Assembly (NCBI GenBank): GCA_904063045.1
Contig: CAJFCJ010000006.1
Span: 4,790,408-4,854,407, forward strand
Source of the DNA: Dimorphilus gyrociliatus
Taxonomy: Eukaryota > Animalia > Annelida
Reading direction: 5' to 3'
DNA: 64,000 nt
Below the pieces are notes generated by a model, which was given only the letters and a program-made list of their open reading frames with translations, made no database searches and was not told the origin of the DNA. The translations under genes were made by a program, and so were the position numbers. Position 1 is the first letter of the stretch, and each line of letters begins with the position of its first letter. Shown here in pieces: positions 1 to 64,000 of the stretch.

Positions 1-1127
1 AAATCGACTAGTAATAACGTATAAAAGTAGGATTTTACATAACCGATTAACAGTTTATAAAGCGAATAGAGAAATTAGACGCCATATGTGAGGTACGTAA
101 ATGTGCTCGCTTAGTGTAAGAATTGTTTGCATCTACATAAAGGAATAATTGGACGGTCGGACGCCTTAAAATACCATTCGAAAATTCGTTAACAGAATGC
201 AAATCGGTACGCGGGTATGATTGTTAACGCTTCGAAGAAATTCGATCGATAAACAGGTTTTCTTTTGTTGTTATTGTTGTTTTCGGGGTGGGGGTGGGGA
301 GGAGTGAGAGTGAGACTGATTCGTTTTGCTTGGCCATTGGTCAAATGGCTAAAAATACCATCAATTCAAATCTGGCCCCGTTTTCCTAACCCTCTTCATG
401 ACGTCATTTGAATCGATACGCAGGTGTGGAGAGATTCTCCTTCCTTTCCAGCTATTTGCCTATCCGGTAAATAGATTTTTTAAAGAATTCGCCGATTTTG
501 ACCTCATTTTTTCGGGGGAGGGCGGCGTCTAAACGCATGATTGCGCGCCTTCTATGCGCACCTGTCCCTCCGCCCGCACCACGTGCTTCTAGGAACACAA
601 AGCTGCCCCGCTACACACAAAGACGCCAGACGCCAACGACGCTTCGTATTTAGTTGGGATTCTTACTTTCGTCCCATTTTTTATCTATGTAAATTTTTGA
701 GATACCAAACATTTTTTGGTTTCAATACCTAAAAGCAACAGGCCCTAGATTTTTATTGGATAGTTTGCCGCCAAAGAGGAAGTAAAGCAAAAGTATGTAT
801 GGAAAGAATGTTGTTGTTTACGCGCTGTACTGCCGCCATTACTGTTGTTGGGGGAAGTTAGGATTTTATAGCCCCCGCCTATTTTTTACCGTTTTTTCTC
901 GTTTTCAAGTGCTTATCAAGTGAAGTGTATTGTAAACTATTGGCCTGCTTGTATACAACACTTTCACTTTTAGCAATTGCCTAAATAGCTATACCGTTAT
1001 TAAAGCAACCCTTTTGTATTTTGTTTTTTAAATTCGATTTTCAAAGGTTACTCTGATTTATGACCCCATTTTATTATGGTTGTTAGTGTGACAAGCTACG
1101 TCTAATACAGCCAATATTGTCTTTCAG

Positions 1128-4100
1128 GGCTACCAAAGCTTTCCAGCAAGTTTTATACATCGACCCATCTTTTTCAAGGGCAAACGAAGTTCATATCAGA
1201 TTGGGATTAATTCTTAAATTGCAGTGTGATTTTGATACTGCTCTGAAGCATCTTCGATTAGCTCTAGCTGATACAGCTGAATGTTCATTGTCTAAGCACG
1301 AACTCAGATTTCATATAGCTCATACATACGAACTTCAAGGAAAGTGGAGAGCAGCTAGGGATTCATACGAGGCCGTCATTGCTGGTGGTAACGACGTTCC
1401 TCACAACGTCATCGCCAACGCATACCGGCAATTGGGTTGGATGTACCATTGTGTTGAGGCAATAGGTGATCGACAATCGAGAGACGAAACAGCTATAAAG
1501 TGTCTTCAAAACGCTATTAACTCGAACGGATCTTGTGGACAGAGTTGGTACCTACTAGGAAGGTGCTACTCCTCTGCCGGCAAGGTACATGATGCGTTCA
1601 TGTCCTACAGGCAATCAATCGATAAATCGGAGGCGTCGGCCGATACATGGTGCTCAATCGGCGTTCTCTATCAACAACAATCCCAGCCAATGGATGCTTT
1701 GCAAGCATATATATGTGCAGTGCAACTAGATAAAACTCACACGGCTGCTTGGGTTGATTTGGGAATACTTTACGAAAGTTGCCATCAACCAAGAGATGCT
1801 TTAACCTGTTACCTAAATGCTACTCAACATGGAAATGCTTCAGTTAATCCTAATTTACAGGCACGGATAAAATTACTTGAAACACAATTGTCCAAAGTGC
1901 CTCTGCACACCTTACATAGAAATAATAAACCATTACCGGGAATTGAGGAGGCCTGGTCACTACCAATACCAGCTGAACTAACATCTAGACAGGGAGCAGC
2001 CACACCATCTCGTTCAGCAAATTCCTCTGCGGATTTTGATGGATCTCCAGCAGCAAAACGGTTGAAGAAAGTCGGTACCATGATGAATGTAAGTAGTATT
2101 AATTAGAAGAAAATCAATTGTCTAAATTATTAATACGAAATCAACAACAGGACCTAGCTCTTCCAGTACCACCTCCGTTAAATCCTCAACAATTGCAGAT
2201 GCTCAATTGCTTACAGCAGCAAGATCCAGTAAATTATTATTCTCTTGGTTTTATTTTAATCTAAATAGCTCTTAACCTCTTTTAGAATACCATGACGCAA
2301 AACAATCGAATCGTTCTTCAAGACTTACAAGCTCAATACTTGGCCCACCAACAACATCAACAACAGCAGCAACAACAGCAGCAACAACAACAGCAACAAC
2401 CACCGCCATCTCAACCTCCGCAACAGCCTCAACAACCTCAACAACCGTTTGAACTACCACCACCTCAAACAACCCTTCCAAATTCGCACGCAACCATTGG
2501 ACCAAACTTTCCCAATAGTAATGCTAAAGAAGAACTACATAATTCAGTTAGTGATCAAGAAATTACAGATTTCCTCAGCAAACATGATATTACTACCTCC
2601 ATGGCTGAGGACCTCTTAGCTCACTTTACAAAAGGATCTTCTGATGGTGACAATACCAGTTCACCGGGACCTCCTGAATTGTCTAAAGTAACTGATGATT
2701 GGGCTGATAGTCTGGAACGAGTAACGGATAGTCCGCCTCCTCTTTTAACTCCTATAACGCCTTCCATAGGTATTCATATGCGAGCACAGGCAGTAATTGA
2801 TGCCTGTAAAAGTCTCGGTAGAACTGGTACCTTCTCAAATTCTCTACTGCCCGACGAAAGTCAACCTCCGTGTCCGCCCCCCAATCCTTTTCCTTCCTTA
2901 CCTCCCGAAAAACTTCATCCTCCAACACCTAGTATATATTTAGATAATAAAAAGGATGCATTCTCTCAAGAGTTGCAACAATTTTGTCTGTCTCAACATG
3001 TATGTATTATTCGGGGATTAGCCGGTGCTCTAAAACTGGATCTAGGTTTATTTTCAACAAAGAGCTTAGTGGAAGCTAATGCTGATCATCCAGTGGAAGT
3101 CCGCACACAGAGACAATTCGCACCAGATGAAAATAGAGATGGTTCAGGAAACAGAATTTGGCGTTGTGAAAGTTCTAGATCTCATACAAGTATTGCCAAA
3201 TATGCTCAATATCAAGCTTCATCGTTTCAAGAATCATTAAAGGAAGAGCAGGAAAGAAATAAAGGCGTTTTAAAGGAAGATGAACAACAGCTAAAGAAAA
3301 GGAAATACAAGCTCATTAAATTTGGCACTAATGTAGATTTGAGCGATGATAAAAAATGGGCTCCCCAATTACAAGAACTAACGAAATTACCATCTTTTGC
3401 TCGTGTTGTAGCGGGTAATAATATGTTGTCACATATCCATCATACGATACTTGGTATGAATTCTGTACAGTTATATATGAAAGTACCAGGTTCTAGAACT
3501 CCTGGACACCAGGAGAATAACAACTTTTGCTCCGTAAATGTAAATATTGGACCCGGAGACTGTGAATGGTTTGCAACACCTGAATGCTATTGGGGAGTTA
3601 TTCACAGGTTGTGTGAAAAGCATAACATCAACTATCTAACTGGATCATGGTGGCCTATTTTAGAAGAGCTGGAAGAAGCTAAAGTTCCAGTTTATAGATT
3701 TGTGCAGAAACCGGGTGATCTCGTGTGGGTAGGTTCAGGTGCCGTCCATTGGGTTCAGGCGATTGGCTGGTGCAACAATATTGCCTGGAATGTGGGACCT
3801 ATAACAGCTAAACAATATAGTCTGGCTGTTGAGCGCTATGAGTATAATAAACTGCAATCTTATAAAAGCATTGTGCCGATGATATATCTCTCATGGAACT
3901 TAGCAAGGAATATCAAAATGACAGATATTCGATTGTTTGAGCAAGTTAAATTTGTTCTATTACGGTCCTTGCGATTTACAGCTTTGATACTCGACTTCTT
4001 CGACGCAGTTGGCAAAACAGTCAATTATCAAGGAGTTGACAAAGGAGAACCAGCTCATTATTGCCATACATGCGAAGTTGAAGTCTTTAACATCCTCCTG

Positions 4101-4358
4101 GTGACAGAACACGAAAAGAAACAATGTCATGTTGTTTACTGCCTAGATTGCGCTAAACGTATCTCTCCTGATCTTTCAAATTTTGTTGCACTTCATCAAT
4201 ACCATATGAAAGAGCTTATCCAATGGTACGACGACTTTATTCTAGGAGCAGCGGTAAGTCACTGTTAATAGGATAATTCGAAAAAAAAAGAGTTCAAAAG
4301 GCATTCAAATATTTAATTTAATAATCAATTTTAGAACACTGCAGTAACAACTGCCTGA
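1128..4358 (+). CDS. KDM6A: Histone H3K27 demethylase UTX/KDM6A (5'-partial; TPR repeats, polyQ, JmjC, C-terminal Zn-binding domain)
   Basis: Exons 1128-2088, 2151-2228, 2286-4253, 4335-4358. TPR region [27 protein letters not shown]; JmjC Fe ligands [11 protein letters not shown] and VHWVQA; CHTC/CLDC zinc knuckle. The first acceptor is phase 2 and no upstream UTX-like exon was seen in 1-1127. Confidence 0.95.
2347..2400 (+). repeat. CAA/CAG polyglutamine tract in KDM6A
   Basis: Mixed CAA/CAG run encoding [17 protein letters not shown]. Confidence 0.9.
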
Positions 4359-5149
4359 ATGATAAATGTAATGGCAGGGACCAACGGCTTATCAATAGTG
4401 AAAAAAAACGGACAGTTTATCAATTTTTCCATGGATAACAAGAGTCGCTTTGTCAAGTCATATGTATATGTTGAAAATATAACGGTTCGTAGCGAATTAT
4501 ATTTGTTTTAGTAAATGATTGAACTTAGATTTATTAATTGTAGTACATTCCTGCCTTTTTTTCACAGTTTGTTGTCACGATTTATGTCTTGTGTTGTAAT
4601 TATAAGCGTTTAAATACAATAATATTCCTCGTTTATTACAAAAACTATTTAAAAGTAGTAGTTTCTTCTTATATTCATATCAGTAAGAATTATTAAAAGG
4701 AATAAAATCCCAATCACTTGATCAATCCATATCTGAAAAGTTTTAGATTTTGCATTTAATAATCCAATTATTTCTGAATGGAATAAAGGGTAAATCTTTA
4801 TAAATAAGGAATGTTTTGTAAAGGAGAATAACTACAAATTGCCAATATTTTTTCGAGACAATAATCCCAAAAAAACAACCATTTTTATTGGTTTCTGTTT
4901 AGTTTTTAATATTTCTTCTTTCTATTCCTTTGCTAACAACTATACGGTTATCTACAGAAAAAACAAAACCAGAATAAACTAGGTAGTCATGTATTTATTG
5001 CTTATGAAATACAATATAAATTTCACATAGTATCTTTTATTAGCCATTTATTCAAGATAAAACATTATGCTTCATTGTTATAAACACTTATTAAGCCTCT
5101 GTCTGATTAGTTGCATAGATAAATATTATGAGGAGCTACAAACTCAAAT

Positions 5150-7482
5150 CTACCAGGTTCTCTTCTTCAACAGTTCTTTATTTATGATTCGTTTTAAGAG
5201 ATCATCAACAGAATCTTCTTCGGTACTGGCTTCGCAAGAATCTTCGACTCTTTCCACTGATAAAAATTCATACTCAAACTTTAGAAAAAGCATATATGAT
5301 TGATTTAATCAATTACCTGTCTTTGACAATTTAATTTGAAATTCGACTGCATTGTAGAATTCAGCATTTTTTACTGAAGCACAATTTTCTCCTTTGAATG
5401 ACTCTATTTTAGTTTTCATACAATCGAAATAATCTTGACCATTTTTATGTCCGCTTGGACCGCTTGGTCCACTTGGTCCGCTTGGACCGCTTGGTCCACT
5501 TGGTCCACTTGGTCCACTTGGTTTACCGTGTCTTCTCTTACCAGTTGGTCCATGTTTTCCTTTACCAGTTGGTCCATGTTTTCCTTTACCAGTTGGTCCA
5601 TGTTTTCCTTTACCAGTTGGTCCATGTTTTCCTTTACCAGTTGGTCCATGCTTTCCTTTACCAGTTGGTTTCAGCTCGCCGTCTATTGTTCTAAGAAGCT
5701 GCTTCAGTTGTTCTCTAAATGAATTTTTTTGTATTTATAATCTAAGAAAAAGGCACCCCACTTCTTACAATTTTTTTTCATTGTCAGAAGGTCCTGATGG
5801 TCCTGAAGGTCCTGATGGTCCCGAAGGTCCTGATGGTCCTGAAGGTCCTGATGGTCCCGAAGGTCCTGATGGTCCTGAAGGTCCTGATGGTCCAGAAGGT
5901 CCAGTTGGACCATGTGGTTTATCGGCATCTTTTATTGCTCTAAGAAGTGTTCTGAGTTTGTTTCTAAAATTAAAGGCTTTGTATAAATAGTGTAACATAA
6001 AGGAAACGTTATTCTTACAATTTAGTTCCATGATGTCCAGGTCCCGAAGGTCCCGAAGGTCCCGAAGGTCCCGAAGGTCCCGAAGGTCCCGAAGGTCCCG
6101 AAGGTCCTGACGGTCCAGAAGGTCCAGAGGGTCCAGAAGGTCCAGAAGGTCCAGTTGGACCATGTGGTTTATCGGCATCTTCTATTGCTCTAAGAAGTGT
6201 TCTGAGTTTGTTTCTAAAATTAAAGGCTTTGTATAAATAGTGTAACATAAAGGAAACGTTATTCTTACAATTTAGTTCCATGATGTCCAGGTCCAGATGG
6301 TCCTGATGGTCCAGAGGGTCCAGAAGGTCCAGAGGGTCCAGAAGGTCCAGAAGGTCCAGAAGGTCCAGAGGGTCCAGAAGGTCCAGAAGGTCCAGAAGGT
6401 CCAGTAGGTTTGTTAGGATCTCCTGCACCAGATCGAAGCTTTCGTAGAAGGTTCTCTAATCTATTTCTGAAATGTAAGCATGTGATAACATATATATTAT
6501 TGCAGCTGGCGATAAATAGCTCACTCATATGAATTTTCTGCAATTGTCTTTCTAATGAGATTTCTCAAAGCCGGACTGAAATTATAATTTAAATTAAAGC
6601 TTATGAGTCTTTAAATACAATAAGCAAATCCTTACAGAGATCTCTTTTTGCGATCTAGTCCTTCAACATCATCTATTTCTGCTTCCTCATCATTTGAAGA
6701 TTCACATTTTCTCGAGAAATCAAAAACTGGACAATCTTCAACAACAGCATGAATTAAACGACCAAACAAATTAGCAAACTTATCGGAAAGGAAAGCCGTC
6801 TCTTCCGGTAAACATCCTTTGAGCGAAACTTTGTTATCAATGATATTTTTACGGCAATCAATTGTTTGTCGACCATATTTTCTGCAAGGTATTAATAAGA
6901 CAATAGATAAATTAGTCAGGAAAGAGAGATGCTAAAAAATTATCACTTAAGACGTTCCGAATCGCCTCGGAAGTGGTGGAGAGCAACAATAAAATAATGA
7001 GTTTGGATTGCACATTGAGTAACTGATTCGACTTCACATCCTTTACTTTCATCAGATCTTCGTTGTACACAAACGTTGCTAAGAGATTCTAAATCATTTG
7101 CTGCGTATACAATCTTCTTTATTAAGTATTCAGGACATTCGCAAAACTTTTTCTCTGCCAAACCGTCTTGCAAGCATTTCTGAGCTGTTGAGGCTTTTTG
7201 CTTACAGATATCATTATCTTCTTCAGCTAACATCTCATCTGTACATTGGAAAAGAGCATCGCAAGATTCTTCGCAATTTCTTCCGAAACGTTTTGGTGGG
7301 CATATACATTTATAACCGAAATGAGAGTGTTCAAGACCGCATTCTTTGGTATCGCAACAAGTTCCGCCGTTCTGGCATGGATTATGAACTTCGCAAGTTC
7401 CCGTAGAGGTAAACTCTCGAAGGGAAAATCTCGAAGCTGACGTTAGACTTATCAAGCAGAGAAGAGCCACAAACGACTTCAT
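5150..7482 (-). CDS. Secreted EGF + Cys-rich + furin site + (Gly-Pro-Ser)n collagen-like repeat protein, 641 aa, 8 exons
   Basis: Exons 7482-6947, 6881-6636, 6575-6525, 6466-6269, 6213-6019, 5963-5769, 5714-5317, 5256-5150. All junctions are GT-AG with matching phases; total 1926 nt, open to TAG. Signal peptide [16 protein letters not shown]; [16 protein letters not shown]...[14 protein letters not shown]; DRKKR/SL site. Confidence 0.85.
5530..5665 (-). repeat. 24-bp tandem repeat encoding (PTGKGKHG)x5 plus PTGKRRHG
   Basis: Unit ttttcctttaccagttggtccatg is repeated on the + strand. Confidence 0.95.
5769..6466 (-). repeat. Tandem ~250-bp exon+intron units, each with a 9-bp GPS microrepeat
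   Basis: Introns 6214-6268 and 5964-6018 are identical 55-mers. Exons of 198, 195 and 195 nt carry 12, 12 and 13 GPS triplets. Confidence 0.95.
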
Positions 7483-8121
7483 AATAGCGATTGCCTAGCA
7501 CCAAGACGGGCCTTCAGTTTATATAGCATTGTTAAGGAGCTTAGCCACCCATTTATTCTGAGTCACCTGCTTTAACAGATTTGCTTACAGCTATGGGAAA
7601 TATTACTAGATAACAATCAATATATTTTTAACGGACGTAGACATTTTTCTCCATAACCAGTTTCATTATCTTTCGAAAGACAAAAATCTTCCTTATCATT
7701 AAATTCAAATTATTGCAATATTAAGATATCTAAACTAAATATAACCTAAATTTTATTATTACTTATTAAATGTTGTCATAAAGCATCTAATCTGTAGTTT
7801 GCCCTTCAAATAATAACTTGCCCTTAAAGGATTTATTTCAAAGACTATGTTTTTTATTTTGAGTGGGAACGTCTACAGAATGTAAATGATTATTGCTTAG
7901 AATATATTGTCCTGTTTAAGTTCGGTAAATCTATTATTTCTAAAATTAAAACATAGAACTTACTGTCTAGGGGTTAGTGTTTCTGTATATATATATATAT
8001 ATATAGATGTCTAGTGCATGCAAATACTATCTATTTGCAAGATCTTATTACTAACCAGTCACGTTGTCTTGATTGAAAAATATACCTTGATATAATTTGA
8101 ATATTGAATTAGAAATATAAT

Positions 8122-8158
<37 letters not shown>

Positions 8159-8608
8159 TTATTAACTTAATTAATCGATCTAGATATGGTCCACATACAG
8201 CTTAAGGAGTATACTTGAATAGGAAAGAGAATAAAGGCAAGACTATGCTTTTGAAAACTAAACTTATTTGCAGACAACATTCTTCGTTCCTTCTTCCATT
8301 TTTATCGTAGTTTGAACAGTTAATTAAAAATTTTTTTATTCAAAATCTTTCAGACAACATCGAGTTATAAAAATAATAAAAAATTTTAACAAAAATAGGA
8401 TAAATATAGAAAAAAAAAGTAGGTTTATGTGATAATTAGAAGGAAGCCGTTTAGTGCTTTTCTGTAAGTGATTTTTATTAGATTAGTCTATGACTTTTCT
8501 TTAGAAGTGGTAGTCAACAACAAGTCCAATTGGTGAATAGTCATTCCTTCTCTCTAACGGATTAAACCATATCTTTTATTTTTGTTATTGACTATCATAT
8601 TTATTAGT

Positions 8609-10352
8609 TTAGGTCGAAGCCCAATGGGAGATTGTGTGAGCTCTTAAACTTGGCATGGGATGATCGGCTCTTAAATCTGGTATGTTTTTTAAGACTCGTC
8701 GTCTAAGATCTCTTAAATAATCGTTTTCGGCTTTGTCCTTGAAAGTAACACCTCGATCGACTGCAATAACTTTAGAAAGAACATTCTTCCCAGGCATTGG
8801 GCCACTTTGTTTGCTAAAGTCTCGCAACATTGGCTGACTTAATTTCATTGAAGTCTTGAGGCGCGAGGTGGCGCCCTGCAATCGGGGGGAAAGAGAACAA
8901 AGACGACTGTCAATCCGAGAGTTTCTTTCACCAGCCGCTTCCTGTAGTTTATAACCAAGATATCTTAATAGGGGCACATGATGATCGAGGGCAGGCCGAG
9001 AATAACGTCGGCGTATCTGAAGTGAAAGTATGCATTGAAGATGTTTAAGTGTGCCTGGATTCCTCCGCACTAAAAGTCTATCATAATGACCTCTTTCTAG
9101 AGTTAATAAAGTTAATGGTTGCATTGCAATAACAGTTGAATGATGAAAAGGCAAATCCAAAGCCATTTCTTCTCCACCAATTGATTGTCCAACGCCAACA
9201 TAGCATACATTAACTCTACTACCACTAGCCTTTAAGAGTACAGCTTCCTGTTGCGGAAGCATCATGTGGCTATTATGACGATTTATTGTCTTTTGAACTC
9301 TTGTACATTTCCACAAAGAAGGAGACATTCTAGTTAATTTCACCAAAGCGTCTCTTTCCTCCCTGTCTTTACTGTCATTTAACATAAGGGGTTGGCATTT
9401 ACGTATGAACTCTCCAAATTGCTTCTTATGAGCTTCTGGGTCCATTTGTACAACTGCTTCCCCATTTGTTATAAAGAAAATTTCATTTACAGCGTCTCCC
9501 TGCCTAACTATAACTTCATTGTATCCGATCTATATTATTCAAAATAGAGCAAATATTAAGGAAAAACAATTTTTCTAATTAATTTTATTAAACTTATAAA
9601 GAAAGAGAAGATTTCTCTTATTTTTTTACATCAGGCCTACAAATAACAAATATTACATTAAATATTTTAACAGGTATACAAAAAAATAAGAATTGCTTCT
9701 TATTTGTAGTAATAAAGCTAATATTATTTTTAAGGGCCTAATCTTCTTCTTGTTTTATCCAATTAGTCGTTATATAATCGGAATTTTGTGATATATTCAT
9801 TACGACATTTGTGCTGTTCGATAGAACATCAGAGCTAGTGACATCTGTTGACACGTTCAATGAAATCTGTGGTATTAAATTTTCCTCCTCCCTTTTTATG
9901 TCTATTATTTCGGTAGTAAAACAATTTGGCAGTGGTGAACTATTCGCTGACACACTACGAGTAGAAATTACAGTGTTTAAATCAGTTTGAACTGAAACAT
10001 TAGCAGTAGACTTTTCCCTCTTGTGGTCATTTTGTAAAACATTCTTTCTCGAACGTCTTCTTCTCAAAGCATAAGGTATTCTTGAACGCTTCTGATATAA
10101 TTCCGAACACTTTAAATTCTTTAAATAAACCTTTCCATTGGAGAATTCTCTAAACGACTTTAGAATATCCTTTTCCGTAAAATCCTCGGGGAATATAATT
10201 TTCATTTTTTTTAACACGTGTATACACACTGTATAATTTGTAATTGTATTTTAATCGTATTATCGTACTTTTGAGTTAAAAAGTTTTCTTAAGGATATTT
10301 TATATGTAAACATATATATATACAGTATATATAATATATATATATATATATG

Positions 10353-10411
<59 letters not shown>

Positions 10412-11604
10412 TAATATATATAGATAAAAAGGTAAATATGTATATATGTAGGATGTCTGTGTGTATGGGTATATATATAAATATGGATTTATATGGACAT
10501 GTATGGATACACAAGTGTTATGTGGCTTATACGTATTATAGGCCTATTGTTTAAAACTACTCAATCAAGATTAAAGTATGTAGACGAGCTCAACTTGACA
10601 AAAATATGAATTAGCCTTGTACGAAACTCTTAAAATTGAATAAAAGTCGAAATGAATGTAAATAGGGAATTGTGTGTTTTTGTAGGTATTTTACTTATTT
10701 AATTAATAAAATACATACCTGTATTCTATTTACTGAAGCAGCAAGATGTTTTTTCCATTTTGTTGGCCAATTTCTAAATAGTTCATGATTTTCAACAAAA
10801 GATAATTTTTCTTGGTATTCTTGACTGATTATTTTCCCCACAGAGCGATTATATAAGTCTTTGTGTATGACTATAACTGAAGTTATTGTATCAGCTACAA
10901 TAGACGCCGTTCTTACACAGTCATCATTTATTAAGGCTAATTCTCCAAAACTTTGTCCTTCCTCTACAAGTGCCAATTAAAAGAGCTTATATCGATTCTT
11001 AAAACTTAATAGTAAGGACTTACTGAATGTTGTTACCGTATTACCGATTTTCGATCTATCAATAACAATGTTACAAGTTGGTCCGGGATTAATAGCGGTT
11101 GAGAAATCGATTAAAGCTGAATCGTCTCCTAAATCTTTAATTACAACCGAAACGCTCCCTCTCAGTATAATGTAGAACCTTTTTTTTATTGTTGTAATAA
11201 TAATAGAGATAATCCAATTTAAAACAAAAATCATACGATATTAAAGATAAAAAAGCCGTAAGTATAGACCCTTTTACGATAAATGAATTATTCAATTTAT
11301 ATATTCTCTCTTTTGTTAAATAGTAACTTTATAAGATAAAAAAGAGAGATAAATAAATAAAGAAGAAAACAATATGTACTTACGAATCTCCCTTCTCTTG
11401 TTGGCCAATAATTAGTCCATTTTTTGGATATTCTTTATAATGACAATGCTTCAGTAGGTCAATTAAACTATCCAATTTTAATTTTTCAAATAATTTCGAA
11501 CGTTTTTGGAACCAGGCGCTGAATTTTTCCAATTCTTTTGGCAGTCTACCCTTCGGTGGTTGTGAGAGGACGTTAACAACTTGGTCGAAAGTTACCTGAC
11601 TCAT
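8609..11604 (-). CDS. Cyclic nucleotide-binding domain protein (CNBD2-like, two cNMP-binding domains)
   Basis: Spliced reading gives [19 protein letters not shown] ... [24 protein letters not shown] (phosphate-binding cassette), then a second domain [25 protein letters not shown] after a ~1.2 kb intron. Confidence 0.8.
9738..10205 (-). CDS. Intronless 155-aa orphan ORF nested in the large intron of the CNBD gene
   Basis: ATG at 10205 (MKIIFPEDF...), open for 468 nt in very AT-rich DNA; basic RRRRSRK patch and Ser/Thr/Asn-rich tail; no family recognised. Confidence 0.45.
   Translation of the reverse strand: MKIIFPEDFTEKDILKSFREFSNGKVYLKNLKCSELYQKRSRIPYALRRRRSRKNVLQNDHKREKSTANVSVQTDLNTVISTRSVSANSSPLPNCFTTEIIDIKREEENLIPQISLNVSTDVTSSDVLSNSTNVVMNISQNSDYITTNWIKQEED
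10312..10410. repeat. (TA)n microsatellite
   Basis: About 100 bp of nearly pure TA in the CNBD intron. Confidence 0.95.
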
Positions 11605-11834
11605 TCTTTCAGACTTACTGAATTATAAGCTCTGTACTTTATAAAGTAAACATAATAATATGTATAGTGACTATCAACCAATCGAACGTTTGCTGTATGA
11701 ATGAGCTAAGCCGATCACAAAAGATCGAGAGAAAAATTAAACGATTCTTGTGTTATGTATATTCGATTCACGTAACTAGTTAATAATGGACATTAAAGTT
11801 TTTGTTCCCAATTTTCCACATATTCCAGGTAACG

Positions 11835-12086
11835 TCATACGGTGCTGTTTCGATCTCTTTATTTCAATGATCAAAAATACCGCAATACTCAGGCCGGCAA
11901 TTTGAAAAAGAATCAATCCGAGCGTTAATAATCCTATAATTCGTTTGTAATATTTTATAGCTTGAGTGAGATTTGATGAACAGCCGCTGGCGAAGACTGT
12001 CCTGCTCGCTATCGTGATCTGTATAATAGACGATAAAGAGGAGGAAAAAGTTTAGATTTAGGGTTCAATGCTATACTGTATATATA

Positions 12087-12149
<63 letters not shown>

Positions 12150-12954
12150 TGTATACTGTATATATTCGATGAATAGGAGGAATGAATTATAATACTAAGA
12201 AAGGTTATTGGAAGGTGAAAAAGGACGTACAGATTTTTCGAGCACGTTCGCTCCGCAACGTCGATTTGATGACAACCGTTTACAACACGAAGCTGGAACG
12301 GCACATTTATCAATGGATGGGTTATCAACGTGACATTTATAATAGATATTATCATTCCAGTCTTTTGGTCCGTGTATACCGCAACACTTAAAAGTTGATT
12401 GTACCCAGTCAACTAAATCTTTCAGATCATCATCTTCTCTGTAGCGTTGTATTGTCTCTGATCCTATATAATCTTCGACCAATCGTCTAATAAAATTACC
12501 CCTTATTAAAAGGGATATGAATACCACGCATTGAAAAAACAACAGAAAAGTAACGATTATTGCGAATATTCTTAAAAGATTGACATTCAACCGTAATGAT
12601 CCTATACATCCAATAAAAGATATACAGATAACTAGAAAACTGATTAGGATAAGTAAGAAAGATATATCAAATAATTCCGTCTTTATATCCCAGAAATCCG
12701 GTTTGTAAATTGACTTAAGCCTGTAAGCCCATATACCAATCGAAAGTGTCAAACAAGAGAACACCTAAAATATACAAACAGAATAATATTACATAATACC
12801 AATTTGCCTTTTCCAATAGGATAAAAAATATCGTTAACAAAGGACTCATTCCACTTACTAATATCAGGAAATTAATCGTATAAAAAAAGTACTTTAAACA
12901 TCGATTAACTCCTGATTTCCTGTTTCTATCGCAATTCGATTTCTCATTATCCAT
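11835..12954 (-). CDS. Tetraspanin of TspanC8 type (Tspan5/14/17/33-like)
   Basis: Three exons; four hydrophobic segments; large loop with CCG, PASCC and 8 Cys; terminal exon ITIASRTVFASGC...IRDRNSTV* reconstructed after the TA-rich intron. Confidence 0.85.
12079..12148. repeat. (TA)n microsatellite
   Basis: TA run in the last tetraspanin intron. Confidence 0.95.
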
Positions 12955-13298
12955 TAGAAACTGCTAAACAATACTTGTATAAAGTTATTAATGTTCCATT
13001 AGGCCTATGATAAGGAGTGAATATGTTTATAATTTTTAAAAATTTAAAAGGGTAATTTAATAAGTAAAGAGAATAATAAAGCTTATATACAAGCAAGCAT
13101 GCAACTGCAAATTGCTTAAAAATATACATATTGTATGTTATTTCTTATATTATAATCATATTCATATCTATTTAAGAATGTATGAAAAGAATATGTATGA
13201 TTTATTTAAGTAATTATTAAAAACAAATGCAGTATATTGAAAAAATAATAAAGAAAAGGTTAAGTAGGGATGAGGATAAGTAATTCTTGTCTTTTATT

Positions 13299-14898
13299 TC
13301 ATAGAAAATCACGTTGAGTTGCGTATTTTGACCATTCATCTGATGGTTTTATAGGAGGTCTAACCCAATATAAGGGAATACAGCCTCCAAAGTCATTTGC
13401 AGCATCATCAGAATCATCAGTATCCTCCTCTCCATTTTTCATTTTGTCTTTATCGCATAGATATCGATCCCACTTTTGTCTTATTTCAACCAGACGTTCA
13501 ACAGATTTCTTTCCTTCTGCATGATACCAAAACTCGTCAGTTTCTCTTCCGAATAGCCATAATCTTAAATTCTTTTGATAGTTTCTATCACCCGCCTTTT
13601 CATTCAACATAACTTGTAGCATATTCTGTTCGTTATTATATTCTCCTAATTTTTCATTTATAATTTCTTGTAAACATTTCAGGTTGGAATCAAATGAAGA
13701 ATCAAAAACCTGCAATCCTTTAAAATACTTATGGATAAGAAAACACAAGAGAAAGATAATTTATAGGTACATACTCTTTTCTATCTCTTTTCTCTCGCGT
13801 ATTTTCTTTAATTCTTCTAGTTTTGCTAGTAATAATTGTGTCCTTTTCGAATCGGCTATTTTCTTTCGTACATCCCTTAATGTATCGTCAGCAGTTTTTC
13901 TTAAATCATCATCCTATTTATATCAATATTTGAAAGTAGATTTGCATAATTATATAATTTATTCATTAAATAATGCAACTGTTTTTACCCTCTTTCTCTC
14001 TAATTCTTTCTCGCTAAACGAAGATATCCATTTATCTATCTTTATTTCTTTACGTTTTTTATAAAGTTCTTCGTTAATTCTCTCTTGTTTTTTCTCCTCT
14101 TTTCTCTTCTTTATTCTAATCTGTGAAAGGAAGACAAGCAAACAAAAATTCTAGAGACCTGCCTCTCTCATTTGTTAGCAAAAACAACAAAAACAAGTGA
14201 CAACTTACTCGTTTAGATTGACGTCCTCTTAACTGACTTTTAATATGATCTCTTAAAGTTTCTTTTGTTAAAATATTTTGTAAATATTCTAAACGTTTCT
14301 GAAAAAATTTTACTTTTAATTATACTTTCTATTTCCTCAAGTTATAAATAGAACCTACTTTGCATTCAGCTCCTTTTCTCGCTAAATCTTGATCAACTGT
14401 CTGAGAATGTTCTATTTTCATTTGATATCCTTTAAGCTCCTGTAAATTCTCCAGGGCATCAGTCAACATATTACGATATTCGGATATCTAGGATTTTAAC
14501 AAATGATAAGGCTGCATTAATTGAAATAGAAACGAGGTTAATATTTATATATTTATATAAACAGTGTATACCGTCAATGTTTCATTTTCTGTTGGTATAG
14601 CCGGGGGCAATAATTCTAAGTTTCTAGTCCAATTACTGACCCATAATTCATCTTGTAAATGTATATCTTTGCTTATGCGCTGCTGTTTTAAATCTTCCCT
14701 TATCGCTTCTGCTTCTCTAAGCAGTTCGATTGATTTATTCTGAAAGTTGTTTCTTTGGTGCTGTGGAGGTCGGGGTTGATGAGGAATTGATGAATTGGGG
14801 AAGAAGTTTGATCGAAATCGATTTTCTACCATTGGTTGTGCCCATTGCATATTAGGGGGTCGGTTAAATTGATGAGGAGGAGGATGATTCGGATACAT
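13299..14898 (-). CDS. PDCD7: PDCD7 / U11 snRNP 59-kDa protein (minor spliceosome)
   Basis: Pro-rich N-terminus; coiled coil DLKKTADDTLRDVRKKIADSKR; C-terminal SVERLVEIRQKWDRYL...CIPLYWVRPP..PSDEW, matching the PDCD7 signature as recalled. Confidence 0.8.
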
Positions 14899-15905
14899 AC
14901 TGAGCGATAAATGAGCGAAGCGTCTAATATAACTTATCAAGCACCAATAAATTGTTGATCAATCGCATAGTTATTCCTGAACTACCATTTTATAATGTAA
15001 TTTAATTTAATAAGAAAATTTCTACCCGATTAAGCAATAGGTAACTAGAATAGAATAATTATCAGAGCTACATCGGCATTACTAGAATCCAGAAGTAGTT
15101 GCAATAACTATTCAAATGGATTTTGTGTTAATATTATTAACGTTCTTAAAAATTTATGCTATCCCTCACTCAGGTCAAAATATAGGTAATTATCCTGTAA
15201 CAATCCTACAATCATTTCCCCTTAATCGTAAATGTTTGATATTAGTCTTGGAGAATTCCAATTCCCCAAACCGTCATGATAATTAGATTGCGCCTTCAAA
15301 TGTATAAAATTTACCCATTAACTTTCATTGCTTGCTGATAGGGAGCATTCGACATTTTAAAGTATTTGATTGACAAGCTCTACGTTTTTCTAGTAAATAA
15401 CTTAAGAGTGTATTGCAAATGGAAAATCTTAGATTTATCCTCTTAAAAAGAGACATTGCTGAGAAGTAATTGTTTACTTTATCCAATATAGAAATTTAAT
15501 AGGTGAATTTTATATTTAAATCGATCTATATGAAAAGAGATTGTTATTATAAAATAAGATTGTTTTAGTAATAAAAAAAAACAACAAATGATACAAAAAC
15601 AAAAACAAATAAGCTAGAAAGAGTAAATAAATTAAGGAATGCAAGTGGCGGAGTTGAGTGAGGGAGGATGGGGAAGGGAGTGTGAGAGGGGAATAAGAGG
15701 GCAAGGGGAAATCAGGCACGAAGACATTTAAAAAAGAAATTAAATTAGAACAATAGTTAAAAATTTTGTTTCGGAATACGTTGAAAATAATCAGCCGGTG
15801 GTCATAAGATTACAAACTTGAAAACAGAGTCGAAGAGAGAGAGAGAGAGGAAGAGAGAGAGGGAGAGTGAGGAGAAAGGTTGGAAAAAAGCAGCCAAAAT
15901 ACTTT

Positions 15906-17065
15906 TCACTGAGTCAATAACTTTAGTCTAACTCGACAGTTAAAAAGAATATCATATAAAAGGCACCATACGTAGTTCAGTGTTTTCTTTGATTTTTTGC
16001 AGAACACACTGAAAAAGCTAAAAACGAATTCAGTAGCAAAGAGTTAAAGAGAAATTTTCTTTTTTTTTGAATGTTTGTTTTTTAAAAAAAAAAGTAAAAG
16101 AAAACCTTAATAACTTCAAGTGTAGTAACTTTTATATAAAAGTTATATTGAAAAAGGATATACAAAGGAGTAGTCGGGTCTTCCTCCATTGACATACAAA
16201 GCGTAGCAATATCCGTCATAATTTTGCCCATTTATTGTATAATAATATGGCAAGAACTTATGCAGGCGAAAATTTCTCTTCTCGTAGAATTTTATGGCGC
16301 TGAAATTGGTGGTTAAAACATGCAGATAAATAACCTTGCAGTTGCTACGCTCTGGTGTAGTAACTTGACCAACAAGTGAATTTAAGAGTAATGATGCTGC
16401 AAAAGAAATCATATCGTAGAGTTAATTATCTCAAATTACCTCCACTCTATATCCAATACCTATCTTATATATCATTACCAAAGTAATAAGTTAATAAACT
16501 ATCAAGGGTACAACGTAAAATAAGCCTGTAATTACTCGTATAAACTTCAAAGTATATTACCTATTCCGTGTCCTCTTAATTCCCGAATTACCCCTAAGCT
16601 TAATATGTAGGCAACATCAGTACGATTGTTAAATTGCCAAGAGAGAATCTTTGAATCCTGTAAAGAAGGAATATTTGCGATAGATATAGAAAAATTCTTT
16701 TATACCAGTAAAGAAGTTTAATAGGCCTACTTCTTTACTACATTTGTGCTTCGGCTTGACTTCTGATACAATAAAGCCAATGATACTTCCACAGTAAGTT
16801 GCTGCTAGAGAATGAAATCTAGGATCTCCAGTAATATCTTTATACCAACTATCGGGATATCTGAAAATCAATATGGTTAGTGATTATGTAAATTTATTCA
16901 TAATAAGCGAAACCTAATTGGAAACCAATCTGCACATAGAACTTTTAGGACGGGAACATCTGAGGGAGTTAACAATCTAAATTGTATACATCTAGTCCAA
17001 TCTGACGGCATCTCCATTATCGACTTTTTAACATTGCTAAATGAATGTCCATTGTTTTTGTCCAT
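15906..17065 (-). CDS. NAA60: N-alpha-acetyltransferase 60 (NatF)
   Basis: LCADWFPIRYPDSWY, AYILSLGV...RGHGIASLLL, IYLHVLTTN..AIKFYEKRNF. The terminal exon 16032-15906 (EFVFSFFSVFCKKSKKTLNYVWCLLYDILFNCRVRLKLLTQ*) is joined through an AT-AC intron. Confidence 0.92.
16033..16161 (-). other. U12-type (minor spliceosome) AT-AC intron in NAA60
   Basis: 5' site /ATATCCTTT at 16161; branch site TCTTTAAC at 16050-16043, 11 nt from the 3' AC/; the phase-2 join gives an open terminal exon. Confidence 0.88.
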
Positions 17066-18235
17066 ACATTAAGCTATATATTCCTGATTATTTCCAAAAT
17101 ATAGTAGTAACGACCAGAATTATCAGCTTTAGGAGCAATGATTTTCTCCAATTTTAATTTATTTACATATAGCCCATATTTGATTATATATTGCAACAAA
17201 ATATACAAGCAATTAGCAGAGTACTGAAGAGAAATTTTAAAAAATCAGTTTCAGAAATGACATTGTTATACTTCCGGTCTAATGCAGAATACCGATATTA
17301 CTAAGTTTCAGCTGCAATAATCGTTAACCCTTTGTTTACATCTCTACGATAGATTAAAAATGTTTTAATGCCATTTAAAAAAAAAATTCTCATCTTTTAA
17401 TATTTATTTTATTAAAGGAGGCCTCTTTTTAAGGAGAATTTTAAACTCTCTTTAGATAGAAAGTAGCATATTCTTACTATAATTATGTCTTTCGATAAAT
17501 TATCATTGATTTATCATAAAATTATGTTTTAACATGCTAAAAATATTTGAAATTCTTGATAAAAACACACAAATTTAGAAAAAACACGAAATTGCTGAAA
17601 ATTTTATGGTAAATTTTATGGTAATTCTATCCGCTGCCAACTGGTTTTTAGCTATATCCCTAATGGAAACCTGGTATAAATATTGTTTGTCCTAAAAAGT
17701 GACAGTTTGTATAACGTCGCCTAATTTTTCGCTTAGCAAAAAGGAAGATAGTACTGTGTTGTTCTCCTTTCAAAGAAATTATTGTTTTAGATTCTGCTTC
17801 TATTTTACAGCGAATATTGCCTCTTTAAGGTAGACATCTGAATGTCTTTCATTGTTTTCTTTTTAATGACATCGCTATAAACGCTATGCAATATTTCTTT
17901 CTATTTACTTTTATTTCTTCTTTCACTCTTTGCGTCAATTCATATTTCAGTTTATTAACAGGTTCATTTGTTAATTTATAATTTTGTTTACGTTCATTAA
18001 AATTGATGTAAACCATGAAAAGAATTTATGACACTTCTGAAGAAATATCAGCTATTCTATTTAAAAGACTAAGAAGGTTAATAACAATTTTCACTCTATA
18101 ATTTGAGAACAATAACAATTGTAACAATTCTATTTATTAGCCTTCATGCTGTTATAACCATGTATCATTATTCATTGCATTTTTAATGATCAGCAAAGTG
18201 TTATAAAGATATTAAAAACTGTTCACAGATCAACA

Positions 18236-21200
18236 ATGTTTGGCTGGGGAGATAACTCAAAGGGACAATTAGGATTAGTAGTACCATCTCGCAATGTAAA
18301 GAAACCAACAGAAGTACCTTTCAGTAGAGATTTGGAAATATCACAAATTGCTTGTGGAGATAAATTTACTTTAATTTTAACGAAAGGAGGTGTAATTTAC
18401 TCGCTTGGCGATAATTCATCTTATCAACTTGGGCAAGATCGAGTGTCAGCTTCACCTCAAGTCTTAGCCGCCCTCGAAACTCAAACTGTTACAAATATTC
18501 AGTGCGGATTGCGTCATAGTATTGCTCTTACTCGTGAAAATGAGTTATTCGCATGGGGATGTAATATTAAGAAACAATTAGCTCAAAACAGTATTAATAA
18601 AACCCATGTTCCAAAGTAAGTTTGTATAAAAAATGCCCTCCTAACATTTTTCCTACTTTCATTTTTATATCATCTATTTTTAGGCTTGTAAAATTTCCCT
18701 CTAATGCTAAAATAGTTCAAATTGCGTGCGGTGGATTCCATACTGCTATCGTTACTGATATTGGGGAAGTTTTTGTTTTTGGCGATAATAGCGAAGGACA
18801 GCTGGGAATAGGAAATCAACAAGTAACAGTTCCAACTATTTTGCCTACGTTGCCAGGTTTACCGGTTAAACAATTAGCTTGCGGCCAAGCCCATACTTTT
18901 GTATTAACGATATCTGGTGCTCTATTTGGTTTCGGACGAAATTCCTACGGACAATTGGGATTAGGTAATGAAACCAATCACCTGTATCCTACTCAATGTA
19001 AAAACTTAAGAGACCATAAAATTGTTTATGTTACTTGCGGGGGAGATCATACTGCTGCAGTTGCCACTGATGGAGGTCTTTTCACATGGGGTCTAAATGA
19101 CTGCGGACAATTGGGGCACAGTTCAAAGGCAAATCAGAGTCTTCCCATCAAATGCGTTGAGTTAATGGGCGCGACTGTTATTCAAGTAGCATGCGGTGAT
19201 AAGCATACAACCGTATATATTAAAAATACTAATAAAATACTTGCCTTTGGTAGAGGGACAGAAGGGCAGTTATGTTCCAATTTAGATTTTAGTAGACATC
19301 CTGTTGAGATCGAATTTGACAATCGATTCCATAAAATTTTCTCTGGAGGTTGCCAAAATTTCTTGCTTGCAAATGACCAACCACTTGAAGATATGAGAGC
19401 TGAGGAGAGCGTTTTGCTACTCTTAGACAATAATAGACTGGATCAGTTGAAAAGTTACAAAATAGATGACGACGTTCCTACTTCATTTTTAGAAGAAACA
19501 AAGAGAGCGTTTGGCTCTTTATCAACCTACAATTCTTCATTTTTGAAAGGAGGTGGGATGCACTTCAACTGCTCCTCCAAGAATAATGGACTTGACCTAG
19601 ATGCTTGTTCCGATTTTTGGGCAGGTATCAACGACCTCCAGAATCAGAAACTTAAACAGATCATAGATTCATCAATATCCTGCAATCTTATTCCTGTGAT
19701 AAAATCTTTAAACAATCCACCAGACGTTGAAACACTTAGAATATATTTAATTTTACCAACTTCCCATCTATTTTCAAAGACTAGCAAAACAACTTCTGTT
19801 CAAGTTGCGTACGGAACGGCTCTAACTAATTTAAAGCCAATTCCATATAAAATAGTTGATAAATGGTGGACAGCGTTAGCGACTAGACACTTTAATAAAA
19901 TTATCGTAGCTTTTAAGAGTAGCGTTGTCTCCCTTCTACAGGCACGTAACAATGACGACGTCTTAGTTTGTTTAAAAACGCTTGCGAAAGCTTATAATAT
20001 CAATTTATCAACTCATAAAGTGCCTTATGAAAAATTTTATATTTCGGAAGTAACTAACATGGTTGACATAAAGAGAGACTATATTAGTTGGATTAGAATG
20101 CCAATAAACGGAACCGAAAAAGTGTTCTCTTTATGCAATTACCCTTTTGTGTTTAATCCCGAAGCCAAGTGGACATTATTAAGGCTAGACACTCAAATTC
20201 AAATGATGAGGATCATGGAAGAAATTCAACGTCGAAATCTTTTTCAACCGCCAGGCTTTCGTTCCGATAATCCTTATTTTTTTTTAGAGGTTCGCAGAGA
20301 TCATATAATTGAAGATACGTTAAACAGACTGGCCTCGTGCGCTCATGAGTGTAAAAAGCCTCTTAAGGTAAAATTTAGCGGGGAAGAAGCCATTGACGAA
20401 GGAGGAGTTCAAAAAGAATTTTTTCAATTAATCATTAGTGAACTTCTGGTCTCAACCTACGGTATGTTTTCGGTAAATGACCATTCAAGACTACTCTGGT
20501 TCTCCGATTTGACTTTCGAACAAAAACATATGTTTTCATTAATAGGCATGATTTGTGGGTTGGCAATTTACAATTCAAGAATCATTGATGTTCCTTTCCC
20601 ATTAGCTTTATATAAAAAGCTTTTAGGGAAACCCGTCAACTTGGATGATTTCAAAGAGTTAGATCCTGCTATAGGAAACAGCTTAGAGCAATTATTAGAC
20701 TATGAAGATGGGGACCTTGCTGAGGTTTTCTATCTCAATTGGGCCGTAAATAGAGAAGAATGGGGTGAAATGAAAACAATTCCTCTATGTCCAAACGGAG
20801 AAAATATACCAGTCACTCAAGAGAATAAAAAGGCCTACGTTGAGGCTTATACAAATTACATCTTTAACGATAGTGTAAAGGAGCAATATAATGCTTTCGC
20901 CGAGGGATTCAAAAGGGTCGCCGGAGGACGTGTTCTGGAATTGTTTGAAGCCGAAGAACTTCGTGCCGGCGTTTCCGGGAACGAAAATTACGATTGGGAA
21001 ATCCTAGAAAATACAACACAGTATAAAGGTGTTTTTTGGGCAAATCATCCAACAATACAGCTATTTTGGAAAGTTTTTCGAAGTCTATCGGAGGAGGAAA
21101 AGAAAGCATTTCTTAAATTTCTCACTGGTTCGGATCGTATACCAATACACGGAATGGATAAATTAAAAATATCCATAAAGCCTAGCATAGGAGATGAAAG

Positions 21201-21324
21201 TCATTTACCAGTTGCTCATACTTGTTTTGACGAATTAGACTTGCCACTCTATCAAGATGAGAATACCATGAGAAAAAAATTAACAACAGCCATAGCCAGC
21301 AACGAAGGTTTTGGTCTTATGTGA
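18236..21324 (+). CDS. HERC4: HERC3/HERC4-type E3 ubiquitin ligase (RCC1 repeats + HECT)
   Basis: MFGWGDNSKGQLG; repeated ACGxxH...GxNxxGQLG; HECT with GEEAIDEGGVQKEFF and catalytic LPVAHTCF; single intron 18616-18683. Confidence 0.9.
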
Positions 21325-21454
21325 TATTGAACAAATAATAGATAAGAACTTTTTCTTGAATAATTTATACACACAAAGATAAATGAATAAATTATCAGCC
21401 TATCCAAAAACAAAAAAAAATAAACGATACAAAGAGAGAGAGAGGGAGGGAGGG

Positions 21455-21457
<3 letters not shown>

Positions 21458-21498
<41 letters not shown>
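21458..21498. repeat. (TA)n microsatellite next to GA/GGGA repeats
   Basis: Pure TA run between the convergent HERC4 and DLG1 3' ends. Confidence 0.9.
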
Positions 21499-21500
<2 letters not shown>

Positions 21501-21904
21501 AGAGAGAGAGGAGTAGCAAGGCAATAAAATAATTAATATAGGTACATTTTTCAAGTTAGAGGAAGAGTTAATTTTGTAAGTTTTTTGTATTATAAATGTC
21601 AATGAATGGAATTAAAAAATAAAATTAAATTTTTTCTTATAGGAAAAAAATATAAAATAAAAAAAAAAGCACTTTTAAGAATGATAGCAACTACGAACAA
21701 TTCGTATACGGATATCAATAGGTATGTCAATCATGATAGATTATACAATGTGGTCGACAATTAGAAAGTATTAGGTATGATCTAAACTGGTTACCTTTGC
21801 TAAGCGTTTTCTTTCAAAAAAATTCTTACATAAAAGAACCCACTCTCCAACAAACAAAATAATTAAATGTTTTTTTAATGCGTTTAAATGTTCATTTTTT
21901 CCTT

Positions 21905-24900
21905 TTATAGCCTTTCTTTGGCAGGTATCCATACAACAGGCCCTGACTGTTCCTTGATAATTTCTTTTACCTTAGCATATACTTCGTCTCCAGTTTCGCC
22001 CGTAGCAAGAGCTATTTTACAAAAGGAAAAAAAGAAAATAAATAGAAAGATTAGTCTGTAATATAATTAGTAATTGATTTATGCAAATCTAAAGAAAGAG
22101 TGATAGGAATGGGATTGTAATTTATTTAATTTAATTTACCTGTAAAATATTCTCCAAATTCGTGTTCAAGTTTCAAAGCTCTTTCGAAAGCTTTGACAGC
22201 TTGATCTTCTGATATTCTCTTCGACCAATCTTGAATATTTTCGGGACTCTGAGGTCTTATAAAAATGGCTATCGGATAAAGTTGAGCAGCCTGCAATCGT
22301 TTAATGGCATTTCCGGACACGTCCAATATACAATGTTTCTGCCTTAGTGCTACTTCTCTAACAGCTTCGACGCTAGTCCCATACAAATTTTCGTTGTATT
22401 GCCCAGCTTCTATAAATGAATGATTTTGAATTTCTTTTTCCATTTTTTCTCTTGATTCGACAAAATGGTAGTCTCGACCGTCAACTTCGTAATCTCTCCT
22501 CTGTCGAGTTGTGTGCGGAACACAAGATCCAAATTTATCGGGAAATTCCGAGATAAGATCGTCGTTAATTCTATCCTTTAGAGGTCCAAGAATAATTACT
22601 GGACGAGTGTATTTTAGTTCCTGCTGAGTCACTGGCTCGTACGATAGAATAATTTCGTCCGATACTATATATTTATAGGGAGAAATAAAAAAAAGGAAAA
22701 GATAAATAAATGAAGATTAATAAATAATTTATACAGTAGGAATTTAATGCGGGAGATAATATTACTAACTCGATGCAACCAAGATGCTAATTATTCTAAT
22801 ATGGATTAAAAAATTGTTAGGTGCTTAGTTTGCTAAATAATAAGAATTTTGTTAGTTACCCGTTAAGGATGCTTTTTCAATATAAAGATAACCAATCGAT
22901 AGAATATACTGTAGTGTAGTTGATAGATATTATCAAGCTTATATCTACTAGTAATTTACCCATCGATTGAGGAGCAAAGCTCGATTGAGCTAGTATGGAT
23001 TTGGGATATCTGTATACTACACAAATAAGTTCTCACGGGGTTGATTCCTCTAACTTTTACAACGTCGAAGAAGCCAGAAAATAATATCATTAAATCGACT
23101 TACATTCGTCGCCTGATATGGCATCTTCAGAACCTGAATGCTCTTTACTCTTCATAAATGGAAATCTCCTCGAAAACGAAAAGTTCTTTTTTCGCTTATC
23201 AGCCGTTAACGTACCTTGATTATTTGGTGGTGGAGGGGAGGACGATGCGCTCTTGTTTGCTTGGAACTTGACGTTCTTCAATCTTGATCGCTCCTTCCTC
23301 TCCACTCTCCTCTTCGATGGTATGATACCAAGTGGATCGTGTTCCTCCGGCTCCGGTACGATTCTTCTCGCTTGCCACCATTCATCGTCTGATGCGTTCG
23401 TGACATGCAGGATATCGCCGTATTTAAATGCTAATCCTTTAGAGGGCAGACCGCTATCCCTTGTCGGATCATATTCGAATAGCGCTTTAACGTACAACGT
23501 CCTTTTGTGAGTTGTCTTCAAACTGCCCGTACTAGTATTAATCATCTGTTCGCGTATATCGTGTATCTTTGCCTCAAATCTATTATACTCTTCTGGCTTG
23601 TACTGCGCAAGTATAATGACTTCGTCGCCAGATGATTTTAATGCAGCCGCAGCTTCCTCGTGAGTGGCGTGGCGAAGATCCCTTCCATTTACCTATCAGG
23701 AAAAAGTGGTTTTTCATTAATCATCAAAAGATTTATTATTCATCGAATGACTTACTGATAAAAGTTGATCTCCTCTTCTTAACTCACCCGAGATATCTGC
23801 GCAACCGCCAGCCAGAATAAAGCTTATAAATATACCTTCACCATCTTCTCCACCAACTATATTGAAACCTAATTCGGTGTTTTGCTTCTTCAGGATAATT
23901 CGCCTCGGCTCTCTAAATAAACACAAAGGAGAAAATAAATGTTTTTTTTTATACGTTAATCATTGTTTGCAGGTGTCGCAAATAGTGTATGTTTGCTTCC
24001 GCAATAAGTAAGTATCCTTCTTCCGGTGGTGTTTAATATATTGTACAAATAAACAATAAACAAAAAATCGAATTACCTCGAGATATCCATAGCCTCTACG
24101 GCTTGAGGCTCTGGAAGAACTGGCTGATGCTGCAGAGGCATTTGGATAAGCTGTTGTTCCATCATCTCAGACGTATGGCCACTAACAAACGGTTTTACTA
24201 CTATTAGTTTTACAACTTTGCTAGTTGCTTTCAAAACGCTGACGGCATCGTCGTGAGACACAGCTTCTAAAAGCATGTTATCCACGCTGACCAATCTATC
24301 CCCGACTTCCAGCCGACCGTCCTGATGGGCAGCTCCCCCTTCTATTATCTTAGTAATAAAAATTCCATCATCGCCGGTAATGTGTTGATTGCCGATACCT
24401 CCAGCTATTGAAAATCCCAAGCCCTTATTTGTCTTTGTCAAAATAATTTCGACAGGCTCAGCTGAATTGTTCGTTTTACAACGCCTTAGGACTAATCGAA
24501 CGCTTTCACCAGCTGATTTTAATGCTTGAACAGCCTCTCCATGAGATACATTTAACGTATTTACTCCATTTACGGATACTATAACGTCGTTCACTAAAAC
24601 ATTTCCGTCAGCTGCGGCTGCCCCACCTGTCGGGATAAATTTATTTGTAATTAAGATGGAAAGTTGTTAGTCCGTGCCATACCAGGAATAATTTTAGTTA
24701 TGTAAATACTGGGGTCGTCCCCAATATGCGGATTGTCACTGCCCCCAGCGATTGAAAATCCCAAACCAGATCCTCCCCTTTCCAATGCCACTTTTATCGT
24801 TTCCCACTCGCCTGACAAATTGGCAACGTCTTCGCCATTTAGTCGAGGTTGGGGCCGTTGTTGCTCTTCGACGGGTGGCAGGGGCGTTGTCGAGTACTGC

Positions 24901-27900
24901 TATAAAAAGGAAAAAAAGAAAATTCTGTAAATTGCAATAACAAAGCAAATTCTTCCTACGAGTCGGGACGATCAATATTCCCTTGAGCATCCTAGTTTTT
25001 TTTTCTACTACACAATACATCTCATTTAGATAGCAGGTAGTGTTTATAAAGCCACCTATTTTTAGAGAAAGTCGATTGATCAAAGAAGAAACGCGAAGAA
25101 AAGTTAACTAATAACTAAGTGCCTGCAAAGAAACGTTCTTCCGATCGTTTTATCGACTCGGTTGAAGGAGTCCGCAAACCGATAAAGACGCACGAAACTA
25201 CATTTTCCAGATTGAATCGGGAACGCCCCTCTCTAAATTATAGTCCAACGGAGACTTAAGAAACGGATATACTATCAAATTACTTCCTCTTCCCGTAGAT
25301 ATATTATATCTCTATCACTGTATAACAACCAGGACTATAGACAGCCGTATGCGGCGTCAACTATCGGTGACAGTTGCATCATTGTCTAGGGATTCTCGCA
25401 GTCAATATAATCTAGCTACTTCTTTCCGTGCCGTTTCTCCCTTCTCTTTTTTAATTCCTTAAAAGTATCAGAGGCAGGATAAGAAAAAAAATCAAGTCAG
25501 CGTAGGAAAAGAATAATACAAAAAAGTAAGAGAAAGCCAAACAACTAAACTCCATAACAAATGAAAAGAAAGCAGCGACAGGGGCTTAGGATAATCCTAT
25601 CAAGCGCCGTCTAAACGGCTTTCAACTGAGATAGGAAAGGAAAATTCTAGCATAGAAGATATATACCGTTTCCTTTTCGTAAGTAATCGTATCCACATAT
25701 TTTCTGAAAGTCACGCTTCTACGTTGCTGTCTGCGCCTACACCACGTCCACATGACAATCATTTGAACAGATAACGATGATGGAAAAGATGCTCTTATCC
25801 ATTATTTAATATTGCGTTCATTCTGATTTTTTTTTCCACTGACACAAAACAGACGGAGGAGGAGAAATCGTGATTTTGCTGTTACAACGGAAATGACGTA
25901 AACGAAAAGTCAAAGAACAATAATCCATCACGACCGTCCTGCACCATGCATGTGTCGTGTGGCGCTACAATACGTCAGTTACTTAGCAGGAACAACAATA
26001 CTGCAGTGTCGGGACGTATTTAGGCTATTAAGTTGGCCGCTAGTTAGCGCTGGGAAAATCCGAGAATAAATGACGTAAAGCAAGCCGATGAAGCCACCCA
26101 GTACGCTCCCGCATCCAATATTCATGAAGGAAACCGACTCAAAAATTCCATCTCATAGAGATAGCCCGTCTAAAAACACTGCCGTTCACGGCGGACGTTT
26201 ACTTTGCGCAAAAGGGAAAAAGATGAGAACACAAATAGTGGCAGAGAAACAAGAGTGGGGCGCTTCATATAGCCTACCTAGATTGCGCCATCTATCGCTA
26301 GTAGCGACTCGAAATGAAAAAAAAATAGAACCAACATAAACTAAATATCAACTAACCTGCTGATTTGGCGGCTCACGGAGTTTCATTGGTAGAGTTGATT
26401 GTTGCATTGCTTCCTTGTACTCCTGAGAAGGCTTTTGTTGCAAGGGCAATGTATGGGATCCATTGTCGACAACTTCGGGAGGAGGTGGTGGTAATTCCAC
26501 GCTATTATTTTAAAGAAAAAGGTACTTTCAAAGAAAGATAAAAACGCACTTCTAAAAGCCTAAAAATACAAAAAAATTAGCAGGACGCCTGTAATTCAAT
26601 AATTTCTTCTTATCCCTTGACGAGCATAAAAAAACGTGCCGAGCGGAGAATAGGTATAGAAATGAAGCTAATCATCGCCCAGACGTATGACCTAGTTGAT
26701 TTTCCAACCATCCACAAAAACTCCCCAACTACTCGCTAAAAGGTTTTATTTAATTGCCACCGACGACGATCTAAATAAAATATGAGGGTAGACGGTCTAA
26801 TTGATTACCGATCGGAAAAAAGAACGGACGTTCGAAGACGTAAGAACATGATTTAGTTAGTTGGAATAAGGAAGCAACAAATTTTTCAAGTTCAAGGAAT
26901 GAAAAGTTAATACAAACCTATCGACCGATGGTTGCTTTCTGGTTTCAATTACCGTCGCTTGTTGTTGCCTCGCGACACTGGTCGTGATTGGTGGCTGATT
27001 CTCCCATCGTGACGCTATTTGCAGAGTCTCTAACGTCTTTTGCTGAGTTGTCTTCTTCTCATCCAGCAATGTTATTTCATAAAATTCTTGTATATCTGTA
27101 AAGTGGCTTTACTCTTAAAATTTTTAGTATGGTTTATTCTCGATGGGCGACTGGGCCAGCAATCGATAAAAGGCTTAGTAAAGCCGTTAACATCGTTACT
27201 TGACCAACCGTCACTCCTCTTATTAACAAACGCCCGCCCCGAATTTGCTATTGGCAATATAAGCACCGTTACATTCTCATTATCAGGACTAGTTTATATG
27301 GATTATATCAACAATCCTGCGTTAACCCCATTCTCCTAACCCTTCCCCTTTTTCTCTTCATCATTATATTCCTCTTCGTGCCATGATTCACGAGGGGGAA
27401 TGTTTCTAAATAAAAGGCTATCGCACTTAGTCTTAATCGATCATATTTTTTCACTTTCTAACTTAAACAATTCGGATTTTATATATCTTTTAAAAATTGT
27501 TAAATGTTTTTTTTTCTGGCGTTCTTTCCTCTCCATTTAGATTAGAATAGAATTTGCATCTTTACACAGATAAGCAACTGACTATCTATGTTGGGCAAAA
27601 CCATTTCTGCTTGTAAAATAATAAAGAAGAATAAATTCTAGATAGATAAATACTCGCTCTATCTCTTGTCTACGTTAAGCTTAGATTAAGGTTCTTGATA
27701 AGACGTAAATGAGAATACTCTTAACTTACCGAGTAGAGCTTGAAAAAGGCGACTTTTAAATATCCTTATCACCCTTTCGATCGCTGTTCTGAGCGGTCTG
27801 TCGTGAGGTTTGTTGAGCTTTCTGTGATACTCTTCAAGTAATTCCAAGGCTTTGTGTGCATCTGTAAATAATCGCCGAGTTTATATTTTGGAGAAATTAT

Positions 27901-27938
27901 CGACAAATTTCCCACTAACCTTGTTTCTTTACTGGCAT
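21905..27938 (-). CDS. DLG1: Discs large MAGUK (L27, PDZ1-3, SH3, HOOK, GUK)
   Basis: L27 exons [22 protein letters not shown]...[17 protein letters not shown]; three GLGF-type PDZ domains; SH3 [11 protein letters not shown]; [37 protein letters not shown]; C-terminus VWIPAKERL*. Confidence 0.96.
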
Positions 27939-28580
27939 CCTCTTATCCGTTCTGACAGGTATGATAACACCTGGTGACTATCCAAAATCAAAAGATCTTT
28001 CAATGCACTACCATATAATCACAAAATTATTATATGAACTGCAATACTTTGCAATAATATTGCCTTTTCGATATCAATAAGTGTTAGATGAGCTCCGAAA
28101 TTGCAAATTTCACGCAGTTTCACGCTGATTCGGCCACCGAGCGAAAATGGCCGCGATGGCGGATCGGTAAATATGCTGTCACGTGACACAAATGATTGAT
28201 CGCAATGGTAGTAGAAAAATTTTACATTTTTATTTATCGGTTAGCTAAACAATCTTAGCTTATTTAAAAGCCTTTTTAACGAGAGAAATTTCCGAATAAA
28301 ATTAACGCTCCCTAATTCCCGCCAATTTCCGAATAAAAAAAAATCGACATTTTCGTATAAAATACAAATAACGGTATAATTTTTTATTCTTATCAAAAAC
28401 ACTTCATGTTTACGTTGGAAAGATTTTTGCATTTAATCAACAAGAGTATTTTAAGACAAATTTTTCGCAGTTTAAAAATTCAAGGACTGATTTTATTTAT
28501 CATTCGTTAAACCATTTTTTTCATACATATTAGAATGAACAATGAAATCAGTCGAAAATGCTCCTAGTCAATATCAAGTT

Positions 28581-31500
28581 TCATTCATTTTTTTCAGTAT
28601 AGGTTAATATAAGTTCATCTCCATCATTAAGTTCTGCAAAATTGATCTCTTCTTTGTTACTCAATTGTAGAAGAGCACTGAACACGTAAGGTAAACTTGT
28701 GTAACCGTCCCGAACCTTATCGTCTCGGTCACATAAATATTGGTATAGGCCCGAAAAATTCTGAGTTTCCTGATCCGACTCTTTTTTATCAGGACCTTCT
28801 CCTTTTTCATCGAAGTCAGCCATTGGTAAAGGTGCAGGATATTTGAGGTAGCTTGTGATTTTTGCCTTCAGTTTTTCAATGTTAACGTCTCGCGCTTTCT
28901 TTTCGTATTGAAGTTCCAGTCGTGCAAGTTTAGTGGGTGGTGTAACCAGTTCTCCTGCTAATGATCTAACAGCTGCAAAAGATTGAACAGCAACAGTTTC
29001 ATCAAATCCTTCACCTTCAAACATATTTGGCTCCGCATCTCCACCTGCGTCATCGTCATCATTTGCGTCATCCTAAACAAGAAGTTCAAGATATATGATA
29101 AAAACGGATACACAGAAATTTGCTTCATATTAAGACATACCAATCCAATGTTTTCTCCACCAAATAATGTTTCTTGGGCTTTTGTTTCCACATTAACGCT
29201 ACTAAAACTTTCAGCAACGCTTGTTCGTCGTTTTTTCTACCAGTTCAATTGATCTAAATCTTAACTTGACAGATATTTAAAAATACCTACAATAAGCCTC
29301 CTATTGTTTTCGACCATGGCCCGAACGTCTAAAAGATCATATAATAACTGTAATTTGTTAACGATCACCGATTCTCTGCTATCGCTCTCTGATGTGTTTA
29401 CACGTTTCTTAAGTTGAAATAGCTGTCAAAGCAAATGTTAAGCATCAAAACAATTCACCAATAAAAAAAGCTTAAAAAAATTAGTACGTCAGAATAGCGG
29501 CGGGTGTCAGGTAACAATTCACAATCATAAAAGAGAACCCTCCTTTTCTTTTTAACGTCGACAGATGGTTTCTCTAAAACAAAATTTTATTGATTTTTAT
29601 GCGGGCAAAAGTTATCAGAAAGAAACTAATAGAACCTAAACAGAAAAAAACTTGTTTTCTCGCTTAAATTGGTCTCATCAAAAGCTAGTAAACTACCTGA
29701 TTTGTGAAAAATTTCAGCACAAAATCAGATATTTACTGGCTCTTGGCTAAATCCAGTGAACGAGAACAAAGAGTTAAAGCAAAGGAAACATTGAAAAGTA
29801 TGTTTCTTAATAAATCCGACGTAGGTAAGTACTTGATTTGTTCAATCAGACAAACCAAACACTAACCCACGTAGGCCTTATTTACGTCATGGTATAGAGT
29901 GATAGTATAGAGTAATCAACTTTGTTCGCGAAAATCAGTAAAAGAAAACAAGAACACTAGACTAAGTCACATCTAAATACCTACTTGACTCTTCTCCTTG
30001 AGCTTTTATAAATATTATAATGCATTTCAATTTTTAAGATATATTTATATACATAGATAAATAGAACATTGGCAATTTTTAAGTCTTAAGCTTACGTGAT
30101 CGTGGTCTTCGCTTTTTTTTCCATAGTTGTAAAAACTCGGAAGGATCAGATAATGTACTTCTGAAATCAAAATGAATATTTAAATAGATTTTCATACAAT
30201 TTTAATTATCTCACATAGTTGTATTGCTTTCAGTTGCAGAAGGGCGCGGTGATGAAATTGAGGCTTCACTTTCGCCCACAACACTTAGGTGATCATCATC
30301 ACCGTCGTCAGCAGAAATGCTGTCTCGAACGTCTTCTGCCTAATATTTTCATTCCTAATGATAATGATTTTTCAATTTCAAGAAACTTACTGGAAGCTGA
30401 GTAGGAGGCATTGAATAATTAAAAGACATCCCCTGGTTGACATCCTCTACAGATTCATCGACTCTATTTCTTGCTTGCTCCGGTTCCGGATGGGAAACCT
30501 ACAAATTCTGGCGTAAAGGATGAAGTTCATGTTATAATATTGCTTACATTCATTCCGGAAAGGAAAGAAAAGCAGCGGATATCGGGTAAAATAGCTTTGA
30601 CATTTTTCGTAGTGTTTAGTAACTGCCTGCAGTTAACGGTAAAATCCTCCATTTTACTGGGGTTCTGGCACAATAACGAGTCTTTTTCCGCAAAAAGTGG
30701 CACTAAAGAATCTTGTTCATGGCGACCAAGCATATGAGACATTCCACGTTTAGTATCGGGCTCATATTCATATTTCCGACGTAGACGAAAACTAGTATCC
30801 TACAAAGAAATTTTAACTTTTAGTGTATAAACATTTCACGTTCCTTACTTTAACTCCAGAGTTATCTGCACTATCCGTGATGTTGTCAAGATTCTTTGCA
30901 ATACTATCCTTCTTTCTTAATTTTCTAGTTTTCCTTTTATCTTTTTTTCTGTAAAAATACAAAAAGTATTTATTTCTCACAAATATGACCGCCTTCTATT
31001 ATTACTTTGTAGTTTCTTCATCTTGATTTTCCTCAGTTCCCATGTCTTGTTCTATTTCATGGGCACCATCTAATCGAAGAAATTTTGAAAATTAAATGAT
31101 CAACACAAATGTGTTAATTACTTACCAACACTTGTTCGTCTGTTTCTTTGCATATCTTGTATATATCGTCTGGTGTCGTGATGAACTGTATCCACACGAT
31201 AGGCATAAATCTTTGTATTGGCGCCAAGAGCAGAGCTTGCTTTCTGAAATAGTAATTATTTATATATTGAAGCAGATTTTTCAATGAAAACGAACTTGGA
31301 ATGTATCAGCTTGGTCATCTTTTTTCCAGACTTTTTTCATAGTCACGTCTGTAAGCATATTCAATTGGAAGCAGTTCCGTTTTGTCAGTTTCTAAAATAA
31401 ACATACTAAATTAGATATAAATTCTTCAAGTAGAGTATTGAAGACGTACTTACATTGTCGGATACAAATTTAACGGTGTTATTAAATTGCCGCATGCATT

Positions 31501-32386
31501 CTTCGGTTAGAATGCTTGCTGGCCCACCCACGCTTTTACTAGCAGATGATATTGAAGTGGCCATCATTGGAGTTAAAGGTACATTTTTGCGTTTAATCGG
31601 ATGTTCTTCCGCAATATCAGCAACAAAGGCTGTGACGAGACCTGATCGTCTTCTACGTAAAAGAAATATTTTTAATTACCTTCAGATGCTAAATTATAAG
31701 CATGGATAAGGTGGGTTTTATTATTAATAGGAGAAACTAACAAGCAGCCCCTAAATGAATACAAAAGAGAAATTTTGATACTTCAAGTAACATTGACAAA
31801 TTTTCTAAGACATTAGTAAATCATTTACAAAGAATGTACTTACTTACATCATTCATTCTATTCGATGAAGGCAATAAAAAAAATAATTATTATCTTAGCG
31901 AAGTTCCGTATCTTTTGTTTAAATTTTAAATAAACTAAAAAATGAATTAAACAATTATAAAAACAAAATTGTGTGAATGGGCATATAAAAATATATTCCC
32001 TTATGTTATATAAAATAGATGATAAAGCTTTTCATATGTAAATAAACTTCTTATAGTTTAAATATATGCATGCTAAAATTCTATCTGTACTTTATCAATA
32101 TCATAAAAGAAGTTTATTCGTATATGGTAAAGGTTTATACACATTCGTGTTATAAATTATACTATTGAAAAACTACATATGCATGGGAGGAGGTAGATAT
32201 TAGAGGTTTTGTTATACGCTAAAATCTATCTACATATCATCAGCTACTACAAATTGTTACTCATTTCCTAATAAAGCAAATAGTGGAGTTGATGTATATA
32301 ATTGTACTGTAAAAAAAATATATTTACTCGCTATAACCTCCTTACCGTATTGAATTCGATGAGTTGTTGTCTTTGGCCACAGGCAT
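28581..32386 (-). CDS. NCAPH: Condensin I kleisin subunit (Barren/CAP-H), divergent
   Basis: N-terminal FNNTVKFVSDN/KLTKRNCFQL...TFQ/KASSALGANTKIYAYRVDTVH; C-terminal ELQYEKKARDVNIEKLK...SLPYVFSALLQLSN; multi-exon, including a 22-nt microexon at 30002-29981. Confidence 0.85.
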
Positions 32387-32848
32387 TTCGACCCTGTTCT
32401 CCTGAAAAGTGAAAATCGTTTCAGATTGTTTATACGAGAATTAGCAAGCTTCCAACGCAGATTAATAGTACGACGTAAGCTAACATACTATCAATTCAAA
32501 TATTAGCTAATTGTGTTTTAGCTAAAAATCATAGTACCTTGTTCTTTAAAAAATCAATTAAATTACAGCCAAAAACGAGTAATTTAGCAATTTATACGAT
32601 TATCAACACGCGTACTATAACGCGAAGTAATACAAAATGGCGGATAGAATGTAGGCAACTAAAACTTTTTTAATTCTTCGTTATCCGCTTTCATCTAATG
32701 TTTCACTAATTTCCTAGCTTGACTATGAGTAAAAATTTAGAATTTAGTTCTATCCTGAAGTCCTAAAATATCGTTATGAATCAGAAATTTTCAAAAGATT
32801 GAGTCAACTTACCCAGTGGCGGTTAACCGAAATGCAATGGCGCCCTAT

Positions 32849-32860
32849 TTCAAACGCGGC
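32849..32860 (-). promoter_or_regulatory. CDE/CHR-like element (GCCGCG TTTGAA) at the NCAPH 5' end
   Basis: Motif lies just upstream of a short UTR exon ending in G/GTAAGT; function inferred from the MuvB/DREAM model. Confidence 0.4.
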
Positions 32861-33289
32861 GTTAGTTCGGTTTGTACCAAAGCGAACTATAACATTCAAA
32901 CATCGAAACGGTTGCAAAAGATTTTATCAATAATATAGTAACTTAATTTTTTTCCTTGAATAATTTAATTATTAAAGTACTTTCCTAAAAATATTTCCAA
33001 AAATTTACAAGAAATACTTACGTTTAAGAAGAAAATCGTTAATTTTGTTGTCTAGAAGCTTCGTTCCAGCTAAAGCGTCCTATGTTGAGTTAGTTTTCTC
33101 TGGCTGAAAGGGTCATAAATTCTACGCGGGCTTTGTATTATTTGTCATTTTTAGTATTAATAATTTGTTGGTTACGTTTTGAAAAAAAATTAACATTAAT
33201 TATAAAAGAATTTTTTTTTGTTTTATTATACCAAAAAGAATAAAGTAGGTGGCGTTGATTAATTCGTTGAAACTTAGAACACCCTACCT

Positions 33290-33670
33290 ATGAAAAGAAC
33301 CAATAAGAGTGGCTTTCTGCCCCCTGGCAAAAAGAAACAAACCGGCGAGAAACAAGATTTTTGCGATGAGGAGAAAATAAAGTCTTTGGAAGTCTTAAAC
33401 AAATTCTATGAAGATAAGTTGCGGCAATTGCAAATAGTAGAATCGAATGCTAGAAAGGTATTAGATTTTTAAGTAGACATACGAAAACATTCATAAACCA
33501 CTTCAAAGGATTCTTTGGGAGAATTGGAAAGGCTAACGAACAAATGGAAAAATGTTTGTTTGAAGGCAGTAGAGGAGCTAGAAGAATGGTATAAAGAACG
33601 TAATATTCCGGCGTCTCACGAGAATTTAGGACTTAGCGAAAAACTTTATGAGTTTATTAAAAACGAGTAG
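33290..33670 (+). CDS. SFR1: SFR1/Mei5-like recombination mediator, 109 aa
   Basis: Exons 33290-33457 and 33509-33670. KLRQLQIVESNARK/DSLGELERLTNKWKNVCLKAVEEL resembles the Sfr1/Mei5 C-terminal domain (LxxLIxKW motif). Confidence 0.65.
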
Positions 33671-33766
33671 GATGCTTGTTTATTCAGAACTAATAATAAG
33701 CAATACTGCTACATAAATACGAAATATCACTGTTTACAAACTTGAACTTCGTTTAGACTAGTCTCT

Positions 33767-34553
33767 TTAAGACGACCATTCAAAATCCCAAGATATTTCA
33801 TTCTTCTCTTTCGCTTCTTCGGTTGGGATCGGTGATGGGGGTGAGGTATCTTTTAAATTTAAAATTTCTATAAGATGAAACGTGGCATGAAAATTTTTGA
33901 AATATTACCAAAAAAAGGTAAATTAGGACTTTCCATATGTTCTAGTTCAGTTTGTGAGTCCATTCTACGATAGACACTCGGTTTCCAGCTGATTATGTCT
34001 TTCAAATAGGAAGTAATTCTCTCACTCTTGGGAATAACGTCCTCATAAGTGTCTGTTATATGGAAAATTCTTAATAAAAACCCCTTGTGTAATTGAGTAT
34101 TATAACTTTTTTACCATCTTCCATCTGAAGAGCATTTTCAACTTCTTCATCATTTTTTCTTGCTAGTGACTTTTGTGTTTCTACCACTTTCTGTGGTGAA
34201 CTCTCTAACATTGTATAATTCTTGTCCTTCTTCATTATTTTCGAAACTGATCTAAACTTTGAAGTCTGGAAGTAAATTAAGGTTAAGAGAATGATATTTT
34301 CCTATAACTGAGAATTTTTTTTACCTGTAATGGTTTAGCTAAAACATTCAAACTTCCGAACGACAATTTCGGAATGCTAAAATTTTTCGTATCTGAAAAC
34401 AAGTAAACAGTGAAGAAAGTGAAAACACATGACGCTTTCAAATATACCGGAAGATTTCTTGGTCTGCGAAACATTTTTCTTTGTACAAATGTTCTCATCT
34501 TCAACATGAACCTGCTTATTGTAGCTTTCTGTTGATGCAATTTTGGCAGACAT
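33767..34553 (-). CDS. 189-aa five-exon low-complexity protein; candidate divergent securin (PTTG-like)
   Basis: Exons 34553-34448, 34392-34325, 34265-34115, 34052-33909, 33867-33767 are phase-consistent (570 nt). The gene model is solid; the securin identity is tentative. Confidence 0.6.
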
Positions 34554-34606
34554 ATTTTAAGCTTGCAATATTTTTTAAAAGAAAACTCGACTCTATTTAT
34601 CTAGTT

Positions 34607-34805
34607 TTCAAACTGTGAGAATAACAACCAATCAAAATATTTCTTTAATATTTTAGTATGGCTCAGTGATCCTTACGTCAAAATTTTCAATTATTTTCAG
34701 TATTTACTCCTGACCAGTTTAAATATCTAACGAATCAGCATTCAGAATTTTGTAAATGAAATGAATTTGGATCAGGCTTCGTGATTGGTCACACTTATTT
34801 TTGAA
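34607..34805. promoter_or_regulatory. Bidirectional promoter with mirrored CHR and CCAAT elements
   Basis: TTCAAA 34607-12 with CCAAT 34628-32 on the left; ATTGG 34784-88 with TTTGAA 34800-05 on the right, between ATGs at 34553 (-) and 34877 (+). Confidence 0.45.
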
Positions 34806-34876
34806 GTTTTCACGAGCGTTTTTAGTAGTTGTTTTAATATTTCTTCTAGAAACAGTCTTTAAAACTTATTAAGACC

Positions 34877-37800
34877 ATGAGTAAATTCAAGGATGACAGT
34901 AATCAGAATATTAACGTCTTCGTCAGATGCAGGTACGTACGTAAAATTTTTTTTATATCTCTGTAATATGTATTTTTATTGAGCAGACCACTCAGTGAGT
35001 CTGAGAAGAAAAATGGCCAATATAGTATCGTTCAAAGTAATCCAGAGAAACGTGAGATTGTTGTCAAAGAGAAATCTGGCTATATGTCCACTACAAAAAC
35101 CTTTAGCTTTGACCGCGTTTTCTCGCCAAAGGCTAAGCAGATTGAAGTGTATAAAGCGGTTGTTCAACCACTTTTGGACGAAATTCTTTTAGGTTACAAT
35201 TGCACTGTTTTTGCTTATGGACAAACTGGAACAGGAAAGACATTTACAATGGAAGGTGACCGATCGAACGACCCATCTCTGAGCTGGGAAAATGACCCTT
35301 TGGCTGGTATTATTCCAAGATCAATGTCTCAACTGTTCTCAAGATTACACAGTCAAAGCTTTGAATTTACCGTTAGAGTATCGTATTTAGAAATTTATAA
35401 CGAAGAGTTAATAGATCTCTTAGGTGGTCAAACAGCTGTTCCACCACGTCTTAAAATATATGAAAGTTCTGATAAAAAGGTAAAAATATTATTTTGTTAA
35501 ATATTAAGTAATTTATTATTTTAACTATTTAGGGATCGTGTAAAATTCAAGGATTGGAGGAAGCTCATGTGAGAGATAAGCATGACGTTTATCGAATTCT
35601 TGAACTCGGTTCAGCTAAACGGCAAACAGCAGCTACTAATTTAAATGCCCACTCAAGGTAACAAATATTGCAGATTTTGTCATTGCTAGTAGCTCATTCG
35701 TTATTTCCACATTTCAGTCGTTCACATACACTTTTCATGGTAACTGTTCATATGAAGGAGTCAACTATAGAAGGTCAAGAACTTGTTAAAGTGGGAAAGT
35801 TGAATTTGGTTGATTTAGCTGGATCTGAATGTGTCGGTAGATCTGGTGCTGTTGCGAATAGAGCTAGAGAAGCGGGTAAGTTTAAAGAGTTGATAAATAA
35901 GTTAATATTTAATGTTTATGGGAATTTCAGGAAATATCAATCAATCTCTACTAACTCTTGGTCGCGTAATAACGTCATTGGTAGAACATGCTCCTCATGT
36001 TCCTTATAGAGAAAGTAAACTTACAAGACTTCTCAGAGATTCATTGGGAGGTAGGACAAAAACTTCTATTATAGCAACACTTACCCCAGCTTCCGGAAAT
36101 CTAGAGGTGAGTGCCCTCAGAAGAGTCGCGGTCGTTTCAAGTAATTTTGTTGTTTTGCAGGAAACATTAAATACGTTAGACTATGCTCATCGTGCTAAAA
36201 ATGTTATGAATAAACCTGAAATAAACCAAAAAGTTCAACAAAAAGTGTGCCTTCGAGCATACGGAGATGAGATTGAGCGTCTTCGGAAAGATTTGCAAGC
36301 AGCTAGAGACAAAAATGGTGTATTTATTGAAGAAGAAAATTATCAGTATGTTATGCTTGTTTCTTGTATTTTTCTTATAAATTACAATGTGGATAAAAAA
36401 TAGGGCTATGATTGCTGACGGGCATCATAAAAGTGAGCATATAAGAGAATTAGAAGAAAAGCTACAATTTATAATTGATGAGAAAATTAAGGTAATTTAT
36501 AGAAAAATTTTATATCATATCTTGCTTATATATCATTTTTTATATAATTAATAGTTTGAGGAACTATTTTTGGAAAAAGAAGAACGTTTAGAGGAAGAGA
36601 AAGAACATCACGCCGAAACGAAAGATCGTCTAGATAAGATGGAAGATGTAGCGTTTCAGGCTAAAGTCTCTATCGCTAGAACTAGAGCTGATAGATGTGC
36701 AAAGAATCATTTAGTGGAAAAGCAAGTCGATACGGAAACAAAATTAACCGAAGAGGCCAAAAAAGTTATGAATACTGCTGATGAATCCGTATCAGATGTA
36801 CAAAAGCTTCAAGATAAGGTAATTATTATGTTAATTTTAGTATATAAACGAAAAGGTCGTTCTTATACATAATTTCTCAATCTGATAGGTTGATAGAACA
36901 AAGAAAACGGAATCTACGAATGCTGATAATGCAGATATGTTTATGTAAGTTTGATTAAAGAATAATACTGAACGTAATTTTAAAAGATTAATGGAAATAT
37001 TTTTAGGCAAAAAATATCTACAACTTGTACAGAGATGCAAGAACGCTTCAACGGTCTCTATAATAATCACGATTCGGAGATTAAACAGTGTTTTGAACTT
37101 ACTGGTGAGTATAGAGGAATTTCTATATATTTTTTATAGTTAAGCATTAATCAATCTTTGTTAAAAGCTTCTCTTAGCGAATCCAATAAAAGAAATTTTG
37201 AAGATTTGAGTGCAAATCTTAAAGATTTTATAAGTCGATCAGCCGAAAATCATTCTTCTCACATGGGTAAACTAGAGGAAATAAAGAAAACTTGCACGGA
37301 TTCTTCTAACAAGCAAATGATAGAAATAGAAACCGCTTTAAAAGAGGAAATGGAAAAAGCAACCACTCAATGGAATCAAGTTATGGAAAATTTTGAAGAT
37401 TTATCAGAAAGATTAGATGTACAAATAAACAAGTTTAGCAAATTATCTGAAAAACTATTAAAACAGGTTAAATTTTCTTTATTTATTTATCTCTTTCTTT
37501 TCTACAAGTTTTGTCTAATTAAAATTAGAACGATGAGATAAAGACTACTCAAAAAGACCAAAAATGGCAATTTGATGACCTTTTAATGGATACAAAATTT
37601 AAATTGGAAGAGACTGTAAAGAATTTTGTATCGACTGTCGATAAACACGGAAAAACAGCTAAGGATATTCATGAGCAACGAAAGCAAGTTGATGAGGTTT
37701 GTTTCTGAATTTGTTTTAAGACTAATTGTTAATTAACTCATTTTTATCCATTTTGTAGGAAGTTTCTCAGTTGAATAATCAAGTAGAAGAAGATTACAAT

Positions 37801-39298
37801 AATATTAAGAAGATGTTGAATGATTTACAAGCTAAAGTGGATGCGAAACATAATCAATTTAAGAAAGCTTCAGATAATATCGATAGTAAGACTAAGATTT
37901 TGAACGATTACACCGCTGAGGCATGTGAGCGCTTTGAAGAAACGAAAAATAGTTTTACAACAATGGGAGAAGAAAATGTTGAGAACGTTGTTGATCTAAA
38001 ATCTCTTCGAGGAGAGCACAGCGAAAAGATCGATAGAATACGCAATAATCACTTTGAAGAGAATGCGGAATATCTTGAAAGAGTATTTATTCTAATTACA
38101 ACAATTTTGTTTATATGGTATTTATATCGTTTTTGTTGTTTAGATTACAGCAGGAATAAGTAATATTGGAATTAACATTACGAAAGAAAGAAAGAACTTA
38201 CGAAGAATTACCGATAATCGAAATAAGGTCTGTAATTCGAATAGTCTTATTTAGAGTGTTTCGATTTTTGTATAAAAAACGTCCTTATCAAATTTCAGTT
38301 CCAAGAGGAACAGTTGGAAAAGGAAAAATCACTACAAGCTATGTTTTTGGATAATATTGATAAAACAATTACAAACGGATTGGAAGATGAGACGACACGC
38401 AATGATGAGGCTAATAAGCATATAGACGATATTAAACTAAATGTTTCTAAACATTATACGACAACGAAAGATAAATTAAAGAATTTTGATGAATCACTTC
38501 AAGATTGTAAAAAACATTGCGATGGTATGTCAAAAGAAACAAACGACTTTTGCAATGACCAATCAAATATTGCCGATAGGTAATAGATCATTTTGTAGTT
38601 ATTATTTAGTCCTCTCTAGATTTTATCCTGATCAATTTTCTCTTTCGTTTTATAGATTTGTTTCTGAACTACAGAGGACAGTACCTACTGGGGAAACGCC
38701 AGTTCGTAAACAATATACATATCCAAGAGTTTTCTCACAAACAGACAGTCATGGAACTATTATTGAAGAATTTAGAAGTGTTTATGATAAAATGACACTT
38801 CCTAAAGAATTACCAAAAGCCGATAAATCAGATATTTTAGAGCCTGTTTTAAAGGTACGACTTTATAATCAATGTTTTTGTACCTCTTTGACATTATTCT
38901 AATATGACTAAACAAAAACACACAGGATGACATTGAAGAGCCAGAGATTATATCAAAATTTGAATTGGAAGATCCTGAAGAAACTGAAGTCAGCTCAACT
39001 AAATCTGAAGAAAGTGAAGCGAGTAGAACATCCAGTCTTGCGGTTAGTTGTAATAATATTTGCATTTCATTAATTTATTATTTTATTATATTTATATATA
39101 TATATATTTATTTATTTATTCTTACTATTATAGAGTATGGAAAGCACTAAGGAAAACTTGGCTCCGGATGATAATGAAGTTTTCGTTAAGCCAACGAGCA
39201 TTAAGCGAACAGCATCTATCAAATCAAAATCTAGAGTAAAAACACCCAGTCTGGAGCGAAAGAAGGCACCCCTAAGATCGAACTCAAAGAAAACCTAA
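34877..39298 (+). CDS. KIF11: Kinesin-5 (Eg5/BimC)
   Basis: [23 protein letters not shown]-type switch I (NAHSSRSH), [21 protein letters not shown]; coiled stalk; BimC box [14 protein letters not shown]; tail KEN box (TKENL). Confidence 0.96.
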
Positions 39299-39438
39299 AA
39301 TGTCAATTTTCTCAAAAATCTGTGTGCTTCAGAAGATGATGAATTAGATATTCTCCTTCATTTCCCCCTAATTATTTTCAAACCCATTTAAATTATACTC
39401 TATAAATATTCGCACATATATATATTTACTTTGTACAG

Positions 39439-39473
<35 letters not shown>

Positions 39474-39825
39474 TGCAAGAGCGTTTATTAACATTTTCTA
39501 CTCTTTTTAACAAAAACGATATATTATATACATAGGGCTCTATACAGCTAAAAGCAACCCTAACGTTTTTAATATTTTAATTTTTTAAATATAGAAAAAA
39601 AAAGTCAATTTTGTCTTTCTCTTTGTTTTTCTATCTTAGTTATATTAACCGTTTTATTAGATTAAATTGTTAAAACGCTAACCGCCCACAAAAAACTAGT
39701 CCAGTTTTATTCTTAATGCTACTTTTAGCATCTTTAAATAGGATATGATGTTTATATTATGTCACTTAAATATTTGAAATATTCAAATTTTCTTCTATTT
39801 GAATTGATCATTAACAAAATAAATA

Positions 39826-40524
39826 ATGTCTTTAAAGATGCTTATTGGACTTGCTTTAATTTCCATCAGTTTCCTGGATGGTTTTAACTGTAAATGTGCA
39901 ATGGACGACAAGCGTAGAATTGTACAAATTAGCGAAACGTGTCAAACGAAAGCTGATTGTCGTGATTGTTTTTCGAATAGCAACGAACTTATTCCAAAGG
40001 ATTGTTATCCTTTATACAAAAGTGCAAAGGATATGTGTAGTATTGGATCGGGTGAAAACGTTTGTGATAGGTTGATTCGTGAGGCGTACAGAACGTGTGA
40101 GTGGACGCATGACTCTTGTTCAGAGTGTTTTTCAAGAATCAGTAAGTAGCTTATCTTCTCTTATTGCTGTTTTAACTGACACAAACAAATTTTCCTCAAA
40201 GTTGATAGAAATCAATGTCCTAACGAACTGGAAAGAGCGAAATCGTCTTGTTTAGAAAATGTGGAAAAATCGAATTTTGAAGATGAAAATCCTAAACCAA
40301 TTGATTTAAAAGTGGAAAAAAACGAAACGACAGATTGTACAAAGTTAGTCAACGACTGTATAAAACTAGAAAAGTTGCATTGCAGAAACTGCGTAGATAA
40401 TCATATGAAGAATAATCAGTGCGCATCAAACTTCAGGAATGCACAATGTCCCAATTCATCAAAGTCGATTGTGTATAATATACTTACACTCATGATTTGT
40501 TTTTTATTAAAGAATAGTCTATAA
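39826..40524 (+). CDS. Orphan Cys-rich secreted, probably GPI-anchored protein, 212 aa
   Basis: Exons 39826-40141 and 40202-40524 (639 nt); signal peptide; 19 Cys with three CxxC motifs; C-terminal NSS + spacer + hydrophobic tail. Confidence 0.75.
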
Positions 40525-40622
40525 ATATTATGCATAATCTACGCAAAACAGAAAAATATGATATGTAACTTTTCATTAATTTATATCTTCGAAAGCAATA
40601 TATAAACAGAATATATTTTTTA

Positions 40623-41755
40623 TTAAAAGTTTAACAAACCCAACTCTCTGATAGCCTTATATTGATCAGGAATTTCCATCAAAGCGTTAAGGGCGAATGC
40701 CGCGTCTGAGTATTCTCCTTGACTTCGTAGTTTGTTATAATTAACAAACTGAAAGTTATCGAATTTTCTTTGTGGTAGTCTGTCGTCGTAGTTTTCCATT
40801 TCTTCCCATGGACCATCTCCAACTCCTATTAAAATTATCGATAACGGCCAGTTCGAAGCATCGATTATAGCTTTTCTTGTAGGTGCTTCAGAAGTCATTT
40901 GCCCATCGGCAATAATTACCAAGATATGATACTGGAAAAAGGAATAGAAGTAGGAGAGGAGACAAGGACATAGAAAAAGAGGGGAGAAAGAGATAAAGAG
41001 AGAGAGGCAAACAAACAGAAAGAGGGGAGGGAAGATTGAGTAATGTATATTTGTATATTAAGTTTATTTAAAGTTATATCCAATAACTTACACTCTTAGT
41101 TTGTTGTATGATATCTATAGCTTTGTAAATTAAAGGTGCAAAGCTTGTCGGTCCACTCATTTTAACTCTTTTCGCTAGTTGCGTATAGGCTGATAGTGCA
41201 TCATGGAATCCTCTACAATATCCTTCTTCGCGGAATGGGAAAACGCTTACATCTCTGCTTGTTACATCGCCAAAACCAAAGCAAGGTATAATATTGTCGT
41301 CATCGAATTTTTCTATCGCACTTCCAAGAATTCGAATGACTTGTTGATATGGATTCAATCCACCAATGCTTACATCATGTAAACACCGACCTTCAAATGT
41401 TTTTCTACCTTGCCATTCATTACTCTTAGTAAAGTCAACTCCTATAAATATTATCTAAATTATTTTATAATTCACTTTCGAGTTGCTTCATTTCGATAAA
41501 AGTTGAAAGAATCTTACCGAATATTATGTTTGAAGACTCTAATCCTGCAGCTCTTATAGCTTCGCTAACATCTTCTATAGAGTGAAATCTATCAGCAATT
41601 AATTGAAATTTTTTAGTTCCATACAGTTGAAAGAAAGAGTTTGATTTCACTTTTGTTAACTTTCGATTTTTGAACCATCGAACCAATAACCAAATTATAA
41701 CTACTACAATTACTAAAGGTAAAATATAAGAAGTATGAATCTCTCTTTCAGTCAT
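40623..41755 (-). CDS. Copine/RGLG-type vWA-only protein with N-terminal transmembrane anchor
   Basis: [64 protein letters not shown]; no C2 or RING domain seen. Confidence 0.85.
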
Positions 41756-41780
41756 CTTCGCAAAATAAACATATTAATGC

Positions 41781-41800
41781 TTAAATACACGTGTATTTAA
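41781..41800. repeat. Perfect 20-bp palindrome TTAAATACACGTGTATTTAA
   Basis: Self-complementary with a CACGTG core, 26 bp upstream of the copine-like ATG. Confidence 0.9.
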
Positions 41801-41996
41801 TCAAATCTTTACGTAATCTTTCAATATTTTGCAATTCTATAATACATGTAGAATTAATACATGTTGTTGGATATAATTAAATTAATTAATTAATTCGGTT
41901 CTATTTAATTGAATGAATTTTTTTTCGGATGTTTTAGTATATTGGAATGAAATTATGTGCGGACCTTTGGTAAGTTAAACGCGACTATTTTGTGAA

Positions 41997-42004
41997 TTTC
42001 CCGC
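41997..42004 (+). promoter_or_regulatory. E2F consensus site TTTCCCGC upstream of RFC4
   Basis: Exact TTTSSCGC match ~200 bp before the RFC4 ATG; RFC genes are typical E2F targets. Confidence 0.45.
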
Positions 42005-42205
42005 GTTTTTCTTAATACACTTCTTCAATACTACGAAAATCTATTAAAAAAAGGGAGAAAATCATATTTTCTTAATTCTTTTAAAAGAAAATATCAAAGT
42101 AAATTTATTAATATTTACAAAATAATTCATTTATTTTAAGGTTTTGCATTGTTGCGCCTATGGAAATCTTTTACCTAAATATCGCCCTTTTGTATATTTT
42201 TGCAG

Positions 42206-43857
42206 ATGTATGCATTTTTGAAAGGCGGCGTACCACCTCCAAAGAAGCCAGAGAAACAAACACCTCAAAGAAAAAATATACCATGGGTTGAAAAATAGTA
42301 AGTTTAATAAAAATTAATAATATTGATTTTAAATGGTTAAACATTCTCAGTCGACCAAGATCTGTTAACGATATCGCCTACCAAGATGAAGTTGTTGCAG
42401 TATTGAAGAGTATCGTTAAGAACTATGATGTAAGATATAGCAATGATATTAATCGAGAAATTGCTGATCAAACGCCTAACAATTCATTCCATAGATGCCC
42501 AACTTGCTATTTTACGGCCCTCCAGGTACAGGAAAAACCTCAAGTATCTTGGCGATGGCTAGACAGCTTTACGGGTTTGCATAGGAGAATTCTTTCCCCT
42601 CTTGAAAGGAGAAACTAATTGTATTTTTCTGTATTTATAGAGCTCACTATACTTCTCGAATATTAGAACTAAACGCATCCGACGAAAGAGGTATCAATGT
42701 AGTGAGAGAAAAGGTGAAATTATTCGCCAGACAAACAGCAAGTTCCTACCTTCCAGAGTAATAATATTTACATTAGATCGTTATCTATTTATAGTACAAT
42801 GAAAGTGAATTATATACTAATGATTAATATTTTATTTTAACAGTGGAAACAGATGTCCACCATTTAAAATAGTTATTCTTGATGAAGCTGATTCAATGAC
42901 AAACGCAGCTCAAGCAGCTTTAAGAAGAACTATTGAAAGTGAAGCGAAAACCACCAGATTTTGTTTAATATGCAATTACGTTAGTCGAATAATAGAACCT
43001 TTGGCTTCGAGATGCGCCAAATTTCGCTTTAAATCTCTCTCAAACGATGCTATGACAGACAGGCTTAAATCTATTTGTAAAGATGAAAATATTAAATGCT
43101 CAGACGAGGTAAATAAAACTAAAAAAACAAGACTATTATAGAACATTCTAACACAATTATAATTATAATATTCAATTAATTCATTCATCGAATTAGGCTT
43201 TAGAAACCTTACGTAAAGTATCCGAAGGTGATATGAGAAAATCTGTTACGTTTTTGCAAAGTTGTGCTAGAGTATGCGGAGAAGAGACTATAGAAAAGAA
43301 TACCGTACTGGAAGTTGCAGGAGTTAGTATACAAATAGAGATAAAGAATATATTCATTGAAAAATACTTATCATATTTACTGTTTATTCTGTTTTTTTTT
43401 TTTTAAAAAAACAATTTAAAGGTTATTCCCGACGAAGTTATAAAGAATTTTATTGATAAATGCTCGAAGAATTCGCACTTTTCGCTACAAACTGCTGTAG
43501 AAGTTTGTATATTAATAATAAATAGTGACTTTTTAACGATTTATTATTATTTTTATTAATATTATCAATAGAAATTAGAAATGAATGGTTATTCAGCTTC
43601 ACAATTAATTTATCAACTGCTGGATGTAATTTTGAATAACGACAATATTGATATGAAGAATAAGGCAAAAATATGCGAAAAGATAGCGGTAAGTGACACA
43701 ACTCTGACTATTAGCACATTTTATATTAATTAAATAATATAAATGATATAATTAATTGAATTAGGAAGTGGATTATCGATTAATAGACGGCGCTGATGAA
43801 TATCTTCAATTAATGGATTTGGGAAGTGTTTTATTGGAAAATTTACCCAACTACTAA
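42206..43857 (+). CDS. RFC4: Replication factor C subunit 4
   Basis: [61 protein letters not shown] motif; C-terminal [14 protein letters not shown]. Confidence 0.95.
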
Positions 43858-45082
43858 CCACTCTATTCAATACTGTTCAATTAACACATTGACTAATAGA
43901 AGAGAAAAAAAATATCATTTTTTTACATCTGTTATATACAACTTTTGATACACAACGTGTTATTGCGTATATTTTATCCATTTCCACCGTTTCTTTTATA
44001 ACTAACTTAAAAAGCTGATATATGAAGCAAACAATTGAGATTTATGCAGCAAACTAATGATAAATTATATTTTTATATTTGTTATAAAGATGTGTTTGTC
44101 ATGTAAATATCGTATAAAATGATTATCTCGTAAGCTTAATACAGTATACAATATATATGCTATATTAGGGTAACTAGCTAACTAATAGCATGATTTTCGC
44201 TAATAGTTTTATCTATTGTCATAAAACAGTCGAAAATTCGTGTATATATATGATATTATTCAACCTTGTAATGATCTATCTTGAGCAAAAGCTTCAGCGT
44301 TTGATAAGAATGACAAATAGTCATTCATAAACTCACCGGAATCTTATCAGTGTTATATTGGGTCAATGCCCGTTGTATCACATATATACTAATACATATA
44401 TATAAAGAGGTTTACTTGGACTATAAAATATAAAAGAAGAACTTGTTTTGAAGTATTAGTGAAAGTTATATTTTCAGTGTTTTCATTTCAAATTTAATAG
44501 AAATTGTTCAGTTTGAACAATACGCAACGAGAAGCAAGGAAAAAAATATCAAAATATTCATCATATCTGAATATTTAAATATCACATTGAAAATCACTAA
44601 ACAGACTGCTTTTCTTTGAGAATAGACTCACACATAGCATGAGTAATTTATATATGCTGTCTGTTTTGGTCCTCGTAAGGAGAGGAACAAGTAAATACCT
44701 TTTTTCTGGTCAACAAATGAACTAAATTGGAAATATAGAAACAAACACTAAAAAAATCAAAACATACACATATGAGTAGAAATATTTTGTCGTGAAAAAT
44801 AATAAACCAAATGATTAATGCAGTGCATTAACTGGTGAATATCGGAGAGGATTAGACTGGATTGTCTGAACATGATTTTCCTTCAAGAAAAAAAAAACAA
44901 GAAATAAGGACAAACATTAAAATATTTCGAGAAGACGAAGACAGAAAATAAAAAGAGAAAGAAAGAAAGAATGAGAACGAAGAGAGCTAATAAGTTGAAA
45001 ACAGCTAACAAAGAAAAAAAAACAAAAACAAAGAATATAGAATCTTTATAATATTTGTCTTCTACTTGATTTATACGAACAA

Positions 45083-46464
45083 TTAGCTGTCGTGTACTTG
45101 CTTATTTTTGTTTAAAACGCTCTTAAACACCTCAATTAGGTTGGTCAGTCCGAAAAGATAGCCCTGATCTAGTCCAACATGCAGCACCTCATCTTCAACA
45201 TATGCGCCGTTGGTAGTATGCGCAAAGTCTATCATTCTAACATCGACATTAGATTTAACAGTTCCCTGTTTTCCTTCGTAAATTATTAACAGAGATGAAG
45301 AATAAAATCGCCAACAGTTTAGTTGTTCAACTACAGTCTTTAGAGTATTTAATCTTGAAATTATTTCTGGAATGACATCAATTCGAATACCATTTCCGTT
45401 ATCAAGAAATTCCAAAACAGTTTCTTTAAAACCCTGGCTTGAAAGCGTTCTTCCATGATACTTATTATGACATAAGTATTTGTCATCATCCTCTCGGAAT
45501 ACCTGATTTTTTTGAAGAAATAAAGAATAATGTCAAATCTAAATACAGAACAAACAAAGCGCAAAAAATTGTTTACCTGCATACCACAAAGGCGGACTCC
45601 TAATGAAGAAGATGTTGACATGGCACACTTGGCTTTCTGTAGTTGCTTCTTTTCAAACGTAGCATCATCTCCATGTTGTCTAGTACCCATTTTAAGATCT
45701 AAAACGCAAGGACGGCTATAAACGGATGTCACATCTTCCAATAAAATATAATTCCTGGGAGCAGAACCATGGCGGCTGTGAAGCTTTTTCAGACTTTCTT
45801 TACAAAAATTAACACTAAAAGGATTTAAACTCTCTAAGCGAGTTTCTGTTAATTGCTGATTAATAATTTGTCTGATTTGTTCTTCAGAAACATCTGTGCA
45901 ATAGTTTGAGTTCGATGTTGAATCAGCTCTTTGTAGAGAAGACTTTTTATTCCTTGAGAGTAACAATGCACTATGGTTAGAATTTATAGGCTTTATAGGT
46001 TGGCCGAAAACTTTCACATCATTTTCTATCATTTGAAGACGAACTTCAATTAAACCTGAAATTAATAGATACATATTTGTAACATATTTAAAAATGATCT
46101 GCTCAAAAGGCTTGAGAAAGATTTCGTAGAGCGATTTTAAATTACGTACCCCTAAATTCCGGTACAAATGACTGTAATTCTTTGGGTAACGATAAATAAA
46201 AATAATATTCCCTTTTAATAAACGCCTTGCAAAGTGTAGATGAACTATATTTAAAAATACACGCATGGCCTCCAACCTGTATTCATTTTACAAAAAAGAA
46301 ACCCTGTTATATAAGCTATTTTCTATTCAATTATACTGTTTATATACTAATCATAAAATGAGAAAGGATTGAATAAAAAAATTTACCTGATGAGTGAAAG
46401 GTTCCAATGTAACTACTTCACCGTGTTTAATAAATTCTACTTTTTCTTCCTCAACTTCAGGCAT
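45083..46464 (-). CDS. IP6K: Inositol hexakisphosphate kinase
   Basis: LEPFTHQ/VGGH, PCVLDLKMGTRQHGDD, YSSSLLIIYEG, RMIDFAH, DQGYLFGL. Confidence 0.92.
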
Positions 46465-48477
46465 ATCATATTATTTCTATTTATTCTGAGGTGAAGAAAA
46501 CAAAGTTTAAGTTACTAGTAATAACATACAATAGGATTTTTTTGTACATAAACTTTTTTCTCTATAAGATGTTCTCTCCATTCAACCTAGATTTTGGAAT
46601 GTATATATATATATATATATAAAACCTGTATAATATACAATATATACTAATATAAATTTATATATATATACATATATATATTTTAAATGGATTATTTATA
46701 TAACGATTTTTCAAAAAAATACATACTGTATATACTGTATATATTTATATACAGTATATATGCAAATATATGTTATTTTCACATTTGATACACCATATAA
46801 TATCTTTATTATACTACCTAGTAATATAGAAATTTACTCTGCGCTGTCCTAGTGCAGAATGAACAAGGCGCTAGGTCTTATCAGTATTGACCCTATGCTA
46901 TATTTATCGTAAAACGTCATTTTAGCAACCAGAATGACTAGTCTGATCAGCTATGTAAACAGAAACCTGATATACTGGACTCAACTATTCAAGGGTATAC
47001 AAGGGAAAAAGAATATATGTATTAGTATATATATATTTATTCATATGGGCGTAATCTTTTTCACAAGAGAGCATTTTGTAGAAAAGAAATCTTTAGCAAG
47101 CGTTTTATAGGATAGGCTGTTCCACGTATGAATCATTCTATAATAAACGTTGTATAGGATTAGTGAATTCAATGAAAAATACTTTTTCGACAAACAATTT
47201 ATGCAACAACTTTCAGACTGGCCTTTTGTTATTATATTAAAATGTGCAAGTTTTAATATATTATTAACAAATACTCTAGCTGAATCAATAATACCTAATA
47301 AGTTATTGTGGATATTTTGACATTTCGAAATCTTTTTACGTCTTTAACTTTTTGCTATATTTCTTTAGGTAACATACTTAGACTCTTGTCTAAAATTTTT
47401 GTGTAATTTTATGATACCATTAGTTGCCTGAATTTGGAAGCGCCTTCAAAGTTTCTCTGGTTTTTTATTATACATACTCTACGTCTCTGACTTATAGGAA
47501 GGTGTTGAGCACATTGATGATCGATTCAATATTCCATCTATAATGCAGATCTAAGTGCAGTGCAAAAAACTTTGAATTATTTGCTGATGAAGAACATTAT
47601 ACTTCTAACTCCTTTTGATTGTTTTATCTTCGATTCAAAGTGTTCGATTATTTATCAGTCTAAGTTCATCTTATAAAATCAAATCTTCCAGCTGTTTGGT
47701 TCTACTGAGACAAAAGGCCTATTCTTTGTTGCTTATTCATAGTTTATAGGGCAGTTTCATTTGGCAATTCGTCAATAACATTAATAATAGGCATGTTTTC
47801 TTTTTTTAATCTTATATAACTTCTGCGGACCTTGTCTTATTTCTGAGCATTTGTTTTTGTATTTTAGCAACAACATTTCCCTAATGTTGTCTGCAAGATG
47901 AGAATGTTTCTTTGCAGTTATATCTCCGTGCTTTTCATCAATTTCCCCTCTCGTTGCAAATCTTTATTTAATTAACATATGTACTTTGCAAGGAAATGTT
48001 GAAAACAAGATAGCGTTATTTACTATCTCAATAGTTATGGATTTCCTGAAAATTGGCCTATCCTACATAAATTTTTATATTAAACAGTCCACACACGTGA
48101 AATACTGTACCAATATACATATAGTGTATATATGCATATACAAATATATATATATATATATATATACTGTATATATGTATATACAATAAAGAGTTTATTA
48201 AACTTAATTCAACATATGTCGAAACAACCGATTAACCAAAAAACTAATATAAAAAGAAACTACAAATTTTCAACAAAAATAATCAAAATTAACAACCTTT
48301 TATGATTATTATCATAAATACAGGGTGATATCATTTTTTTTAAAAAATGATTAAAATGTCAGACTATAAAAAGAAATTATTTCTTATTTTAGAGCATTAA
48401 ATTGATTTATAACTATATCCATTTGTATGTACAGAGAAGGGAGAGGAAAGAAAGAATGTATATTAGATATGAAGAGC

Positions 48478-49587
48478 TTAATCACAAGTATTATTATCGG
48501 ACTTTAAAATCATTAATGCGTCCTTTTTCTGTTTAAAATAATGTTCAAAACGAATAAGTGCGTAATCGAGATATGAAAAATTGATTGTTGCAACATGCGC
48601 TTGAACGATCGACCATAGACCCCAGAAAAAATGTGATGCTAATGTAAACGCAGCAACTTCTTTGTATAAATTATCAAGTTCTCGGTCAAAATTAATGTTT
48701 TCGTCTTCCATTTCCGCTAAATAATGTCTAAAAAAGTGATATTGTTGTTTCTTTGTCGGATATTTGCTGATATCAGCTAGGTAATATGGATGTTCTGCAT
48801 GTGAATAATCGTAGCACCACTCAACGAAATGATTTGCTATGTCATACGCTCTATAGTTATATGAAGAATATTCAAAATCAATTGCTTTCAGTTTCCAATC
48901 ATCTGGTTCATCCGAATTTTCGATAAAGAGTATATTTCCCTCCTGCATGTCATTATGACAAAAAACAACTGGACTATGTACTTGTAGCAGTATGCTTTTT
49001 AATTCCGTTTCTTCCTTGGCTAAGCCCAAAGATAATAATCTTTCTAGTTTGGCAGTGTTCTCAATCTGTTCGCTGTCGAATGACACATTATTTAAGACTT
49101 CATCTAGATATCTTGTAATTGTTTCAAACAGCCACTTTGGTTTTTTCACTAGTGGCATGTTTAATTTATGAAAAGAGGCCATAATCTTTGCACACTCGGA
49201 TGATATACTAGGAATTGCAAGTTCTTCAGTATAAAGATGCCTAGAGTTGACGTATTGCTCAACTCTTCCACCAGTAAAAACACCATATAATTTTGGTCCA
49301 AGGCCTTTTTCGGCTAATGATGTAAATACAACGGAATCGATCACAACAGTTTCTGGATCCTCGTGTATAATTTGTCCGTAAATACGGACAAGAACCTTAG
49401 GCGGAACATTAGAATTATCGGAATGGGGCAATATATGATTTGGTAGTGCACACATATACAAATGATTGCTCAACCCTCCGGTTATCATACTGAAAACAAA
49501 ATCATCCATCGTAACTTTCAACCACGCTCCACCTAAAAAATCCTTGCAGATACTCAAACATTTTTCTTTCATCTCGATGTCCTCCAT
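48478..49587 (-). CDS. Choline/ethanolamine kinase, intronless
   Basis: GGLSN, RIYG, Brenner motif FCHNDMQEGNIL, IDFEYSSYNYRAYDIANHFVEW, SHFFWGLWS. Confidence 0.93.
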   Translation of the reverse strand: MEDIEMKEKCLSICKDFLGGAWLKVTMDDFVFSMITGGLSNHLYMCALPNHILPHSDNSNVPPKVLVRIYGQIIHEDPETVVIDSVVFTSLAEKGLGPKLYGVFTGGRVEQYVNSRHLYTEELAIPSISSECAKIMASFHKLNMPLVKKPKWLFETITRYLDEVLNNVSFDSEQIENTAKLERLLSLGLAKEETELKSILLQVHSPVVFCHNDMQEGNILFIENSDEPDDWKLKAIDFEYSSYNYRAYDIANHFVEWCYDYSHAEHPYYLADISKYPTKKQQYHFFRHYLAEMEDENINFDRELDNLYKEVAAFTLASHFFWGLWSIVQAHVATINFSYLDYALIRFEHYFKQKKDALMILKSDNNTCD

Positions 49588-49996
49588 CGTTATGATTTTT
49601 ATGATATATTACTTCGCAAACTGTGAGTTAATGCGAAATGATCAAAGGTAGCTGATAAAATTTTGATAAAACTAGCTCTTTGCTAGTTTAAGTGTGGAAA
49701 TGGCTGACTAGGTTGGTGAGTTGGAAATGTCCGGCATGACTCATATATGTGTACAGGCGGATCTTACGTGGGTACAAACAAGTCAATCATAATTTTACAA
49801 ATATTCAAGCAACATACATTCTCGGCACAATTTACAGTATTAAAAGTGTCTTTTAGAGAAAAGTTAGTTACAAATCACGTAAATAATCTTACCTTAACTT
49901 GTTCTTTCGCTTTTAGCGCCCTCTACTACAAAACATGGCGGCATTGGCTACAATCACGTGATATTACTAAATTAGTTCTACCTCGTTATTAGTAAA

Positions 49997-50611
49997 ATGT
50001 CATCAACAGGCCAAACAATAACAATCTGGCTTGATGTTCGAAGACATTATTTGGGTCTGGAGAATGTGAATCAGATAGATGTGGAAGACGACCTAAGATG
50101 TGTTGAGTTACCCTACGGATGTTCTACAGTGGAAGCGCAAGAATTAATTAGAGATGCATGCAATCTGCCAAGCACTGTTATTCTACAATTGCGCAATCAT
50201 AGAAATTCTCTAATTGCAATCAATGGAAGATTGACAATCACATCAAAATATCAACCATATATCTTGGAAGCTGTTCGTCCTTATCAGAATGTTAAGGCAA
50301 AGCGTCGAGCCAACAAGGATCAAAAGCGTATAGACATCTTTAAAAAAATTTTGAACAGGTAAAATACGCTGAAATTTTTTTTTTTAATATTTATAAAAAA
50401 ATGGGTCTTTTTGTTTATGCAACCTAACAGCTATAAGATACGACTTCAGACGGTGGAAGACAAGCTTCCAAGTTGTCAGGAGAGAAGAAATCAAAAATTG
50501 TTGATGGAATTACTAGAAATAGACAAACAATTAAATTTTCTTCAAAAACGATTTCAAGATGCCGATCGAACAACGTGGTCGGGCATGTTTAAAAAGACAC
50601 CATTATGGTAA
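49997..50611 (+). CDS. Uncharacterised two-exon protein: PDE9-N-like domain + coiled coil + conserved-looking aromatic tail
   Basis: Intron AG/gtaaaa...cctaacag/C joins LNS-YKIRLQ in frame; ends WSGMFKKTPLW*. Confidence 0.7.
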
Positions 50612-50679
50612 ACTTTACATAAAACTAAAATGTTTTCTCTTAAAAGTAAATGCTTTAACGACAAAACAATATTAGTCTT

Positions 50680-52036
50680 TTACTTCTTTACTCCTTTCAA
50701 TTCCAAATCAAACACAAGAGTAGAATTCGATGGAATACCGGGAAGACTTTTTCCTCCATAGGCCATTTTTGGAGGAATGGTAAGAGTTCTCTTACCACCA
50801 ACTTTCATTCCTTTAACTCCAATTTCCCAGCCCTTGATGACTTCATTAGATCCTAGACGAAAGGCAAATGGTTTTCCTGACGTGCAACTATCAAATTCCT
50901 TGCCGTTTGAGCCTAATTTACCGGTATAATACAGCAATACTTTCTTTCCTTCTTTCGCTTCAGATCCTTTTCCCTCTAACTCATCAACTGCGACAATATT
51001 ACCTTTAAGAACTCTCTTAACTTTCTTTGTCTCAGTTTTTTGCTTCTTTTTTTGAGTTGGGGATTGCTCTTCAAGTGTTCTGTCCTGAAGCTTACGTTTC
51101 TTGTTGTCCTTACCGTTGGTTTTTTCGACTGTAAATTAGAAGTTTCTACTTATTCGCTCTCATAGGATTCACTTATGAAAGTTCTTTATTTAAATTTTCC
51201 AAATACATACCTCCATTCTTTTTCTTCTTCTCTGATTGAACTAGTTGAGGAGCTTCAACCTCCTCTTCAGCCTCCTCCTCATCACCATCCTCATCATCGT
51301 CGTCCTCTTCCTCATCATCTTCGTCCTCATCGTCGTCGTCGTCGTCGTCTTCATTGTCGTCGTCATCTACTTCTTCATCGTCATCCTCATCTATTTCATC
51401 ATCGACATCGACCTCTTCGTCATCAAGACTATCGTCTACGTCGCTGTCATCATCACTATCGTTTTCTGCATTATCTACCATACATTCTTCTTCTGCATAA
51501 GATTCATCATCACTATCGTCATCCTCCATTAAACCAAAATCTCCGTTGTTGACTAAAGCATTTACATCTGCATCTGCATCATAATCTTCATCGTCGTCAC
51601 TGTTATCAGGGTCAATAAGAAAGCCGCTCAAATGAATTTCATCTGAAGACCATTTATTTTTAATATACTTTTTTATTTTGACTTTAAATAAAATATTTTA
51701 TACTTGGACCATCGGCGAAGAAGTCTATTTTATCGCCGGCTCTAAAAGCTAGATTTAGCCGTTGACATTGATTTGAATTATCCAAAGCGCACAGAAGTAT
51801 GTCGTCGCTACCTTCTTGTTTGAAATATAGAGAAGATTTTTGTGTATTTGTACCTCCTTCCTCTGTAACTTTCAAACAAGCCATAGTTAGCTGGAAACTT
51901 TTTTGGCAAGTTTGCGACACACTTGATTCTGCCGGCACTTTCACTCCTGAGAAAAAAAATTGATATTAAGATGAAATATTCATTTTAAGTTAGATTTCAT
52001 ACCCCAGAAAGTTGATGTATAATCTGACAATTTCAT
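50680..52036 (-). CDS. Nucleoplasmin-like domain + acidic tract + FKBP PPIase (FKBP39/Fpr3-4 type)
   Basis: TFWG start, FQLTMACL, GPS-EIHLSGFL, long Asp/Glu tract, YYTGKL...FDS...FRLG..EVIKGWEIGVKGMKVGGKRTLTIPP.MAYG. Confidence 0.92.
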
Positions 52037-52202
52037 TTTTAATTATTGAGAGCAATTAAAGAATTTGTTTTAATTATAAAGAGTAAAATTAGTGAGCCGT
52101 AGATATTACAAGACTATCACGTGGTGGTCTAATCCAGCCTCGTTTGAAGACCGGAAATATCAATTATTCCTTCCGGATCCGATTTTTAAATGTGAAGGAC
52201 GA

Positions 52203-54056
52203 ATGTCTGAAATTAAAGATTATATATTTCTCGAGAAATTAGGCAGCGGAACATATGCCACTGTCTATAAAGCACACAAAAAAGTAGACAAAGTTTTTAA
52301 ATAATATAAACCATAAACGTTTATTTTGATTAAGAATTATAAATATATAAAATGTCCCTCCTGCCTGTTTCCATCCCATTATCGCTCTTTGTTTTTTCAG
52401 GGACGCCCAAAATCAGTAGTTGCAATAAAATGTGTTGAGCGAAAGGGACTTAATTCAAAATCAGTAGAAAACTTAGCCAGGGAAATAGAACTATTGAAGC
52501 AATTGAAACACGAACATATCGTTAAAATGATAAATTTTGATGTAAGAATTAGTTTCCTTAACATTCAATTTTGAAATTGAGACTTTTCTGCTATTCAGTG
52601 GGATGAAAAATTAATTTATATTGTTATGGAATATTGTAGCGGTGGAGATCTCTCTCATTTTATTACTGCAAAGAGGACTCTATCGGAGTACTTAGCAAGA
52701 AGATTCCTTCAGCAAATAGGTGAGATGGATAATAATTTAAATAACGTTCAAAGTTTTTAAGGATAGCTCATTTGCTGATGTAAATATTTTAGCTTCTGCC
52801 CTAAAGTATATGCGCTCCAAGAAAGTTTGTCATATGGATTTAAAGCCCCATAATATCCTTCTTGAATCTCCAAATAGCGTCGTATTAAAATTAGCTGATT
52901 TTGGATTTGCTCATTATTTAAATCAGGAAAGTCAAACAACAAAGCATTTAATTGGAAGCCCATTGTACATGGCTCCTGAAATTGTTGTTCATAGAAACTA
53001 TAATGAAAAAGCCGATTTATGGTCAGTTGGCGTTATTCTCTACGAATGTTTGTTTGGAAGGGCACCGTTTGCCTCAAGAACATTAGAAGAAATAAGAGAT
53101 AAACTTTACGATAGTAGTCCTGTTCTTATTCCGGGTGGGACTTCGGAAAATTGCAAACATTTGCTATCGCGACTGCTTCAGAGAGACCCTGAAAAAAGAA
53201 TTTCGTTCGAAGACTTTATTAAACACCCATTTGTAGATCTAGAACATAAACCCTCTGAGAGTTCTGTCAAGAAAGCAACTGATATTGTTCAAAGTGCTAT
53301 TGAATTCGATTCATTGGGAAACTATAAGGAGGCATTAAAATTATATTCAAGCTCCCTTCAATATTTTGTATCTGCCATTCACTGTTAGTATTGCTTTTTA
53401 AAAAATTCTATCATCCGTAAGCAGCTTAACTTTATTTTTCGTTCTTTCAATATAGATGAACAAGATGAGGAGAAGAAAAATTGCATACGTAGAAAAGTGA
53501 ATAATTATATGAAAAGAGCTGAAGAATTAAAAAAAATACTTTATCCAAACGATGTTCCATCTGAATGTCCCGATTCAAAGATTCTTCCAACACTGTGTAA
53601 GTGATATTAATAATGTTTCAATTATGAAATATATCATAAAGATTAATTCAAATTTTGAATCTACATGATTATAGTTAGCAGTATTAGCGAGAATGAAGTT
53701 GATCTTAGACGAGCTCTTAACACCTTGTACTCTGCTCAAAAATTGGTAAATCTATTGTAATATAGATCTAACCACACTTTACAAGTTGAAGTTTTTATAA
53801 GAGTTGTTTTTTATAGGCAGCCAACAAAGAATTCGAATCAGCTTACAAGGCTTATGAAATTTCCATTGAAAAACTTATACCTCTTGCCAAAGCAGACGAT
53901 AATGTGAATAGAAAAAAACTCTTGCAGAAGCAGCTTTCCATATCTTTAGATGAAGCTGAAAAAATAAAAGAATATCTACAAACAAACCTGAAAGAAACTA
54001 AGGAAGATATGAAAAAGGAAGAAGAATGTAAAAGTAAACTCTGTATAGTAATGTAA
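52203..54056 (+). CDS. ULK3: Serine/threonine kinase ULK3 (kinase + two MIT domains)
   Basis: LGSGTYATVYKA, VAIK, HMDLKPHN, ADFGFA, GSPLYMAPE; two MIT-like helical repeats; reconstructed C-terminus KSKLCIVM*. Confidence 0.92.
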
Positions 54057-54240
54057 GCAAAGTAAAAACATAAGTGATTTGATAGTTCAACTTTCGAATT
54101 ATTATATAAATTTATTAATTTTTCGGTGGTTTTGATCAAGAATTTTTATTTTTTTGTTATGCGAAAGATATTTTTTATCAAGTTTGAATTTATTTTGAAT
54201 AATCTACATAATCTAAGCAAAATTTTAACAATAAATTCAA

Positions 54241-56332
54241 CTAATTTGAAAAAGCAACAGCTAGAGTTCTTGAATTCGTCAATTCAAGGATTGTTATAGT
54301 GTTTTTCCCATATTTTAAGTATGACATGGGAACTAACATTTTTGAATGAGGCCAATTAATATTCATATAACTACCAATAGTAAAACCATTTATGTATACT
54401 TGACCTTCTCCTAACCCTTCCAGTTTTAACCACGAATAAGCTAGTTTTGACGACTTCTTAATAAAAAATGAACCACATAAGAAGGCCGGCCGATATATAC
54501 TATTCTCTGTTGTTGAATTAAGAGAGATAGTATTAATGTCTTGAAGGTGTATATATCTCCACCATTTTGGGGTCTTTCCTTGAATTTTAATGACTAGATT
54601 TTCTTTTTTAAGTGTTGCGGCTGTCTTAACGACAAGCATTAATGTATGTTGTTTGGAACTAGTTAACATATAACGAGGAATGAGAATCTTTCTACCAATC
54701 TCAAAAGTCGAATTAAGACTAATAACATCTGCCAATTTGTGATTATTGATAATAATCTGTACTCTTCCAGGATTGAAACTACCCTTTAGGCTAATATAAG
54801 TAGCTGCGCCAACAAATGTTGTGTAAGTGACATAGATCTCACCATAAGAAGGTATTAAAGGCTTTTCATGATTTTCCAAGTAGAAAAACTTTTTATTCTT
54901 TTCTTTCAACTGTTGAATGTTAATTTGCCGATCCAATTTCACTATACCAAAAGAAGATATATCAGGTCTACTATTCATGGTGTAATCAATATCGTTTGTC
55001 AATGACATTTCCTTAAAAAGATCTCTCATTACAAAATACGTAAGTGACTCTTCTCCGAGGCTGTTAACTGGCAGAGAATAATGAAAAGTTGTCGCAATTA
55101 CTGTCTTATTGCTACACGTCTTTTTCGAATTATCACAAGATACTCTAAAATTACGTGATCCACCAATAAAAGGAGCGATATTAATAGAAGCACCATTAGC
55201 TAAGGCATACTTTAACACCTTTCTAATATTAACTACATTTATTTGCTTTGGCTTAGTTCCGTAAAAAGTTGTTTCGATAATTTGCAGATTTGATAAAAAG
55301 AGAGCTGAATGTTTATTGGTTTCTTTCCAATTAGTGATTAATTTTTCAACTGAGAATTGACGAGAATGTTCCGGGACGAATAAAGTTAGGTAAGCACCGA
55401 TTACTTGTTTGGAGGAAAAGATCATTTCGTGTAGGCCATTGAGTCTTAGTTGAGAAATTATATTCTTAAGATAATCTACATTGTTGTTGTCTCTTTCGAT
55501 CATAATCGCTATCAGAGGACCACCTTTCAAATATTGATATCTCCATAAAATTTTCGCAACTTGTGAGAGAAAACTATTAATTGCTTTTAGATATTTCTTA
55601 TCTTCTATAGATCGAATTTTTATACCGTCTTTAATCATCCATGAAGGTAATCCCCCATAGACTATATGAGGTCCAACATAAGGACCGCAGTCAACAATTA
55701 ACTTTAAACCTACACTTTTAACGGTTTGAAGAAAGCGTGAAATTTTTTCCTTGTCAATAATTAACTGTATCAATGAAAATGGATGAAGAAGAGAAAGAAA
55801 AGATTATCATATCAAATAAATATACCTGACTTAATTCCAATTCATTCCAGATTATTGTTGTAACAACAGTATTTAAACCAGCTAACTTAAGCTTTTTAAG
55901 GCGATCCTTCCATTCGGATTCAATTACTTTTGTAAAATCAAATTGACCGGCTAAAATACGAAAATACTTTCCATTTAATTCAAATTTTTTATCATTAGCT
56001 TTTAAAGAAGATTTGGAAAAGAATCCTTGTTCTGCTATATAAAGTTTAGCTGTTGTGGATTTTCTATGAACAGTACTGAGTGTAGTTTGATTATAAAATA
56101 ACATTCCAGGATGATGATTTATCATAGGATTATGTTCGTGACGAGAATGAAAGAATAATTTAGGCGAATATTCTCCGTCCTTAATGAAATTTCTTTGTTT
56201 TATGTTAAGTATAATATTTACAACGAGAAATAAAAAGGTATAAAAGCCAATTGTTATCATAAGAGTGTCCAAATTAATTCTACATAGCTTTTGTTTCAAT
56301 TTCCTCTTCCATCTACTTTCTTCTCTCTTCAT
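54241..56332 (-). CDS. GH35 beta-galactosidase-like type II membrane protein, probably catalytically inactive
   Basis: Basic N-tail + TM helix; FELNGKYFRILAG, WKDRLKKLKLAGLNTV, GPY...GGLPSW, GGPLIA; C-terminal GEGQVYINGF.IGSY and LKYGKNTITILE. Confidence 0.8.
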
Positions 56333-57173
56333 TTTTAAAATCTTTGGTACCTGTTTACGTTATAGAAGTTCATGTATCAAACCAATCTGACTGTTATTGT
56401 ATAGAAGACAATTAATAACGTACCGTAAAATGTTCTGCCGCCTTTAACACCTTCATAGCTATTTGTTGAATAATATCTTTCACTAGTTGAGTTTCCCGTT
56501 CAGACACTACTCGTAGTGCCCTCCCTGGTCTATGGATTTGAAACGATTCCATTTAATCGAATAGGGGGTTTTCTTATACTTTAAATGACGAAGACGACTA
56601 AATTTACTTAATGCTTACAGTTCACTTGTATTGATCTGTTCAACAATAGCAGGCCTAAGCATAAATATAGAATAAACCCAAAGGAAGTGAACACTAGGCA
56701 TAAAACACGATTCAGAAGGAGTTAAATGAATTAGGAAGAGAAAATAGAAAAGAGATAATCTATAACTTAAAAAATAATAGTCCAAAAACTCTCTCAAAAA
56801 AAGGGAAAAATGGAGATAGGTAACTTTTTATTCACAAAGATGTGCTTGATAGATTAGTAATAATTTTATGGGCGTATCTAAGAAATTTGCCTTTCAAGAA
56901 AGTATTCTTCTTTTCTTCCATTTCTCCCCCTCCCTTCTCTCCCACTCTGCCTAAGCTTTTAAAATGTATTATTGTTAAATAGGCCTATTTCTTCACTACG
57001 GGTAATTTTTCTATTTATTTCTCTGTTGCGGAAAAAAATTCACTAACCATTGAATAACCAAATAATAGTAATAGCTGAACCGAAATTTTATAGTTGTTGT
57101 ACAGTGACAGAACAGTATGAAGTTAGTAGTATACTATTACAATTTGACTATTAGATTAACAAAAAGCGTCTTG

Positions 57174-57608
57174 TTAGGAGAAAGAGAAAGAAGGATTTGT
57201 GGAGCTCCTTACACTTTTAATATTAACTTTAGAATCGTTTGACATATCTGACCATATTGACGATAAACTGCTACTATTCTTAATTATTAGCAAATCATAA
57301 CACGAACGTCTAATAATAGCTTCAATTCTCGAATTATTTGTGTTAATGTATTTTTGATTGCAGTATTTCTCTTTCAACGTAAGTCCTATTTCATTCTTAT
57401 GGTGTTGAAGAGTGAAAAGCCTAAAGCCATTTGTAGATTTTTCAATGGCCTTGTTTAATTCAACAACAGTTTCATTCCAGCCCAAAGGATTGGTAAAAAA
57501 ATCTATCTGAGTTGATTTATCTTTTGTAGGTCTATTAGCTCGAAGTCTATATTTAATCTTTCTCGCTTTCCTGTTAAACTTATCCATCGTATTTAGCATA
57601 TTACGCAT
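57174..57608 (-). CDS. Intronless 144-aa basic orphan ORF
   Basis: ATG-started 435-nt ORF in AT-rich DNA; no family recognised. Confidence 0.4.
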   Translation of the reverse strand: MRNMLNTMDKFNRKARKIKYRLRANRPTKDKSTQIDFFTNPLGWNETVVELNKAIEKSTNGFRLFTLQHHKNEIGLTLKEKYCNQKYINTNNSRIEAIIRRSCYDLLIIKNSSSLSSIWSDMSNDSKVNIKSVRSSTNPSFSFS

Positions 57609-58376
57609 ATTCCGTTTTTTTAAATTTCACTTATCATCCCCCTACTATTGATTAATATCTATCTTTTAAAGAAATATTCCATCTTTACCTATTTATTTAT
57701 TTCTTAAGCGTTTTTGAATACATTGAAATTATTTTCAAATAAATTCTAATGATTTGAAATTTTAGTTATAGCTGTTTTCGAAAAGAAGACGAAAATAAAA
57801 CGAGATTGACAATTGAAAAATTCTTTATTAAATTCTAATTGCAATGCTGTCGTGAGATCAAAACTCATCGAAATATATATTTTAGTCACGTAAAAGATAT
57901 ATCACCATATATATATATATATACAGTGTATATTCATATATGTTTTATTGTTGTTTTTTATATGTTTTACATATGTAAGTCGTAACGTTCGTGCTTAATA
58001 AACCACCCATAGATGGCGCTTTATATCTTTTAAATATGGTGATGATGGCACATTCGATTGTTTTTTTTTTGTTTTCTACGTTTCGACTTCTCTCCTCTAT
58101 AGGAGACTGTTTAAAAAATAGAATAAAGAAGCTTTTGAAAAAAATACCCAACTAAAATGTTTATCTTCAGTTGAGGGAATCTCCGTTCGTCGTTAATTAA
58201 ATTGAGGAGGCCTCCAGCAAGCACAGATTTTATCAATTTAATATCTTGAATCTTTTACCCGTGACGCAACTTTTAAAATATATGTACAGGGAAAATAATA
58301 AGCTCTTCTTTAAGGTAATATAAAAAATACATATACAAAAAAGTTCAATCATCACAGCCTTAAGAAGCCAATCTTT

Positions 58377-61218
58377 TCAGTTCAATATACTTTGTACGGC
58401 AGCGTCCAGTTCTAACGATCCATTCGTTGACTGAACGCTATCGTCAACTATACTTTCAAGTGGCATAGACGCACTTTCTTCCACCTTGGGCCGTTTAGGC
58501 TCAGGCGGTTCTATATTACGGTCTTCAAGTTGAAGCATTAAATCCTCTTCCGGAAAAGGAGGTAAAATGTCTTCATCGGGAGCAACAAAGTTTTCCACTT
58601 CTTCCATAGGAGTTTCCACATACTCTTCAGTGTCTAATTCCTCTTTAATTGGCACAAAAAAATTTCTCAATTCATTATATGATAATTCATCGTTATCATC
58701 TGCCAATCGTGGCGTTGGGAAAAACGTTGGTGAACTTCTATTTACTCTCAGTTTATCTTCCTCCAGTTGGGTTTTTTCGTTATTTATAAACATTCTACCT
58801 ATTAGAACCATTTCAGCACTTGGTACACGCCGCTAAAGAAATAAAAAATTATAAAGTTTATTTAATAAAATATTATCAACTCTTTTCTTTGTTATCTTAC
58901 TACTATTCTTATTTTAGCTTTCACTTACCATGCTTTCCTCCAGCATCAGCATATGAAATTTTGCTTGAAGTTGTTCCTTTTTCGCCAATAGTTTTTGACT
59001 TAGGCCTTCGAAGCATTCGTCGTCTATTTTCGTTGTTTATAAAGAAAAATAGTTTATTAATAATGACAATGACAATAATAAACTTTTTCGATAACTCTTA
59101 CCGTAGGCTAAAACTTCTTTTTGAGGCATTCGATGCTGAAATACATGGTAACGAACTAAACGGCGGCAAACGTCCTTTATATCTTTAAATGGTTCTTTTA
59201 TTTCAGGATTTAATGCAAATTTATGATCGTTGAGTAATTGATTATGGGCCATTTGAACGGGCGTCGTTGCCTGAACAGTAGTTTTTTTGACAGGCTGAGT
59301 AGGCGTTGCGAAAGTCTTAGGCATTGTTGCCGATGCTGTTACAATTGGTAGTTTCATTACGGGTGTTGCTCCTAAATCAGCTGGTAGTGTAACGTTCGCA
59401 TTTTGAAAGTTTGTTGCATTATTGATATGACCCTGAGCTTCATTGATAAAATGTCTATAAACTTTCATTTGTTTATCCTCAGGTAATCGTTTAATTCGCT
59501 CCTCTAATGACGGAGGTAAAATAAGTTTGTTATTCACGAGTTTAATATGATTTGCCTCAATACCCTGGGTAGCAGTCCCCTTTTGAATAGTTATGGTTAG
59601 TGGTTCAGTCTTTACAGGTTGACTTGTACAAACGTTATTAGCCGGTACGATATTAACAGGTCTTGTTGATTGTTGAATTCGTATATTTTTTTGCAAAATG
59701 GGTGATTTCTGAGGGAAAGGTGACGCCTGAGAGATGGTAACATTCGGAGGAACTTGGGCAATTGGCCTCGAAGGTTGTGCAGGTCTCGGATCATTTATTT
59801 TATTCCTAATTGCTTCATGAGCATCTCGTAGGGCTGCTAACTTATTTTCATCCTGAGGCCCTAACGGTTGCTTAGAAGAAAGAGAGTTTATTTCATTTTT
59901 TAAATGATTAACAATTCTTTCCAACTGAGGTTTGCTAAAAGTTGATGAACCAGAAAGTGTGGCTGCTTGCGGTTGGGATGAGGGCGACTCGGACGGTTGA
60001 TTATTACCGGTATTTTGAAATGAATTCGGAATTATCTGTTGCTGGTCTGTCCTCAAATTGTTACTAGGAACAACTTTAACAATATTCGGATCTGTCGATG
60101 TTGACGAGATCGTATTGATGGTTTGGCTTGTCTGCGGAATGAAATTTCTTGATGATGCTAATGTAGCAGAGGATAAGCAGCGAACAGTTACTGATGAAGT
60201 TGGTGGAGCTGAAGTTACAACGATTAATTTTTGTTTAAGTCCTAGATGATCCTGCAATTGAGATCGAATAGGTACAGGTACACCATTATTAGCTACAATC
60301 TGCAAAGGTTGCCTGGGAGGAGCCAAATTAGGCTGTACTGGATTGACCGATTGTAAGTTATATCCTTGAAAATTAAGATTTCCAACGTTAATTAAATTTA
60401 TGTTAGTGTTTTGTGGTTCGACAACTATCGGCTGAGTATTCGTGGGGCAGTTTGAGACAGGTTGTTGGGCTAATATTATTTGCTGCGGACTTTGAGATGA
60501 CGTTGAGTTAGGAGTTAGTAAAACCTGTGTAAGTTGTTGCGGCTGTAATATGATGTTAGGCTGTATCGCTCGCACTATTATATTCCCTCCTGAACCTGGC
60601 TGAACAGTCTGTTGCGGTCTTACACTCAGTGTTTTGTTAGGCAGTAACGATGCTATGTTGATTTGTTGCAGAGGAATGTTAGGGAGATTAGCTCCATTGA
60701 TAATAATCTGTTGTCCCTGAATAACGTTGTTTGGTGTACTCTGTCCAACTTTCGGTAAAACGACTTGATTCGGGGTAGCACCCAATTGGATAGCCGAAGC
60801 ATTTGATATAACATTGGAGTTAATTTGAATGGTGGCTGTGGCCGATGGTTTTTTTATAGGAGCTGGAGTGGGATTTAGTTGCCGGGGTGGTTCTTCTGGT
60901 GTAACCGGAACAGGTTCTAAGTTCGGAAAGTTGTCGAAATCGATCGATGATGAGAAAGAGCTCACGAATGCAGGATCGTTTGATAAAGATTCCACAGCAT
61001 CGATTAATTGTCCTATATCGTCGTCATCAGTAGCTGCAGGAATGAGTTCATCCAACTCGCTCGGGAGGCTGTGGATTATAGTTAATGTATTTAATTGATT
61101 GATATTCCATTAAAAAAAAAACACTTATTAGGAACAATTATAATCAAAATCTTTCTTTTTTTTTATTATAAATGAATTGAACGAAATTGAAACCGTACAC
61201 GTCTAAGCCATTATCCAT
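58377..61218 (-). CDS. BICRA: BICRA/GLTSCR1 family ncBAF subunit
   Basis: Long Q/P/N-rich region, then GLTSCR1 domain LLNDHKFALNPEIKEPF...RLVRYHVFQ.../DDECFEGLSQKLL...MLMLEESM/RVPSAEMVLIGRMFINNEK; first exon MDNGLDV at 61218. Confidence 0.88.
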
Positions 61219-62330
61219 GTCATCAGGACATCACGCTCTGTTCTGTCTGGGGTTTGGTTCGATCTGTCAAAATGTTAGATATTATTAAGATGAATAAAAT
61301 ATACTATTATTGCTTCTACTAAATCGCTTATATCGTGTTTTAGGGTGAAATCACTAGTCTTTTACTTTCACTTACGGATCTAACTGACAAAAAAACAGAC
61401 GACTGTTTTCTAATAGTACAACTTCCGGCATTAGCCGGTCGATAAACGCTTAAACGCGTTGGGATATTGTCGGGCGGCATTTTAATGGCGTACTGAGCAG
61501 AGTAGTGTATGCGGGTTTCGTGGGTTTGTCACTGAAATATTATTATTTGCAAATGATATACTCACCTTTTGTTACGCGTAAAACGGAGGTCACGCTCGTA
61601 CTACTTTCAAAACGCTTTCGCAGCCACCGGTTACTGGTGCTAATAATTGACATTTTACTCTTTGTAGTTTTAAGGCTTTATTGTGAAAGAAACATGTAAA
61701 AACATTCGTTTTATCTTCACTTGCAATATCTGACTGGCAAATTTAAGAGAATAGCCCCCACATGGTTTCAAGTTGACGTCGATGAAGAAGGCGGAGAAAG
61801 CGTTAATTATTTGCATATTATAATGATGTCTAAAGATAGAACGAAACAAACAAGTCGCTCCTCCCTCTTATTGCGAAAAGGCCTTATAATTTCAAGCTAG
61901 GAAGCTCCCTTTCATGAATTGGAGAAGTTTAAACCCTTTCCGAAAATTTCAACTCCCTTTAACACTAATTTCTTTGGTCTCCTCATAAAATAGTTCGCCT
62001 CCTACACTTTCCTTAAAAATCGGCCTTAAAGACTTCAGTTTGTCCATTCTTGTTAGAACATAGGTCTTATTTGAAAAATGCATTGATATGTGTGTCTAAC
62101 TTTTAAGTTTATCGATGGGGTTAAGTGTATTTAAGGTTAAGAGGAAAGGCGGTCAAGTGGTAAAGCGGTCTCATAAATATTCACGAAGTCTGGTTTCGAG
62201 GATTGTTCTATTTATCGGGTGTATCCAGGATTCCACGTTACCAAGCGTTTCGTCTGCTACAAAGTAAAAAGAAAATAGCATGATTGTTTTTATTTTGTAA
62301 TCGAGGAATTATTCATATTTATTTTAAGTA

Positions 62331-64000
62331 ATGGAAGTTCGTAACTACTCCTGTCTTATCGAGCTTTTAGGTGAGAGTAATGTGGCCCTTCCATCTAGTT
62401 CAAGTGGGATTTTAATTGATAGCCGACTAGGAATTTTATTAACTCATGGCACCGTCCTATTTGAACACCTTTTACATAACAACGATAATCATCGGCAGCT
62501 GTTGAAAAATCAAAGTGTAAACCTAGAAAAATTTAATTTACGAGCTAAAGTTTCCTTTGAAAAATTCGATAAAGATAATCAAAAGAAAAGGAGCACTTCT
62601 CATATACAATTATTTAATTGTAATCAAGGAAGTAGTGTCACTCCAAGAGATAACCATTCAGCGCAAGTTCTACAGATATTTGTTTGTCCAGAATTTGTCA
62701 ACGGATTGAACGATGTAGCACCGAAACATTCCGATTGGTCTTTCAACTATATTGATGACACAAGCGAAAAAGACCAATTAATCATTGATCTACTACCTAC
62801 GTTTGTGTTGCTAAGAATCGATAATTGGCGTAACGAAGTTGAAAATGATTTGAAAATATCACCTATTAAACTAGTTAGAGAAGGTTTAGAAGTATATTCA
62901 GTTGCTACTCCGTTTGCTAATCTTAGTCCAGGAGTATTCTTAAACTCTATTAGTCGGGGAATCATATGTAAAGCTACTGGAAAGCACAAGAGTGTCTTAC
63001 TGACCGACGCTAGATGTGTACCAGGAACCGAAGGTGGACCATTATTCGACAAGCAAGGGTAGGACATTCTAAATATTACATATGTTTACAGTTTAACCTA
63101 CTAATCTCCTTTCAGACGCTTGATAGGCTTAATTGCTTCGTCACTCTGCTGGAAAGGTGGAGAGTTTACCGGTTTGGCCATTGCTTGCTCAATTCAGAGT
63201 CTTCTTCGTTCACTTCCGTTATATAGAGCCATAACGAATATTATAAGGGAAGAGGACGTTGAATTCAGCCATGATCAACAAACATTCTTAGTAGAGAAGC
63301 TATCGAAGAGTGTTGTATACGTTAAATGTGGGGCTCTGAGTGGATCTGGAGTTGTGATCGAGCCTCAGATGGGTTTGATCGCCACTTGCAGACATGTGGT
63401 TGCCCAGTCGGCCTATAATCCTAGTTAGTAAAAGATATAATACAATTTGTATCTTGGAATATTTAACGAGTTAAAACGATTTCATTAAAAATAGCCAAAG
63501 TTAAATTAAGCGACGACTGTGATTGGTTTGAAACTGATGTGATATTTTCGACAAATTCTTCGAGTCCATACGATTTTGCACTGCTCAAAGTAAAACATTT
63601 TGTTGATTTGCCACTTTTGCCAAGCGTTCAAGTTGAAAATAATCCATTTGAAGGTAAAGTAATGTTCTAAAAACTCGTTCAAGATTTATAAGGTCTCAAT
63701 TAAAAACATTCTATTTTATTAATAAATAAAGGAGAAGAACTATTTATGATTGGACACGCTTTGTTAGAGGATAAAGCAAAATATTCACCTATTGTTAGTA
63801 CTGGCTGTCTGGCGAAGTTAGTCTGTCAAGATTCCCTTCCGGTAATGATTCAAAGTACAACAGTTATACTACCAGGTGCGAGTGGGGGAGCACTTTTCGG
63901 TAAAAATGGGCATTTAGTAGGACTAATAGTCTCAAATTCAAAGTAAATACATTCAATAAATACTTGATAATTTATATTCTGTAAAAAATCTAAACTTGAT
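62331..64000 (+). CDS. TYSND1: Peroxisomal leader peptide-processing protease (3'-partial)
   Basis: SSSGILI, FLNSISRGII, LLTDARCVPGTEGGPLF, GSGVVI...TCRHV, YDFALL, PGASGGALF; continues past the window. Confidence 0.88.

Follow-up and report, generated by a model that had tools for sequence, protein, structure and literature searches.

Does the locus at 5150-7482 of this 64,000-nucleotide stretch of Dimorphilus gyrociliatus DNA (hereafter the window) encode a working secreted protein and, if it does, is that protein a collagen? An earlier note on this DNA had proposed a secreted pro-protein whose cleavage would leave short helices to nucleate trimers of collagen rods. As a whole, that interpretation is partly supported by the analysis presented here. 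Judged from sequence, the locus is a lineage-restricted, fast-evolving gene for a predicted secreted pro-protein, real and conserved in two species; it is the collagen part of the proposal that has to be reconsidered.

The gene and its orthologue in a second species

Six-frame translation and splice modelling place a single gene on the minus strand at 5150-7482 (all features described below lie on this strand), in which eight exons are joined into a frame of 641 codons that ends in TAG. The eight-exon splice that had been proposed earlier was reproduced exactly by our splice model, and it is also correct that the bacterial-style list of open reading frames (ORFs) holds this gene in fragments only. 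Exon 1 (6947-7482; 536 nt, residues 1-178), seen in that list as a 179-aa ORF, contains the signal peptide, the EGF-like domain and the start of an orphan Cys-rich helical region. From the splice model, exon 2 (6636-6881; residues 179-260) supplies the remainder of the Cys-rich region with four Cys, an acidic spacer and the sequence RKKR, while exon 3 (6525-6575; 51 nt, phase 2-2) supplies a first amphipathic helix immediately past the predicted cleavage site. Exons 4 to 7, described further below, carry the repeated modules. Exon 8 (5150-5256; residues 607-641 and the TAG) encodes an acidic stretch, the third Cys of the tail and then a helix (DDLLKRII); in splice modelling the frame is kept only with an acceptor in which the intron ends in TTTTTATCAG and the exon opens with TG.

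All seven introns run from GT to AG, are 54-65 nt long and have a GC content of 22-34%, against 43% in the coding sequence; most of them contain stops in every frame. The two introns that flank exon 5, introns 4 and 5, match each other at 55 of 55 nt. Scanning for sequence patterns revealed a TATA-like box at 7520-7525, a candidate promoter element beginning 43 nt before the ATG, and two putative AATAAA polyadenylation-type signals at 5036-5052, 97 and 108 nt past the stop. The convergent neighbour is KDM6A, for which molluscs, annelids, insects and vertebrates are among the best matches, at 46-65% identity.

An exhaustive HMMER search of 1.84 billion cluster representatives with exon 1 as query returned a lone full-length relative, P0001 (182 aa, E 2.8e-26); the remaining matches are confined to residues 22-104, and mostly to the EGF part at 22-77. 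Searching the protein collection with a two-species profile returned P0001 and nothing else. P0001 proved to be the exon-1 ORF of a second species, present on four Logan genomic contigs. It is 37% identical to exon 1, and all Cys are aligned except Cys9, in the signal peptide, and the first Cys of the EGF-like domain, which is shifted by one residue. Upstream on the orthologue contig lie a gene 90% identical to the window ORF at 8609-9445 and a tetraspanin, and both their order and their orientation agree with those in the window. Thus, the two genes are orthologues. Used as 658-aa and 199-aa queries to reach the tail of the orthologue, the KDM6A neighbour gave no match closer than ~65% over most of the query, and the sister contig was not found in this way.

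The orthologue model, which reaches the third module and stops where the contigs end in repeat, has an exon 1 of exactly 536 nt, an exon 3 of exactly 51 nt and phase 2 at every junction. Its exon 3, in the same phase, encodes FKTLLKRAHEKL, and an amphipathic helix of the KLRELL type opens every module exon. Synonymous sites are saturated between the two species (pS 0.62-0.75), and exon 1 has a dN of 0.60 where the neighbouring gene has 0.066, which makes exon 1 about nine times faster. From the saturation and the nine-fold difference in rate, we conclude that the shared framework has outlasted a long divergence. A dN as high as this is typical of secreted lineage-specific products, the class in which the predicted protein would fall. 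A frame of 641 codons across seven canonical introns in DNA of 66% A+T, together with the same exon plan in a second species, is far beyond chance, and it is because the orthologue keeps the exon sizes, the phases, the Cys framework of the head, an R-x-K-R site and the helices that open the modules that we treat the gene as real.

An acidic head, a convertase site and a basic body

Every part that the earlier note had listed is present in the translation: signal peptide, EGF-like domain, Cys-rich region, acidic spacer, RKKR followed by SLPALR, four helix motifs and the helix of the tail. The signal peptide occupies residues 1-17 (7432-7482) and the EGF-like domain residues 28-74 (7261-7401). 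In a PDB profile search, residues 22-73 match the EGF domains of EDIL3 and factor VII (E 2.4e-5 to 5e-3), and many multi-EGF proteins match these same EGF residues of exon 1 by HMMER. The six-Cys EGF pattern at residues 22-73 is thus recognised by profiles, with two additional Cys in a long loop, while the Pfam EGF model by itself scores 10.8 bits in a per-exon scan, below its threshold.

Beyond this domain, residues 75-240 hold 12 further Cys, bringing the head to a total of 21 against three in the body, all of the latter within the last 70 residues; both numbers are odd. An AF2 model of exon 1, built on an alignment of two sequences, is helical at residues 68-140, where pLDDT is 64-88, compared with 53 overall. 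Neither HMMER nor the two-species profile identified a relative of residues 75-240 in the protein collections searched, other than P0001. Pfam likewise gave no match to exons 1 and 2 besides the weak EGF hit, and specifically no BRICHOS or other known pro-domain. Comparisons of the head fold using Foldseek against PDB, the ESM Atlas shape search and VIA-align in its wide mode retrieved helical bundles of a generic kind and nothing else (best E 1.2, TM 0.35, Z 4.4). An ESM Atlas feature search with the whole of exon 1 returned EGF clusters at 0.84, and the same search with residues 72-178 returned nothing.

The statement that this protein belongs to no known family has therefore stood up well: HMMER over the 1.84 billion representatives finds one orthologue and EGF-only matches, and Pfam, the PDB profile search and three fold searches are empty beyond EGF. 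Even among ~15 billion proteins, relatives other than P0001 were found for the EGF part only. The architecture is a new one within a known kind, with homology to described families stopping at the EGF domain.

At residues 256-259 (6641-6652, in exon 2), RKKR is the sole R-x-[KR]-R of the 641-aa protein, with the acidic spacer before it and SLPALR after it. The orthologue has RRKR at the aligned place, again after an acidic stretch and again unique in its protein. A substrate motif for a furin-type proprotein convertase is thus present in a predicted secretory protein and conserved in its orthologue; that cleavage takes place at RKKR is something we infer from the motif. The site also divides the protein by charge, separating an acidic head (pI 5.4, net -9) from a basic body of 382 aa (pI 9.9, net +22) that contains 13 His and is about half Gly, Pro and Ser. 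This polarity is common to both species. The secretory and pro-protein logic suggested earlier is accordingly retained, given that the orthologue shares both this polarity and an R-x-K-R site behind an acidic stretch. Otherwise the body has just two basic clusters, KRR within module 4 and KKR close to the C-terminus, and no dibasic sites between modules.

Helix modules and Gly-Pro-Ser runs

Exon 4 (6269-6466; 198 nt, phase 2-2) encodes module 1, in which the helix RLENLLRKL is followed by 13 unbroken G-X-Y triplets and a His-His end. Modules 2 and 3 (exon 5, 6019-6213; exon 6, 5769-5963; each 195 nt, phase 2-2) share the helix KLRTLLRAI and have 14 triplets each. Exon 7 (5317-5714) encodes module 4 and part of the tail: the helix QLKQLLRTI, an octapeptide array (5538-5669; in TRF a 24-nt unit repeated 5.5 times at 99% identity), a run of eight triplets (5449-5522) in which the serine codons are AGY, and a tail segment with two Cys. 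The earlier description of four modules, each a helix followed by Gly-Pro-Ser triplets, is right about the helices that open exons 4 to 7 but not about the sizes of the runs, which had been given as 8-13 Gly-Pro-Ser: they are 13, 14, 14 and 8 unbroken G-X-Y triplets, containing 12, 12, 13 and 7 Gly-Pro-Ser units. In module 4 the octapeptide array, which makes up most of it, lies outside the G-X-Y register. The four module helices, short and amphipathic and of a KLRxLLRxI type, and the tail helix are as described, and to them must be added one more helix of the same type, that of exon 3. The helices hold about 1.3 heptads of an a/d/e hydrophobic pattern, with a single a-d-e-a turn. There are no Cys between modules and no polyproline in the translation; the three Cys of the tail are spaced 13 and 29 residues apart.

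The first three modules are regular. Their period of 65-66 residues, which occurs three times, is made up of a 24-residue helix linker and a 42-residue G-X-Y slot, and in each of exons 4 to 6 the run fills this slot with its 13-14 unbroken triplets. At the DNA level, each run has its own codon dialect and its own higher-order unit. Codon differences between the three runs are 14-20 synonymous against one or two non-synonymous, and exon 7, like the last module of the orthologue, spells the same Gly-Pro-Ser peptide using AGY rather than TCN serine codons. The near absence of anything but synonymous differences, together with the use of two serine codon families, leads us to conclude that the peptide sequence itself is under selection. 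Exons 5 and 6 are identical at 51 of 52 nt in the helix part but at only 105 of 126 nt in the run, where they differ by 18 synonymous codons and one non-synonymous codon. Such a mosaic of identical introns 4 and 5, near-identical helix parts and diverged runs points to recent duplication or conversion of a cassette, combined with a faster internal turnover of the runs at constant length.

With Pfam run exon by exon, the Collagen model scores 24.7 bits for exon 4 by itself, against a cut-off of 27.2, and 9.9 bits for exon 7. A literature search with the repeat string gave unrelated proteins only. In the orthologue, the glycine register is not kept: Lys occupies Gly positions (GLS-KPS), a GPS-GQG-KPS 9-mer breaks the register, and one module consists of a helix with no run.

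Extended spacers or short collagen rods

Our preferred explanation, to which we assign a probability of about 0.45, is that the gene encodes a convertase-processed, basic structural or secretion protein rich in Gly, Pro and Ser, with the runs as extended spacers and the helices and tail as points of association. The head would fold in the ER and mask or solubilise the basic body, and a furin-type convertase would cut past RKKR late in secretion. Once free and outside the cell, the chain would self-associate by way of its repeated helices, five or six in number, and the odd-numbered Cys of its tail, while the hydrophilic Gly-Pro-Ser runs would serve as extended spacers of polyproline-II or elastomer-like character that might carry O-glycans or hydroxyl groups. 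This would yield a hydrated matrix or secretion, for example a surface coat, mucus, cocoon or adhesive. Among the observations in favour of this explanation, the Gly plus Pro content is far above the range given for elastomeric, disordered proteins, and the register is not conserved, given that the orthologue breaks it and that the eight-residue array of exon 7 has expanded recently, its units being 99% identical.

The principal rival, possible but in our judgement less probable, is a true interrupted mini-collagen. After cleavage, three chains would line up, trimers would be nucleated by the helices, the three-Cys tail or both, and each run of 13-14 triplets would form a rod of ~12 nm stabilised by X-position Hyp, O-glycosylated Ser or both, after the chemistry of annelid cuticle collagen. 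The orthologue, with its broken Gly register and its run-less module, is difficult to reconcile with this, as is the out-of-register octapeptide array of exon 7, and no recognised trimerisation domain was found in Pfam or PDB profile searches of the head. A single a-d-e-a turn is too short for a stand-alone coiled coil, and runs with Pro in X and Ser after it do not offer classical collagen prolyl 4-hydroxylase its X-Pro-Gly substrate. For these reasons, the specific claim that the helices nucleate trimers of collagen rods is one that we do not uphold: helices of ~1.3 heptads are poorly suited to the task, and both the orthologue and the octapeptide array depart from the register that rods would need. 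We do not think that triple-helix formation is a conserved, essential property of this protein.

Nevertheless, the runs of D. gyrociliatus, uninterrupted and long enough for a triple helix, do have the sequence that short collagen helices require. Gly, Pro and Ser are strictly kept at the protein level, and run lengths are equal, despite the separate codon dialects; a near-threshold Collagen score comes from one exon alone; and the tail, whose Cys are odd in number, would lend itself to knots between chains. The constraint on the runs exceeds what a mere spacer would need, and is compatible with a triple helix or, alternatively, with a strict modification motif. There is also precedent, both for the length, since rods of 12-16 triplets are known in cnidarian minicollagens (PMC11766948), and for the chemistry, since the cuticle collagen of earthworms is particularly rich in X-position 4-Hyp (PMC8233474). 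The peptide (Gly-Pro-Thr)10 is a random coil without sugar and becomes triple-helical once glycosylated (PMC11923368), so that a Ser version would probably need modification too. Annelid-type chemistry could rescue the helix, by way of X-position 4-Hyp (PMC8233474, PMC12403961) or of glycosylation as seen on Thr (PMC11923368). Weighing the register breaks, the short helices, the non-classical Pro site and the random coil formed by unmodified Gly-Pro-Thr, we rank extended spacers slightly above a true mini-collagen, and regard these two as the live pair.

Two particular geometries were also considered. An intramolecular triple helix made from modules 1 to 3 was rejected because, by our own estimate, a 24-residue linker spans at most ~8.6 nm and cannot return along a 12-nm rod. 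The other is a staggered assembly, in which runs 1, 2 and 3 of three different chains would wind together, a stagger of one module would select for an equal period, and removal of the head would trigger an endless sticky-ended network of collagen helices. We think this very unlikely, but were it true it would give designed self-assembling collagen-mimetic peptides an equivalent in nature.

The predicted mode of action is most like that of furin-activated extracellular assembly proteins with short collagen- or elastomer-like repeats, for example minicollagens, nematode cuticle collagens and cassettes of the elastin/resilin type. Defining features of each family tested are missing from the present protein. 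Tropoelastin and resilin share with the present protein flexible Gly/Pro stretches that alternate with short Lys/Arg helices, in-phase cassette exons, fast turnover of copies and a basic character. In contrast to theirs, the runs here are hydrophilic and, in D. gyrociliatus, strictly triplet-periodic; there is a cleavable Cys-rich head, the lysyl-oxidase-type KA/KP and Tyr cross-link motifs are absent, and there is no sequence relationship. The byssal preCols of mussels are likewise basic gland secretions with His flanking their collagen-like runs (HG...GHHG), a feature shared with the present protein. They differ in that a single long collagen domain is bordered by silk- or elastin-like segments, and have neither an EGF head nor repeated helices; Pfam and HMMER found no similarity to them.

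Cnidarian minicollagens are also secreted with a pro-part that is removed at a basic site, and their G-X-Y stretches are similarly short (12-16 triplets, compared with 13-14 in the present protein), with Cys that link chains (PMC11766948 and general background). However, their polyproline flanks and six-Cys CRDs are absent from the present protein, which has only its three tail Cys, and they have one rod where the present protein has four tandem modules, a helix before each run and a large head of EGF and helical Cys-rich parts. Pfam and HMMER detected no sequence similarity between the two. Nematode cuticle collagens, too, have short interrupted G-X-Y blocks with adjacent Cys and an N-terminal furin-type cut at R-x-x-R before assembly (PMC11766948 and general background). 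Their Col_cuticle_N domain and homology boxes, and the Cys that flank their blocks, have no counterpart here, where there is no such Pfam match and no Cys between modules; the present protein moreover has a different head, pure Gly-Pro-Ser runs and a genome of lophotrochozoan type. Finally, annelid cuticle collagen resembles the present protein in having Pro in X and a hydroxy-amino acid in Y, which fits a chemistry of X-position Hyp and glycosylated Thr or Ser (PMC8233474, PMC11923368, PMC12403961). It is unlike it in its very long triple helix and high mass (PMC11766948), compared with runs of 8-14 triplets split by helices.

If this is indeed a material protein, its design of a cleavable head and repeated cassettes of helix and (Gly-Pro-Ser)n would be compact and genetically simple. 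From it one could learn how a protein arranges short collagen-like or polyproline-II segments when it lacks long triple helices, and how annelid-type X-position proline and Ser/Thr chemistry are put to use. The locus also offers a clean case of exon-cassette duplication in which turnover of a coding microsatellite preserves length. On present evidence it is one among many lineage-specific secreted repeat proteins, with a putative function.

A quite different reading takes the protein to be the precursor of a bioactive product, either with an anionic head that neutralises a cationic, host-defence-like body, or with the EGF head as a ligand and the repeats as its carrier or stalk. The charge split of net -9 against net +22 with 13 His, its presence in the orthologue, the amphipathic cationic helices beside a conserved convertase site, the fast evolution and the fact that the head is the best conserved part would all suit such a precursor. 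We nonetheless consider it improbable: release of peptides would call for dibasic sites between the modules, where there are none, a body of 382 aa that is half Gly, Pro and Ser is unlike known peptide precursors, and Pfam found neither BRICHOS nor any other known pro-domain.

Least probable of all is a non-working locus, decaying or mis-spliced, with its repeats an expanding microsatellite-like DNA, for while the protein is absent from the collection of 15 billion and the arrays are very young (99% identical units, identical introns), 641 codons stay open over seven canonical introns, the exon plan and phases have persisted, together with the Cys framework and cleavage site, despite saturated synonymous sites, variation in the runs is almost purely synonymous, and part of the locus is present in two RNA-type sequencing datasets. 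In the k-mer search, these two RNA-type sequencing runs hold 21% and 9% of the 31-mers sampled from the locus, which hints that it is transcribed, and one unclassified sequencing run holds 62%.

Serine codons and module composition

The Gly-Pro-Ser run of exon 7, which encodes the fourth module of the secreted pro-protein (window 5449-5522), uses AGC or AGT for serine and CCA for proline, whereas the runs of exons 4-6 (window 5787-6409) use TCN codons for serine. Thus, one peptide repeat has been reached via two serine codon families. In the last module of the orthologue from the sister species, AGT and TCN serine codons are mixed. The sister species also has a module exon (L002:5282-5374) that lacks a Gly/Pro/Ser run, a long basic helix of about 31 aa being its sole coded element. 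We therefore conclude that helix and run are separable in gain or loss.

Upstream genes and conserved gene order

The upstream neighbour of the gene lies on the minus strand at window 8609-11604, with its sister-species counterpart at L001:3904-4803. The protein encoded by its exon at 8609-9445 is 90% identical between the two species despite saturated synonymous sites (proportion of synonymous differences, pS, 0.67), and this exon is a useful yardstick of evolutionary rate at the locus. By eye, other ORFs of the 8609-11604 stretch look like a candidate cyclic-nucleotide-binding domain. Farther upstream than this neighbour is a minus-strand tetraspanin-like gene with a CCG motif (window 12195-12954). 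Given that a Pfam Tetraspanin gene of the sister species (L001:467-1054) occupies the same side in the same orientation, we conclude that local gene order is conserved.

The convergent KDM6A/UTX gene and microsatellites

On the plus strand at window 1117-4268, convergent with the modular gene, lies the 3' end region of a gene for the histone demethylase KDM6A/UTX, comprising a TPR exon and a JmjC exon. Searches of the protein collection with this part gave no near-identical protein, the best matches reaching 46-65% identity.

Long microsatellites of the (TA)n type were also observed at several places, namely window 10301-10447, 12079-12165, 21458-21498, 46602-46681 and 48113-48183, some of them within introns of neighbouring genes.
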